Positions 1-64,000 of a stretch of 64,000 bases of DNA are shown piece after piece (position 1 is the stretch's first letter; the number at the start of each line of letters is the position of its first letter). Both the position numbers and the translations under genes were made by a program. The DNA comes from Eremomyces bilateralis CBS 781.70 (lineage: Eukaryota), in the NCBI GenBank assembly GCA_010015585.1, contig ML975155.1; one strand, written 5' to 3'. The notes under the pieces were generated by a model, which saw only the letters and a program-made list of their open reading frames with translations, had not been told where the DNA came from and searched no databases.

Positions 1-1508
1 GGAGGTTGGTGTTCAGATTGATCGGGAAGCTCGCTGTGGACGGAACGGGGGATGGGGTGTAGGATCGCAAGTCCGCATACGACTTGGCCGGTCGCAGGTT
101 GGGACCGGGTCCGAGGCCGGCAGGAGAGTCGGGATATCCACCGAGGAGTCCCGATGACTGGCGGCCGATGGTGTTGTAGAATCCTTCCCCGGCGCGCACA
201 TCGGTGAAGTCGGTCGTTGCCGCTCGGTTCAGCGTGCGGCGCGGGTCGACGGAATGACGTCCTGGAGGGCTCATGTTGCCTCGATTCATGTTTTCCAATG
301 CAACCCGAGTGACGACCACCCGGCGGCTGTCCCCTTCACCCTGGGAGTTATGCGAAAGCCCCATGTGGTGGGCAAGGGTGTGAACCACACGTCGTTCGGT
401 CGGAGCTAGTTGAGGGGAGAATGAGATTGTGTCTCGGCTGAGGTCCTCTTTGAACAGCAAAATTTGTGAGTAGTATCGAAGCACGGTAGGGTCATTCATA
501 TCCACGTCTGGTAACGCATGGTCAGTATGTTTACTGATAATGGATGCCGCGTCTGATATACCATGCACGAGATTTCGTTGGTTCACAGGTGATGGAGATG
601 TGGTCGGCAGGTGTCCTCCTCCGAGAGAGGACAAGGAGGATTGGTTATGGAGTTGCCCAGCGGGCAAGGGGCGATGCTGTTCTTCCAGCTGGCCTCTCCG
701 TTCTCGCTTCTCGCGCTCGATCCGTTCGCGTTCCGCAATGGGAAGCATTTTCTTATACTCGACCCGCAACTTTCGCCCCTGGAGTTCATAATGATTCAGG
801 TGCTGAATCACCGCCGCCGTCTCGTGGGGGTTCGTGAAGTTGGCAAACGCCAGTCCACGGAACACTCCGTTGTCGAAGTGGTAGTTGAACGCATACGGAA
901 GCGGCAAGCCAAGGTCGGTCATCAGCTGCACGAGCTGTTCCTTTTTCACGGCAAACGGAATGTTCTTGATGACGATGGCGGTGGGAATGAGTTCATCGTC
1001 ATTGGAACCGAGATTCATGTCGCTATTCGGGCGTTGAGCCATCGAGAGCGGTGGATTTCCAACACCGCCAAAATTGGGAATGGGTGCTCCGATGCCCGAT
1101 CCTTCCATCCATGTCTGCAGCGTTATATCAGTGAAATGTTCATGCCGAATCTCCTCGATCCTCAAGGTGCAAACATACTGTTGGAAGTCCGGCTCGGCCG
1201 CCTCGATGCATGGGGGGGTTTCTTCGCGAGTTGATCGCAGGCATGGAACCGGACGAAGGAAAGACTCCGTTCCAGGTCTGGTTGTCCACCAGGTCGTAAT
1301 AACCGGGCTGCATCGTGGGATTCATCCGCTCATTGAACCGGTGCGCAAAGGGTTGCGCATTCATGTCTTCGGGGATATACGTGGCCGCGGCTTGGCCGTA
1401 CGCATCAAACTGACGAGATGGTTGCCGATGAAGAGTCTGATTCGGATGGCGGAGCGAACCAGGGGAACGCGAGGCCGGGTTGTCAAAATAATCGTTGGGA
1501 TTATTCAT
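1..1508 (-). CDS. PIN4: RRM + R3H domain RNA-binding protein (Pin4/Cip2 family); 3' end runs off the window
   Basis: ATG at 1508. Introns 1115-1178 (GTATGT..CAG) and 508-561 (GTATAT..CTGAC..CAG). The spliced product has an RRM (IPTAIVIKNIPFAVKKEQL...FRGLAFANF...GRKLRVEYKKMLP) and an R3H motif (ERRVVHTLAHHMGLSHNSQGEG). Confidence 0.9.
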
Positions 1509-2157
1509 GGTGACGCGATGGGGAAGGGAGGTCGAGTGCAGGACGATGGAGGGTAAGAATGGGGGATTCTTGACCTGTCGTCCTTCTTCACTTCAACGAG
1601 GGAAAGAGCTTGGATCCCAATGGACAAAAGCCGTTCAAAACGAGCAGTCGGGCTGCAGCATGAGCGGACTCGCTTCCGACCGAAGTGGTGGGTGCAGTGG
1701 AGGGTTAGGGAGGGTAGAGAGCAGAGAAAGAAAAATGCCGGGTAGAAAAGCGGCAGCAAGAACAAAGGAGGAGGAAAATGAGGGAGTGGACCACCAACAG
1801 GCGACCTGTGCCGTGCTCCCTGCAGCGGTGCGGCGAGGAACGACACACCTGGGGCTAATCAGGAGTGCAGTTAGGTAGAACCACGGAACTGCAGGATCGG
1901 ATGGAGGGAAGTGGAGTGAGTGGTGCAGGTGTCGAGACTCTCGAGGGAGGGATAAGGGGGAGGAGGAGGGAGGAGGAGGAGGAAATAATGAGGTTGTGAA
2001 GAGAGAAAGAAGGGGGAAAAAGCCAGTGGAGAAAAGATGAGCAGGTGATGGCTGAGAGGGAGAGGTGTGTGTGTGGCTCTTCTCACTTCTGTGTGCGTGT
2101 GTGGGCTGCTTGGTGTGGTTCGGGGTGGTTGGCCTTGTCGCCTGAGGCCGAGTTACT

Positions 2158-2188
2158 GTTAGTTGGAGTTAGTTGGAGTTAGTTGGAG
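2158..2188. repeat. 10-bp tandem repeat (GTTAGTTGGA)x3
   Basis: Read directly from the sequence. Confidence 0.85.
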
Positions 2189-2219
2189 GCGGTTGGAGAG
2201 TGGATTGATCAATCAATTA

Positions 2220-2259
2220 ATGGGCAACATGAATGGGCAACATGAATGGGTAACATGAA
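2220..2259. repeat. 13-bp tandem repeat (ATGGGCAACATGA)x3, one mismatch
   Basis: atgggcaacatga atgggcaacatga atgggtaacatga. Confidence 0.85.
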
Positions 2260-4499
2260 CAGCAGCAACTCCATCTCGACTCTCGAATAAAAGTGACAAT
2301 AGAGTATTAGAGTCCAATAGGAATAGGGATGCAGTATTGCTTAATACTGTCGTCCACTCAATCCACGCGTTGCATGCTGATGGTACCCGACTCAACGGGT
2401 TGGGGGGATTTTCCATTCATGGATTCGAGACGCAGCGTGGGTGGAGAACGAGGGTCTGGTAGGCGGAACGAAAGAGAAGGAGTGATTAATACCGCTATTA
2501 ATTACGATATAATTATGGCAATGTACCTGATCCCTATTAATGATAAAATTCCATCAAATCTGATACCACGATGTACTCTCCCCCTATGTACCATCGTGGA
2601 TTCGTTAAGCATTCTCGCATTTCCCTTATTCCTACGATGGGCCGCGATTCAGGAAATGCTTGCTAGATTGCTGCCTCTCACCGTCTTCCACCGACCCACC
2701 GCCCGTCCCGACGGCTTTCGGTGCATTCCATGGCCTCGGAATCATCTTCGAGGCGATTCATTGGCACTGTGGCCCTCATGCAGTCGGTTCCGCGGGTGGA
2801 ATAGCCTCAGGTGCTGTAGGAGGGAGGACGAATCAACCGGCGCCGACCCACCGCAGCCGGTACTCCGCCATGGACGATTCAGATCCAGGCCGCGGATTAT
2901 CGTATTACGGTATTAGCTTAGGAGCATGCACCGAATAAAGTCAGAGCATACCGTCAGAACTCCTGCGGCCGACCTGTCGACCGCCCATTCCGTCGTCATG
3001 ATAGGCCACCCGTTCATCGTCTGGTTTCAAGGCGTGGCCGCGAACCTCCTCGAATGTTGAACCCAAATGTAACCTCACCCTGTCAAGCAGCATCCGGGAA
3101 GGAGGTCGGAGTGCATGGTGTATCAGTTCATGGCAATATCCCCATGGCAATATGTCCAAATGCGTCGGATAGCGCGAATCCATAATGTCATTTATTAAGT
3201 CGGCTTGCCTCGCTGACTCGCCCGTGGTTGGCTCTGATCCCCTCCCATCGTGCCAATAGCAATGCCGTCCAAGGGAGCCCGGTAGGTATCATGTACTCCT
3301 TATGCTCATTGCCCGTCCGTTGCATTGGAAGATGCGGGCCGATACGCGGCCGCCGGTGTTAGCGCGGCACATTATTGACGAAGATCTAATAAGAAGCCCT
3401 GGATGATTTGCTTCCGCTTCTACATCATCGCGGCGAAAGTATTGCCAATCAGCAACCAAACCCCCGAGAAATTGGGCCGTTCCGCCGCGACTCGGGTTTC
3501 TCCTGAACATTGCATATCCGCGATATCCGTCATCTCCATACCCGACGGCCTCCACCCTGAACTCAGGATGCGCATAAGGCAAAGACGTGGAATGAAAAGG
3601 TGAGTTGGATGCGAGATACCGCGATGAGATAGGCGGTTTCGTGTTGGGAAAGGATCTATCAGGATACAATCATCTCATCCACCAAACTTCAATCTTCATA
3701 CCATATACGACACTTTTTTCTCCTACGCGCTTGCTGCAGATGAACGGACAGGGCTAGGTTCACCATCGAGAAATAAATGTACCCCTCCGTCAAAATGTTG
3801 ATGCCCAACATGCAAACCACGGCGCGATGCAGTAGCGAAGATGCAGGCGGAGTGCGTTCAACACATTGCCTGCTCGCCCCTGTTCGCATATCACGAATCC
3901 GCGCTTCGTGACCTGCAGCGCATCACATGCTGGAAGGGAGGGTGCGACCGTGTCTCAGTTGTCGGCCATTTTACATGTTCAACTACCAAGAAACCCATCT
4001 GGAATTTTCTGCTGTGCCTCCTATCACCAAGCGGCAAGATAGCCAGTCGGTGGGGGATACTGTGTGGTGCTGCGTAGTGAAAGGAACGTGTCTATATCAG
4101 AACGGCTACTGCGGTATACGTCCAAAACTCCCAATCAAGAGTGAGAGGCACAGCAGCGCACCCTGACCGAACCCCGGGCTTGACTGGACGCCGCCGTTCC
4201 AGTTGTCCGACTTCTCGCATCAAATGCCAATAACGTGATTTGTTGACGAGCCCATTCCCAAGCTGCCGGAGCCGTCGCTTGCAGCGGCCTGCGGGAGCCG
4301 GGAGGACGTTGTGCACCAATGTCTGCATTATGGGCCCCTGTTTTTGGCGATGCCAGGGGAGCGAGATGCCTCGCCAAAGCTCCGATGTGATACCTCACAC
4401 AGAGAAGGGCATTCAATCGCTTCAAGGTAAGGAAATTTCCCTCGTACACTCAGAATAAACAAGGCCAAGCGTAGTCCAGGACCTCGACGGTGAGTCCTT

Positions 4500-5843
4500 T
4501 CACACAAAGTCCACCAACCGGCTCCACTCCGAATACCCCACCCTCCTGAATTCCACCCCTTCCCCAAAGTACCCGGCGTCACTCCACGCTTTCATGGTCG
4601 CTGCATCGTAAGGCCCATGCCTCGCTCCGTCCTCTCGTCCGTCTGACCACCGATACTCCCACTGCGCAGCTTGATCGGGGCCGTTCGGCGCGGATGAAGT
4701 GGTCGGCTCGACCCACGGCTCTCCCGTCTCCCTCTGATACTGCCGGATCAATAGTTCGCGTTCTGCATCGTAGATCTCTAGCTGCCCTCGAGTGAGGAGC
4801 TGGTCGGCGGCGGCGGTGATGGCTTCGACGGCTTGCTTTCGCTGTGTCTCCGCCGGATCCTCTTCTTCAGCCCCTTCGTCAACGTCCATAGCATTGCCAT
4901 TCCTCTGCTTCTTCTGCCATTTCGGCTTCTGCTTCCCCTTGCCCTTCCCCAACCGCTGCAGCGCTTCCAAGATGGTCTCCACTGGTTGTAGGTAACGGAT
5001 CAGTCGCGCCAGGATGTCGCTCGTAGGGACCGCATCGTCTTCCCTATCCCGCCGCCGTCGATCTTCGTCGCGCTTCTCCTGTGCCTCCCGTGCCCGTTTC
5101 ATGTCCCGTTTCGAGAGTCCCTCCAGCCAGGAGTCGTGAACCGCGTTTGGGTCCACGGCGTTGCGAATGAAGGCGCCGTTCGCGTCGAATTTCCCCTCTT
5201 CCGCCTCCTCCTTCATGTTGAATGCCTCCAGGCGTGGCGCGTGCTTCTTCTTCGACCCGGCTCCGAGCTCCTCATCCACCTCGCTCCCGACGCGGTCCCG
5301 CTCCTCATCGCTCCCACTCTCACTGCTGCTCTCAACGTCCTTGACCCGCTCCTTTCCTTTTCCACTAAGGAGAAAATCCGCAGAGACATGCCCGCCCGAC
5401 TTGCTGTCCGCGACCTGGCCCTGGATGGCCTGCGGGTCCAGAAATCGCACAGTCTTATCCCTCTTCTTCGCGGCACGACTGAAGTCGTCTTCCCCCTCCT
5501 CTTCCTCCTCCTCCTCCTTCTCCGACTCTGCGAACAGATCCTCCTCGACCTCGGCGTTTTTTTTTGCGTCCTTCTCCCGCTTCGCCTTCGCGTCGGCGCG
5601 CGCGTCGAAATTGTCGTTCGAGCTATCCGACTCGTAGCCGTCGATGTTCACGGCGTTCCGCTTGGGCTGCCCGCCCCGGCCGATTTCGTCGAGTTCGAGG
5701 ATGGCGTCTTCGTCGTCGGCGTGCGCAGCGAGAACGGATGGGTTGCGCGCGTCGAAGCGCGGCTTCTTCGCGGTGGGCTGGGAGGATTTGAACTCGTCAT
5801 AGGCGCGGTGGAATTCGCCGCCGGCACGCTTTGGTCGGGGCAT
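4500..5843 (-). CDS. LIN1: GYF-domain U5 snRNP-associated protein (Lin1/CD2BP2/Snu40 family), 447 aa, intronless
   Basis: LEAFNMKEEAEEGKFDANGAFIR..DSWL block, LQPVETILEALQRLG, and a C-terminal GYF domain (QWEYRW..HGPYDAATMKAWSDAGYFGEGVEFRRVG). Confidence 0.9.
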   Translation of the reverse strand: MPRPKRAGGEFHRAYDEFKSSQPTAKKPRFDARNPSVLAAHADDEDAILELDEIGRGGQPKRNAVNIDGYESDSSNDNFDARADAKAKREKDAKKNAEVEEDLFAESEKEEEEEEEGEDDFSRAAKKRDKTVRFLDPQAIQGQVADSKSGGHVSADFLLSGKGKERVKDVESSSESGSDEERDRVGSEVDEELGAGSKKKHAPRLEAFNMKEEAEEGKFDANGAFIRNAVDPNAVHDSWLEGLSKRDMKRAREAQEKRDEDRRRRDREDDAVPTSDILARLIRYLQPVETILEALQRLGKGKGKQKPKWQKKQRNGNAMDVDEGAEEEDPAETQRKQAVEAITAAADQLLTRGQLEIYDAERELLIRQYQRETGEPWVEPTTSSAPNGPDQAAQWEYRWSDGREDGARHGPYDAATMKAWSDAGYFGEGVEFRRVGYSEWSRLVDFV

Positions 5844-6113
5844 GATGCTGACAGAAGACGATAGCTACCTGTGATTCAATGTGGTAGATACGTTGTTGAG
5901 TGGCTCTCCAGGATAGACAATAAAGAAATGTGTTGTTGGAATAATGACTAGTCCGGCTTGAACAAAGACAGATTAGATGATGGTACAGAGTATAGGGCTT
6001 AGATAGCGACTAAGTAGATAGTCGGATTCGTCAAATTCGGTGCTGGTAGGGAATGTCTCCAATCATGATTGAAGCGTGAATAATGACTGAAGACTGGTTC
6101 TGGTTGAGAATCT

Positions 6114-6207
6114 GGAGCTCTGGACGTCCTCCCCCGAAGATGGTGGCGCTATGATCTGCACGTCATTCGCTCAGGTGCCTGGAACTTCTGTCACCTCTGA
6201 GAGCTCC
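6114..6207. promoter_or_regulatory. Putative Rpn4/PACE-type elements in the divergent LIN1-UFD1 promoter
   Basis: GGAGCT at 6114-6119, GGTGGCG at 6142-6148 and AGCTCC (reverse GGAGCT) at 6202-6207, upstream of a ubiquitin-proteasome gene. These are short motifs; function is inferred. Confidence 0.4.
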
Positions 6208-6403
6208 TGTCCATCTACAGACTACAACACAACCATAGTGTTTTGGAATTATTTAACACGGAGCATTTATCATCCACTCAAGAAGTTTGCTCTTTAAGCC
6301 GGACTACAGCTTCATCCGTCATATTCGACCTTACTTATTAGAACCTCAAACTGATAGCCTATACCTTGAGCCCGTTCGAGTCCGAATCCACCAAGAATTA
6401 GCC

Positions 6404-7681
6404 ATGGTATGGATCAAGGAAGTAACACTACGGTATTCTGACTGACGGTTGAGTCTCTAGTCATACTCCGGCTTCTACGACGAAGGCAGCCCGATGGGCA
6501 TGTATCAAAACGCCATGCTCGGCCGGCGCGGAGGAGCGCCGCGGCGTTTCGACGAATACTTCCGATGCTATCCAGTGGTCATGCTGCCCGGGCCCGACCG
6601 AGAAGACGCCAATCATGGCGGCAAAGTGTTTCTTCCTCCAAGTGCCCTGGACAAGCTCACCCGGCTCCATATCACCTATCCGATGCTCTTTGAACTGGTG
6701 AACGGCGCCAGAGATCGACAGACCCACGCAGGTGTGCTGGAATTCATTGCCGAAGAGGGGAAGGTGTACTTGCCACACTGGGTGAGAAGACTATGATAGA
6801 TGGGCCACGGCATTGTGAAAGCTAACATGGAGCAGTTGATGGAAACCTTGCTGCTAGAACCCGGCGACCTTATCCAAATCAAATCGACCGATCTCCCTCT
6901 AGGCTCCTTCATCAAGCTCCAACCGCAATCCACCGACTTCCTCGAGATTTCCGACCCCAAGGCCGTCTTAGAGAACGCGTTCCGTAACTTCTCTTGCCTG
7001 ACCACCAACGACGTCTTCACCTTCTCCTACAACGACAACATCTACAGTGTCGCCGTCCTGGAAACGAAACCAGAGAACCCTAAGAAGGCGATATCGGTGT
7101 TGGAGACGGATCTAAGCGTCGACTTTGCAGCCCCCGTCGGATATGAAGAGAAGATTGCCGCCGAGAAAGCGGCACGTGACGCCGCCAAAGCCAAGGCCAG
7201 GCCAGGCATGGCAACCGGTAGCAGCAGCGGCACCTCTACCCCACGAAGCGGTTTTGGAGGCGCACCTCTGGCGAATGAATCCGGAGTGGTTCACCCACAC
7301 GGGACCATGGCCCAAGCGATCAACTACCCGTCCATCGCTCCGAATCGCACCGGACAAGCACCGGGAACGTCCACGAGCTCACATTTCCAATCTGAGGGCC
7401 GCCGTATCACCACGAGGAAACCCGGCGCTGCAGAATCATCTGCAGCATCTTCGAGCACTGCCCTGCCGATCGCACCGCCCGCCTCGTCTGCCGCCGCTAG
7501 CCGGACGCATGAAAATGGACCGCTGCCACTGCGGTTGCCGGAGGGCAAGCTCTTTTTCGGGTACGGCATCGTGCCGGTGAAACAAAGTGCCGACGGAGCC
7601 GAGGGGGCCGGGGACGATGACAAGAAAGGGCGGTTCCAAGGCGCAGGGATGAACCTGAGGAAGAAGAAGGGGGGGAAGTGA
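6404..7681 (+). CDS. UFD1: Ubiquitin fusion degradation protein Ufd1 (Cdc48 cofactor)
   Basis: Exons 6404-6406 (ATG only), 6461-6781 and 6836-7681. Introns GTATGG..CTGAC..TAG and GTGAGA..CTAAC..CAG. UFD1 domain: FDEYFRCYP..GGKVFLPPSALDKL..THAGVLEFIAEEG..KLQPQSTDFLEISDPKAVLE. SHP-like FQGAG motif near the C-terminus. Confidence 0.95.
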
Positions 7682-10663
7682 ACGATGGTTCCAGGAACAG
7701 CGATCAGGATCGCCTTCGGGGCAAAGATGCAGGGAAATGATGGGATGAAAAGGGCGATTTTTTGGAGCTAAGACCATGATGATGAACTATAATGGCTGGA
7801 ATGATCATATGGCAGGTGACTCTGGCGCAAGGGGGTTCTCCAACATCCACGTCATGCATCACCAGCAAGGTCGGAATTGAGGCTGGAGTGGCTGAGGTTT
7901 CCAGAATGCAATAGTCGAATGAATTATGACTGAGTAGTAAGGTCAGCATGGCATGACTCTGCACAAACGGTTCAAAGAAGCTGAAACTTGGGTGGGGATG
8001 ATAATGTCGCGGAAGAACTCGTCTCGTTGCAGTAAGATCATGAACCGTACCTCCAGGCCCCAGCCACTAAACTAGCTAGATTGAATCTAACCTTGAGCAC
8101 CAACCAGGGCTCCAGGTGATATAATCTACAACTTCGGCTACTGTAAACGTGAGTATCTGATGATTCTATTAGACTAATACTTTGTGAAATGGATTATTTT
8201 AGGTCCGCGAATATTGAATCGACGTGGACCCTGGACTTCTGACGATTGGGCAAGACTGTCTGCTGCTATCAGTTCACCTGGTTGGGCCTGAGAGGCATCG
8301 CCCAACCCGTTCGAGCCGATATGGAATCTATGGAAGTCCTGCGCATCCATGAGGGTTGGCTACTATCTATAATTCGTCTCGGATTGGCCCGGTCCTGGGA
8401 TCAGGTACTTATTCATCCAACGGCCAACCCACTTCACCGACCGCCATGGATGATCGAACCAGGGGAACGAGATACCAAAACGGTATGGGGAGACTAGACG
8501 AACATAGTAATTGATACTCTATTGGATAAGGCTAAACTGGAAGTAGATATTAATAGGGGAGAACATGAAAATAGACCGATTGAGTCACGGGGGATGGGCG
8601 AACGGCGAGCCCGACAATGGGGAACTGGGGAACGATCGGTGGAAGCTCCGATACGAATTGCGTCAGTCCCTGCCAGGATACCTTGCTCCTTGCTGTTTGC
8701 GAGAACGCGAGTGGACTACCCTTGGCCGCATCCCGGTTTATGAAATCGCGGTTCTCCACTCGTTCTGGCCGTATATTGGATGTGACCGTCTTCCGCGTCC
8801 TTCCCGTGAGAGGGGTGGAGACGACCGATTACAGAAGAGAGGCAGAAACAGGCCGCAGGCGTCAAGGTTGCATCGAACGACCCTCAGCCTCATTCTGTCT
8901 CCGTCACTGGCCGTGAAGCTGTTGAAGTATCGAAGTCAAAGTGTCGACGTGCTTACTATGAGGTGGAGTAGCCCGTATTGTGGGAAGAACATCACGAAAC
9001 CAATTACGTGTTCGTACCTATACAGGCTATCATATACTTGGTATGGAAATAGGTCTAGACCGGATCGTTAGCCGAGAGATTACAGTGAAGAAGGGCGACC
9101 GCGAGACGGAGACTGCGAGACTATTCCTGTTATGAAACTGCACGTGAAGGCTGTGTACTGTACCACGTGTAGACGGATGTTGTGGCATGAACTATAACTT
9201 ACCGCCTACAGGTAGTAGATAGTAGCAATTTGAAGGACTCGGTCAGTAATGAAGCATCCGTGGCGGTCAGTGAGATGTGGCTGAGGCCCCATACTAACCC
9301 AATACGAACAGGTGGGAGGGTTGGAGTGGGCCGGAGTGGGTGGCTGGCCTATAGGGCGTCCAACCAAAACTCGAGACTCCAACAACATACTCCAGCATCC
9401 CCTTGCTAGCGCCAGTTGGTTGCCCCCCCCCTGGTCGTTCGGTCACAGTTCCTCCCCGCCAGTTGACCGTTGACTGCGCGTCCCGCCAACGACACCCAAC
9501 TCTCCTTACGGTCATGACTTCACCTTCTCTTTCTCATCCTCCGTTCAACGTTTTCCTCATCCGAAAATACCGTCGTTTTAAGCCATCATTCCACTACCGA
9601 CTCTTCTGTCATTCATCCGTCCATGCTCGTGCGTCAACTTGATGCACGAATCCCTGGTCAGCATCCGGACGACCCTTCGTTCATTCGACCACTCCAGACC
9701 GAGACCGGTCACTGAAGAGCAAGCCTGAACTCGACATGGCCAGACTATCCCTCCTCGTCATACTCCATCGCCGGTCAATATGTGCGGTGACTCAAAGCGA
9801 CGATAGCTCGATCTGTTAATTCCGCAGCTTTTCCAGTTCGTCATCTTTTCAGCAGGACACGATGCACACGACTATCGAGACGATGGTGTGGTATGACGGT
9901 GGTTCAATCCTGTGCTTCCATCAGGTGCGCTCAGCACCAGTACGGTCCAATATCCCGGAGTATGAACTTCTCCCTATACCGTAATCGGAAATATCTCTCG
10001 CATGAGCCGAAGCCATTCCTTCTAACTTGATCGTTCAATCCGTATGGGTGGGCTGCCACATCGATTCTTCTATCTCCACCCACCAATCTGACGCCTCTCT
10101 TCCTTGCTTTGCTGCCTCGTACTGCGCCTCCTGTGGGGGCCTGCTTTCTCTGGCCTTCTCCCATTTCTGTCTTGGACCTTTCTTCCTCTTCTTAGCCATG
10201 TATTTGGAACTGCAGGAACCGCCATGTGGGGTTTTACATCAGTCATCCTTGCCTGCCGAAAAGATGACAGCCTGGACGGACCACCTCTTCATGGCTTTCT
10301 CGCCTATCATTTAGCTATCCTCTTCGCTGTCGCCGAAGTCTTGCACACAAGAATTGATGTCCTGGCATATAAGAGGCGCGGGCGGTAGACTAATGCAAAC
10401 ATGGCCGGTGGTCAATTCGTTTCATACCTCACTGTCTGTTTTCACATTAATATCCTCATCCATATAACCTCTTCCGAGTCTCTCATTAGGCATCTTCCCA
10501 ACAGATATAGCGCCGTGCTTTTGACTCATATCCTCTCTGAAGCTTGCTGGACTCGTTTTTCGGAATTCTTAACACACCCCTTCCTGTCGTCTGGACTTAT
10601 ATCTCCGATCCACGTCAATTCGATCCCCTTGGCCTTTAGTGGCAGCCACTACCCTCAATCATC

Positions 10664-10810
10664 ATGTGCATCCGAGTCGTTGAGCGCTTCGCAGTCTGCG
10701 GCTGCGTCTATCATGTCCACGGCGTCGATGCCTGCGCTGCGTACGGGCAACATGCCGTCGCCGACCATACCGTTGTCGTCGGCCACGCATGTCCTAGACA
10801 CACAAAATGA
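10664..10810 (+). CDS. Putative 48-aa Cys/His-rich microprotein MCIRVVERFAVCGCVYHVHGVDACAAYGQHAVADHTVVVGHACPRHTK
   Basis: ATG in good fungal context (caatcatcATGtgc), TGA at 10808-10810. Third codon positions are C/G-rich like neighbouring genes. 5 Cys and 6 His in a regular pattern. Below the 60-aa cutoff of the ORF track. Confidence 0.7.
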   Translation: MCIRVVERFAVCGCVYHVHGVDACAAYGQHAVADHTVVVGHACPRHTK

Positions 10811-11962
10811 GGAACCCCCTAAGGCCGACGTTGACCGTCGGCCACGAAACTTCTCCTAACGGCCGCGCCTGGAACTTCCGAGGGATGAAATCGTCGCCTT
10901 GCGTGGGACTTGTTCGCGACCCGCACCCGAAACCACTCCGCGGGAACGGAGCGGACTCGACGCCTCCGCTCACTCATATGCTTCTTGCTTGGACGAATAA
11001 CGAAGGGATGAGGTCTATGCCGCTGACGCCAAGATGTTAAGTCATGATCGGCTACGGCCAGAAGTGAAGTCAACCGAATAGAATTGAGGTCGTGGAGTTG
11101 GAAATTGGACCCACGGGTTGGGGCATTTGGAAAGAATGCAATCATGAGCGATTTGGGTGGGAACAAACGAAGTCCCGACAAGTTGGAATACAGGATATAT
11201 ATCCCAGCTCTTGTATTTTATATGAATTGAACATGTTTCATGGTCTCCATTCTGGTGTCACTCCAAACACATGGTCTACTCCAAATGGCGATGTTTCGGA
11301 ACCTTTCAAGTAAATCAAGAAACCCGATTGAAAAGACTGCCCGTCCAAGGGCATCCAGCTATATAGGCATCCATTTTCCGGGCCGAAAGGCTCATTCTGC
11401 GTTTGCCCTCCTTCGCCGCAACTGTGCCGCCACCCACCGCCGATAAGACAGGATCCAGTCCACGCCCGTTCCGTTGGGCCCTATCGAGTCACTAGGAGAC
11501 CGGTCAACCGCATTGCACTCTACCATTGCCTCATATGGGTTAGGAACATGGCACAGCACATCGGTCCTCTCGAGTCATGGAGTAGAATACGAGTCCAAAG
11601 CGCAAGGTTAGGAAAGCAGAATAAATGGTGCCGCGAAGCGGTTCATTCAACGAACTGAAATTCAGTCCACCTATCTATTCCGATCCATGCATGTAGAAAA
11701 CTCCGTCTCCGGCGTGAAGGAGTCCCGTCGCCTGCTCGCGGACGGAATCGCTGCACGACAGGAAGGCCTTGATAACCAGCCTCATGGACGCATGAAGCCG
11801 AACTCCGCGCTGTAAAATCAGAACAAGGAACCGTTCCTCGACGCGCCGTCCCGTACGCCATAATGGAAACCCCGCCATATCGCCGTGACTAAGGATGAAA
11901 GGAAATATGCTTCTCTAGCCGTCTGACAAGACAGTAGCTGGAATTAGCGAAGCCATCATCCC

Positions 11963-12793
11963 TTATTTCTCGTCTTCCTCGTCTTCCTCGGCGCTGCCCG
12001 AATCCAACGCATCATCATCATCGTCGTCATCATCATCATCATCATCCATATCATCCATGTCAAAATCACTCTCACTCCCCCCGAAATCCTCCACCTCCGC
12101 ATCCGAGTCGCCCCACACATCCATATTGAAATCGTCCTCCTTCACCGTCTTGAACGCGTCCTTCTGCGTCGGCATGACGAACCCAACCGGAAGATCCTTC
12201 TTGCTCTCCGCGACGTCCTTGCGCGCCCGCTCGTCGAACGTGCCCTTGTTCTTCCGCCACAGCACCGCGGCGTCGACGTTGGCGGGCGAGGACACCTCGG
12301 CGTCGTCGAGCAGCGAGAGGATGGAGATGAGGACCGACTCGACGCGCTGCGCGGGGGACCAGCGTTCCGAGGCTAGTTCGCCGGACATCTCGTCGTCGCC
12401 AGGGGGGTGGAGGATGGAGATGCAGAGCCGGCCGTCGGGGTAGACGTTGGGGTGGAAGATGGGGCGGGTGAACTTGAAGTCTGGTGGGGAGAGGTTAGCT
12501 GACTCCACAGACCCGGGTGGAATGAATGGTGGCATACCTGGGGGGCTGAAAGGGTAGTTTTTGGGGAACGTCATTCGGGCTTTGAAGTAGCCGCCGCTGT
12601 ATGGCGACTCCTCATTCAAGACGATCAGAGCGACGCTCCATTCGAAGACATTGTCGTCAATAAGCTGCGTAAACGTTTAGTCACGGCGTCTAGATATGGT
12701 GTTCGGGGGTGGGGGCAATTGGTGTACCTCGATGTTTGTCCATCCCTCCTTAGACAAGGCCTTGTACTCGCCCATCAAGATCTTCTCCGCCAT
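11963..12793 (-). CDS. CDC34: E2 ubiquitin-conjugating enzyme, Cdc34/Ubc3 type with acidic tail
   Basis: ATG at 12793 (MAEKILMGEYKAL). Introns 12665-12727 and 12481-12537. HPNVYPDGRLCISILH active site, acidic loop insertion (PPGDDEMSGELASERW) and poly-D/E C-terminal tail. Confidence 0.88.
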
Positions 12794-13975
12794 GGTGGGC
12801 AACTCTTAGAGAGGTGTGACCAGTTCAGACTTGGATTATCCGCCGAAAGTGTTTCTGATTTTCGATTTGTGTTGGGGGGGCCGAAGCGCCAGGCGCAGCG
12901 GTTTATAAAGTGGGCGATGCCGGAAGGTGGAGGTGAACGGAGCGTGTCGAAGGTTCCAGGCGATGGTCGAACTTCGAAGGCAGAAACGAAAGTGAATATC
13001 CTAGGCAACACAGGTAGATCGCAATATGACCATTCACGAGACTCCAGTGTGGAAGCGTTTTCCGAAGTTCTTTCAGAAGTGTCTGCCTCTTCCGCTTTCA
13101 CGCCCTGTCTTGCTTCCCTGTGCACATCCAGTTGGTGGGGTGTGGCGGAATGCGGCCGTTGGTTCAGAACCGTTCATAGATGGTTTTGGGGGTTCCAGAC
13201 TCTAAGACTCAGGATCGGCGAGTCCCTTCCAAGGGAGAGAACTTTGCGGACGGTTGGTAACTGGAGACCAATGATGTCTTTAGTTCGAAAAGGAAAGAAA
13301 GGGAAGACGGTGGCGAGTGGGAAGGTTCGTAGAGAACAGCTGAAGTAGTCATCCAGCTCTTAACTCTTTGTTTCGATACTTCTAGAACTCTACCAATTAC
13401 CTATGGAATCCCATTCCTGGCAATTCAGTAAAGGCACCCTAGCTTAATAGATGAACAATGTCAGGACATGAGTTAATAATTACTCTTGTACCACAGCAAT
13501 AGCCCTACATCGGCCCAATGATATGGCATGGATGGAACGATTGCTCTCTCCGCCCGTAAGTCTCAATTGAAACGAAACTCTTATGCCCGTCCTCTCGTTA
13601 AGAAGGTCTCACAGAGTATATTATTTATGAATAATGGCACATTATAAAAGGTCGTATCCGCACCGAGTCCTTCTGTCTTAGGAGTTGGAGTCCTGGAGGC
13701 GCTACTGTACCGTTGCTCAATGCGGAAATGCGGATATGCGGAAACCCGACGCTGCATTCCGCTCCATCCCCTCATGTTCCAAATTATGGAGGATCGATTC
13801 GACCGGCAGCAGATCGGAATGTATTATCCATGCCTCAGTGGCATTTTATTTCCCGTTCAATAAACTACGAAACCTCTTGAGCGAGGCAATTAACTTCAAC
13901 AGATTGCATCGATCGTAAGCCTCAAAAACTCGTTCGACACAAGCGATTCGACAGCCCCTGGAATGACCTAGACCT

Positions 13976-16117
13976 TCAGTCCTTCACATGCTCGACTTCC
14001 TGCACCTGTGTCTGCGCCTTGCCTTCATCATTGAGCGTCTTTGGAGGCTCGTTGCCACCGGTGCTTTCTTCGTCCTCTTTGCGCACTACACTCATGCCAA
14101 ATAACTCGTCCATGTGCTCAAGAGAAACCCCTAGAGGTAGAAAATTAGCACCGAGTCCGGCACAGGGAAACAGTGCGCAAAAAATTCAACTCACCCTTCG
14201 TCTCGGGGACCAAGAACCAGACAAAAAAGAACATAGCGAAGCAGAAACAGCCGTAAATTAGGAATCCACTGCATCAAGGGTTAGCCTCCGATCCGATCCT
14301 CCTATCACCGGAGCACACGAACCCATATCCTTTATTTCCTACGTTCTTCAACATACGAGGCGTAGCCTGGGCGACAACAAAGTTGAACAGCCACTGAGTA
14401 GCGGATGCAAGAGCGACATTAAGAGATCGGAGCCGTGCTGAGGCAACCTCGCTGCAGTAGATCCATGGAACAGGGCCCCTGTGAGTTGGTTAGACGTTGG
14501 ATGCGGAAGTGGGCCAAGGATCCTACCATCCGAATTGGAAGAAGCCGGCAAAAAGGAAGACGCAAACCTGCGGACGAGTCAGCCATGATGCAGCATTCAC
14601 GAGAAGACCTGCCACTCACCAACGCGAAATAACCAGCGGGTGGAACTGGCTTGTCAGTATCCGGTGGCGCAATTCGCACGTAAAGACCCATATAGAACAT
14701 AGCAAGGCCTTGTGCAATGCTCGTCCACAGAAGACTCCTCCTCCTACCTAAGCTATCGGCCACGAACAGCAAGAACGCCAGGCACGCAGTCACTTTGACG
14801 ACTCCGTAAATGCCCGTGGCAAACAAGCTGGTCGTATCGCCAGTGATTCCTAAGTTCTTGAAGATCATCGGCGCGTAGTAGTTGATGGCGTTGGTCCCTT
14901 GGAAAGATTAGCTGTCTTCTGCCTCCGTAGCCAATGCTCCGTACCTGTCATCTGCTGGCATACCATCTGCAGCAAGCCGTTAGTCAGAGTTTAGAACGAG
15001 ATACATCAGCTATCATACCAGTCCGATGGAAATCAAAGCCCTGTTACGGTTCCCCTTGATGAGCCACATTTCTTTCCACAGATCCTTCTGACTCGCGCCT
15101 CCGACTAATTCGCGCTCGTACTGCAGCTGAGCCGCAATATCCGCGAGCTCTACCTGGATATAAGGATGATCGGCCGGGAGGTTTCGGACTCGACAAAGTG
15201 TCTGGGTTGCCTCCTCCCAGCGATCCTGCTTGGCGAGGAAACGGGGGGACTCTTTATTCAACAGCATGCAACCGAAAAGAAGAAGGGCAGGGAGTGCTTG
15301 AATGACCAGGGGTACAACTAGATTATATCAGTGGACTGGACTCCTCAAGAGAACATGTAGAGTTTATTTCGTACTGTAGCTCGCTCTCCCGGAGATATGC
15401 AGACTCGAGCCGTAGTTGATCCAGAATGCGAGCATGATGCCCGTGACGATCTTCGATCCTGTCAGTTCTTTCGTCATAAAATACGGCATCTAGAGATCGC
15501 ACAAAAAGCTGGTAAATTCCAGTGAGTCCACCACGGATGGCACGAGGTACGTTTTCAGAGATATAAAGCGGAGTGGTCGATGACGCAGCACCGACACCGA
15601 TGCCGGCAATGATTCTAATTGAGCATTAATTCGTGTCCATCCATGGCATTCACAGTAATCTCGAACTTGGCTCACCGTCCAGTATACAGAGCGCCGTATT
15701 TTCCCGACGCGGCGGCTTGGATGATGCACCCGAGGGTTGCAACCGCCGCCGAGATCAAAAGCGACGGCTTGCGGCCTAACTTGTCCGAGAGGATGTAGAT
15801 TCCCAGGGAACCAAAGAAGCATCCGGCTTGCAAAACGGAGACAATGTTCGAGGAAAGGTTCGCCTTGGTCCGCTCGGTCAAATTGTAGTCGCTGGCCAAA
15901 TTGAGTACTATGGTCGTCCAGTGCTGGGGGCAGCTCACGCTTCGAAGGCATCCAGCTCAAGCACACCTCCAATGATCCCCATATCCATTCCAAACAGCAT
16001 GCCGCCAAAGCAGGCGGAAGCTGCCAAAGCGAAGACCCTCCACCCATAGATCTCTGGGGGATCCTCTTTCACCGCGTCATTGTGCACCAGGCGCTCGATA
16101 AGAGTTTTAGTACGCAT
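13976..16117 (-). CDS. MFS sugar-porter family transporter, quinate permease (QutD/Qa-Y)-like; 11 exons
   Basis: Ten introns could be traced and all restore frame. They include a 22-nt exon (14945-14966) and two AAG acceptors. Motifs: [61 protein letters not shown]. Stop TGA at 13976-13978. Confidence 0.88.
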
Positions 16118-17962
16118 GGCTACTCGCTGGAAGGAGGACGGAAATCAGCGAAGAGACGGTAACTGATGACAGACCGTGGACCTAAATCGCTTGAATAGCA
16201 TGGACTTTCGGACAAGATTAAATAAATCCTCGAGGGTAGTCCGGCCATTTGAGGAACATTTGGACCGACGTGGTTGATATCCTAGCCTGGGGGCCTGTAA
16301 TGCTGGAAACGGAAACACGGCCCTTTATTCGCGGAAAAACGTAGAAACAGAGTCCGTCGCAACTTGAGGGGGTTGAGGATAAACCACCCATCTAACCCTT
16401 GGGTGGCCGTTGCCAGGGTCTTCTGCCTGATACAATAATTAAGCGACTGGGTCATGGGCAGAGGTGGATATGATAGCCCAGTGCATGATGCACCTCAAAT
16501 TCTCGAGAATGTCAGTGCGATTTTCGCCGAGGTCAGCAATATCCCTCTCCCACCAACCAGGTTATCTTATTAATCGGGTTGATTTCCGATATGTGTGTGA
16601 CTTCGTGCGACTTCGTTCCACCGCTCTGATATAAGAGGGAAAATCATTACAACATCCAATATGGCATGCTCGCGAGTAAAATCGGCGTACGACCCGGTGT
16701 TGCCGGTCCCGCCCAAGGGCGTTCACTTCTGGATCATTGCTCCAAGTCGTGAAGCTGGTCAAATATCAATATCCCCGGTAGTTCTCATCAAGATAGGGTC
16801 ACTGGATGGTCCTTCCGAGTATCAAGATGATTGCAACGGTGAAAAGGCCCTAAAACTCCTAGTTGCTCAATTAGGCATTCATCTGACGATCTGGAGTTCC
16901 CCAGAATCCCAGATGCAACGGGTTATGGGGAGCACTCCACAGCAGAGGCTATATTAGCCTAACCGCAGACAAATGGTCCGATGCGGATTGCGGACCCCAG
17001 AGGCCCAGACGGCCCAAAGAGGGGATTATGACGACCGACGGGCGGATAGGTTTGCGGAGAAGCTCTGCTATTGCCAGCATCGTACATTGTGCATGCACGG
17101 ATGTCCTTTCAAGCTCTTGTCCGCTCAACGGCGCTATTAGCATCTCCAAGGTTAAAGCCTAAAAGGTAGGCCGGGATTTGTGCCTCTGCGGATGATCCGT
17201 GCATCGGTCCAGGATACTCCGAAATTGGCCACCAATCGCATGTGCCTTTGACTCGGGTTTGACATTCAATTGAACTGAGCGTCAAGTTCATCCATTTATT
17301 GATGATTCCGTCTATTCGTGAAATCAGTGAGACGTATCCGTAATCTTGGCTGAATAAGCCAGGCAATATCATGTGACTCCTTAGTCCATGTACATGCACG
17401 TGACCAGCCAAAGTGACCAGCCACACAAGCCACACGCAACCAGCCACATATATAGGTCAGGTTAGTTGACAGGGATTGACCCACCTGATCTGCACTCGTC
17501 TGATGTATGATTGGCCATATTTGATAGTTTCGCATTATCCCTGTCACCAGCCCCTTGTGATGACCACTCACATCGGCTTCATCATCGGTTGCTATCCATA
17601 ACCAGTTCCCCAACATATCATGGTCTTTTTCCAAAGGCCTATCCTCCGAAAATTCGGATGGCAGGGCCCAGCATGGCATTCGACATATTTACCGTTGCAC
17701 AATGGATCTTTTCCTTCTCTTCATTTCTCCCGGATTGACCTGCAACCGCTGCAACTCAAACCCTCTCCCCAAGGACATCCCCAAAGACATCAACTCCAGG
17801 CAACTTGAACAAGGACCCGTCCCCTTGACTGCCCCTACGTTACAAAGTCATTGTTTCAGTGTCTGCTTTTCTACATCAGTCGTGCAGTTAACCTGCCCTT
17901 CTCCGGATTGCCAGAGTCCCCGCCCCTGACACATTCCTCTGCTACCCATCACCCTGGATCAA

Positions 17963-19421
17963 ATGTCACAATCCACCGCTCTCCCGCCTACAGTGAGTAT
18001 ATTTGTATCTGCGAAAGGAGCACTATTTCTAACAGAGTCCGTAGTCTCAGCGTGACCGAAGAATCCTTCCTCCTTCGCGTGTATATTCATCCACATCATA
18101 TTCTCCAGAACCTCCATCACCTCTGTCCGACTTCACCGACGATCAGACATCATTCGCCGGTGAATTTTTGAATCGATGTAAGGTTTCGGCTGCCAAACTC
18201 CAGCGCTCAGAATCTCCTCGACGACAGCTTCAGAGATCGTTGACTTCTGCGTTTGCCAACTCTTTCATTTCATCCTCAGACCAAGACCCCCGACGCCAGA
18301 GTAACCTCTTCTTCGGCGATCTTTTCAGTGGATCATCTGCGCCAATTAACATTGGCTTCATCCAGGACGACAATAGCGAGGAAGAAAGCGAGGAAGAGAC
18401 AGAGATGGATGGAATCTACACTCGAGCACCCCAGCGTGCACGAAGGCCCATCCCTGTAAAGGGTACCCATTCGGTTCACAACAGAAGTCAAGGTTCTCTC
18501 GGCAGAACATCCACGATCTCTGATCGATCAAGTCGATTTGCGTGGTTCACACGATCCAACGGTTCCCAGACACCAGAGACAATTCCTGCTTCGTCGGTTG
18601 AGGATAACGATCCGCTTCTCACTATGTCGATTGCGAACGTGCTATTCCCTCACGGCCATCCGGATCCATTAGCACCTCATTCGTTCCACGATCTCGTCGA
18701 CTCGTCGACTAGTCTCCTCGCCACTTTCCAGTCTGCGTACCGTGCGCAGCATGCCCAGATGGACAGCGTGCGAGCTGAACACTCGGCTCTATTGGAGGAG
18801 TTTGCAGAAATGGAAACACGGTCCAAGCACCTAAAGTTGCAATTGCATGACATGGCATCCCAAGTCGAACGCAGCGAGGCGGAAAAGCGGGAATTACGAG
18901 ATCTTCTGAACCAAGAGCAACAGGAAACCGCTCTACGAGAATCGGCTCGAAAAAGAAGCCTGAACCTTGTTGCCAGCCCATTTGACCGAGCATCAGATAG
19001 CCCCGAGCTTCCTGGGACGAAGCATATACGCTGTTACCGGGGTGAAAGCGGTTCAACGACACCAACAACCGATTCCGGATTCGAATCTGAAGCTGAAAGC
19101 AGTTCTGGGAGTATATTTTCCAAAACCAGTGGAGTGGCCTCAATCCCATCGACCGACACTACGTGGGACGATCACGAAACACCTCGAGACCTTCCTTCTA
19201 CCGAATACAATCGCCGATCGATGTTTGATGATGTCTTGGATGTGATGAGAAAGAAGGAAAACCCAAACCACCTCTATAAAAGAGAGTTTCGGCCCGCCGG
19301 TTCGGGAGGACAGCACTCATCCGTGGGCAATGGCAATCTAGCTGAACGAAACGCTTGGCTGGAGCAACGAGTTCTGGAGCTGGAGCATGCTGTGGATAGC
19401 TGTTTGGATCTTGTATGTTAG
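17963..19421 (+). CDS. Hypothetical fungal protein, Ser-rich with central coiled coil
   Basis: Exon 17963-17992, intron 17993-18044 (GTGAGT..CTAAC..TAG), then an in-frame exon to 19421. Heptad-rich middle section and C-terminal LEQRVLELEHAVDSCLDLV. Confidence 0.75.
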
Positions 19422-19548
19422 AATGATTGATGTACAATTTGTTAGATAGATATCTAGATACCCGAAGTTAGACTAATGATAGGAGGCGAGCAATGAACTT
19501 GGCCTTTGGTCATCGTACGGTGCATCATGAAGACCTACATTACTTGGG

Positions 19549-19572
19549 TGATTGATTGATTGATTGATTGAT
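19549..19572. repeat. (TGAT)6 microsatellite
   Basis: Read directly from the sequence. Confidence 0.9.
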
Positions 19573-19811
19573 ACCTGGGCTTGTTCGGGCCAACATCGGT
19601 TAGGCCACGTGGGGAACTACAGTAGCTAATTAATTTACATTCTAATATAAAACTTATTGTCCGTGTTTGATCTCGTCAACTTCCTGTTACTCATTTTGGC
19701 CGAGATGGCCAATGACGAGGGCTCTTTAGGATATGTGCTATGGGAACGCTGTTCTTGCTCACGGCGCAGCGTTGCTTTACAATCGATGACATCTCGGCAT
19801 ATCATCTAGGT

Positions 19812-20773
19812 CTAAAGTCTATACGAATGATAGCCGGGGTTATACAATCCAAGCAAGTCAGCGACAGCGTGCAAAAGTCGAGTTAAGGCATCGCTAGGGG
19901 GGTTGCTTGAAGGTTCGCGTGGGTTCCAGTCGTACGAGGCGCTTGATTTATTCTGGTATCGGCGTTCTAGGTCGTGTATTGAGAGGACGGGCAATGATGC
20001 GTGCGGTGCGCGGCGTTGTGTCGTACTCGCTGGTGCAGATGAGGAGGTTCTAGGAGTGCGTATTGTCGTCATTGGGGTAGGTTGAGGGGAAGCTACGGAT
20101 CGATCAGGTTTCGACATCCCTGAGGGAGTCGGGCAATGGCGGGACGCCACTGTTATATATGGGGGACGGGTAGGTGAAGCCGGGCGGGATTCGAAGGGCG
20201 ACTTGGTGGGCATATCCGCTGAGATTGGACCGGGGGAGGAGTGGCAGCAGCGGATTCGGGTGGTGCATGCTCGGGGCGGACTCGGAGTGGATGATTGGGA
20301 TGGTAGTAATGATAGCGATGTCTCTAGGGCTAGGGATTGAGGTCGGCTAGTAGGCGAATTAGATGTCCTCAGCATTAAAAAGTAGATCGAATATTGTATC
20401 GGCTAGGAGGCAATCGTCCGCGTGGAAGTCTATGAGATCGTCATTGCTCGATCCTCCCTCATAGATCATACATTGTACGCGATATCTTTTCCCACAGACA
20501 TCGCAGAGGCAAGTAGCTCTCCGGGAGCCCGCGAAATAGGAAAACCCACAGGTCGTCAGCTGCTGCGGAGATAGATCTGGATATGCCCATGTTGACGGGT
20601 AGGTCTTCAAGCGACCTAAAATAGTTCGAGCTGGTGCCGGGTGGTCGGATGGTGTTGGTGACGCGCTTTGTGATCGGGGAGACGTCATGTCGCGATGGTG
20701 AGTTGCTCCGACTTGCTACTGCTGTCGTAGGCGATGATAGTGGTGCGAATCGATTTGATGTTGCTGCTGCCAT
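19812..20773 (-). pseudogene. BIR-like zinc-binding domain locus: fragmented gene, or a stand-alone 109-aa mini-BIR ORF (20359-20688)
   Basis: ORF 20359-20688 reads RLKTYPSTWAYPDLSPQQLTTCGFSY..CLCDVC..H..C, matching the BIR pattern RLxT[FY]..W..L..GF.Y..CxxC..H..C. It is flanked by overlapping Ser/Pro/Thr-rich ORFs in the other two frames. Confidence 0.5.
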
Positions 20774-21196
20774 CTCCGTCCCCAAGGCTTCCGGTCGTTT
20801 CTCGGTCGATACTTGGGTGATTTAATTGATATCAATCTGTAATTGAATGGTCAATGGCCATATTTTATGCCTGAGGCAGCAAGGCCTGATATCTCCGACG
20901 CGTCGGATGTGTCATCAGATACATCAATGGAACAGAAAGAGTATTAATTATGACTTTATGAGGTTGTCAGTTGTAGTTCATCGTGTCAAATGTCAAGCTC
21001 ATCTTTCCGACTTCTCGCTCAGATACAGTACCGGTTTCAAGCGCGGAACAAGAAAGAGAACGAACCCATTTGCCACTTCCACAACTTCCCGAAACTGAAG
21101 TTTTACCGCAGTGCTTGGATTACCAACCTCTCAGGATGATCTCTCTCCGACAATGCACGCGGTATTAGCGTAGAAACTGCTCTGAATGCCATAACC

Positions 21197-24100
21197 ATGG
21201 GTCCCGTTGTTCCGACTAAGAGAAAATACGTCGGTGACGGAGATGAGGACACATCGGCTTCAAAGCGGTCGCCTCCCAAGCCGACGCTCCACAGGAAGGC
21301 GAAACAGACCGTCTTTGATGCCGTGGACGCAGCAACAGACCGTAAAAATTACGAAGACTCTCGGGGACCGCCTCTAACAACCCTGTCGACCAGCGACGAT
21401 GAATCACTGAGCGACATCAGCAGCGACGAGTTCGAAGACGTCAAGCAGCCCGCTGCTGATCCAGCCGAGGATGAGGACGAAGAGGATTGGGAAGACGCAA
21501 TGGAATCAAGGGGCGATCACGACAACCATGTGCTGGAGAACACTGACGAAGTGCGTGGAGAACCAATGGACCTTGAACTCACGTTGCCTGACGCAAGCAC
21601 TACCTATATCCCCGAGATCAATGTCTCTGGGAGAAAGGGACCGAGCAAGACAGAGCGCGAAATGCGGATCCTCATTCACAAGGTACACGTTGTTTTCCTT
21701 CTCTACCACAACTTCCTTCGGAATTGGTGGATGAATGACCAGGCCGTGAGAGATGCCCTCATGCGGAACCTCAGCGGATCCGTGAAGGAGGAGATCAATA
21801 ATTGGAAACGATCAATGGGGATGGCCGGAGCTGAGGTACAGGGGCAGGCTCCTCAGGAAGTCAACCGTGGCAAAGGAACATCGTCGGATATTCCGCTGAA
21901 CCAAAATGCATCAAAACGTCGACAAGGACGATCTTCCGTTGGCTCGGGACAAAAGAAGGGAGCAAACCATGAGACGCCAGACAGAGACCGCCGATCACAG
22001 GATTGGTCGGGGTCTGCATCTCGAACAGAAGAAGGAAAACCGGACTTAAGTCGCGGAGACCCGACATCTCGTTTCTTACGATATATTGCTTCCCACTGGC
22101 GGAAGAGGTTTCGGATCACCGCCCCTGGACTGCGGAAACGGGGTTATCTGTCAGTCAAAGACGTAGAGACCGAAATCAAAAGCTTCCAACAAAGCCATGA
22201 CTTCCACGATAGGTTTGGGGAACATATAGAAAGCCTGGATGAGTTCAAGGCACATGCGGAGAGCTTGACCGGCAGTCGGGACCTGGGGACGCAACTATTC
22301 GTTTCTTTGCTGCGCGAACTGGGATTTGAAGCTCGTTTGTCCTGCAACTTACAGCCGTTGGGCTTTGGATGGAGTAAAATTGAGGACGTTGACGCGAAAA
22401 AGCTACGAAAAGTGCGCTCAGCTCAGCAGAAGGAGTCGGAAGCTGGAGGGAAGGCGTCCAGAAGCGGCCGAGAACCTGTCCCTGCAGAAGGTTCGGACGA
22501 GCTCTCTTTAGGCGAAAAGGAGTTCCCCTATCGACCAAAGAAGATCGATAACGATCTCACCGCTCCCAATTACTGGGTAGAGGTCCTGTCGCCCGTTACG
22601 AACCGCTACATCCCGGTATCCGTTTTTCCGAACATCCTCGTAGGACAAAGTGATGATCTCGATGCATTCATAGCTCGAGGGAAAGCCGCTAATGAAAGCA
22701 AGCAAACGATTGCTTACGTGGTGGCATTCTCGACGGATGGCTCAGCAAAGGACGTCACGGTCCGCTACCTTAAGAATCGGCGTTTACCGGGCAAGGCGAA
22801 AGGATTTCGAGTTCCTATCGAGAAAATCCCGTTGTATAATTCTCGAGGGAAAGTTATCCGAGTACAGGATTTTGACTGGTTTAGCCACATTCTCCGGGCT
22901 TACGCGAGACCGTCGGCTATGCGAACAGATGCCGACGAATTGGAAGACAATGAGGAGCTGAAGCCAGTGGAGGACGACGCCAAACAATTAAAAGCGAAAG
23001 AGGAGACTCTTCAGTGGTACAAAACATCTGCCGAGTTTGTCCTTGAGCGCCATCTACGGCGGGAAGAAGCAATCCGCCCAGGGGTGCGTCCAGTCAGACA
23101 TTTCATTCCGAACGTCCGCTCCAAAAAAGGAGATGAAAAGCCGCCCGTTAAACCGGAACCGGTTTACTTTAGGAAAGATGTGCTGGCATGCCGGACAGCA
23201 GAGTCCTGGCATAAAGAAGGAAGGCAAGTGATCGCAGGAACAGATCCTTTGAAAATGGTTCCAACCCGCGCGGTGACCATCTTGCGGAAACGGGCTCTGG
23301 AAGAGATTCGAGCCCAAACAGGCGAGGCGCCTACGCAAGGTCTCTATTCGAAGGATCAGACGGAATGGATCATCCCTGATCCTATTGAAGATGGCAAAAT
23401 TCCGCGCAACTCATTTGGAAACATCGACGTTTACGTCCCAACAATGGTGCCCAGAGGTGCAGTGCACTTAAAACTCAGGGGTGCTGCTCGAGTATGCAAG
23501 AAGCTTGGCATCGATCACGCTGAAGCTTGTGTTGGGTTTGAATTTGGAGGAAGAATTGCCGTTCCCATTCTTCATGGCGTCGTTGTCGCGGAAGACAACG
23601 TAGGACTGGTCACGGATGCATGGCGGCATGATATGAAGGAGAAGGAGCAGAAAGAGAAGGCCAAAATGAGGAAGAAGCTGCTGACATTGTGGGCGAAGTT
23701 TGCACGAGGATTGGTGGTTTGGGAGCGGGTTAAGAACACGTACGGGGAAGAAGATCAAACCCACCTGGCAGCCGAGATCAAACATCGGGCATCGGCAACC
23801 ACGGAATTAGCAGGCGGATTTATTCGCGATGCATCGTCTGAAGCAGATACTCCTAAACCGGGAGGTGCTGGCGTGGGCTTGATCGTGGAGAAGGAGATGG
23901 ATGGCCATGGCAAACGTAGATCATCGGGTCAGCCTGGTATGGATGAAGCAGCATCACGGATGCCAAAGTCCCTGAGAGAATCACGTGAAAATGAACGTCT
24001 CTCTCCTAGCGAACTGGGATCGGAAAAGGAGGATCAACCTACCAACGAGACGATGGCAGGAGAGGGCCGACATCAGGTGGATTTTCGGGAAAGCAACTAT

Positions 24101-24328
24101 AACGCACCAGATCGTAGGTCCAAAGACAAGCGTCACAGGAAGGCATCCGCAGGAGATGTGGGCAAATCGGATAAGGTTGAAGTGGTGATTGGGAATGCCG
24201 GAAAGAAGACAGGAAAAGTTGGCGAAACGGACGGGGGCAGCTCGGAACCGACAAGGCGGCAGCCTCGAAGGGCAGCTGCTCAAAAGAGTCACGAAGCAGT
24301 TCGAAGTCGGTACTTTGAGGAGCAATGA
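21197..24328 (+). CDS. RAD4: Rad4/XPC family nucleotide excision repair protein, 1043 aa, intronless
   Basis: Transglutaminase-like region (GSRDLGTQLFVSLLRELGFEARL, YWVEV, AKDVTVRY) and BHD1-3 (FVLERHLRREE, SWHKEGR, GLYSKDQTE, IPRNSFGNIDVY..MVPRGAVHL..GFEF). Which Rad4 paralog this is cannot be resolved. Confidence 0.92.
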   Translation: MGPVVPTKRKYVGDGDEDTSASKRSPPKPTLHRKAKQTVFDAVDAATDRKNYEDSRGPPLTTLSTSDDESLSDISSDEFEDVKQPAADPAEDEDEEDWEDAMESRGDHDNHVLENTDEVRGEPMDLELTLPDASTTYIPEINVSGRKGPSKTEREMRILIHKVHVVFLLYHNFLRNWWMNDQAVRDALMRNLSGSVKEEINNWKRSMGMAGAEVQGQAPQEVNRGKGTSSDIPLNQNASKRRQGRSSVGSGQKKGANHETPDRDRRSQDWSGSASRTEEGKPDLSRGDPTSRFLRYIASHWRKRFRITAPGLRKRGYLSVKDVETEIKSFQQSHDFHDRFGEHIESLDEFKAHAESLTGSRDLGTQLFVSLLRELGFEARLSCNLQPLGFGWSKIEDVDAKKLRKVRSAQQKESEAGGKASRSGREPVPAEGSDELSLGEKEFPYRPKKIDNDLTAPNYWVEVLSPVTNRYIPVSVFPNILVGQSDDLDAFIARGKAANESKQTIAYVVAFSTDGSAKDVTVRYLKNRRLPGKAKGFRVPIEKIPLYNSRGKVIRVQDFDWFSHILRAYARPSAMRTDADELEDNEELKPVEDDAKQLKAKEETLQWYKTSAEFVLERHLRREEAIRPGVRPVRHFIPNVRSKKGDEKPPVKPEPVYFRKDVLACRTAESWHKEGRQVIAGTDPLKMVPTRAVTILRKRALEEIRAQTGEAPTQGLYSKDQTEWIIPDPIEDGKIPRNSFGNIDVYVPTMVPRGAVHLKLRGAARVCKKLGIDHAEACVGFEFGGRIAVPILHGVVVAEDNVGLVTDAWRHDMKEKEQKEKAKMRKKLLTLWAKFARGLVVWERVKNTYGEEDQTHLAAEIKHRASATTELAGGFIRDASSEADTPKPGGAGVGLIVEKEMDGHGKRRSSGQPGMDEAASRMPKSLRESRENERLSPSELGSEKEDQPTNETMAGEGRHQVDFRESNYNAPDRRSKDKRHRKASAGDVGKSDKVEVVIGNAGKKTGKVGETDGGSSEPTRRQPRRAAAQKSHEAVRSRYFEEQ

Positions 24329-24544
24329 TACACTGGCTCTACCGAAACTTGTATAATTGCTGTCGGTTACAGCTTCGGTCCATAATGAAGTTACCAATGA
24401 AAGATATAGCGCCGCGGTATCGCGAAACATCGATTCTGCCACGAGCTGTACAATACCTGATTTATGCTAGAAATGAAGGAAGCAAGAATTCAAAGTACTT
24501 ACATGTAAAGGGGCTCTGAACACTCGTGGGTAATCCTCCCACCC

Positions 24545-24617
24545 CTCCACCGCCCCGGCATATCTCCGCATCCCCGCTTTTCCGCTGCCCCGCCACTCCG
24601 CCCCGCCCTTCCTCCAC
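24545..24617. promoter_or_regulatory. Cluster of 8 CYCCRS (reverse SYGGRG, CreA/Mig1 consensus) hexamers
   Basis: Hexamers start at 24545, 24553, 24564, 24572, 24588, 24596, 24601 and 24612. Confidence 0.45.
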
Positions 24618-25313
24618 TCATACCCTGTAGCTGAACCCTGCCCAACGACACACTTGTTGAACTTGTACCCTTTTGGTATGACTCAGCGGATCAAGGCCCC
24701 TGCATGTGACGGGGGCGTCAAGTTAGGATCCACTATGTACTAACTATGTACAGCTCTACGTATTAATACTTGGTACGGGACTGTAACTATCCACTTCCAC
24801 CACGCTGAACGACTCACGACGACAACGACCACAATCACGACATACCCATAGACCTCTCCGTTATTCTCTCTGTTACTTTCACATATTTACTTCATCATCT
24901 ATCATATCACGCCCATCTTGCTCCCCCCGTCTTCCCTCTTCTCTCCATTATTCTGCAGCTAAGCACTCCATCAGTGATAAGCTGCCGCATACCGAACAAG
25001 CAACACATCACTCTCAGAAGAATGAACGATCACCCACTGTGAACAAGTTGAAACTTAACCCGGAATCTTGTTTGGGAGAACCATCTTTCATTATTGTTGT
25101 ACGACCGATCCTCATCAAGTCCAGTTTTGGAGGCTGTGCGGCAAGACCCTACAAACAGGCAGCAGTGAGATCCCTTCAGGCCTGCTTGAAGTAGGAAGTC
25201 CCTTGAAAGCTTTTATTGAATCCATTCCAGCGATTTCAAGCCGACAACAGTCCGTGCCGTTGTTTTGGTCTCCAAAGGCTTGCTTGCTATACCTACGAAA
25301 CCCGAATGAGACC

Positions 25314-28300
25314 ATGAGCACCTCCGCCTCCCCGCATCCAAATGGACAGAACCATGATAGAGAAGACGGCCAAATTAGCGATGGAGGACATCAAGGGAAT
25401 GATGAAGCCTCTTCCGCTGACCATGAGCACCATGAGCTCGACTCCGACTCGGACGATGCCATGGATACAACTCCAGACATGACACCGATCCCCGGCACCG
25501 CCGAAGGTCAAGCCGCCGAAGACAATCACGAAGCAACCGTTCATGATCCCACCAATCCAGTAGATGCACCACCATTTGCTACCATTCCGCCTCCCGTCCT
25601 CGTTTCTGCCACCTCACCAGGCTCACATCACTCGACCCTTCCCCCGAATAGCAACCGTGGTACTCCTGTGCCGCCGTCACCGCATCCTGATGCAGCGCCT
25701 CCGAATCCACCCGACAGAAGCGAAGATGAAGACGATAGCGACACTGAAGACGAGGACGACGATTATATCTGGCAGCCGATCGTAGAAGATACCACCCCGC
25801 CGGATGAGCATGAACTGCGGGAGATCGAGAGACTGGGGGAGAGAAGCGCACTTGAACGTGGGATAAGATCACCGCTGCCTACAAGTGTCGAGGCTAACGG
25901 GAATTTTCTAGGAGGCCACTGGGAAAAGCAGACATTCACCGCCCTTGAGGACCCCGAGTACACATCATCTGACTCAGGCCATATTGACTGGCCAATCGAG
26001 CACTTTAATGGGACAGCGGAAAATCCAAATCGAGAGTTGTTGATGAGGTCTCCGATGGTTCGGATTGGGAACCACGAGTGGCAGATCAAGTTATACCCGC
26101 GTGGGAACGACTCGGATTACCTGAGTGTCTACATTGAATGTACCACCCTGTCCTCGTCGGACGCGCACAACGAATCCGGTTCAGAATCAGGCTCCTCGTC
26201 GACCCTTCCTGACACCCCTAACGAGGGCCCTTTCGTGCACCATCCGATTACTGCCCTCCCAGGAACTCCTCCGATTGAGGCCGGGACTGCAGTCCCCGCC
26301 CAGGTTTCTGTAATCGTATACAATCCTTCCAATCCCACCGCCTGGCAGTTCCATTGCGCTCGCCACCGTTTCACGAAGAACTCCCCGGATTGGGGCTGGA
26401 CACGGTTTTGTGGCCCTCGACGGGAACTTGGGATGAGAACGCGGACTCGTCAGGCTCCACTGCTGCAGAAAGATAGGCTTGCCCTGCGAGCCATGATCCG
26501 GGTCGTCGATGACCAGACCGGAGTGCTGTGGGAGCACGGCCCCGGGACCTCGGGAAGCTCTGGTGGTGCCGACACTCACCATGACGAGGAAGACGTGCGA
26601 GATGAGCCAGTGTGGGACAGTGTCAAGATGACTGGACTGCGTGGTCTGACGGCGGAGCCTGGGGGCGATCCTACCGGTTGGGACCGACCGCGTCGAGGAG
26701 TCATTTATGGGGGCAATTTAGTGGCAGCAGTCTCTTCGTGGATGTTGTTCAAGCCCTTCCGCCAACTCCTGTACAGCATTCCCGTTCCGAACCCAGTCGG
26801 AAACGCGCCGGCGAGATGCATGCCTATGGTTGTAGCCCTTCAAAAGATTGTCATCTCGCTTCGGACACCCAAATTGGGCGCCTGGCCAGTGAGCTTAGAG
26901 CCACTTCAAGATGCTTGGGCGTGGTATGGAATGGACGAGTGTATTGAGAAGTGGGATGTGGTGGAGGTGTGGGAGATGATTCGTCTCAAGCTGATAGAAG
27001 AATTCTCACTCATCGATCCCCAAGCCCCCGACAAGGTCGCCAATTTGATCGGCGATTGGGCCCAAATGAAGCCTACCACTACTCCTAAATCATTGCGTGT
27101 CTCCATCCGAGGGCGAACGAGCATTCAGAATGCTTTAAACAAGACGCTCCGAAAGCTTCCCGAAGGCATCGTAAAACCTGGGCTTCTTGCCATTGAGCTT
27201 CGAAGGCAAGAATACGACGAAAAGAAGAGGTCATGGGTGCGTGTGACTGATCGGGTCAAGATTGATGAGCACATATCATTCGGTGGCACCGGATACACAC
27301 TCTATGGACTGATCGTCCACAAAGGAGGGCTTCAGTCAGGGAACTACTACCCAGTCCTCCGACCCGAAGGCCCTGGTACAAAGTGGTATGCGTTCTTCGA
27401 TGAACGCGAGCACAGCAAGGTTACATGCCTTACCCAACGTCAAGCTATCGAGGCCCATGAAGGGTGGAAATCGTCCGACAAGAGAGGGGAGGCCGACCCG
27501 GTCGCGTACATCGCCCTCTACATACATGACGACATCTGCGCAGCCGCTTTCGACAGCAAAATTGAGCCTGCCTGGAACATTCCATCATGGATTATAGAAG
27601 AGATAGACAGGTCTCAACGGCCCTGGTCATTTGATGAGGATGTTGCAATGTCAGACCCTGCTCACACAGGACTCCCGCCACCTATGCCACCTGCAAATGG
27701 TATCAAACTAAAGGCGAAGGAGCCTGGAGAGGACACAATAGTCGACTTCAAAATCATCAGTTCCAGGGCTTTCTGCGACCATAGCGGTCCCGGAATAATC
27801 GACGTGTTTGACCCAAAATGGACTCCTGGCAGCAACGAACATGTCTACAAGCTATCGGTGAAGTCCACGGCCACTCTCAAGGACATCCGAAAGGCGATTG
27901 CTAGGATCGTGAAAGGTATCTCCGACCCCGAGCAGTGCAAGCTTTGGATGCTCGATTCATATCTAGGGACGGAATTGCGCCCCACCCTACTATTAAGAGG
28001 AAATCCGGAGATATCAGGCGGGCCCATGGCAGTTATGGACTGGACGGCAGCTAAGCTCCAGACCCAAAGTTCGGAGCGGACCATTTGGCTACACGTTGTT
28101 GATAGCCCCCAGGACCCGGAGTCTTCGAATTCAGCAACCCCATCCAAAAACACCATCAGCCAGCGAACCGACCGAGTGACCGAGCCTACTGCTAGTCAGA
28201 ACGGGGCGGATGACGGTTCGACCATACCGAATGAAGATACAGTGATGAGCGATGCTCCTAGCGAAAATGACAACGAGGTAGTGCCTCCCATAGTTGAGGC

Positions 28301-29324
28301 CCCACCTGACGCTATTGAGACATTGATCCAATTGGGCGTGAATGGCGACTTGGAAACCTGGACGACACCGCCGCCATTTCCTCCAGGAACCTCGGCGCCA
28401 CCTCCACCGATTCCTCAAAGCGTGCGAACGCTCATGGCCGTGTCGGCTGTGCCGCCAATGCCTCTTGCGCCTCCCTCGTCCGTTGACGATGTTTACTTCT
28501 TCTTGAAAGTATTCGATCACGACTCTCAACAACTCCGGTGTCACGGCAGCTATATCGCCAAAAAGCAATGGAGAGCGGACGTCACGATTCTCAAGATTCT
28601 CGGGCTTCCAGACAAGAGCGCCGTCAAATTTTATGAAGAGGAGGATCTCGGAACCGCCACACCGATTCACGCAAAAAGGCACACGTTCAGCCAGGCGGCT
28701 ATCCACGGGAACAGCATCGTGATAGCACATCCCAACCCTCCAGACGACGTACAGAAGCGAGCCTTGGCTGAGCGAGGGGCATTCCATGAACCCGAAGCCT
28801 ATCTCCAGGCTCAAGTCGAACTGCGGAATTTCGCCGACATGGCCTCCGGGAACTTCACGTTCGACTATTTTTCGGCCGAGCAGTACGAAGGCGAAGTGCG
28901 CTTCCGCATACCCCACGGGCTCGGCAAGAAGACCTACTTCTCCGGAGACATCTACGAAGGTTCCTTCGTCCTCGGCAAGCGCAGCGGCCGTGGAATCATG
29001 ATATATGCCAATGGGGACCGGTACGACGGCGAGTGGCTGAACGACTCGAAGGATGGCAATGGAACGTTTATCGAATCATCCACCGGGAACGCTTATGAAG
29101 GGGGCTGGAAGAACGACCGACGGTTTGGCGAAGGGGTGACGAAATGGAAGGTCGCTCAAGAGATGGAAAGGATGTGCCGTGTTTGCTGGGAGGAGGCAGC
29201 CGATGCTGCTTTCTACGACTGCGGCCACGTAGTTGCCTGCCTCCCCTGCGCGAAACGCATGGACAACTGCCCGGTCTGTCGACGGCGGGTCGTGAACAGT
29301 ATGAAACTTTATTATGTCAGTTGA
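25314..29324 (+). CDS. MATH + USP/UCH-like (probably inactive) + MORN repeats + C-terminal C3HC4 RING protein
   Basis: Likely start at 25314 (accATGa). In-frame 54-nt intron at 25858-25911. MATH (WQIKLYPRGNDSDYLSVYIEC..DWGWTRF), USP-like His-box region (YTLYGLIVHKG..WYAF), MORN repeats (YEGEV..HGLG; YEGSF..SGRG; YDGEW..DGNG; YEGGW) and RING (CRVC..CGHVVACLPC..CPVCR). Confidence 0.9.
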   Translation: MSTSASPHPNGQNHDREDGQISDGGHQGNDEASSADHEHHELDSDSDDAMDTTPDMTPIPGTAEGQAAEDNHEATVHDPTNPVDAPPFATIPPPVLVSATSPGSHHSTLPPNSNRGTPVPPSPHPDAAPPNPPDRSEDEDDSDTEDEDDDYIWQPIVEDTTPPDEHELREIERLGERSALERGIRSPLPTSVEANGNFLGGHWEKQTFTALEDPEYTSSDSGHIDWPIEHFNGTAENPNRELLMRSPMVRIGNHEWQIKLYPRGNDSDYLSVYIECTTLSSSDAHNESGSESGSSSTLPDTPNEGPFVHHPITALPGTPPIEAGTAVPAQVSVIVYNPSNPTAWQFHCARHRFTKNSPDWGWTRFCGPRRELGMRTRTRQAPLLQKDRLALRAMIRVVDDQTGVLWEHGPGTSGSSGGADTHHDEEDVRDEPVWDSVKMTGLRGLTAEPGGDPTGWDRPRRGVIYGGNLVAAVSSWMLFKPFRQLLYSIPVPNPVGNAPARCMPMVVALQKIVISLRTPKLGAWPVSLEPLQDAWAWYGMDECIEKWDVVEVWEMIRLKLIEEFSLIDPQAPDKVANLIGDWAQMKPTTTPKSLRVSIRGRTSIQNALNKTLRKLPEGIVKPGLLAIELRRQEYDEKKRSWVRVTDRVKIDEHISFGGTGYTLYGLIVHKGGLQSGNYYPVLRPEGPGTKWYAFFDEREHSKVTCLTQRQAIEAHEGWKSSDKRGEADPVAYIALYIHDDICAAAFDSKIEPAWNIPSWIIEEIDRSQRPWSFDEDVAMSDPAHTGLPPPMPPANGIKLKAKEPGEDTIVDFKIISSRAFCDHSGPGIIDVFDPKWTPGSNEHVYKLSVKSTATLKDIRKAIARIVKGISDPEQCKLWMLDSYLGTELRPTLLLRGNPEISGGPMAVMDWTAAKLQTQSSERTIWLHVVDSPQDPESSNSATPSKNTISQRTDRVTEPTASQNGADDGSTIPNEDTVMSDAPSENDNEVVPPIVEAPPDAIETLIQLGVNGDLETWTTPPPFPPGTSAPPPPIPQSVRTLMAVSAVPPMPLAPPSSVDDVYFFLKVFDHDSQQLRCHGSYIAKKQWRADVTILKILGLPDKSAVKFYEEEDLGTATPIHAKRHTFSQAAIHGNSIVIAHPNPPDDVQKRALAERGAFHEPEAYLQAQVELRNFADMASGNFTFDYFSAEQYEGEVRFRIPHGLGKKTYFSGDIYEGSFVLGKRSGRGIMIYANGDRYDGEWLNDSKDGNGTFIESSTGNAYEGGWKNDRRFGEGVTKWKVAQEMERMCRVCWEEAADAAFYDCGHVVACLPCAKRMDNCPVCRRRVVNSMKLYYVS

Positions 29325-30657
29325 GCACCAGATATTTGGACCTCCACTTTGCCACGACTCCTCCAACGACTCCCTTCCGATGTTCTGGTATCTGCAAAGT
29401 GGACGGAATCAATCGATTAGCAATGGCGAAAGGGGAAGATGATTTTCCTTGGGCATATCGACCACTTCAGATGGCGCTCGTGGGATTGCTCGCGGAGCCA
29501 TCGTCGGGTAGATATATGGTAATACGTTTTTCAATGGCAATCCTTGGTGAAATTATTCCAAATTGAGGAGGTTAAATTTCGTCTCATTTCTCATTCGGGC
29601 ATGCAATTACCTACAGATATCTTGCTTTCATCCCACTTGACCACATAGTGTCTGGTTGTCTTGACCTGAAGCCTGGAGGGGCACCCAGGCTGCTGCAATG
29701 CAAGCATGGATGTCCTACATAAAATCATGAGTCAGGTAGACAGTTCAGCCGATGAAGTATCAAGTCATGCGTAACAAACCAACCACCGGAAGTCCAAACA
29801 GCAGTTAACAGCTCGAACGCGACGTGAGCGACCTGGAATGGGAATAATAATTGATAATATTTACTAAGTACCTCCATTCATCTAACCGAATGGCTGGTCA
29901 CTGGTATGACTGGACCGAAAGGGCTAAAGCTAAAGAACCAACACTCCAGCCACGTGGTGCCACGTTCCCCCTAAGGCCTGGCTACAAAATCGGTACAAAG
30001 CTGCTCCGTAAAATTCCACCATCCTTCCTTGATCTACACCATGCGTATCGGCCGACTTCTGTATGGTATACTCACGCGGTGGCGCTGCCAGGTCAGCGTT
30101 CATCTGATGCGTTCATGCGTCTATGGCTCATGCAGCGTCCGCCAGTTCATCGTTCTGTTGTCAACGCCACGGCACAGGGCCGTACCGTTGCCGTTTTTGA
30201 CACGCAGGCTCTGCCAGGCATGCCATCATATGCCCTAATCTGGTATTAAGCCAGCTTGGATGTATGTTGCAGGCTTAAGCTCCCCCCTCCACCGTTCATA
30301 TGCCGCCAGCGGCCAGCCCGGAAGGACGGGCAAACCACGGGAGGGAGGGACCGAGCCGTGCTCCGGGGATTCCCCAGCGCATCTGGAATTCTGGATCTTC
30401 AACTTCAATCCCTCTAGCACTCCTGCCAGAAGAAGGGAATGTTGCGGCTAGTTGACTCGACATTGTTCCCGTAAACCCATTTTTATTGCCGGGACTCTCC
30501 AGACGCATGGATCCGAGTCTTTACACTAATAGCGTCAATCGATAGGTTTCTCACCAAGCTCTTGGGGGCAAAGATCTCGTCTGGTCTTCTCAAACACACC
30601 GACCCCTGCAAGGTTTAGATAATGTTGGTGGCTTCCATGGTCCTCCATTTCCTACTA

Positions 30658-30830
30658 CAGTCAACCTTCGCTATAACGATTGAATCCGTACAGGCGAATC
30701 CAATCGTTATAACGCGGATATCGCTAAAACGAATTTTCTTGGCTGCATTGATTGAGAATCCGTGCAGGGAATCTTATCGCTATAACGCGAATATCGCTGT
30801 AGCGGTAATCGTTATAGCGGTGGTTGACTG
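30658..30830. mobile_element. 173-bp MITE, Tc1/mariner superfamily (pogo/Tigger-like CAGT termini)
   Basis: 24-bp TIRs CAGTCAACCTTCGCTATAACGATT (30658-30681) and AATCGTTATAGCGGTGGTTGACTG (30807-30830), 22/24 match. TA on both flanks (30656-57, 30831-32). Too short to encode a transposase. Confidence 0.88.
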
Positions 30831-33800
30831 TATAGTCTCCGAGCGGCTTCTAGTTTTCGTGGATGCCGTCATCGATACAATTACATGCCGCACTTGTGAT
30901 GTGTCTCGTAAATTGCCTCGCTGGCACTTGAGTAACAAGGACCAGGTTCCGTTGGTGGTCAGCCCTGGGCTAAAAAGGGAAGTCCAGCGGCTCAATTCCT
31001 CGTGAAAGGGACAGTCGGCAAGGAGATCATCAATTGCGGTTCGTGTTCGCCTAAAGCATTAGTCCATCATGTCCTTGGCTTGCTTTCCGTCAAGTTCTGA
31101 GTCTCTTTTGGTCGTCCCTCTTTCCATTTCGAAAGTTACAACAATTCCTTAACGGCAGACCGTATCAGGATACGCTCGGAATTTTCTGTGTCAGCTTCTT
31201 GATAGCATGGCCGTTTATCGAATCTACCAGCAGTCGCTTTTTATCTTTTCTCTTTTCCGTCTCCTAGGGGTAGTTAGGACCTAGCTATCAGCATCACAGC
31301 GCCCTGGCTTACCCATACTTCCTGTCATTGCCCTCACTTGTCATCATTTGCCATTCATTTATAAGTATTCGTCGTTCTAGCTTAAGTTCCGCGACGTCTT
31401 GTATGCCTGGCTCATATGCTGCGGATACATGTTGCCGGTCGTGCACCAGTCTGTGCTTATCGTTCGTGATGCCGTAGTTGAGTCGAACCATCCAATTGAT
31501 AGGCTTTTATGACTGTTTATTCCGCCCGAAACCTATGACTAACCGCACGGCCAGACAATTCGAAGCATTACCATCCAGTGCCATTCATTCCGACAACAGG
31601 CAAGGTTCTCATTCTCCTATCATCGAAACGAACATTCGGAACATCACGATCGGCTTCCGCTGCTCCAATGCACCTCTTGTTGCCGTTCAGAATCCCTAGG
31701 CGAGCCGTGGACCTTTTCAATCCTTTCAAATATATAGCAGAGCCTGACCGGAGTCGGCCGGAGACTAGCGGGGAGCTCTGGAAGTGTCTTCCTCCGGGTA
31801 CATCCCACCGGTCTACCAGAACGGTAGCACCACAGACAACAGCATTTTGTATAGTGGATGGCGATCCGCAGATAATGTAGGGGCTTGATTGCGTCCGGTG
31901 GGTCGAGCTATCTGGAGGGAGGATCCTGACTTCGCATGGCGCTGTCACGATTGATTGTGACCTTTGCCAGCTCCTAGAGAACTGGTTAACTTCATAAAAT
32001 AATAAGATGCACAGAGTGATGACCAACATCCTATTCAATACGGTAGCGAGAGTTACCCAAGCAGCGCATCTCAGACGTTTGCTGGCCTTCTCCTGTAGCT
32101 TTTGAAATCAAACTTCATGATCAAACTCCCTCCGAGATTGTACTATTCGCTCTCATGAGCCCTTTTGAAGAGCCAAAATTCTTCGGTCAGACGTGACAGT
32201 CCTGATTAGACGTTTGTTATAGATTCTCATGATCCTGCGATAAGTAGGCTGTTTCCCAGCACTGATTCAGTCGACCAGTGGCCGTGCCAGAATCTCGGTG
32301 ATCAAATGATAATATATCTTCACCGCTTGCGTTATCCGCCGATAGATTCGACTTCATTCAGAGGCGGGGAATGTTGTGAAGCTTCGGTTGCGGAAAAGAT
32401 GGCGGGGCCTAAAGGCATCAAAGGACCAGGCTTCAAGGGGGCTGCAGTTAGCGAAGACTTGTGATCAGGAGATGTAGTTGGGACAGTGAATAAATACTCT
32501 GGATGCGGTGACGGATACCACTATCTGTATTTTGATGCAAATGAGACTTCGCTACTACGGAGTCTTAGAAAATCGCGTACATGGAGACTCCCTTGCACTC
32601 TGCTTCCACCTGACCAGGTCCTCCTTATACCAGCCCGTCACTGTGGCTGAATGACACTGAAATTCGACGTATAAGAAATCTTAGTTATACAATCAAAACC
32701 CTCCTTTCGGCCTATTTCCGAGTGCCACAAAAGCTAAACCGTGCATCACCTGGCCGAGCATATTCTTATGATCCAACTCCATTGCGCCTTTCTGTGCATC
32801 GTACGGCACCAACTTTCAATGCGTCAGACAATGGAGCTGTCCCCATTTCAAGCTGATCCAATGGAGGAGAATCCGCCAATAGTAGGGGAGCCCGCATCAG
32901 CGCGCTGGATAAGACGAATCGAATACAATAAATTAAAGAACTGTGGCCCCAGAAGAACGCCTCCGCTGGAAAACGCCAAGATGGCCGTCGTTTCTCCAAC
33001 ACTAATCTTCACTCGAAGATTGTTGAGCGGCATTGTAGAAGTACCGTAAAGCCACTTCTGCGCAGTCTTCCTTGCTCTGCTCGACAAAGGCACCGTCGTA
33101 CCAGAATCGAGCATTAAACTTCGTTCCTTGCACTTCTACCGAGGACGACCAAGCAGTGCGGCCGCCTGCGATGGTGTTAGCGCTGGCGTGTAACTAAATT
33201 GCGCAACCTGCATGACCAGGCCAATGATGGGGTCACGGTCAATCCGAATTCTATCGATATGAACCAACAAGTGGATCCACCACACTCGGGGAAGGGTGGC
33301 GGAGGTGATCTGGAGCCAGGAGAAAGCAAGGATTACTTGTCACGGCTGGGGCGCTTGCGGAATGGATTGAGGATGAAGGACATGCGGGCAACGAAGCAGT
33401 GCGGAGAAAATCAGACTTGCCTCTTCGATCCGACACAATTGAGTACACGGGACTTCGCCAGCCCCATTGAGTACAGTATTCTAACAGTCGCCGAGTTAGC
33501 CAAATGGATTAGCCAGAGGGCGAAGAGTAGTCTGCGACCAACCTTTCAGGGCATCTTGATGCCGGTTCCTTTGGGATGTGCTGTCCACAGACGACATGGA
33601 GCCGTTCGAATAGTAGCAGATGCTGGTCGGGGTTGAAGACATTTGAGTGAAGGCAGTGAAGGATGAAGGGTATTGAAGATGAATGGCCGACTCAACTCGT
33701 AGCTCGATCAGCAGAAGCAAGTAACGAATACTGATGACAGGACGAAAATTGGCCGATGGAAACCACTGCGGGACTATAGGATGTGAAAACGAAATCGCCG

Positions 33801-34935
33801 GGAGTCTCATGCAGCAGAAGTCATCTTATATCGGCCACTGCGCTGCACCCATTCAGCTGGATCCTCACACATTGCTTGTTTGACATCGCATCCTTCCCTC
33901 ATGCTGCTGCCCGAATATCAATCGTCCAAAATAAACGGGTTGGGCGAACCCTTCACGAGGATGGGTGCTGCGTTGGCCTCAATTACAGAATCTTTCCTCC
34001 TTAGCCACCCGGGCAGGCGTGGACATCCGCCCAAGTCTCTCGTCTTGATCCTAGGCAAGCATAATGAAACGACCTCGCTGCTCTACTCCATCACTCGGTC
34101 CCAGGTCATCCTAGTGAGGATCTTGACGTTAACACAAACGCATAAATGCCCCAAGGAATCCTTCCCTGCTGCCATCTCGTTGGTCCCTGGAAACGGCCAC
34201 CACGGAACTGACTGTACTCCGTTGACCGTAGCAATGGATGGCTGCATCTTAACGGGGGGTCCGGACAATTACTTTACAGTCTCGCTGCAGGGGCTGCTCT
34301 ACTGACGTGGCTCCATGTTGGAGTACGATGAAGAGAAGAATTAATACGATGCTTGTGATGCGTTGGCAGCGCGGTCGCGTTGTTGCCAACGAGGGCACAC
34401 GTATACGGCACTGCAGCCTCGCACGGGACGGTAGCCGTGGATATATCGGGTACCTACCGAATGTTTCATGCACCTTGCTTTGACTCTGATATCAGGTAAT
34501 ATTTGAGGTTGCACGCGTCCCAATTCCCCGGAAGACGTGAGACGGAGATGGGGCTTTCAAGGCAAACGAGGGAAGAGAGTCGAGAACCATGGTTATGGAT
34601 TTCAAGTTACCATGCCTGCAGTTGGATGGTTATCGTGCCACCTACTGATGGATTACCTGTACCTCCCGGATTGTACGTACCGATTGGTGCAGGCATATAT
34701 GAACACTTCAGTTCCACGTTCACAACCGAAAGGACTGGAGGTTTGCAGTTTACCAAGGACAGCAGGTGTAACTTCACGCTGTGAGGCGTTGGGCACGTGT
34801 GTTGGAATCCACCAGCTGCAACACACAGTCGCTCCCAATACAGGAACATTCGGGTCTGTCCATTCTGGCGGCAGGTAACCGAAACGCAAATGCAGAGACA
34901 AACTACTGCAAGACATCGCTTGCTGCATTTCAAGA

Positions 34936-34970
34936 TGGAATATTGGAATATTGGAATATTGGAATATTGG
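34936..34970. repeat. 8-bp tandem repeat (TGGAATAT)x4
   Basis: Read directly from the sequence. Confidence 0.85.
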
Positions 34971-35478
34971 GGAATTGGAGTGAGGCATCATCGTTCCTCG
35001 TCGCATTCCACTGCACAAGCAGCGTAGATCGTTGGGTATTATATTCCATACTCCCTACAGAAACCCCTTGGGTTGCCATGATTCATGTTATGATTCATGT
35101 CCTCATTGAATAATCACCGGCCCTGGACAAAGGATAGGCGCAGGCATTTCATTCAAGATCCTGATATGCGTCCCTCGAAAACCTCAAGGACCTCAATCCA
35201 TCAAAATCACCGAGTGCGTATGGAGGACCCCATCATCAATATCGAAAAGCCACGAACTCCCAAACACCAAACATGCAATGCCCTGGTTACATCTACTCCA
35301 TTGAGCAAACATCAAAACTGCCCCATTCCCCGTGGCAACTGGCCCAGTCCGTTGGGGAGGTGGGTCTCGTTTCGATCTCCCAGTGCCGGTACCACCACAA
35401 AACCAAGCAAGCCTACAGGTATCTACAAGAAGGTTACGGGTCCTGAGCCCAGTGCAATGAACGGGGAGATTAAGTTCA

Positions 35479-36925
35479 TCAATTCGGAGTCCGGTCGCCT
35501 CGGGCTTCGACGGACACACGACGCAGCGAAGTAGGATTGCCAGACGCAGTCCGACTGTGACCAGGACGGTGGAGAGCCTCGTTCAGGAGCCGCTTGGGTC
35601 CCACGAACTCCATATTCAACCGGAATGACGCGCTCCTGTATAGGGGGAGGATGAGTGGGCGCGACCGCTTCGCCCCGCTTCTTCTTTTCAAAGAATCGTC
35701 AACGAGGGCAATCAACCCGGTTGCAACGACGACACTGGTTCCCATGGTTAGCGTCGTGGAACGCACGGAGAAGCCTCATTTTCAACGTCACTTACTCAGA
35801 CACGTCCTGGGAGCTTTGCAAATCCTGATCCAAAAGTTCCATGATACAGGGGGAAATCCATCCCCCATTCCGTTGTTCGTGGCGGATTTGCGCCTCGCTC
35901 AAATGCAAAGGAGTGATGCGCGCAAGTTCATCGTCGCCATCCGAACGGAAAAGGTGGAATGATACCTCTTCTTCATCTCTATCGTTATCACGGGCGACAT
36001 GGCGTTTCCACTCGTAAAGGTAGCCCCAGTATTCGAACTCGTAGCGCTTTCCTTGTCCTGCACTGGCTCCCCTTCTTTTGAGATCCACAAGAGCATAATT
36101 GGAGAATTCCATCTTGATGGTGTTAGTTTCCGGCAGTGCCTTAGTGCTTGAGCCCGACGAAGAGAGACTCGACGTCTCGAGATCGAGGACTGGAGACGAT
36201 GCATAACCCGAGTCATGGCGCTTGGCGGCGAAAACGCCGTCTTTGGATCCAGGCTTGGGCCAGAAGTTGGCGAGGGCGCCTCCGAGTTTTTTTTGCAGAG
36301 GGGACCGCCCTTTGCCGTCGGCGACATTCTGATGTAAACGGCGCGATCGGCACACCTCACGCCCGCTATCGCGACAATACCGTCGGAACGACATCTCTCG
36401 ATCCCGAAGATCGTACATTCGGAGGTGAAAGAGGGTCAGCAGCCGTTTAGAGCCCCTCACCGTGACTTCGGAGTCGAGCCGGAGGTTCAGATTCCCATCG
36501 CTCGTGGAATCATCATGGCCAATCAGGAGCCGTTTGGAGGCGGGAAATACATCTGCAAAGTCTCGAGGGGTCGCGGCAATGGCAGAGGTCGGATGGATCG
36601 GACGCGGCTCGACTCTTATGTCGTATTCACTTTCGACTGAATCCTCTTCTTTGGGCTCTTCCTCCGATGCGATGGTGGACGTGTAAGTTACCACAGACGA
36701 ACGGCTGTCGAATCGTGGATCGGTTCTGTGACTTTGATGTTTCGCAACTCCTCGCCCTTCCAGCCGACCGTAACAAGTCTCGGACCGGGGAATATGGATT
36801 GGGCGAGAGTCCTCGGTTGGGGCGGTGCTATGTGTATCATAGGAACCAACACTACCTTTGGGCGCTGTGCTCGGGATGCTCGCGTCGCTCGGTTGCTGGT
36901 CTTTCCAGTGGATTTCGGTATTCAT
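35479..36925 (-). CDS. Hypothetical fungal protein
   Basis: Probable start at 36925 (the frame is open upstream to 37276). Intron 35735-35795 (GTAAGT..CTAAC..CAG) joins the two ORF-track ORFs in frame. Globular blocks HDDSTSDGNLNLRLD, LFHLRMYDL..RRYCRDSGREVC, YEFEYWG and VVATGLIALVDD. Confidence 0.8.
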
Positions 36926-38518
36926 AGTTTCGCTGTCGTGTTCATATAACGCCGTTGGTGAGCATTGCGGCACGACGAGCGCACCATGGGGGGAGTGAGA
37001 AGATATACAAGCGCGAGAGAGGACCAGAGGAACCGGATTGGTAGGTGTATTAGGGCAGAGGCCGCATTTGCGGGTGAGGAGACATTCGGAAGACGTGGGA
37101 TGGCATATAGGGACGGGCCACGGCGAATTACCTACAACGGGATAGTGGTAGCGACCGTGATGCTGATTCGATTGCGAAAGTCCATGGGAGCATGGCCTTG
37201 GGGGCGCCACGGCGATTGACGACGCGGGGGAGCGGGACCAAAAGCATCCTCCGACCTCAGAAGCCTCAAGCATCATCGAAAGACGAAATCATCAAATGAG
37301 AAACGACAGCGCAGAGCCCAAGCATGAAGCAACCGATCCCCTACCACCAGAGATTTCAGGCCCCCCGTGCTGTCTTCGAAGTTTCTTCGCCTCTCCGATA
37401 ATATTCTCCTCATTCTCTTTGTCTCCAGGTGTCCCTCAATACAAAAAAGGTCCGCTCCGATCTCACACCACCCACCCTCCAGGCCCAAGATGCAGCCTAT
37501 TTCTTGGATCTGACCTCATCAACCTCAAGGTTCAAGTCCTCCATACCGAGCTTGCCACCCGCCCCTCTGCCCACCACCGGCTGTTCGTCTTTGCTTCGCC
37601 TCCACAGGCTAACAAGACCAATTTCAAGTGCTAAGATGCTTAGTCGTCCGTTCAAAGCCTCTTAGATTGGGACACATTGCTCCATACACGCCTTGTCACA
37701 TCGGGCTCCGATTGTGCTTGCGACTTGCGAGGAATTTAGCGCATCCGATGGCCGTAATCGACTGGATAAATGGCAAAGCAGTCCCGGTCCGTCGCGAGAT
37801 AGCGTTTCCGAAGCAAGGACAATTCCGTACATACTCCGTAGACCGTAATAATTAATATGTTCTGCGTAGATCTCCCCCAAGTTCCAAAGTTGCTCCTCGG
37901 TAGACTAGGAAGCGGCCCGCTCCGCAGGATTGAATTCTGTAATAAATCATACAGGTGCAGTGGACGATAATTAAAACGAGTATTTCGTATGGTGCCGGTA
38001 TCAGAGATTTCTTTGGTTTCTGTACTCAAGCCACAATACCTGTAATTATCATATTTATGCTTCAGCCCAGTTGTTGGAGAGTTGGTCGTATCCTGATGGT
38101 GTGTCGCCGTCTGGTGTCGGCTAGCAGCCAACCCAGGCTGTTCGGCATCACATCTCGTGTTGATGCCTGAAATTCCATGCAGACGGATCCAAGATCACCT
38201 GACCACGTCACATGCTGCCAAGTCAGGTGATCTTTGACCTCAACTCACCAGCCACGCCTAATACACAGCCACACCTGAACATCCATGACAGCCGTGAAGG
38301 AGAGCAACAGGACAACAACGTCAACTGAAGTTGAACCATGCTGTACTCTATAATAATATTAACCTACACATTGGGGACTACGTCTGTACATACGTCATGT
38401 TAAGCATCCTACAGTCTATACGCTTCCCACGTGACGCCTCTGATTTCCACCGGTGATCTCTGGTGCCCACCGGCATTCAAGCTCTCAACACTCGGAATCG
38501 CTCCGGGCCCCCGACCTA

Positions 38519-41500
38519 ATGTCTCGTTACGGAGAACCTCCTAAGTCCAGAGCCAACGGCTACAATCCATACGCGAACGGTTATGGACAAGAGAGTGGGG
38601 GGGACAGATACGAACAAGCTGACGACGAGGATCGAAACCCTTATGCTACATACAACGACAATCGCGCACGGACTCAACCCACCAACGATCGTGGCAATCA
38701 CGGCGGATACGAGGGATATGGCGACTATGACAGGCCACAGGAAGTCCAAACACAGCGACCAACAAGTCTAGAGCGCCGGCAAGCGAGACGACGGAGCCCG
38801 GCCTATGACCGCCAGGGTAACGGTGCTCGAGCTCCCGGTGGCGTTGGAGATGGGGGTAGTCAGATTGGGGATGTGCTGGATTATATCCGGCAGGATTGGG
38901 ACTTCATGACGGACGACAAGTGTATACCCATGCAAGTTGCCCTTCAGCTCATGGACACCAGCTCGCTGGGTCTTGCCTCGCGACACTCCCACTTCCGAGA
39001 TACCCACGGTCAGCTTCAATCGGCACTGCGAAGTATCGTGAACGAACACCATCAAGGGTTCAACAGCTCGATCGGAACCTTTCACAACATCCAGTCCAGC
39101 ATACAGGATTCCCAATCGCGGATTCGGTTTTTAAAGGAGGCGCTTGTGCAAGGCAAAACGAACCTATCCTCCTCCAAGCCCGAACTAAGCGCGCTAGCGG
39201 TCGCCTCACAAACGTACGACGACATGCTTTTGCTGCTCGCAACAACGGAGCATCTACAAGGCATTCCGGAGAAGCTCGAGGCCCGTGTGTCAGAGAAGCG
39301 CTTTCTAAGCGCTGTAGAGCTTTTACAGGATGGTCTCCGGACCATTAGAAAAGCAGAAATGGACAACATCGTGGGATTGAGCGATTTGAGAGTGTACCTC
39401 AGCAACCAGGAGCACTCTTTGACCGACATCCTGATCGAAGAACTACACAGTCATCTGTACCTCAAATCCCCCTACTGTGAGGCCAGATGGAAGCAGTATG
39501 CTCCGAACCAAGGTAGAATTCCGGGTACGGAACGAAACAGCGCGTCCATAGATACCCGCGTAAGAACGCTATTTCAATTTCTGGACAAGCTGGACACATC
39601 CGCTACCATGGTCGAGGACCCTTCCAGGAACCCGGAAGCAGACACCTTTCAATACATTCAGCTTCTTGTCGAGGCATTGAATAACATGAGCCGACTCGAC
39701 GTGGCGGTGGAAACCATTGAACACAGGATGCCGGTAGAGCTGTTCCGCGTGGTCGAACGGTGCAACAACGAGGTCGATCAACGCCACCCGGGCCGTTTGC
39801 GAACCGTCCGAGGCCGCCACTCTCCGGCCGTAGACCCGGAAAGCTACCGCAACCGCATAGTCCTGACCGATCTGTTGTGGACACTTTATGCCCGGTTCGA
39901 GGCCATAGCAGAAGGCCATCGGGTTGTCCACGATGTTATCGTTGGCATCACGAAGCGTGAAGGCGTCCGAGAAGCGTCCGGGTTGACGCGAGGCTTTCGA
40001 GAGTTGTGGAAGCTCTATCAGAGTGAAATACGTTCGCTCCTCCATGATTATCTTGCAAGCGATGGAAATTCGTCGCTGCGCAGTGGTTTGAGTCTTGGCG
40101 CTGGCGGTAACATCTTCGCGCGAAAACAGCGTGACAAAACTAGACCGCTTTTCCACCTTACTGATGTAGACGTCAAGTCAGCCGAGATCGCTTCGGAGAA
40201 AGACGAGCTAAACGCAATCTTGAAGTCGTCAGTACCTGGTCTTGTTTCTGATGCAAAGCTACCTTCGATTGGTACTCAAGGCATCACCTCTGGAGGGGGC
40301 GACGGGAGTGCAACCGGGCACAAGCTCCTCGTCGATCCGAGTGTTTTCAATATGGGGGTGCTTCTACCCCCATCTTTGACGTTCCTAAACAAGCTCAAGG
40401 AGGTGGTGCCCATGGGCTCCGATATCGTCATTAGTACCCTGACATCTTTCCTAGACGATTTTCTCGTCAATGTGTTCTTACCTCAACTGGACGAGACCCT
40501 CACCGAGATTTTGGGAATGATCTTAGTCGAAGTCGACGCGTTCCAAAAAGACTCGAAATGGAACCAGAGGGCATCGAAGCCCATCTTCAAGGGGTGCTCA
40601 AAATTCTTTGCCGTCCTGGAGTCATTCTGTGGGATGCTGGATCGACTTCCTCATGATCAAGCCTTTACGCAACTGATAATCTCCCAGCTCGTCACCTACT
40701 ATGACAAATGCTACGGTTGGCTTAAGGCAATGTTGACTCGGTCCCAACCAAAGACAGGATCGGGGCAACGGGGTAAAGCTGCTGCCTTTTTAGTTGAGGA
40801 TGATGAAATCCAAGGCATTTTATCCACCATGACGTTGTCCCAAGCGGACGAGCTGGCGGCATTGAATGACAAAGTAAGGACTAACTCTTTTGATTAACAA
40901 TGCCAAACGACTCACCATTCTCTAGGAGACATCAATCCTGATAGATCGATTCAGCAACGACCCGATCGATGAATTTGATATCATACAAGATCGGAAGAAT
41001 ATCGGGTCGCTTTGCCTGTTGTACAACAGCATGGTCAGTATGGTTTGCCCTCTATACAAGTTCTCTCTAATAAGACCTAGAAATGGCTATCCACAAAGAT
41101 GAACCAGCTTCGTAGGATCAGTGATCGAACCACCGACACTTCCAGAAGAGATTCGACACGAGGACTCCAGCAACGATGGACCCTCGTTGCATCGGAATTC
41201 GTGTCGGACGAAGATTCTCCGTACCTCCCCCTGAATCGAGAGACAGCAGAGTACGTATATCTCCATGGTACTGTAGCCCTACATCTAACATACTGTCCTA
41301 GTGCTTTTGATGGTGTTGTCCGTTCATATCAAGAACTTGCCACGAAAGTGTTGCGAGTATTGCATATTGAAATTCGTTGTCATATCATGCTGTATCTTCG
41401 AAAGTCATTGGAGCGAACCTACCAACTCGAGGAATTGATCGATGAGCCCGATCCTGAGGTCACTGCCCTGAACGATGACTTGGTTTCATATGACGAAGAG

Positions 41501-41970
41501 CTTGGAACGCTGCTCCAACCGTCTCAACATGAGTAAGTTGCTTTGAATATTTTGCACTTCCATCAGCTAAAGGACCCAGATATGTAAAGTGCGGAATCGG
41601 TGCTCTTATGGACCAAGTGCTCGTCCACAACGCTGCAAAGATCCCCGTCATGAACGACAATGGCTGTGGCCGGATGCAGCTCAACATTCTGGTTTTGCAA
41701 CAAAACTTGAAGAACATTGAGCCGAATGCCCTTCTCTCGCGCAGTGCCCAACTGTTTGATTATTTTGCCGCCGGACCGGACGAAATTATCGCCCAAGCAA
41801 AGGAATCATCCGGCAAAGACATGGGCTTCAGTTACGATGAGCTGAAGCCAATTATTGAGCTCTACTATTCAGAAGCACTACAGTCCACGAGGAGAGAAAT
41901 GGCTGTCCAGGCCCGCCGAGGGCTCGATGACCACTTGCTTCAGCTTAGCGAACATATGTGGCAGTCGTAG
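38519..41970 (+). CDS. SEC8: Exocyst complex component Sec8
   Basis: ATG at 38519. Introns 40874-40925, 41034-41080, 41251-41301 and 41533-41579. Sec8 N-terminal signature (DWDFMTDDKCIPMQVALQLMD..IVNEHHQGFNSSIGTF, LIEELHSHLYLKSPY) and C-terminal RMQLNILVLQQNLKNI. Confidence 0.93.
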
Positions 41971-42660
41971 AGACCGCCAAACTTCTGAACGAAAAGGCTC
42001 TCTACGTCGAGGTCGAATCGAAGTTTCAACCGCGAAACCCTCGTGGTTGCAACAGGTTTCTCATATCGCGGAATTCCGCGACCTATGCCGTCCATTCAGA
42101 AGGATTTATTCTAGAGTCGCGAAGAATCTCCCATGCCACATCGCTATTGAGAGAGCCATTACAAGGATATTTCAGTTTGCTTTCTGGATGTATCAACAAT
42201 CAAAGCTTCCTCTTGGTACGAGAAGGATCCGTCTGGCACTCATGTGTAATAGTCTGAACTTCAATAATTGAAGCTATATCATTCTGGCCATGGACGAGGC
42301 TAATATTAACCTCGGGGGTGATTCACTACTACTTTTGTGTTTGTCTCTTGTTTGCTGTTGCGACCTGCATGTGATGCGTGCCCAGGATGACTATTCCTAT
42401 CTAGCAGGCGCAGTCGGCTTATGGTGCAGTGATATAGTAGAGCCGGGAATATAAACAAATCTCTCTAAAAAGTTGAGTAATATTGTTTTCGTCCTGAATA
42501 AGTCTTGCATTATTTCTTTCTGAGTGGGCAGGGTTTGCGTCGTTCCACAGCACGAGGCGGTATTTGTTCCGATATTTCTCTTCGCCATTGTTTCTCCCAC
42601 CGTCAGGTGCCTTCTCCATATACATCCAATTGTGTGCCCGGCCTTTCTTCTGGATTGGTT

Positions 42661-44724
42661 ATGAAGAGCATGTTTGCCGAAAGTGCCAAATACTGGACGC
42701 GCCGGCCCAAGGCCTATCAAGAGCAGAAATGGGTTTCTGAGCAGTTAGATGATATCGCGAAACGGGCCCAGGTCGATCCCAATCGCACCAGCTACATGAT
42801 GCCGCAAAAAACCTCATCGTGTCCTTCTATCATGCTAAACCTCCCGCGGGTTCCTATTGAGACCACTCAGTCCCTACACCCGGTACAAAAGGGACCTCAC
42901 GACCCGCAACGAGTTTGCTTGCATTGTGGACGCTGTCTGTATTGCAACACGCTCGTCCTTGGAGACAAATATCGAACCGGGTTCACTTGCAACCACCCGG
43001 ATATCTGGAGACCAGGACGCATCACTCCGGAGACACCGTGTGAGCTCGCTGCACAAATTGAGAAGGATTATGAGCCCCGCTTAATTACCCAGGCGAATAG
43101 GAGGCTGGCTGGTGATCTCGAGCCCAATGATCAGGAAGGAAGACTATTCCGGGTTGGAGATAGGCCCAACTTCAGGTTGCTAAGACTGCAAAGGCGAGGC
43201 GGTCTCTATGACCCTGATCGGCCGCCTCCCGCTCGAACACAATCCGCTCCAGGGGCAATCCGTTTCTATTCGTCGGCTGCGAATCTCCAAAGTGGCACCC
43301 GATCTCGATCGAAGATGCAGGAAACCTCTTCTTCGCGAAGCAAGGGGTCATCAAAGTCGCCGAAGCAAAAGCAAAAGCCAAGGCAATCGGATTCCTATGC
43401 GCAACATCGCCCGTCACGTAGGTCACATCAGCCTTCCTCATCCTCCATGGGAGAACGACGTCATGCAGGGCACCGGACATCGAGTTCGGAGGAAATCAAA
43501 AAGGAACCGCTCGAAGAGCAAATCGTGGACATATTTTCATCACCATGGCCGCCGCATTGGCAAGTACCTTTCCATCTAGACATAAGCAACGAGCCACGAA
43601 CCGAGTGTAGCTGGAAATCTCAAGGCAAACGAGTAGTACGCGATGAATCCGACCAGCATTTCGATTCTTCGGATTCTCGAGTGCGGAGAATGAGATCCGT
43701 GCGGTTCCCGGTTGTGAGTCGCATCAGACAATCGTTCAAGAAAAGTTCCAGCAGTCCTATTCAGTCTAGCATGGAGTATCACTCGGATGAGGAACCGGCA
43801 TCGGATTCTGAAAACGTTTCCGCTTCACACTCGGCTTGTATTCTCGCGCCTGCCAGTGAACCATCGTGTCCTGCAACCGGTATCCGATTCGTTTCTACGG
43901 ATCCGTTACATCCTCCACGGACCCCCCGGGCAGCGTCATTAAATTGGCCCATTTCACGCAGCGATATTACTGGGAATTACAGGCAAGGAACCCCTGAATC
44001 CGTTCTGGAACCGAAATTCGAACTTCGCAGGAAATCACTGGCCAGGGCCTTTAGAGAACGGTCACGATCGATGCCGCCGGCGGTCATACGTGTGGAGTCC
44101 AAAGAGCTGCGGCGACGGGGTATAATAGAAACTAGGGACCGAATCACTCTTCATCACCCAAAACCTGTGCAACCCTGCAGGACACTGGCATTACGGGATG
44201 AGGCTGGGCCGAGCAAGTCCGGGCCGGTTGAGAAGACCAGATCAGTTATGGTTCCTGCTATCAGGATAAAATATCCCTCACCAAAATACAGGATCCCAAC
44301 ACCCCCGACTGGCGCTACTCGTATCCATACGCCTCCTATGTTCAAGAAGAAATGGACCGGAACCAGGGGCAGCATCTTTGGCGGATTCTTCTTTGATTTG
44401 AAAAAGTGGTCTTCAGTCGGCGAGGTTAAGGAGAGAGATCGTTCCAACCACTTGAACACAAAGGGGAGAGAAGACGATTTCTTCCGGCGTAAAGTAGAAG
44501 ACGTGATGGGAGAGGAGATGGGAGGTGAAGCGTTCGAGCACTGGAAATCGGAGTTCGAATGGATGATACCCGACCATTTACCCAATTCTCCCCTCTGCCC
44601 TTTATCACCTAAGAATACGTGGTGGCCTGGTATGATTTGTCTCTGGCATGGTAGGAAGAACACCAGCGGTGAAACGGTTCCCTGGCAGAACGATGAACTC
44701 GTTTCGTTCCTTAGTCTCCCCTAG
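42661..44724 (+). CDS. Hypothetical Ser/Arg/Pro-rich protein with Cys/His motifs at both ends
   Basis: Stop-free ORF of more than 2 kb (first ATG at 42661). CLHCGRCLYC motif near the N-terminus and PDHLPNSPLCP..ICLWHGRK near the C-terminus. Confidence 0.7.
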   Translation: MKSMFAESAKYWTRRPKAYQEQKWVSEQLDDIAKRAQVDPNRTSYMMPQKTSSCPSIMLNLPRVPIETTQSLHPVQKGPHDPQRVCLHCGRCLYCNTLVLGDKYRTGFTCNHPDIWRPGRITPETPCELAAQIEKDYEPRLITQANRRLAGDLEPNDQEGRLFRVGDRPNFRLLRLQRRGGLYDPDRPPPARTQSAPGAIRFYSSAANLQSGTRSRSKMQETSSSRSKGSSKSPKQKQKPRQSDSYAQHRPSRRSHQPSSSSMGERRHAGHRTSSSEEIKKEPLEEQIVDIFSSPWPPHWQVPFHLDISNEPRTECSWKSQGKRVVRDESDQHFDSSDSRVRRMRSVRFPVVSRIRQSFKKSSSSPIQSSMEYHSDEEPASDSENVSASHSACILAPASEPSCPATGIRFVSTDPLHPPRTPRAASLNWPISRSDITGNYRQGTPESVLEPKFELRRKSLARAFRERSRSMPPAVIRVESKELRRRGIIETRDRITLHHPKPVQPCRTLALRDEAGPSKSGPVEKTRSVMVPAIRIKYPSPKYRIPTPPTGATRIHTPPMFKKKWTGTRGSIFGGFFFDLKKWSSVGEVKERDRSNHLNTKGREDDFFRRKVEDVMGEEMGGEAFEHWKSEFEWMIPDHLPNSPLCPLSPKNTWWPGMICLWHGRKNTSGETVPWQNDELVSFLSLP

Positions 44725-45721
44725 GGTTCACTGCCGGTGAACCGGTGCCTTCATTGACCGTGGGAACTTCACGATATATGACTGCTACTGATAGACCGTC
44801 CAAATGCAAAATCCCGTCCGTTTCTGATTGCCAGCAGCCATAAACACCGTGATTAACAGTATGAGGAATTGAAATCCTACGCAGAGGGCATATGTTTGAA
44901 AGTTAAATGTGTAGTTATACTTACTCGACACTTCAATTCCTAGATATTGGTATTGCAATCAAATTGGGGCAAGCATGATGCGAATGCTCCACATACGAGA
45001 AGACATAATTCGATTGCATGAACAACTAAGATATCACCCACGGTCAGTGATCCGGTCACACCACATCAGCCGCATCGCACCTATCGCCAAGTCCAAAATA
45101 TCTCTCTTCCTCCATATGTCAATACTTTCTTCCTTTTCCGGCTCGGATATGAGCTATCACCAACCAAACTATCCGGCCCTTGCGGCGCCATAGCGGGGAT
45201 GTTATCCTGATTGTCGAAATACACTGTTCACCCATGCCACGGCATCCTCTCGCCATGCATCGAGACTTTGCTTCTTCCATGTCTGAATTGGCATTGCATT
45301 GCGTGGCGAAGACATCTTGTCCGCCCTGGCGCCGAGTAACTGTGCAACTCATCACGGTATTGGCAAGCCACCACTTTTCTTATCCAATTGCCACCCTTCA
45401 ATTCAGTTCCCTCGTTCTTATCACTGCATCGGAGCTCAACATGAGTAGACCATACCTGGCCCAGGCCGGGACCGAGCGACATACTTCGTCGGTAGAACCT
45501 TATCTCAACTGTCTCGTATTCTCTCCAAATGGTATCCGTCATCTGTAGGATCGCTCTGCGTATAGAAATACCTGGGTTCGTCCTCGGGCGGCGGGGTTTA
45601 AGTGCAGCCCCGACTTTAAGCTCTTACATTCGATCAGTACTGCACTTGATCACTTGGGATTCCATTATCAATTTCGTTACCCTAGACCACCTCCCTCACT
45701 GCGTAGCTTCAAAGTCATTCG

Positions 45722-47680
45722 ATGGATGAGCCAGGTCCCGATCAAATCGGTCCTTCAATGACCCGGGAGGAGAAATGGACTGGAAAGTTGAGACATGTTC
45801 GCAAAGCATTTACAACAAAGTGGGTCGTCCTAGGTGCCTTTACAATCATACTTACTCGAGTTGCTCGACACGACTGAAATGAGCCTTTGAATTAAGTAGA
45901 GAGCAAGTGTTAACTGAGTGGTCCAGGGAGGGCCTCGTTGGCTCATACGACTATGCCTTTCTCTTCACCCCAAATATCCCTTTCCTGAAGCGCGCCCGGC
46001 GTGCTGCCCCCTTCTTCGGTCTAAATGATAAGATGCCCGTGTTCCTCGCTCTTCTTCTGGGGTTCCAACATGCTCTGGCAATGTTGGCAGGTGTCATTAC
46101 CCCGCCCATCATCCGTGAGCCATCCAGACACGACGCGACTCGAGGAGAACAGGCCGAATGCTAATGCACCGTAGTTTCGGGTACCGGGGCGGCGAATTTG
46201 AGCCTTGACGTCTCGCAGTACCTCGTCTCGACATCCCTCATCGTGTGCGGGTTGCTCTCATCCATCCAGATCACCCGGTTCCATATCTACAAGTCTCCGT
46301 ACTACATCGGAACGGGCTTGATTTCGGTGGTTGGCACATCATTCGCAACCATTCCTGTGGCGCAAGGAGCTCTTCAACAGATGTATGACATTGGGTACTG
46401 CCCTAAAGGCGCAAACGGTACCAAGCTTCCCTGCCCAGATGGCTACGGTGCGATTTTGGGGACTGCGTGCTTTTGCGCTCTTCTCGAAGTTGCCATGAGC
46501 TTTACCAGCCCGCGGATGCTCAAGAAGCTTTTCCCGCCCATTGTGACCGGTCCAACTGTGTGCTTGATCGGTGTCAAATTGATCGAGTCGGCGCTCAAGA
46601 ACTGGGCGGGAAGCAACAATGACTGCTACAAGCCCATCCACCGGTCTCTTCCGCCTTTGCCCGAACATCAATGCCCCACGGCCACTTCCTTGGGGCTCAG
46701 CGGAATTCATCGGCCTTGGATTCAGCGTTTTCGTTACGATCATTCTCTGCGAGAGATTCGGTTCGCCGATCATGAAGTCGACTTCCGTTGTCATCGGTTT
46801 GCTCGTCGGTTGCATCATCGCTGCAACAGGATATTTCGACCGGTCCGGTATCGACCGCGCTCCAGCGGTTTCGTTTATTTGGGTCCATACATTTAAACTG
46901 TCTTTCTACGGCCCTATCGTGCTACCGCTACTAGCGGTGTATATCGTCTTAGCAATGGAAGTCATCGGAGATGTCACGGCCACTTGCGATGTTTCGCGCT
47001 TGGAGGTTGCCGGACCGCTTTTTGATTCCCGCATTCAAGGGGGTGTCCTGGCTGACGGACTGAATGGCATATTGGCTGGGCTTTGCACCATTACTCCGAT
47101 GTCCACCTTTGCGCAGAACAACGGGGTCATTGCCCTAACACGTTGCGCCAACCGCAAGGCCGGCTACGCCTGCTGCTTCTGGCTTGTCGTAATGGGAATT
47201 TTCTCCAAATTTGCCGCCGCTCTTGTTGCGATCCCACCAGCAGTGCTCGGTGGTATGACAACCTTCCTGTTCTCCGCTGTCGCCGTCTCCGGTATTCGAA
47301 TCGTGTCTACGGTCCCACTCGATCGTCGAAACCGATTTATCCTCACGTGTGCCTTCGCTGTGGGATTTGGGGCCACTTTGGTTCCGGAATGGTTTGATTA
47401 CGTATTCACATACGACGGAGAGAATCGTGCTTTGATGGGATTTTATAATGCGATTGAGTTGCTCATGGAGACCGGGTTTGCCTTGGCGGCGTTTTTGAGC
47501 TTGGTCCTCAACCTCGTCTTGCCCGAAGAAATCGAGGACGACGCCGAACTTCCCGAAGACGAGGGAGTTCCACCCATTAAGCCCTTGGAAAGGACTAGCA
47601 ATAGCCACTCTGGCACCAGCGGTGATATCGAGCAGGCTCCCGTCTCGAAGTCTGTGGAAGTACCTGAGAAAAGGGAATAG
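45722..47680 (+). CDS. Uric acid-xanthine permease (NAT/NCS2, UapA/UapC-like); frameshift at ~46630
   Basis: ATG at 45722. Introns 45820-45926 and 46115-46174. GFQHALAM (TMS1 QH), SVVGTSF, and NAT signature FAQNNGVIALTR. The frame changes between WAGSNNDCY and SPSTGLFRLCP. Confidence 0.88.
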
Positions 47681-47800
47681 TTGAGCGATGCACTGAAACC
47701 CGGTGTTGTGTTTGGACTATCCCCCTTGCTTTGAATGGTGGCATATCTTTTGAGGGGTCCACATTCGGTCCCAATTTCAATGCTATCTCTTGAAGACTGA

Positions 47801-49146
47801 TCATTGCTGATCTCCGTTATTCTTCGTACCATACTCTTGATGGGACTCGTCATCGACCCGTTCTGGTGGATTCAGCACGAAATAGCCCGCCAGAACGATG
47901 AAGGTGCTGTAGAAAACACCAATGATTGCTCGTCCACGCCAGCCCTGCTTCTTTTTTAGTTTCTCGTCGTTTCCAAGGATTGTAACAGCCTTCTGATTGA
48001 AGACATAACTGAGACCACTCCACAAGGTTGTTGCAGCGACAAGGTACTGCATCGGCGCCACTGCTTCGCTTAGGAAACCAATCTCGCCACCTTGCAACGC
48101 GCCTGGAAGGAGGCCTGGATTTGCGACAATAGGTTGGACAACCGTCAGCCCGATTAGGACCAGCTGCAGGAAGGTGTTGTACTTCGATACAGTCGTCGGA
48201 TGGACCTCGGCGCTAGGCAGACTAAAATCCCAATACCGTGCTAAAGTCTTCGGTGGTGGCAGACTTGCATAGCGGAAGTAGAGCGCGGCAGCGGCGAGGC
48301 TCACATCTCTTCCTAAAATAATTATGGCGAGTGGTAGCGGGAGGGCTCCTTTGGCTGCTAGACTTCCAACGAGGACCGTCATAAGCGTTTTGTCCGCTAG
48401 TGGGTCAATAACAGACCCGACCACGGTCTGGGAGTTGTATTTCCGTGCGATCCAGCCATCCAATAAGTCGGTGACGCCAGCGTACACAAACAGAGACACA
48501 GCCAGTACATGACGGTCTGTCAGGATAAGGTAGCCGATGCAAGGTGTCGCAATGAGGCGGGAGAATGTAAGCAAATTCGGGATGGTGTAGATATTCTCAT
48601 GGGCTGGAAGTAAAGAGCGGACCTGGGATCGCAGCTTATCCGACTGTCTCTTGAGAGCAGAGGACGGTCCCTATTCAGGAGTAAGTCTATGTTTTAGGCG
48701 ATTGAGAATTCCTATGGATATTTCCCAGTTCTTTGCAAATTACATAGATTCGAGCATGATTGGAATATATCGGCTGTCTTGATAGCAAGGGAATTGATTT
48801 GCGATTACAAGATTGTATCCATGAACTTGGAAATTCGACTTACTTTTGGCTCTGAGTTAGATACACTCGAATCAACCTGTCTTCCCTTCTCATTCTCATG
48901 CTTTGAGCTACTCTGGCGTGTCCAAGTTGGATGGACCGATCGTGGCTGGTATGATGAGTTCAAGAGGAAAGATCGGCATTTCAGCGGAATCCTGATGGCA
49001 GTGCCCGAGGACTGTACATTTTTTGCTAGACTATGATATCGTCTCCCACCAATATTAAAAGCCGGCGAGCTCCGCGAACCTGTCCCAACTGCTACGCGTA
49101 AAATCTTGAAACGCGTCCTGAAGATACTGGGTATTAGAGGCTCCAT
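47801..49146 (-). CDS. CRD1: Cardiolipin synthase (CDP-alcohol phosphatidyltransferase)
   Basis: Exon 48844-49146 (Arg/Ser-rich, like a mitochondrial presequence), intron 48671-48843 (GTAAGT..TAG), then ENIYTIPNLLTFSR..TDLLDGWIARK..GSVIDPLADK..PTTVSKYNT. Confidence 0.88.
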
Positions 49147-50406
49147 TGGTTTATGTGGTCCAATCTGGACAGTTAGAGTAGATTATTGTTCAAGCAAGGT
49201 CTCGCAAAAACCATGGACGATAAGATGCCGGATATTAGCAAAAAGAGTGTGATGGAGATTAGTTGTAAAGAGAGAATGAACTTAGGTCGAGGGACCAAAC
49301 TTTGTTAATCGGCAATCAATATTGACGCCTTGACGCCTTGGGGCCTTAGCAGTAGCGCAGGCGCAGGCGCAGGCGTAGAGCCCTTGGCCCGAGCCTGAGC
49401 CAGCCACACAAACATCCCATTGTTCCCCTGAAATCTGATCGGTCACTCTCTTTGGATTTGCCTTTTCACCGCCAGTATTCCGTATGAAATATTTCATTTC
49501 ATCCCAGGCCAGATCAATTTAATCCTTCTCCATCTAAGAACAAAGAACATAATTCCCCTATGATGGATGCCCATTGAAAGATCCGACTACTGTATTCAGA
49601 GTTGGTCTCTCCTTGTCTAAGTCTCCCCCTCACCTATCATGTTTTCGAGTCGGGACGGTTGTCTTCCCATTACACGGTTGATCACCTATCTTTTTTATAA
49701 AACCCCAGCTGAAGGATCGTCTGGGTTCCGTGCGGGTTGTACGCATAACTTGGCGAGCGCTCTCGGTCCTAGATGAAGAGGACGCCTGGCAATTATCCCT
49801 ACCTAGAACCCGGAAGACAGTAGATCGTTACCACAATATGCCGCTGTGTTCAGAGTCTTTTCGTACTGCCTCATATGTGCCGCTGCTCTCTTTCGTGCTC
49901 TTCCTTAAAGTTCTAAACCAACCCTCGTCAGATCACTAGAGCCTAAATTCCATGCCATACCTTTCACATACGGAAGAACGACGTCGCCGAGTCTGAAGTC
50001 CCCTATTTCCAACCCGGGCCATTTGATCTATCCCTGAAGGAAGGCATCGGCATACTATCGAAATATGCTGCTCTCATCACTTCACGCTTGTAATGTCCCT
50101 TTGAGTCTGCAGGCTGGGTAAGGCAAGCACGTCTCATCCGTTTTCATCAGCTGCAATGGAGCCAGCAATGCATAGGTATCTGACCTGCAATTGGGATCAT
50201 CCCATTCCCAGACATTTAACGTCTTACACCACACCACGATTCTAATATTGATCAAGACTATTCATACGCTTACTTTGTGCAAAGTCAGAACAACAGCGTT
50301 GTCGCCCATTATTTACACCTTCGTTCCGCCGCTGGTAACGAGATCTAACTTCAGTGGCGGCTTTCAACGTACTATTGTCAAATCGTTGCGATTTCACATT
50401 GGCGCC

Positions 50407-52116
50407 ATGCGACCGTCGTCTCTTTTACTTGCCGGAACAATAGTATGCCTATCATTATCCTCACCATCGTTTGGACGAACGGTCAATTCCAATCCTGCAC
50501 CTGAGGATCGAGCAGGTGCAGTCAAAGAGGCTTTTCAATTCGCTTGGGATGGCTACTTTAAGTACGCCTATCCTAACGATGAGCTTCGACCGGTGTCGAA
50601 TACATATAGCAACTCAAGGTTTGACAGTTTGGGTTTTTTCGAAGTCGCCTGCTAATACAAGCCAGAAATGGATGGGGCGCCTCAGCAGTCGATTCCCTGA
50701 GTACTGCGTGCATTATGCGACTTCCAGAAGTTATCGACACAATCCTGAAACACGTTTCCGAGGTCAATTTCTCAAGGACGGGTGACCTTGTGAATCTCTT
50801 TGAGACGACAATTAGGTATCTCGGTGGTCTGCTGTCAGGGTATGACCTTCTGACCGGTCCGCTCTCCGATTTATGCCTAGATGTAAGCAGCTCGACGCCT
50901 TCCGGTTGCTGTGAGATGTACTGGAATACCAGCTCTAAGCACGCTGACCTCTCCATAGCAAGAACTCGTCAATGGCTTGTTGGATCAGGCACAGAATCTT
51001 GCAGATATATTGAGCGTCGCATTTCGTACGCGTACTGGTATACCTTTCAATCGCTTGAATATCACCGACAATGGACTGGTTGGCGATGGGACGAATCACA
51101 TTGCCACAATTGGAACTCTTGTCCTAGAATGGACCCGCCTCAGTGATATTTTGGGCGATCCGAAGTATGGTAGTCTTGCCGAGAAAGCGGAGTCGTATCT
51201 TTTGGATCCTCAACCACCTGCTGGAGAGCCGTTCCCTGGGCTAATTGGAACCACTGTCAATATCTCAACCGGTGAGATTATGGAGTCAAGCGGCAGTTGG
51301 GGAGGTGGAGACGACTCATTCTATGAGTATTTAATCAAGATGTACACTTACGATCCCCAACGTTTTTCTGTCTACAGAGATCGATGGATATTGGCAGTGG
51401 ACTCTACAATCACTTACCTCCAGTCACATCCCTCATCTCGACCCGACCTGACTTTTGTCGCTGCTTTCCATGGAACAACCCCAATCAACAGCAGTTCGCA
51501 TTTGGCATGTTTCCATGGAGGCAACTTCATCCTGGGAGGGTTGGTGCTCAACCGGACTGCCTACATCGACTTCGGCCTCAAGCTTGTGAATGGCTGCCAC
51601 CAAACGTACGTTGCAACGGCTACTCGAATCGGGCCGGAGGGTTTCAGTTGGGACACGAGTGCCATTCTCAAGCCAAAGGACGAAGATTTCAAGACTCATG
51701 GCTTCTACATCACTGGCGGATCATATGCATTGCGTCCAGAAGTTATTGAGAGCTATTACTACGCATATCGCGCAACGGGCGATCAGCAATACCAGGAGTG
51801 GGCATGGGATGCGTTCGTAGCAATCAACGCGACGACAAGAACAGCCAGTGGGTTTTCCAGCATTTCGGATGTGGATGTACCCGGTGGTGGCAAAAAGTTG
51901 GATATGCAAGAGAGCTTCTTGTTTGCAGAGGTGTTCAAGTATGCTTATTTGATCTTTGCCGAGGTAAGATGGAAAAGGTTACGCTGCTGCACTTTACGCA
52001 TATCTAACGCTCAGTAGGATGACGAGTGGCAAGTCCCGAAGAACGGGAAGAACACATGGGTCTTCAACACCGAAGCACATCCGCTGAGAGCCGGTATCCG
52101 GGGATATCACCAGTGA
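50407..52116 (+). CDS. Secreted class I alpha-1,2-mannosidase (GH47, MsdS-like)
   Basis: Signal peptide. [65 protein letters not shown]. Introns at about 50619-50665, 50883-50958 and 51964-52017. Confidence 0.93.
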
Positions 52117-52259
52117 CTTGCATGCAGGTCATGCCGCAACAGACAAACTTAGATCCGCACTTCGTAATTCCTTAATCCTACATGTCCTTATTTACATATC
52201 GTGCACAGCGACAATGCTACTGATTCAGGAGCAACATTTCTTGGAGACTGTTGCTCCAC

Positions 52260-54409
52260 TCAAGGAAGAGCCGCTCCAACGCTTGCCGGAGCACGTTCGA
52301 TGGCATCTTCAAGTGCTCTGTTCTTCCCTCTCTTCACATAGCCCAGCAATCTCAAAGCCCCGTTAGGCGTCATGCCCTCAATTCTCCGCGCCTGGCCAAT
52401 ACTTTCGGGCTGCACTGCTGCCAGAGATATCCTCTCCTCGTGACTCAAGCCGTGGATGGCGTTGTAATCCAGATCCGGAGGGAGCTTCACGTTCTCGTCT
52501 CTCAGGAATACTTTGATCCGAGCTTGCTGTTGTGCAACATGCGGGGCATATTTAGCCTCGATATCGACACGACGTTGGATTGGTTCTGGGAAGGATGGAA
52601 TCTGAGGAATATGATCAATGAGCGACTCCAGCGTCACCCCGGTGACACGGAGGACGTCGTAGGCCGAGCGGTTCGTTGTGTCGCTCCGCACGTTGACGCC
52701 AATGGACTGCCAGGACTGGGCTGAGCGGACGTCAGCACGCAAAATGGCGGATAACTCAGCGATTTGGGACGATTCCGTTTGATATGCATGCCAGCGTGAT
52801 TCGGATATAATGCCAGCAGCATATCCCAAAGGCGTCAGTCGCGTGTCGGCGTTGTCGGTTCGGGCCGACATGCGGTATTCCGAGCGGGAAGTAAACATTC
52901 GGTACGGCTCCGTCACCCCCTTCGTGACCAGGTCATCGATCATGACTCCAATGTATCCATCTGCCCTGGACAACGAAAGGGAGTCTCGATTTTGCGAAAG
53001 CAGTCCTGCGTTGGCGCCCGCGATGATGCCCTGCGCAGCAGCCTCCTCATACCCCGTCGTTCCATTGATCTGGCCTGCAAGGAATAGGCCTTTGATCGGT
53101 TTCGTCTCCAAAGTCATCCGGAGGTTACGTGGATCGATGTAATCATATTCCACACCGTATCCCGGCTGGAGCATTTGCACCTTCTCCAGCCCTTTGATAG
53201 TTCTCAGCATCGTAAGTTGTGCGTCCTCCGGGATCGACGTCGATATGCCGTTGGGGTATATCACCTTGTTGTCGAACCCCTCGGGTTCTAGCCAGATGAT
53301 ATGCGAAGATTTGTTCGCAAACTTGGTCACCTTTGCTTCTAGCGAAGGACAGTATCGCGGGCCTTGAATATCTTCTTTGATATATTTCAAAGTTCGTCCC
53401 AGATTCTGGCGAACAATCTCGTGGGCCTTCTCATTCGTAGCGGTTTGGTAAGTAATCAGCTGGTTTTCGACCTCAACCCGTCGGTTGAGGTAGCTGAATG
53501 GGACCGGAGGGGAATCGCCTGGTTGCTCCAGAAGGTCACTGAAATCGATTGTTGATTTGTCCAACCGAGGAGGCGTCCCTGTTTTGAGTCTCCCGAGCTC
53601 GAAGCCGGCCTCTTTTAAAGATTTGCTCAGTCCTGTAGTTGCGGCTTCACCCATTCTGCCGGCCGGCGTGACTTTCATACCTGTGGAACAATTAATACAT
53701 GCACCACAGGTTTCAGTGACCCAAAGACCTACCGACATGGATTTCTCCACCTAGGAATGTTCCGGTTGTAATGATCACGCATTTCGACGGAACCACTTCC
53801 CCGGTTTCCAGTCTGACGCCGGCGATCCGTCCTGATCTGCCTTCGTGCTCCATTTGTTTGTCCACCACAATGTCCGCAACCTTATTCTCGATGATGGTCA
53901 ACCCTTCGTAGCTCCGCATCTCTTCTTGCATATACCGAGCGTACAGCGATCGATCAATTTGTGCCCGAGGACCCCACACCGCTGGCCCTTTCTTGCGGTT
54001 CAGAACACGGAAGTGTGTTCCGGCCTTGTCCACGATTCGACCGACTACCCCATCGAGTGCATCGATCTCCCGAACCATCGCGCCCTTCCCAATGCCGCCG
54101 AAACTAGGATTGCAGGAGCATACGCCGAGGTTGTTGATGGACGGCGTGATAAGTGCAGTTCGGGCACCCGTACGGGCTGCTGCAGCGCAGGCTTCGGTAC
54201 CAGCATGGCCTCCGCCGATGACGAGAACATCAAACGCACTGCACAATGTTAGCTGGCGGGGCCATGTATACGAGAACTCCCTGGACAATTCCTTACTGTG
54301 TATCGGTCGCGACTGTGGCAAGTGGTCGCACACCACACCTGGTGACGGATCTCACTCGAGGGGCATGGCCCCAGAACGGCGTCGCCCGAGGACCATAGCG
54401 AGCGACCAT
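52260..54409 (-). CDS. MTO1: Mitochondrial tRNA U34 modification enzyme Mto1 (GidA/MnmG family)
   Basis: [91 protein letters not shown]. Two introns (about 54240-54296 and 53681-53733). Confidence 0.95.
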
Positions 54410-54776
54410 ATGGAAATATCCCAGGATACTACTAATTGCTCAATCCGTTCGGATATCAAAATATTATCGCGGGACTGAGACTCGCGGTTGAAGTCCACTC
54501 CGACAGGGACATTGTGCGGGTAAACTCCGGTAATAAAATTCCAGTTCGCCCCCTCGAGTTATCAGTTCAGGTCCGTTGAGATCGTAGAAGGTATGACACT
54601 GACACTGTACGAAACCTACGCGACGCATGGAAATGAAAGATATCCATTAACGGATAGCATTGAATAACTGTCTAGCTACCCATGAAGGCCACATCCAAGC
54701 TACTCCCGCTGAATTTTCCATATGCTCCTACCATCCATAACACTAGCTAGATAATGGAGACGTGCCAAATCCCTCC

Positions 54777-57614
54777 TCACTCCTCCACCTCTTCCATCTC
54801 CTCACCATCTTCCTCCTCTTCCTCCTCCACTCCATTGGCCTCGTCATCCACATCGCCATCAGTAGCATCCTCCGCCGCCTCCGCTGCACCATGATCCACC
54901 AGGCTTTCCCCCTTCTTCTCCGCATCCAACCACAATTGCCAGTCCGGCCACATCTCTTCATCCGCCTCTTCCCCTTCTCGTTCTCCGCCAGGGGGCACCC
55001 CTAGCAGTCGAGAAACACGACCCTTACCCCCCTTCTCGAGGTCCGTTCTCCACTTCTGGAAAAGCTCTGGGGTGACACTGGGCTTGAACGTCAAGCTGGC
55101 GAGGACTGCCTCCGGGAGCCTGCCGGTCTGCTCGAGCAGCTCCAGAACGCCGTCGACATCACCAAGAGCCCACAAGCATTCAAATGCAACGTTGCGGGCG
55201 CCAGCTGCCGATGCCCTCTCCGCCAGGCTTCGCAACCCCTTCGGGTCGGACGCAGAAGTGTAGAGAAGGAGGAGACTTCCAAGATCATTGCCTCGATCGA
55301 AACATTCGGAGGCTAACCGCAGATCCCACATCTCGAGAGCTTTGTCACCTAGAAGGCGCCATTTGCCCTCCTTGTCTTCCTCCCGAGCGATATCCTCTGC
55401 AATGTCCAATCGCGCAAGGTTCAATGCCAGCTCAAACCGCTGTTCTCCGTCAGTTGCAACTTCCAGGGCAAGCTCTTTGTGGCCGAGGCCCTCCAAAAAT
55501 CGAGCAATCCGAGCCATCTGGTCTTTCGGAACTTCGGCAAGAACCTCGGCTGCCGACTCCATGTCTTCGCGAAGGATTAATGTTTGGTATTCCACGACGG
55601 CCAAGGAGAGGGCGTATGAAGTGATATTGATGTCCTTGTCGCAAACGTACACCCTCGAGTCTCGAGGGAGATAACCGAGCAGGTATAACGGAGCATCGGA
55701 CGATGCGAGGGTGTGGGTCGTGGTGCCAACCAGGTAATTCAACCGATTTGTGGTGTTGGTATAAATGAATGCATCGCCAACCCATTGACCGGTTCGCACA
55801 CTGCACAGAGTCAGCTTCGATTCCCCGATATGCTAGAATATCTACTTACCTCTCATTGATGTCAGTAATGACTTCGATGGCCGACTCGACACCGTCTTGC
55901 TCCACCTCGCCGTTCTGTAGGGCCGCGACGTAGTTTTCTCTCGAAAAACGAAGGACGTAAAAGGTATCTTCGCAGGCAAGAGTAAACAGCTCGCCACTTT
56001 CCGACCAATAAACCTAAGTCAAGTCAGCATATAGAGACGATCCGGGGGAAACCTAACTTACGCTCTTTGGCTCCACTTCGATTCTTCGCACCAATCCGCC
56101 AGTTTCCCAGTCGAAGAGTCCAATTCCGCCTTGTCCTCTCACGCCAAGGAGGGTACCGCCGCTCAGCCCTTCAGCAGAGAACCCGACATCAAGGCCCCCG
56201 CCCCCCCGCTCCTTGAGGTTGCGGAACAGTTTGACGCTCGTCGTACTTTCTCGGATCGCAAAGTCTTTGTCATTCTCCTTGCTGCCCCATACAAAGTCCA
56301 ACGCTTTGCCGTAGGCAGAATTCCGTAGGGCCAATGCGGTATAGATGATGTACTCTCCATCGCCGCACACCGCAACGAAGCGACCATTTGGCGAATGTAC
56401 CAGGGTTTGGGGGTAAATTTCGGCGGAGCCAAGGTCCTTCGCGGTTATTGTAAGACGGTCACCATCTTTAAGGGTTTTGTCTGACATTGTTAGATGAAGA
56501 CTCGCAGTGGATGCCATGGAAATTACCTCCTCCCTTGATGACGGCGGACAAAATCTCCGCGTGCTTCGCCCAAATCACCTTTCCGCTCCCATCCATGGAC
56601 ACAGCGGGTTCCTCCTGGCCCATCTTTACGACGACCGCGCCATCATCGAACCCAACGGCGACGCCTTGCTTGCCCTTTTGATAGCTGACGCACCAGGCTC
56701 GCTCCAGCCCGTAATTGAGGGTTTGCTCCAGTCGATAGGTGTTGGCATGCCAGATCTTCACCGTCCCGTCCTCGGATCCGGAAATAATCACGGGAAGCTC
56801 GGGATGATAGCATGCGAAGCTGACATTGCTCGAGTGGCCTTCCAGGGTGGCGATGAGACCCTTGGTCGTATAGTCCCAGACCTTGACGGTCTTGTCATCG
56901 GATGTGGTAAGAAGGTACGGTTTGTCGGAGTGCGGGTAATATTCGACATGATTGACCCCTTTCGTTTCATGCGCTTCTAGGGTGAAATTCGGTGTACCGC
57001 TGCCCAGATTCCAGATCTTCACCGTGCGGTCCAAGCACGCACTGGCAAAGGTATTCGTGTCCTTCGGGTTAATGGCCAGTCCCATGACATAGTGGGAGTG
57101 CCCTTCGAACACTTGAACACATTTCCAGCTTTTCTCCCAGTCCCATAGCTTGATAGTCATATCATCGCTGGCGGTCAGGACAAATGGTTGTGACGGGTGG
57201 ACCACAATCGCTCGGATATAATCCGGGTGGGCTTCGAACGAGGTGATTTTCTCCGATGTGTTGTAATTGTAGACGCGCAGTTGGAAATCATCAGAGCCGC
57301 AGACCAGCCAATTCTTGCGGGCGATGAAGCGGCCCGCTCGAACCGGGACATCGGTCAGCTCGAAGGTCTTGACGATCGCCTGGGTTTCGTAGGACCAGAT
57401 GTAAACATGGCCGCTGTAGAGGGTCGTGAGGATCCATGGCTCGGTCGGATGGAAGTCGATCCCCTTGACCCGCTCGGATCGCGCAAATAGCTGTCTCTGG
57501 AGGTTCAGAGAGATGATGTTAGCTCCGCTCATGTTGCTGGATGAGCGTCGTCGGGAGTAAGAGACGATGGTTGTTGAAGGGCAGTGTAGCGCATACCTTG
57601 ACGTCTAACCTCAT
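54777..57614 (-). CDS. SEC27: Coatomer beta' subunit
   Basis: [29 protein letters not shown]40 repeats, coatomer WDAD region and acidic tail. Four introns, including 56481-56526. Confidence 0.96.
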
Positions 57615-58421
57615 CGTGAAGGGCGCTCAATCACGATGCTGAGTTCCCAATGCGGAGGAGGTAAGGGACACAAGGTTACAGCAGGAGCATTTGCGCTGCG
57701 TCGTACAGGACTGTGGCTCACATGCGAGGTTTGAAGGCTAGATGGTGAACAATTGGAGACCAGGGTTTCAAGTTTCAAATCGAATAATGAGGATCAAATC
57801 AGCGATTTGATTTACGCAGACCAGCAAAAGTATCCGAATTGCTCGACCAGTGGACTTGGACACTTGGACACTTGGACTTGTCGTTGACTCTCACAGACCG
57901 CAGTTCCGCTGGCTGGTGGGAGGTGTCCATTTCCTCATATGGAATAGCGTCGCTTACAAAGGCACAGCTATAGGGTTGTCACGTGATCTATTCATTTGCG
58001 GCGGAGTTTGCCTCCCCACCGTACTCCCTACAACGACCTCTCAGGATGCTACAATGAGGCGATGAGGATGCGGACTATCACAATTACACAAGCAAAGAGG
58101 CGGAATCCCGCTTCGGTGACATCAGCTTCACTATACATTGGACACATATGTACAATTCCCCCTCTCGTCACATCGCTCACTCAATCGCTCTCCGATAATC
58201 AGAACAGATAAATGAAATGGTCGGCACCCGTGGCACGGGGTAGACCTGGTATCTAATCCCCGAAATCGGGGTCCAAATCGAATAAGAATATGGGACATGA
58301 CGTGCTAATATAGTGAAATGGTTGTCCGGTTCGGAACTAAATGGTGGCTGCGTGTCGATGGTTGGCAGGGCTGATATTACGGATGAGAGGAATCGACTCG
58401 TTCCGGCTCGATGGATCTGGC

Positions 58422-61046
58422 TCAATTCCATCCCAAGCTGTTTTCGCTCATGACCGGCGCGCTGATCTGGGTCGTACGAATGCTCCGGCCCTGGCTACTT
58501 CCGCTCTGGCCTGCGGAACTGCCAGACAGGCCGCTTCGGTCGGAGTATCGGCTCTGGCGTCCGCTCATTCCGGGGGTGACTCTGTCGTGGCCTGCACCCG
58601 TCATCCATGGTCCGCCCTCCTGGCTACCGCTTTGAACGGAGCTGGTTCGCTGGTGCCGTCGTGCCTTGCGTTGCTTGTACCGCCGTGCGACGAGGACCAT
58701 GGCACCTCCGTACAGCACTGCGCCGACTGCCGCTGACACACCAACGGCCACGGAGGTGGATTTTACTGGAGACGAGGACGATGCATCGCCCCCAAACGCG
58801 GAACCGCCATCGGCTTTGGTGGGCGACGATGCCGATGGATTGTTAGGCCCCGTGCCCCTGTTATCGTCCAAGAGTTGGCCAGGTAGGAGAGGAATGGACG
58901 GGTTGATCAAGCCCATTAACGTTCGCGCCGATTCGTCCGGGTTTCCGTACAATTGGCTGACGGGCGAAAGCAGGTCTGCACCGAGCTGGCTCACCTTGTC
59001 GGACGCAACGTAAAAGAGGGCAAGCGTGGTGATGTATTGAAGATCTTCGGTCGTGTCATAGGGTTGCAACGCGTAGAAAACCACCTGCTCCCGTGGAATT
59101 TTCAGGCCAAAGGCGATACCTTCGGGAAGGAAGCGGTAAATTTGGCGTCTGCTAACTGAGCTCGACGACACGAATGGGAAATTGAGCGGATAACTGAAAC
59201 CAACTTGAACAAGAGTCGAATCCTTCGGGGCTTCTGGCGTGCCTCCAGGCGGCTTGATGAGTTTTGGCATGGTAGACGGGATGCCCGTCTCGACCGCAGT
59301 CAGTGTAACCGTGTTCGACGTCGGTTCGGCAACGATGCTGCTCGGAACAAATTGCGTGCTGAGCGTATCGGACCCGGTGGGGATGACGCTAAATACGGGC
59401 GCCTCGCTTAACGTGGTTGGTCCGGGAACCACAGTTGACGGGGTCTCGATTTGAGATGTCGCAGAACTGGTAGCGGATAGGGAAGGGTCCACGATACCAC
59501 TAACCGACGATGAGCTCACTGGTAGGGAGCTAGAAGGTGATTCCGATAATGAAATGGGTCCCGTTGGATCAGATACTGGAATAGTAGAGTTGCTGATAGG
59601 CAGGTCGGTCGGAAGCGTACTTGAGGTGCTTTCCAAGGTCGGAGTGCTGACAGGTGGTGCCGTCGGGTTCGCGATAAATGAGCTCTCTGTCGAGTTATCT
59701 GGCGTCGACGTGGGAAAGGCCGGATCCGAGGTTTCCGGGGGGACCTCAGATACAATTGACGAGGCCTCCGATGCAATAGAGGACAGGATCAATGACAGAT
59801 CTTGGGTCGGGGCCACAGGGTCCGTGGGATTCGGCGAGGAACTGATGCCTGAAAATTCGGACGCGGCTGAGGACAAGATGCTAGAGATGTCCTCACTAAG
59901 AGACTCTGAGGGCGTCGGAGAGCTCGTCAAATCGCCCAACGCACTGGACGCTTCGGACGCGATTGAAGAGATAACATCTCCTGGGTCGGGTGGTGAAGTG
60001 GTCTCCGGTGGAGCTGATGAAGTGGGAATCGAGTCTGGTGGGAAGGATTCAGACCCGGACGGAAGTGCTTCAATCGAGCTGGAAGCACCGGTTCCCAGCG
60101 CGCCAGTTGGGAAGACTCCTCCTGTTAGAGATCCGATGATCCCATCCAAGAAATCACCCGATGAGGAGGTGGGAGTAGCGAGATCCGATGGCTCAGAAGC
60201 TGAAGTCGATATGACCGAATCCGACGCCGAGCTGATGACTGTGGAGAGCCCTACAATGATGCCAGTGGGTGACTCTGACGTCGAAGGTGCAGTTTCGGAT
60301 GACGGGTCCGGTGTACTTGATGGTTGCAAGACCGTCTCGGGTGTTCCACCGGTGCTGGATTCAAAGAAAGCACCGCCGAAGGGGACCGATAAACTTGGAA
60401 GTATGATACTCGACGGAACTCCCCCGCCGCTGCTCGGGTCGCTCTCCGAATTAGATAATGAGCTTTCTAGAGATGGTGTCGGTAGGAGGGTGGGAAGGGA
60501 GAGTCCATTCGATCCGATTCCAATACCTAGGTCTAGAATGGGGGAGGTCGGCGTCTCGGAAGTCTCCGGCACCACCGGCGCGGTCCCTGACTCTGCGACA
60601 CCACTTGGGGGAAGGATACCATCGGTAGTCCCCGACTCTGCGGAACCGCTTGGGAGAAGGATACCATCGGCGGTCCCTGACTCTGCGGCGCCACTTGGGG
60701 GCAGGATACCTTCGGCGGTCGGAGTGGCCATCGGATCGAATACGAAGACACTTGTCGAACTCACTACGATAGTCGTGACAGCATCCGAAGATGTTGTCTC
60801 CTCCGTCAAGTCGCTTGCGATGTTACTGATCAGACCCGAGAAGTCTGACTCCTGGGCGTCTGGTACAGGTAGCAATGCACTCAAATTGCCGATCTGTCTC
60901 TTGACAACCCGGGGAAAATAGTACCGCGGACGGTCGGGGTCTCTGGTATTGGGAGGGGCCGGTGCGGCTTCGGCGTATGTTAATAGTGGCCCGCAGAATG
61001 AGACCATGGCCATAGAGGCCGCTAGAAATCCTCGAGACTGCACCAT
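58422..61046 (-). CDS. MSB2: Signalling mucin Msb2
   Basis: Signal peptide, long Ser/Thr/Pro region, HMH domain (STLVQVGFSYPLNFPFV..QIYRFLPEGIA), one TM helix followed by RRYKQRK, and C-terminal ISAPVMSENSLGWN. Confidence 0.92.
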   Translation of the reverse strand: MVQSRGFLAASMAMVSFCGPLLTYAEAAPAPPNTRDPDRPRYYFPRVVKRQIGNLSALLPVPDAQESDFSGLISNIASDLTEETTSSDAVTTIVVSSTSVFVFDPMATPTAEGILPPSGAAESGTADGILLPSGSAESGTTDGILPPSGVAESGTAPVVPETSETPTSPILDLGIGIGSNGLSLPTLLPTPSLESSLSNSESDPSSGGGVPSSIILPSLSVPFGGAFFESSTGGTPETVLQPSSTPDPSSETAPSTSESPTGIIVGLSTVISSASDSVISTSASEPSDLATPTSSSGDFLDGIIGSLTGGVFPTGALGTGASSSIEALPSGSESFPPDSIPTSSAPPETTSPPDPGDVISSIASEASSALGDLTSSPTPSESLSEDISSILSSAASEFSGISSSPNPTDPVAPTQDLSLILSSIASEASSIVSEVPPETSDPAFPTSTPDNSTESSFIANPTAPPVSTPTLESTSSTLPTDLPISNSTIPVSDPTGPISLSESPSSSLPVSSSSVSGIVDPSLSATSSATSQIETPSTVVPGPTTLSEAPVFSVIPTGSDTLSTQFVPSSIVAEPTSNTVTLTAVETGIPSTMPKLIKPPGGTPEAPKDSTLVQVGFSYPLNFPFVSSSSVSRRQIYRFLPEGIAFGLKIPREQVVFYALQPYDTTEDLQYITTLALFYVASDKVSQLGADLLSPVSQLYGNPDESARTLMGLINPSIPLLPGQLLDDNRGTGPNNPSASSPTKADGGSAFGGDASSSSPVKSTSVAVGVSAAVGAVLYGGAMVLVARRYKQRKARRHQRTSSVQSGSQEGGPWMTGAGHDRVTPGMSGRQSRYSDRSGLSGSSAGQSGSSQGRSIRTTQISAPVMSENSLGWN
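60579..60713 (-). repeat. 45-bp coding minisatellite x3 in MSB2 (GILPPSGAAESGTAD-like units)
   Basis: Three 15-aa units are visible in both DNA and protein. Confidence 0.85.
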
Positions 61047-62862
61047 CGTGAAATCAATACGTCCGAACAAGATGCAATGGAAATGATGCCGCTGGAAAAG
61101 ATGTATATGGAACGACTAGAAATATAATGTCAATACGGGAGAATGTTCGACGATTTCACAGAAACTTACAATGTCAGGATATTTGTATAAACGAGTGTAC
61201 TTGACGAGTCAAGACTGATAATCAGATATCTGAAAAAGTTAGGAACCGTCCAATTCGCATGACAGCAATGGTCGTGGGGGTTCGACGTTTGTGAGGTTGA
61301 GGAAAGAGTAGCTTACTAGACTGCGAAGCAGTATTCTATGTTGAAAACTTTGGATAAATGCGAGTATATCGACAGTGGTTTCGAAGGCCCAAGGAACCAA
61401 ACTATACAACCATTCTGCTCCAGAACTTTTGGACAGACTGGCGAATCGAAAAAAGACACGGAAGAATCGAAGCTCTCGAACGATTGATGATTGACGATTG
61501 ACGATTGACGCCCAAATTGAGGGGAAAAATGAGTCGCAGAGGGTCGGTCCCTGATCAAGGTATTTCGACACCCAAATCAATGTCACAGGATTCCCTGTCT
61601 TCAGAATGGAATTAGGTCCTTGTGTTGGCAATGGAAGAACCTCGCAGGCAGACAAAGAGAAAATTGCTTCGCGTCAACTTGGAGGCAATGCAGAGAGGAT
61701 CGAGGGCTTTGTTCGTCTCGAATCTCAACCTTCTCCTAAGTATGGCGATGGTGTGGTTGACAAATAGACGTTGATCCAGATCCCGGACACTCTTTTCGTT
61801 TACTTTGTTGCGTTTAAACTTGTCGTGATCGCTTTGTGTCGAGGCGTATAAACGGTTCGGACTCGGGTTGTCGAGCGAGCTCGGGACGGGTTGACGGAAG
61901 GACGGTTCGCAGAGGAAACTCGTAAAAAAATAGTGAATCAAATGAGTGTCGGGCGATTCGCAAAGCGAAATTGCCAATGAAGATGGGTCGTAAAACGAGT
62001 GGCGGAGACGACAGGCGCTCAAAGATAGGCGATGGAAGTGGAGGACGGTTGCAGTGGGATAGACAGGTCGCAAATGGATCTCTCACGGCCGACCTTTAGC
62101 GGTAACGACCCAACACTGCGCGCGACTCCAGGCAGTGCGGGCGTGTTGTCGAGATGTATAGGTCCCGTTGGACCGAAGGAGTAAGGAGGACAGCAAAAGG
62201 ATGGGATCGGTGGAAAGGACGCTGTGAGGATGAAGGGAAATGGAAAAACTCAAAAGAGAGAGAGAGCGAGGAAGCACGAGAGCCGGACGAGGTGAGGTGA
62301 GCAGCTGGGTGACTGGAGCGCCTGGGGCAGTGCGTGGAGAGCGAGAACAGTAGAACCGCAGAGGAGAGGGAGAGACTGGCGGAGCCGGGCAAGCAACGAA
62401 CGATGGAGCGAGCAAGTGGCTGCCAAGGATGTGCAAATGCCAAATGGCGGTTGAATGGCCACAGGGGCAGGCACGTATTCATTATCTAAGCCAGGGGTGA
62501 TACAGGGATATTGCAGGGGGTACGGCAGGGGGTCGCGGAAGGAGCCAGCGCCCAAAGCCAAGGAACCCAGTGACCCTTCTCCAGAGGAGGAAAGTGTTAT
62601 GGAGTCCAGGTCCACACACGTGTATTTGCGCATGTACACTTGTACAGTATGGGCAAATAGTTACTGAAATACATCAATCGTCAATCCAACATCAAGCCCC
62701 TAGCCACTAGCAGTTCATAGTATGGCATAACGGGAAAGGAGGAGCGAGGGTTCCGGTTCAATTTAACTCCTGTCTCCTTTTACATGTCCTATTTTGACGT
62801 GTGGAGAGTGGAGACTGACCTTGACCACCGTTGTCTGTGGCTGTGGGAGTTCATGTCGGACA

Positions 62863-62896
62863 TCAAAACTCAAAACTCAAAACTCAAAACTCAAAA
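62863..62896. repeat. 7-bp tandem repeat (TCAAAAC)x4-5
   Basis: Read directly from the sequence. Confidence 0.85.
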
Positions 62897-64000
62897 ACCT
62901 TCCGGTAGACCAATTCGTGCCTCGTTGCTTCGGCGTGGTAATAATCGGAAGTCCGCCTGTGTGTACAGGCACAACGTGAATCCAGCGACAGTACTTCCAT
63001 CGGCCATAGCCCATAGGAGGCCTGGATTCTGGTCTTCTGAAGAACAGACTGGATGGAAGGATGGAGAATGGGACCAGGCGTCGGAAATTGCAACTTTCAT
63101 TCTCCGATGCAGAGACCCTGACGACGGTAGGGATGGCCGCAGGGATGACTGCAGGGGAATGAACACTGCCCTGTGCAATATGTACAGAAAAAGAGAGATG
63201 ACCAGCGAAAAGTAAACAGCGCTAGTTTATTACCCCGGCTTAGTCTAACCCAATCAGTTCTCTCTAAGCTTTCATTGTGGGTACCTGATGTTAAGCCGAC
63301 CAATAACAGATGACATAAGATCCAATAAAACAGGGTGAAGGGTGCTTCCAGTCGTTCTATGGCCCATGCTCCTCCTTCTTACAACTGAATTCCCGGGCTT
63401 CAGTTCCTGTTCCACGGGTTCATTGAGCATCGTGATATGATCATTGCAATTCGCAATCCGTAATTATTGATTCAAACGCATCGACTATCGGATTTGGTTT
63501 CAACTCTCGAATTCATATCTGGTTGTCCATCATTACACTGCATTGATTTAGAATCTTACGACGTCTCTTATTCCTTCCTACCACGTGCCAACTGGTTGTG
63601 TTCTTGATACACTGTCCGGGTGGTATGGAGTACAGTAGGATTTAAGATGTCTAATAATGACAACCTTGTGCCCCTCTCCCGTCTCGCGATATGGCCAATC
63701 TGTGGGGGGTTAGATATTTCAATATCTGTTGCCCTATTTGAGAAGACACCAACAATATTATGGATGTGTATTGCCTATTGTTGATTCTCACGCCTTGCCT
63801 AACCATTGGCCATGATTAAATTGAAATCATGATCTCCCTTAAACGTTTCCATATTCATATACTTTTGCTTGGTGTGCAAAACGTGGCCAACCGACGTGGG
63901 ATGGAGGCAAGGAGCCCAAATGTTCCTGGAAGCCTGCCAGGTACATACCTAACCTTCAAAAAACTCCAGTCGCCTCCCCAAAGCCCTTCAAGCTACTTAC

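Follow-up and report, generated by a model that had tools for sequence, protein, structure and literature searches.

In metal sensors of the Fur family (Fur, Zur and PerR), the C-terminal dimerisation domain contains three strands; its first hairpin bears a Cys pair, and a G-x-x-C-x-x-C/H segment lies past the last strand. Fur and PerR also have a helix before the last strand, as well as an N-terminal winged-helix domain. Metallothioneins are Cys-dense, aromatic-free chains without regular secondary structure. Apart from these metal-site proteins, two described regulatory systems are relevant to what follows. A dominant-negative microProtein, in the account given in PMC4807768, requires a larger multi-domain protein, encoded in the same genome, that shares its domain and that it physically sequesters; and DSGYSS is given as the beta-TrCP degron of Emi1 (PMC9606124), FWD-1 being named as the Slimb homologue of Neurospora (PMC10931572). 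In its passages on microproteins, a review devoted to the hidden genome of fungi takes its fungal examples from yeast only (PMC11413187).

Here, we describe a 48-aa ORF of the filamentous fungus Eremomyces bilateralis, located at positions 10664-10810 (+) of the window, by which we mean the whole 64,000-nucleotide stretch of contig ML975155.1 that was analysed. In agreement with the original prediction, which was made from the DNA letters, translation of this interval gives a 48-residue protein (P0001) in a single frame that runs from ATG to TGA, and the start context (10661..10666, +), which had been called strong, has an A at -3. An in-frame TAG is located eight codons 5' of the ATG (10637..10639, +); hence, the frame cannot be extended upstream, and there is no longer N-terminus or signal peptide in frame. 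A secreted small cysteine-rich effector was rejected on this point, as judged from the sequence, and also because upstream in-frame ATGs are rare in relatives and the upstream extensions of database models are mutually unrelated (see below). The Cys/His spacing C-x9-CxC-x9-C-x5-H-x12-CxxH had been read exactly (C2, C12, C14, C24, H30, C43 and H46), but the list of candidate ligands was incomplete: H19, which is also invariant, had been left out. The gene-like codon bias was borne out for C at the third codon position, which at 0.57 is the highest among the 36 ATG ORFs of at least 35 aa within 7700-11960 (the runner-up, at 0.53, is the antisense shadow of the 48-aa ORF, and the remaining ORFs reach at most 0.37), but not for GC3, whose value of 0.64 is not the highest in this set.

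A profile built from 236 cores of relatives, all belonging to the subfamily with a two-residue insert and including neither E. bilateralis protein, matches the ORF with 68 bits (E 8.8e-19). The top score in 20 block-shuffled windows was 11 bits, and none of the other frames of the window scored above 9 bits with the same profile. The observation at 10664-10810 is confirmed as lying far beyond chance. This comparison bears on the view that the ORF is not a gene in its own right but arose by chance, serves as an upstream ORF or forms the first exon of a longer coding sequence, a view to which the longer relatives lend some weight, since 48 of 360 distinct sequences extend more than 70 residues past the module. 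Besides the profile score, several observations argue against it. Of the 31 loci without the insert, 23 have their stop at codon 48-50 and encode proteins of 47-49 aa; stops crowd the other five frames (in 18, 23, 6, 31 and 22 of 31 loci); the next recognised downstream gene is on the opposite strand; and the long tails of the relatives have no match in the window. We consider this view extremely improbable. A 77-aa ORF at 10807-11040 (+), whose ATG overlaps the stop of the 48-aa ORF (ATGA), has no Pfam match and shows no DNA similarity in relatives.

Selection at the locus was analysed using relatives from metagenomes. The scan gave 343 pattern matches, of which 164 were confirmed as relatives and 79 loci (49-79% identity) were kept; together with the two E. 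bilateralis copies described below these make 81 loci, corresponding to 60 distinct DNAs. All 81 loci start with ATG-TGY, which is partly built in because MC was contained in one of the two search patterns. A purine is present at -3 in 57 of the 60 distinct loci, and only five have an in-frame upstream ATG. For the 31 distinct no-insert DNAs, the median dN/dS is 0.07 and the maximum 0.28 (30 unsaturated pairs of 465), values whose dN is biased downwards, as the loci were chosen by protein similarity and MC-containing patterns. When compared with the window sequence, 10 of the 30 DNAs give a finite dS (1.1-3.3), with dN of 0.14-0.24, and 20 are saturated; mismatches fall at the three codon positions as 361/271/837. 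Each of the 12 invariant residues examined is encoded by two to four kinds of synonymous codons. In blastn over 9301-11900, similarity is found only at 10651-10811, and choosing loci by similarity cannot produce such sharp DNA-similarity boundaries. The 48-aa gene is under strong purifying selection. The profile relatives, the dN/dS values and the sharp limits of DNA similarity all bear out the claim of a real gene, which we regard as virtually certain.

The gene is flanked upstream by UFD1 (6494..7681, +; Pfam UFD1_N1/N2) and downstream by a convergent ubiquitin-conjugating enzyme gene (11963..12793, -; Pfam UQ_con), which is presumably CDC34-like. The gap between the two is 4.3 kb (4.2 kb in the original prediction). 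In the relatives L017 and L024, UFD1 is likewise found some 4.5 kb upstream and in the same orientation; this linkage is seen in two of eight testable no-insert loci, and linkage to the ubiquitin-conjugating enzyme gene in none of 14. Because linkage in relatives is weak, the position between these genes is not taken as functional. The gap itself holds a minus-strand feature at 7930-8050, where 121 nt with CT..AC ends, corresponding to a GT-AG intron, are missing from a run X1 contig. No convincing coding frame was found across it. An apparent multi-exon minus-strand gene occupies the matching place in L017 and L024, and its last exon (P0318), used as a query, had no match in the E. bilateralis genome. 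The intron possibly belongs to a spliced antisense RNA or to the relic of a lost gene. An intron of the ubiquitin-conjugating enzyme gene (12665-12727, minus strand) is likewise bridged by a run X1 contig.

Relatives of P0001 are numerous. A five-sequence profile retrieved 481 clusters at 50% identity (E up to 0.001), and a 60-sequence profile 398 clusters at 90% identity, from 458 candidates of 25-170 aa. Named relatives among the best 150 and the best 120 matches belong to the Eurotio-, Dothideo-, Leotio- and Sordariomycetes; among the matches listed are Penicillium, Aspergillus, Talaromyces, Paracoccidioides, Coccidioides, many Dothideomycetes, Botrytis and other Leotiomycetes, Hypoxylon and Thelocarpon. 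Members include Botrytis cinerea BofuT4_P092910.1 (CCD50019.1), Penicillium rubens XP_002568261.2, Aspergillus clavatus ACLA_065600, Aplosporella prunicola KAF2142734.1 and Plenodomus tracheiphilus KAF2854356.1. The labels among the matches listed are "hypothetical", "uncharacterized" or "unnamed", with a single "Secreted protein" in UniRef, and none gives a function. Identity to P0001 is 44-75% in the 59 other rows of the 60-sequence alignment, and M1, C2, E7, C12, C14, H19, D22, C24, H30, V39, G40, C43 and H46 are invariant in all 60 sequences; the candidate ligands thus comprise five Cys and three His. The strict spacing is kept in 390 of 399 collected sequences, a set that includes one unrelated protein, and P0001 fits the pattern C-x9-C-x-C-x4-H-x2-D-x-C-x5/7-H-x12-C-x2-H with E7 and G40. 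P0001 itself departs from the family at two positions, with His35 in place of the usual Lys/Arg (97%) and His41 in place of the usual hydrophobic residue (91%). Pfam contains no family for P0001 and gave nothing consistent across its relatives, and a literature search covering open main texts found no description of this Met-Cys eight-ligand family. The family is genuine and uncharacterised; databases already contain its sequences, labelled as hypothetical proteins without function. The resemblance proposed originally, to Met-Cys-starting hypothetical proteins of Pezizomycotina, agrees with both the profile searches and the named members, and the relatives preserve the frame and the Cys/His spacing.

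The family occurs in two forms. The named hypothetical proteins and P0001 have in common a core of 46-48 residues with all eight Cys/His; most named members, however, contain a two-residue insert before H30 and continue into a tail, whereas P0001 ends two residues past the CxxH. All 29 insert loci run to 64-110 aa, one of them cut by a contig end. E. bilateralis has one copy of each form, on separate contigs: the second member, P0005, is a 70-aa protein encoded at C29:22992-23204 (L002:1501-1713) that shows 64% identity to P0001. Two single-protein searches of the genome found only these two copies. Both forms are likewise present in Plenodomus tracheiphilus, and in a quick tree (122 rows, 48 columns; 81 of 119 inner branches unresolved) each E. 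bilateralis copy groups with the matching Plenodomus copy. P0001 falls, together with tail-less Plenodomus, Aplosporella and Lojkania proteins, in a 24-row group whose SH-aLRT of 90 is below the starred level, and the 70-aa copy is placed among the tailed forms; 10 of the 33 no-insert rows lie outside the 24-row group. An old duplication would be the simplest reading of the two forms, though not a proven one. Downstream of the paralogue, at about 3.7 kb, there is a 626-codon frame (L083:3881-5758, +) that may encode a carotenoid oxygenase, judging by a motif.

It had also been proposed that such genes are often missed by annotation pipelines. This is true only in part, as tailed members are annotated in many genomes. 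When 10 clusters of tail-less or nearly tail-less members were looked up, NCBI names were obtained for five, all from Dothideomycetes, and four of these five models have an upstream extension of 23-64 aa. In the wider set, 82 of 320 proteins have upstream extensions of at least 30 aa, and these are related to each other in only 7 of 3321 pairs. Since they are almost never related, most of them look like gene-calling artefacts.

AlphaFold gives a confident, compact model of P0001, with a top pLDDT of 94 (five models at 89-94), a pTM of 0.68, predicted strands at residues 2-8, 15-22 and 32-38, and no helix. Eight ligands, five Cys and three His, are enough for two zinc sites, and the odd number of Cys, the invariant His and the absence of a signal peptide would favour metal over disulfides. 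The ligand set and the model together support the suggestion of a zinc-binding protein, and a two-zinc fold is probable on the basis of the model. One site would consist of C2/H19/C24/H30 and the second of C12/C14/C43/H46, placed at opposite ends of the sheet, an assignment derived from strand order only. Covariation is weak (Neff about 103): the pair V18-D34 fits pairing of strands 2 and 3, but the top pair, A31-R45, is unexplained.

Structure searches of the PDB with the model returned no significant fold match. The model aligns end to end, without significance, with PerR 88-141 in the C-terminal dimerisation domain of Fur/Zur/PerR (PDB 2fe3, 2rgv and 7ne9), and shares with the Fur layout the three strands, the hairpin Cys pair and the G-x-x-C-x-x-C/H ending. 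An assignment to this domain is not favoured, as the model has no helix and the protein only 48 residues; none of 60 family members matches the FUR Pfam. A metallothionein was rejected, given five Cys in 48 residues, conserved F/Y at positions 9, 16 and 27, and the three strands. It should be noted that Fur-family metal sensors were the only full-length metal-site-protein matches in the PDB searches, and that invariant Cys/His make up 8 of the 48 residues, with invariant D22 and E7 in addition and little else in the protein. These features would suit a protein whose task is metal handling itself, that is, a zinc or copper buffer, chaperone or sensor with exchangeable sites, which we consider unlikely.

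The start of the protein invites another explanation, namely a Met-Cys redox or oxygen switch that would work either by oxidation of Cys2, laid bare once Met is removed, followed by Cys/Arg N-degron turnover or by oxidative ejection of zinc from a Cys-rich site. The Cys/Arg N-degron pathway is known from plants and animals. The invariant C2 and the ATG-TGY start of every locus are in line with such a switch, but the MC start belonged to one of the two search patterns, C2 is needed to make up the eight ligands, and residues 2-8 sit in a predicted strand, while N-degrons are usually unstructured. We regard a switch of this kind as decidedly improbable.

What the surface of the module would do is suggested by its hydrophobic residues. 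In a set of 322 cores, hydrophobic residues occupy positions 3, 5, 6, 9, 11, 15, 16, 21, 32, 37, 38, 39 and 41 at frequencies of 91-100%. Because conserved hydrophobics occupy consecutive strand positions, both faces of the predicted sheet would be hydrophobic, and with no helix to cover them they would be buried against a partner or a second copy. On the strength of the model, we are evenly divided as to whether the protein has a protein-binding role. Binding to RNA or DNA as a small zinc finger, through Arg/Lys at 8, 13 and 35 and the conserved Tyr and with Arg-rich tailed forms in the nucleus, seems improbable. Lys or Arg is indeed present at position 8 in 95%, at 35 in 97% and at 13 in 69% of the 322 cores, and Arg is the last residue of 167 of 270 mid-length tails; the net charge, however, is near neutral (-1 to +2 in 275 of the 322 cores), P0001 has a pI of 7.7 and a His at 35, the acidic E7 and D22 are invariant, and a recognition helix is absent from the model.

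The tails of the relatives provide a clue to regulation. Of 237 tails, 143 carry DSG[YF]xS, at a median of 16 residues past H46, and 94 lack it; shuffling (200 rounds) gave no more than 2. It matches the beta-TrCP degron pattern, from which we infer a degron function in these tails, with FWD-1 as the putative reader in fungi. Neither E. bilateralis copy carries it: P0001 is tail-less, and the tail of P0005 lacks the motif, having a degenerate DSGY. The contrast in degrons is therefore weakened in E. bilateralis.

Longer forms also exist in the family. In these, the module forms the N-terminus of predicted proteins that continue into various unrelated domains (SH3, aspartyl-protease-like, C2H2 or unnamed), the largest group being a single unnamed domain in seven sequences from both subfamilies. 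Examples of in-frame fusion are found at L004:2389 onward and in P0076, P0079, P0081, P0091, P0121 and P0134, with further examples in P0068, P0140 and P0154, in P0072 and P0108, in P0143 and in P0145. The fused C-terminal domains are a possible clue to binding partners. In terms of the microProtein definition, fused long forms were found in other genomes, and the two single-protein searches of E. bilateralis gave only the 48-aa and 70-aa copies. A different kind of extension is seen in P0080, P0119, P0125, P0131, P0156, P0264, P0319, P0320 and P0118, which, at the point where the Botrytis model P0155 ends, read on through a Trp into about 55 conserved residues. This region shows 78-81% identity to P0125 in three other matches, and the second half of the extension is also part of a Hypoxylon model. 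It could reflect readthrough, A-to-I editing, splicing, a conserved 3' element or a gene call in which TGA is read as Trp; in the account given in PMC11156358, the apothecia of Botrytis showed no genome-wide editing. The 2.9-kb contig L014 contains its match in two inverted copies (142-247 and 2673-2778), perhaps as an assembly artefact.

Based on these results, we propose that the 48-residue protein would act inside the cell as a likely protein-binding module, a predicted three-stranded sheet that is probably pinned by two structural zinc ions. In the tailed form, phosphorylation leading to turnover by SCF(FWD-1/beta-TrCP) would serve as an off switch; the tail-less form, P0001, would be a stable counterpart that binds the same or a related partner. 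This division of labour, which is read from the sequences, appears doubtful. The explanation as a whole, a two-zinc beta-sheet protein-binding module that is the tail-less twin of a tailed copy, is tentative and falls a little short of evenly balanced. Its widest extension, a Pezizomycotina-wide switch in which SCF(FWD-1) would degrade the tailed form, the tail-less twin would compete or dimerise with it, and one clade would carry a stop-recoded C-terminal extension, is distinctly unlikely.

In summary, this family is represented neither in Pfam nor, at a significant level, among solved folds, and none of the records returned names a function for it; the novelty is limited in that database entries for relatives, labelled hypothetical, existed beforehand, and the function proposed here is inferred. 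The results also reveal an annotation fault: tail-less members tend to receive an unconserved upstream extension, and one member is labelled as secreted. The system lends itself to experiment, as the 48-mer can be made synthetically, E. bilateralis has two copies, and a member is found in Penicillium rubens, a tractable non-pathogen. The likely degron of the tailed form would offer a specific handle on regulation. That so tiny a protein has been conserved across filamentous ascomycetes of four classes, and keeps 13 positions invariant, makes it very likely that it has a basic role.
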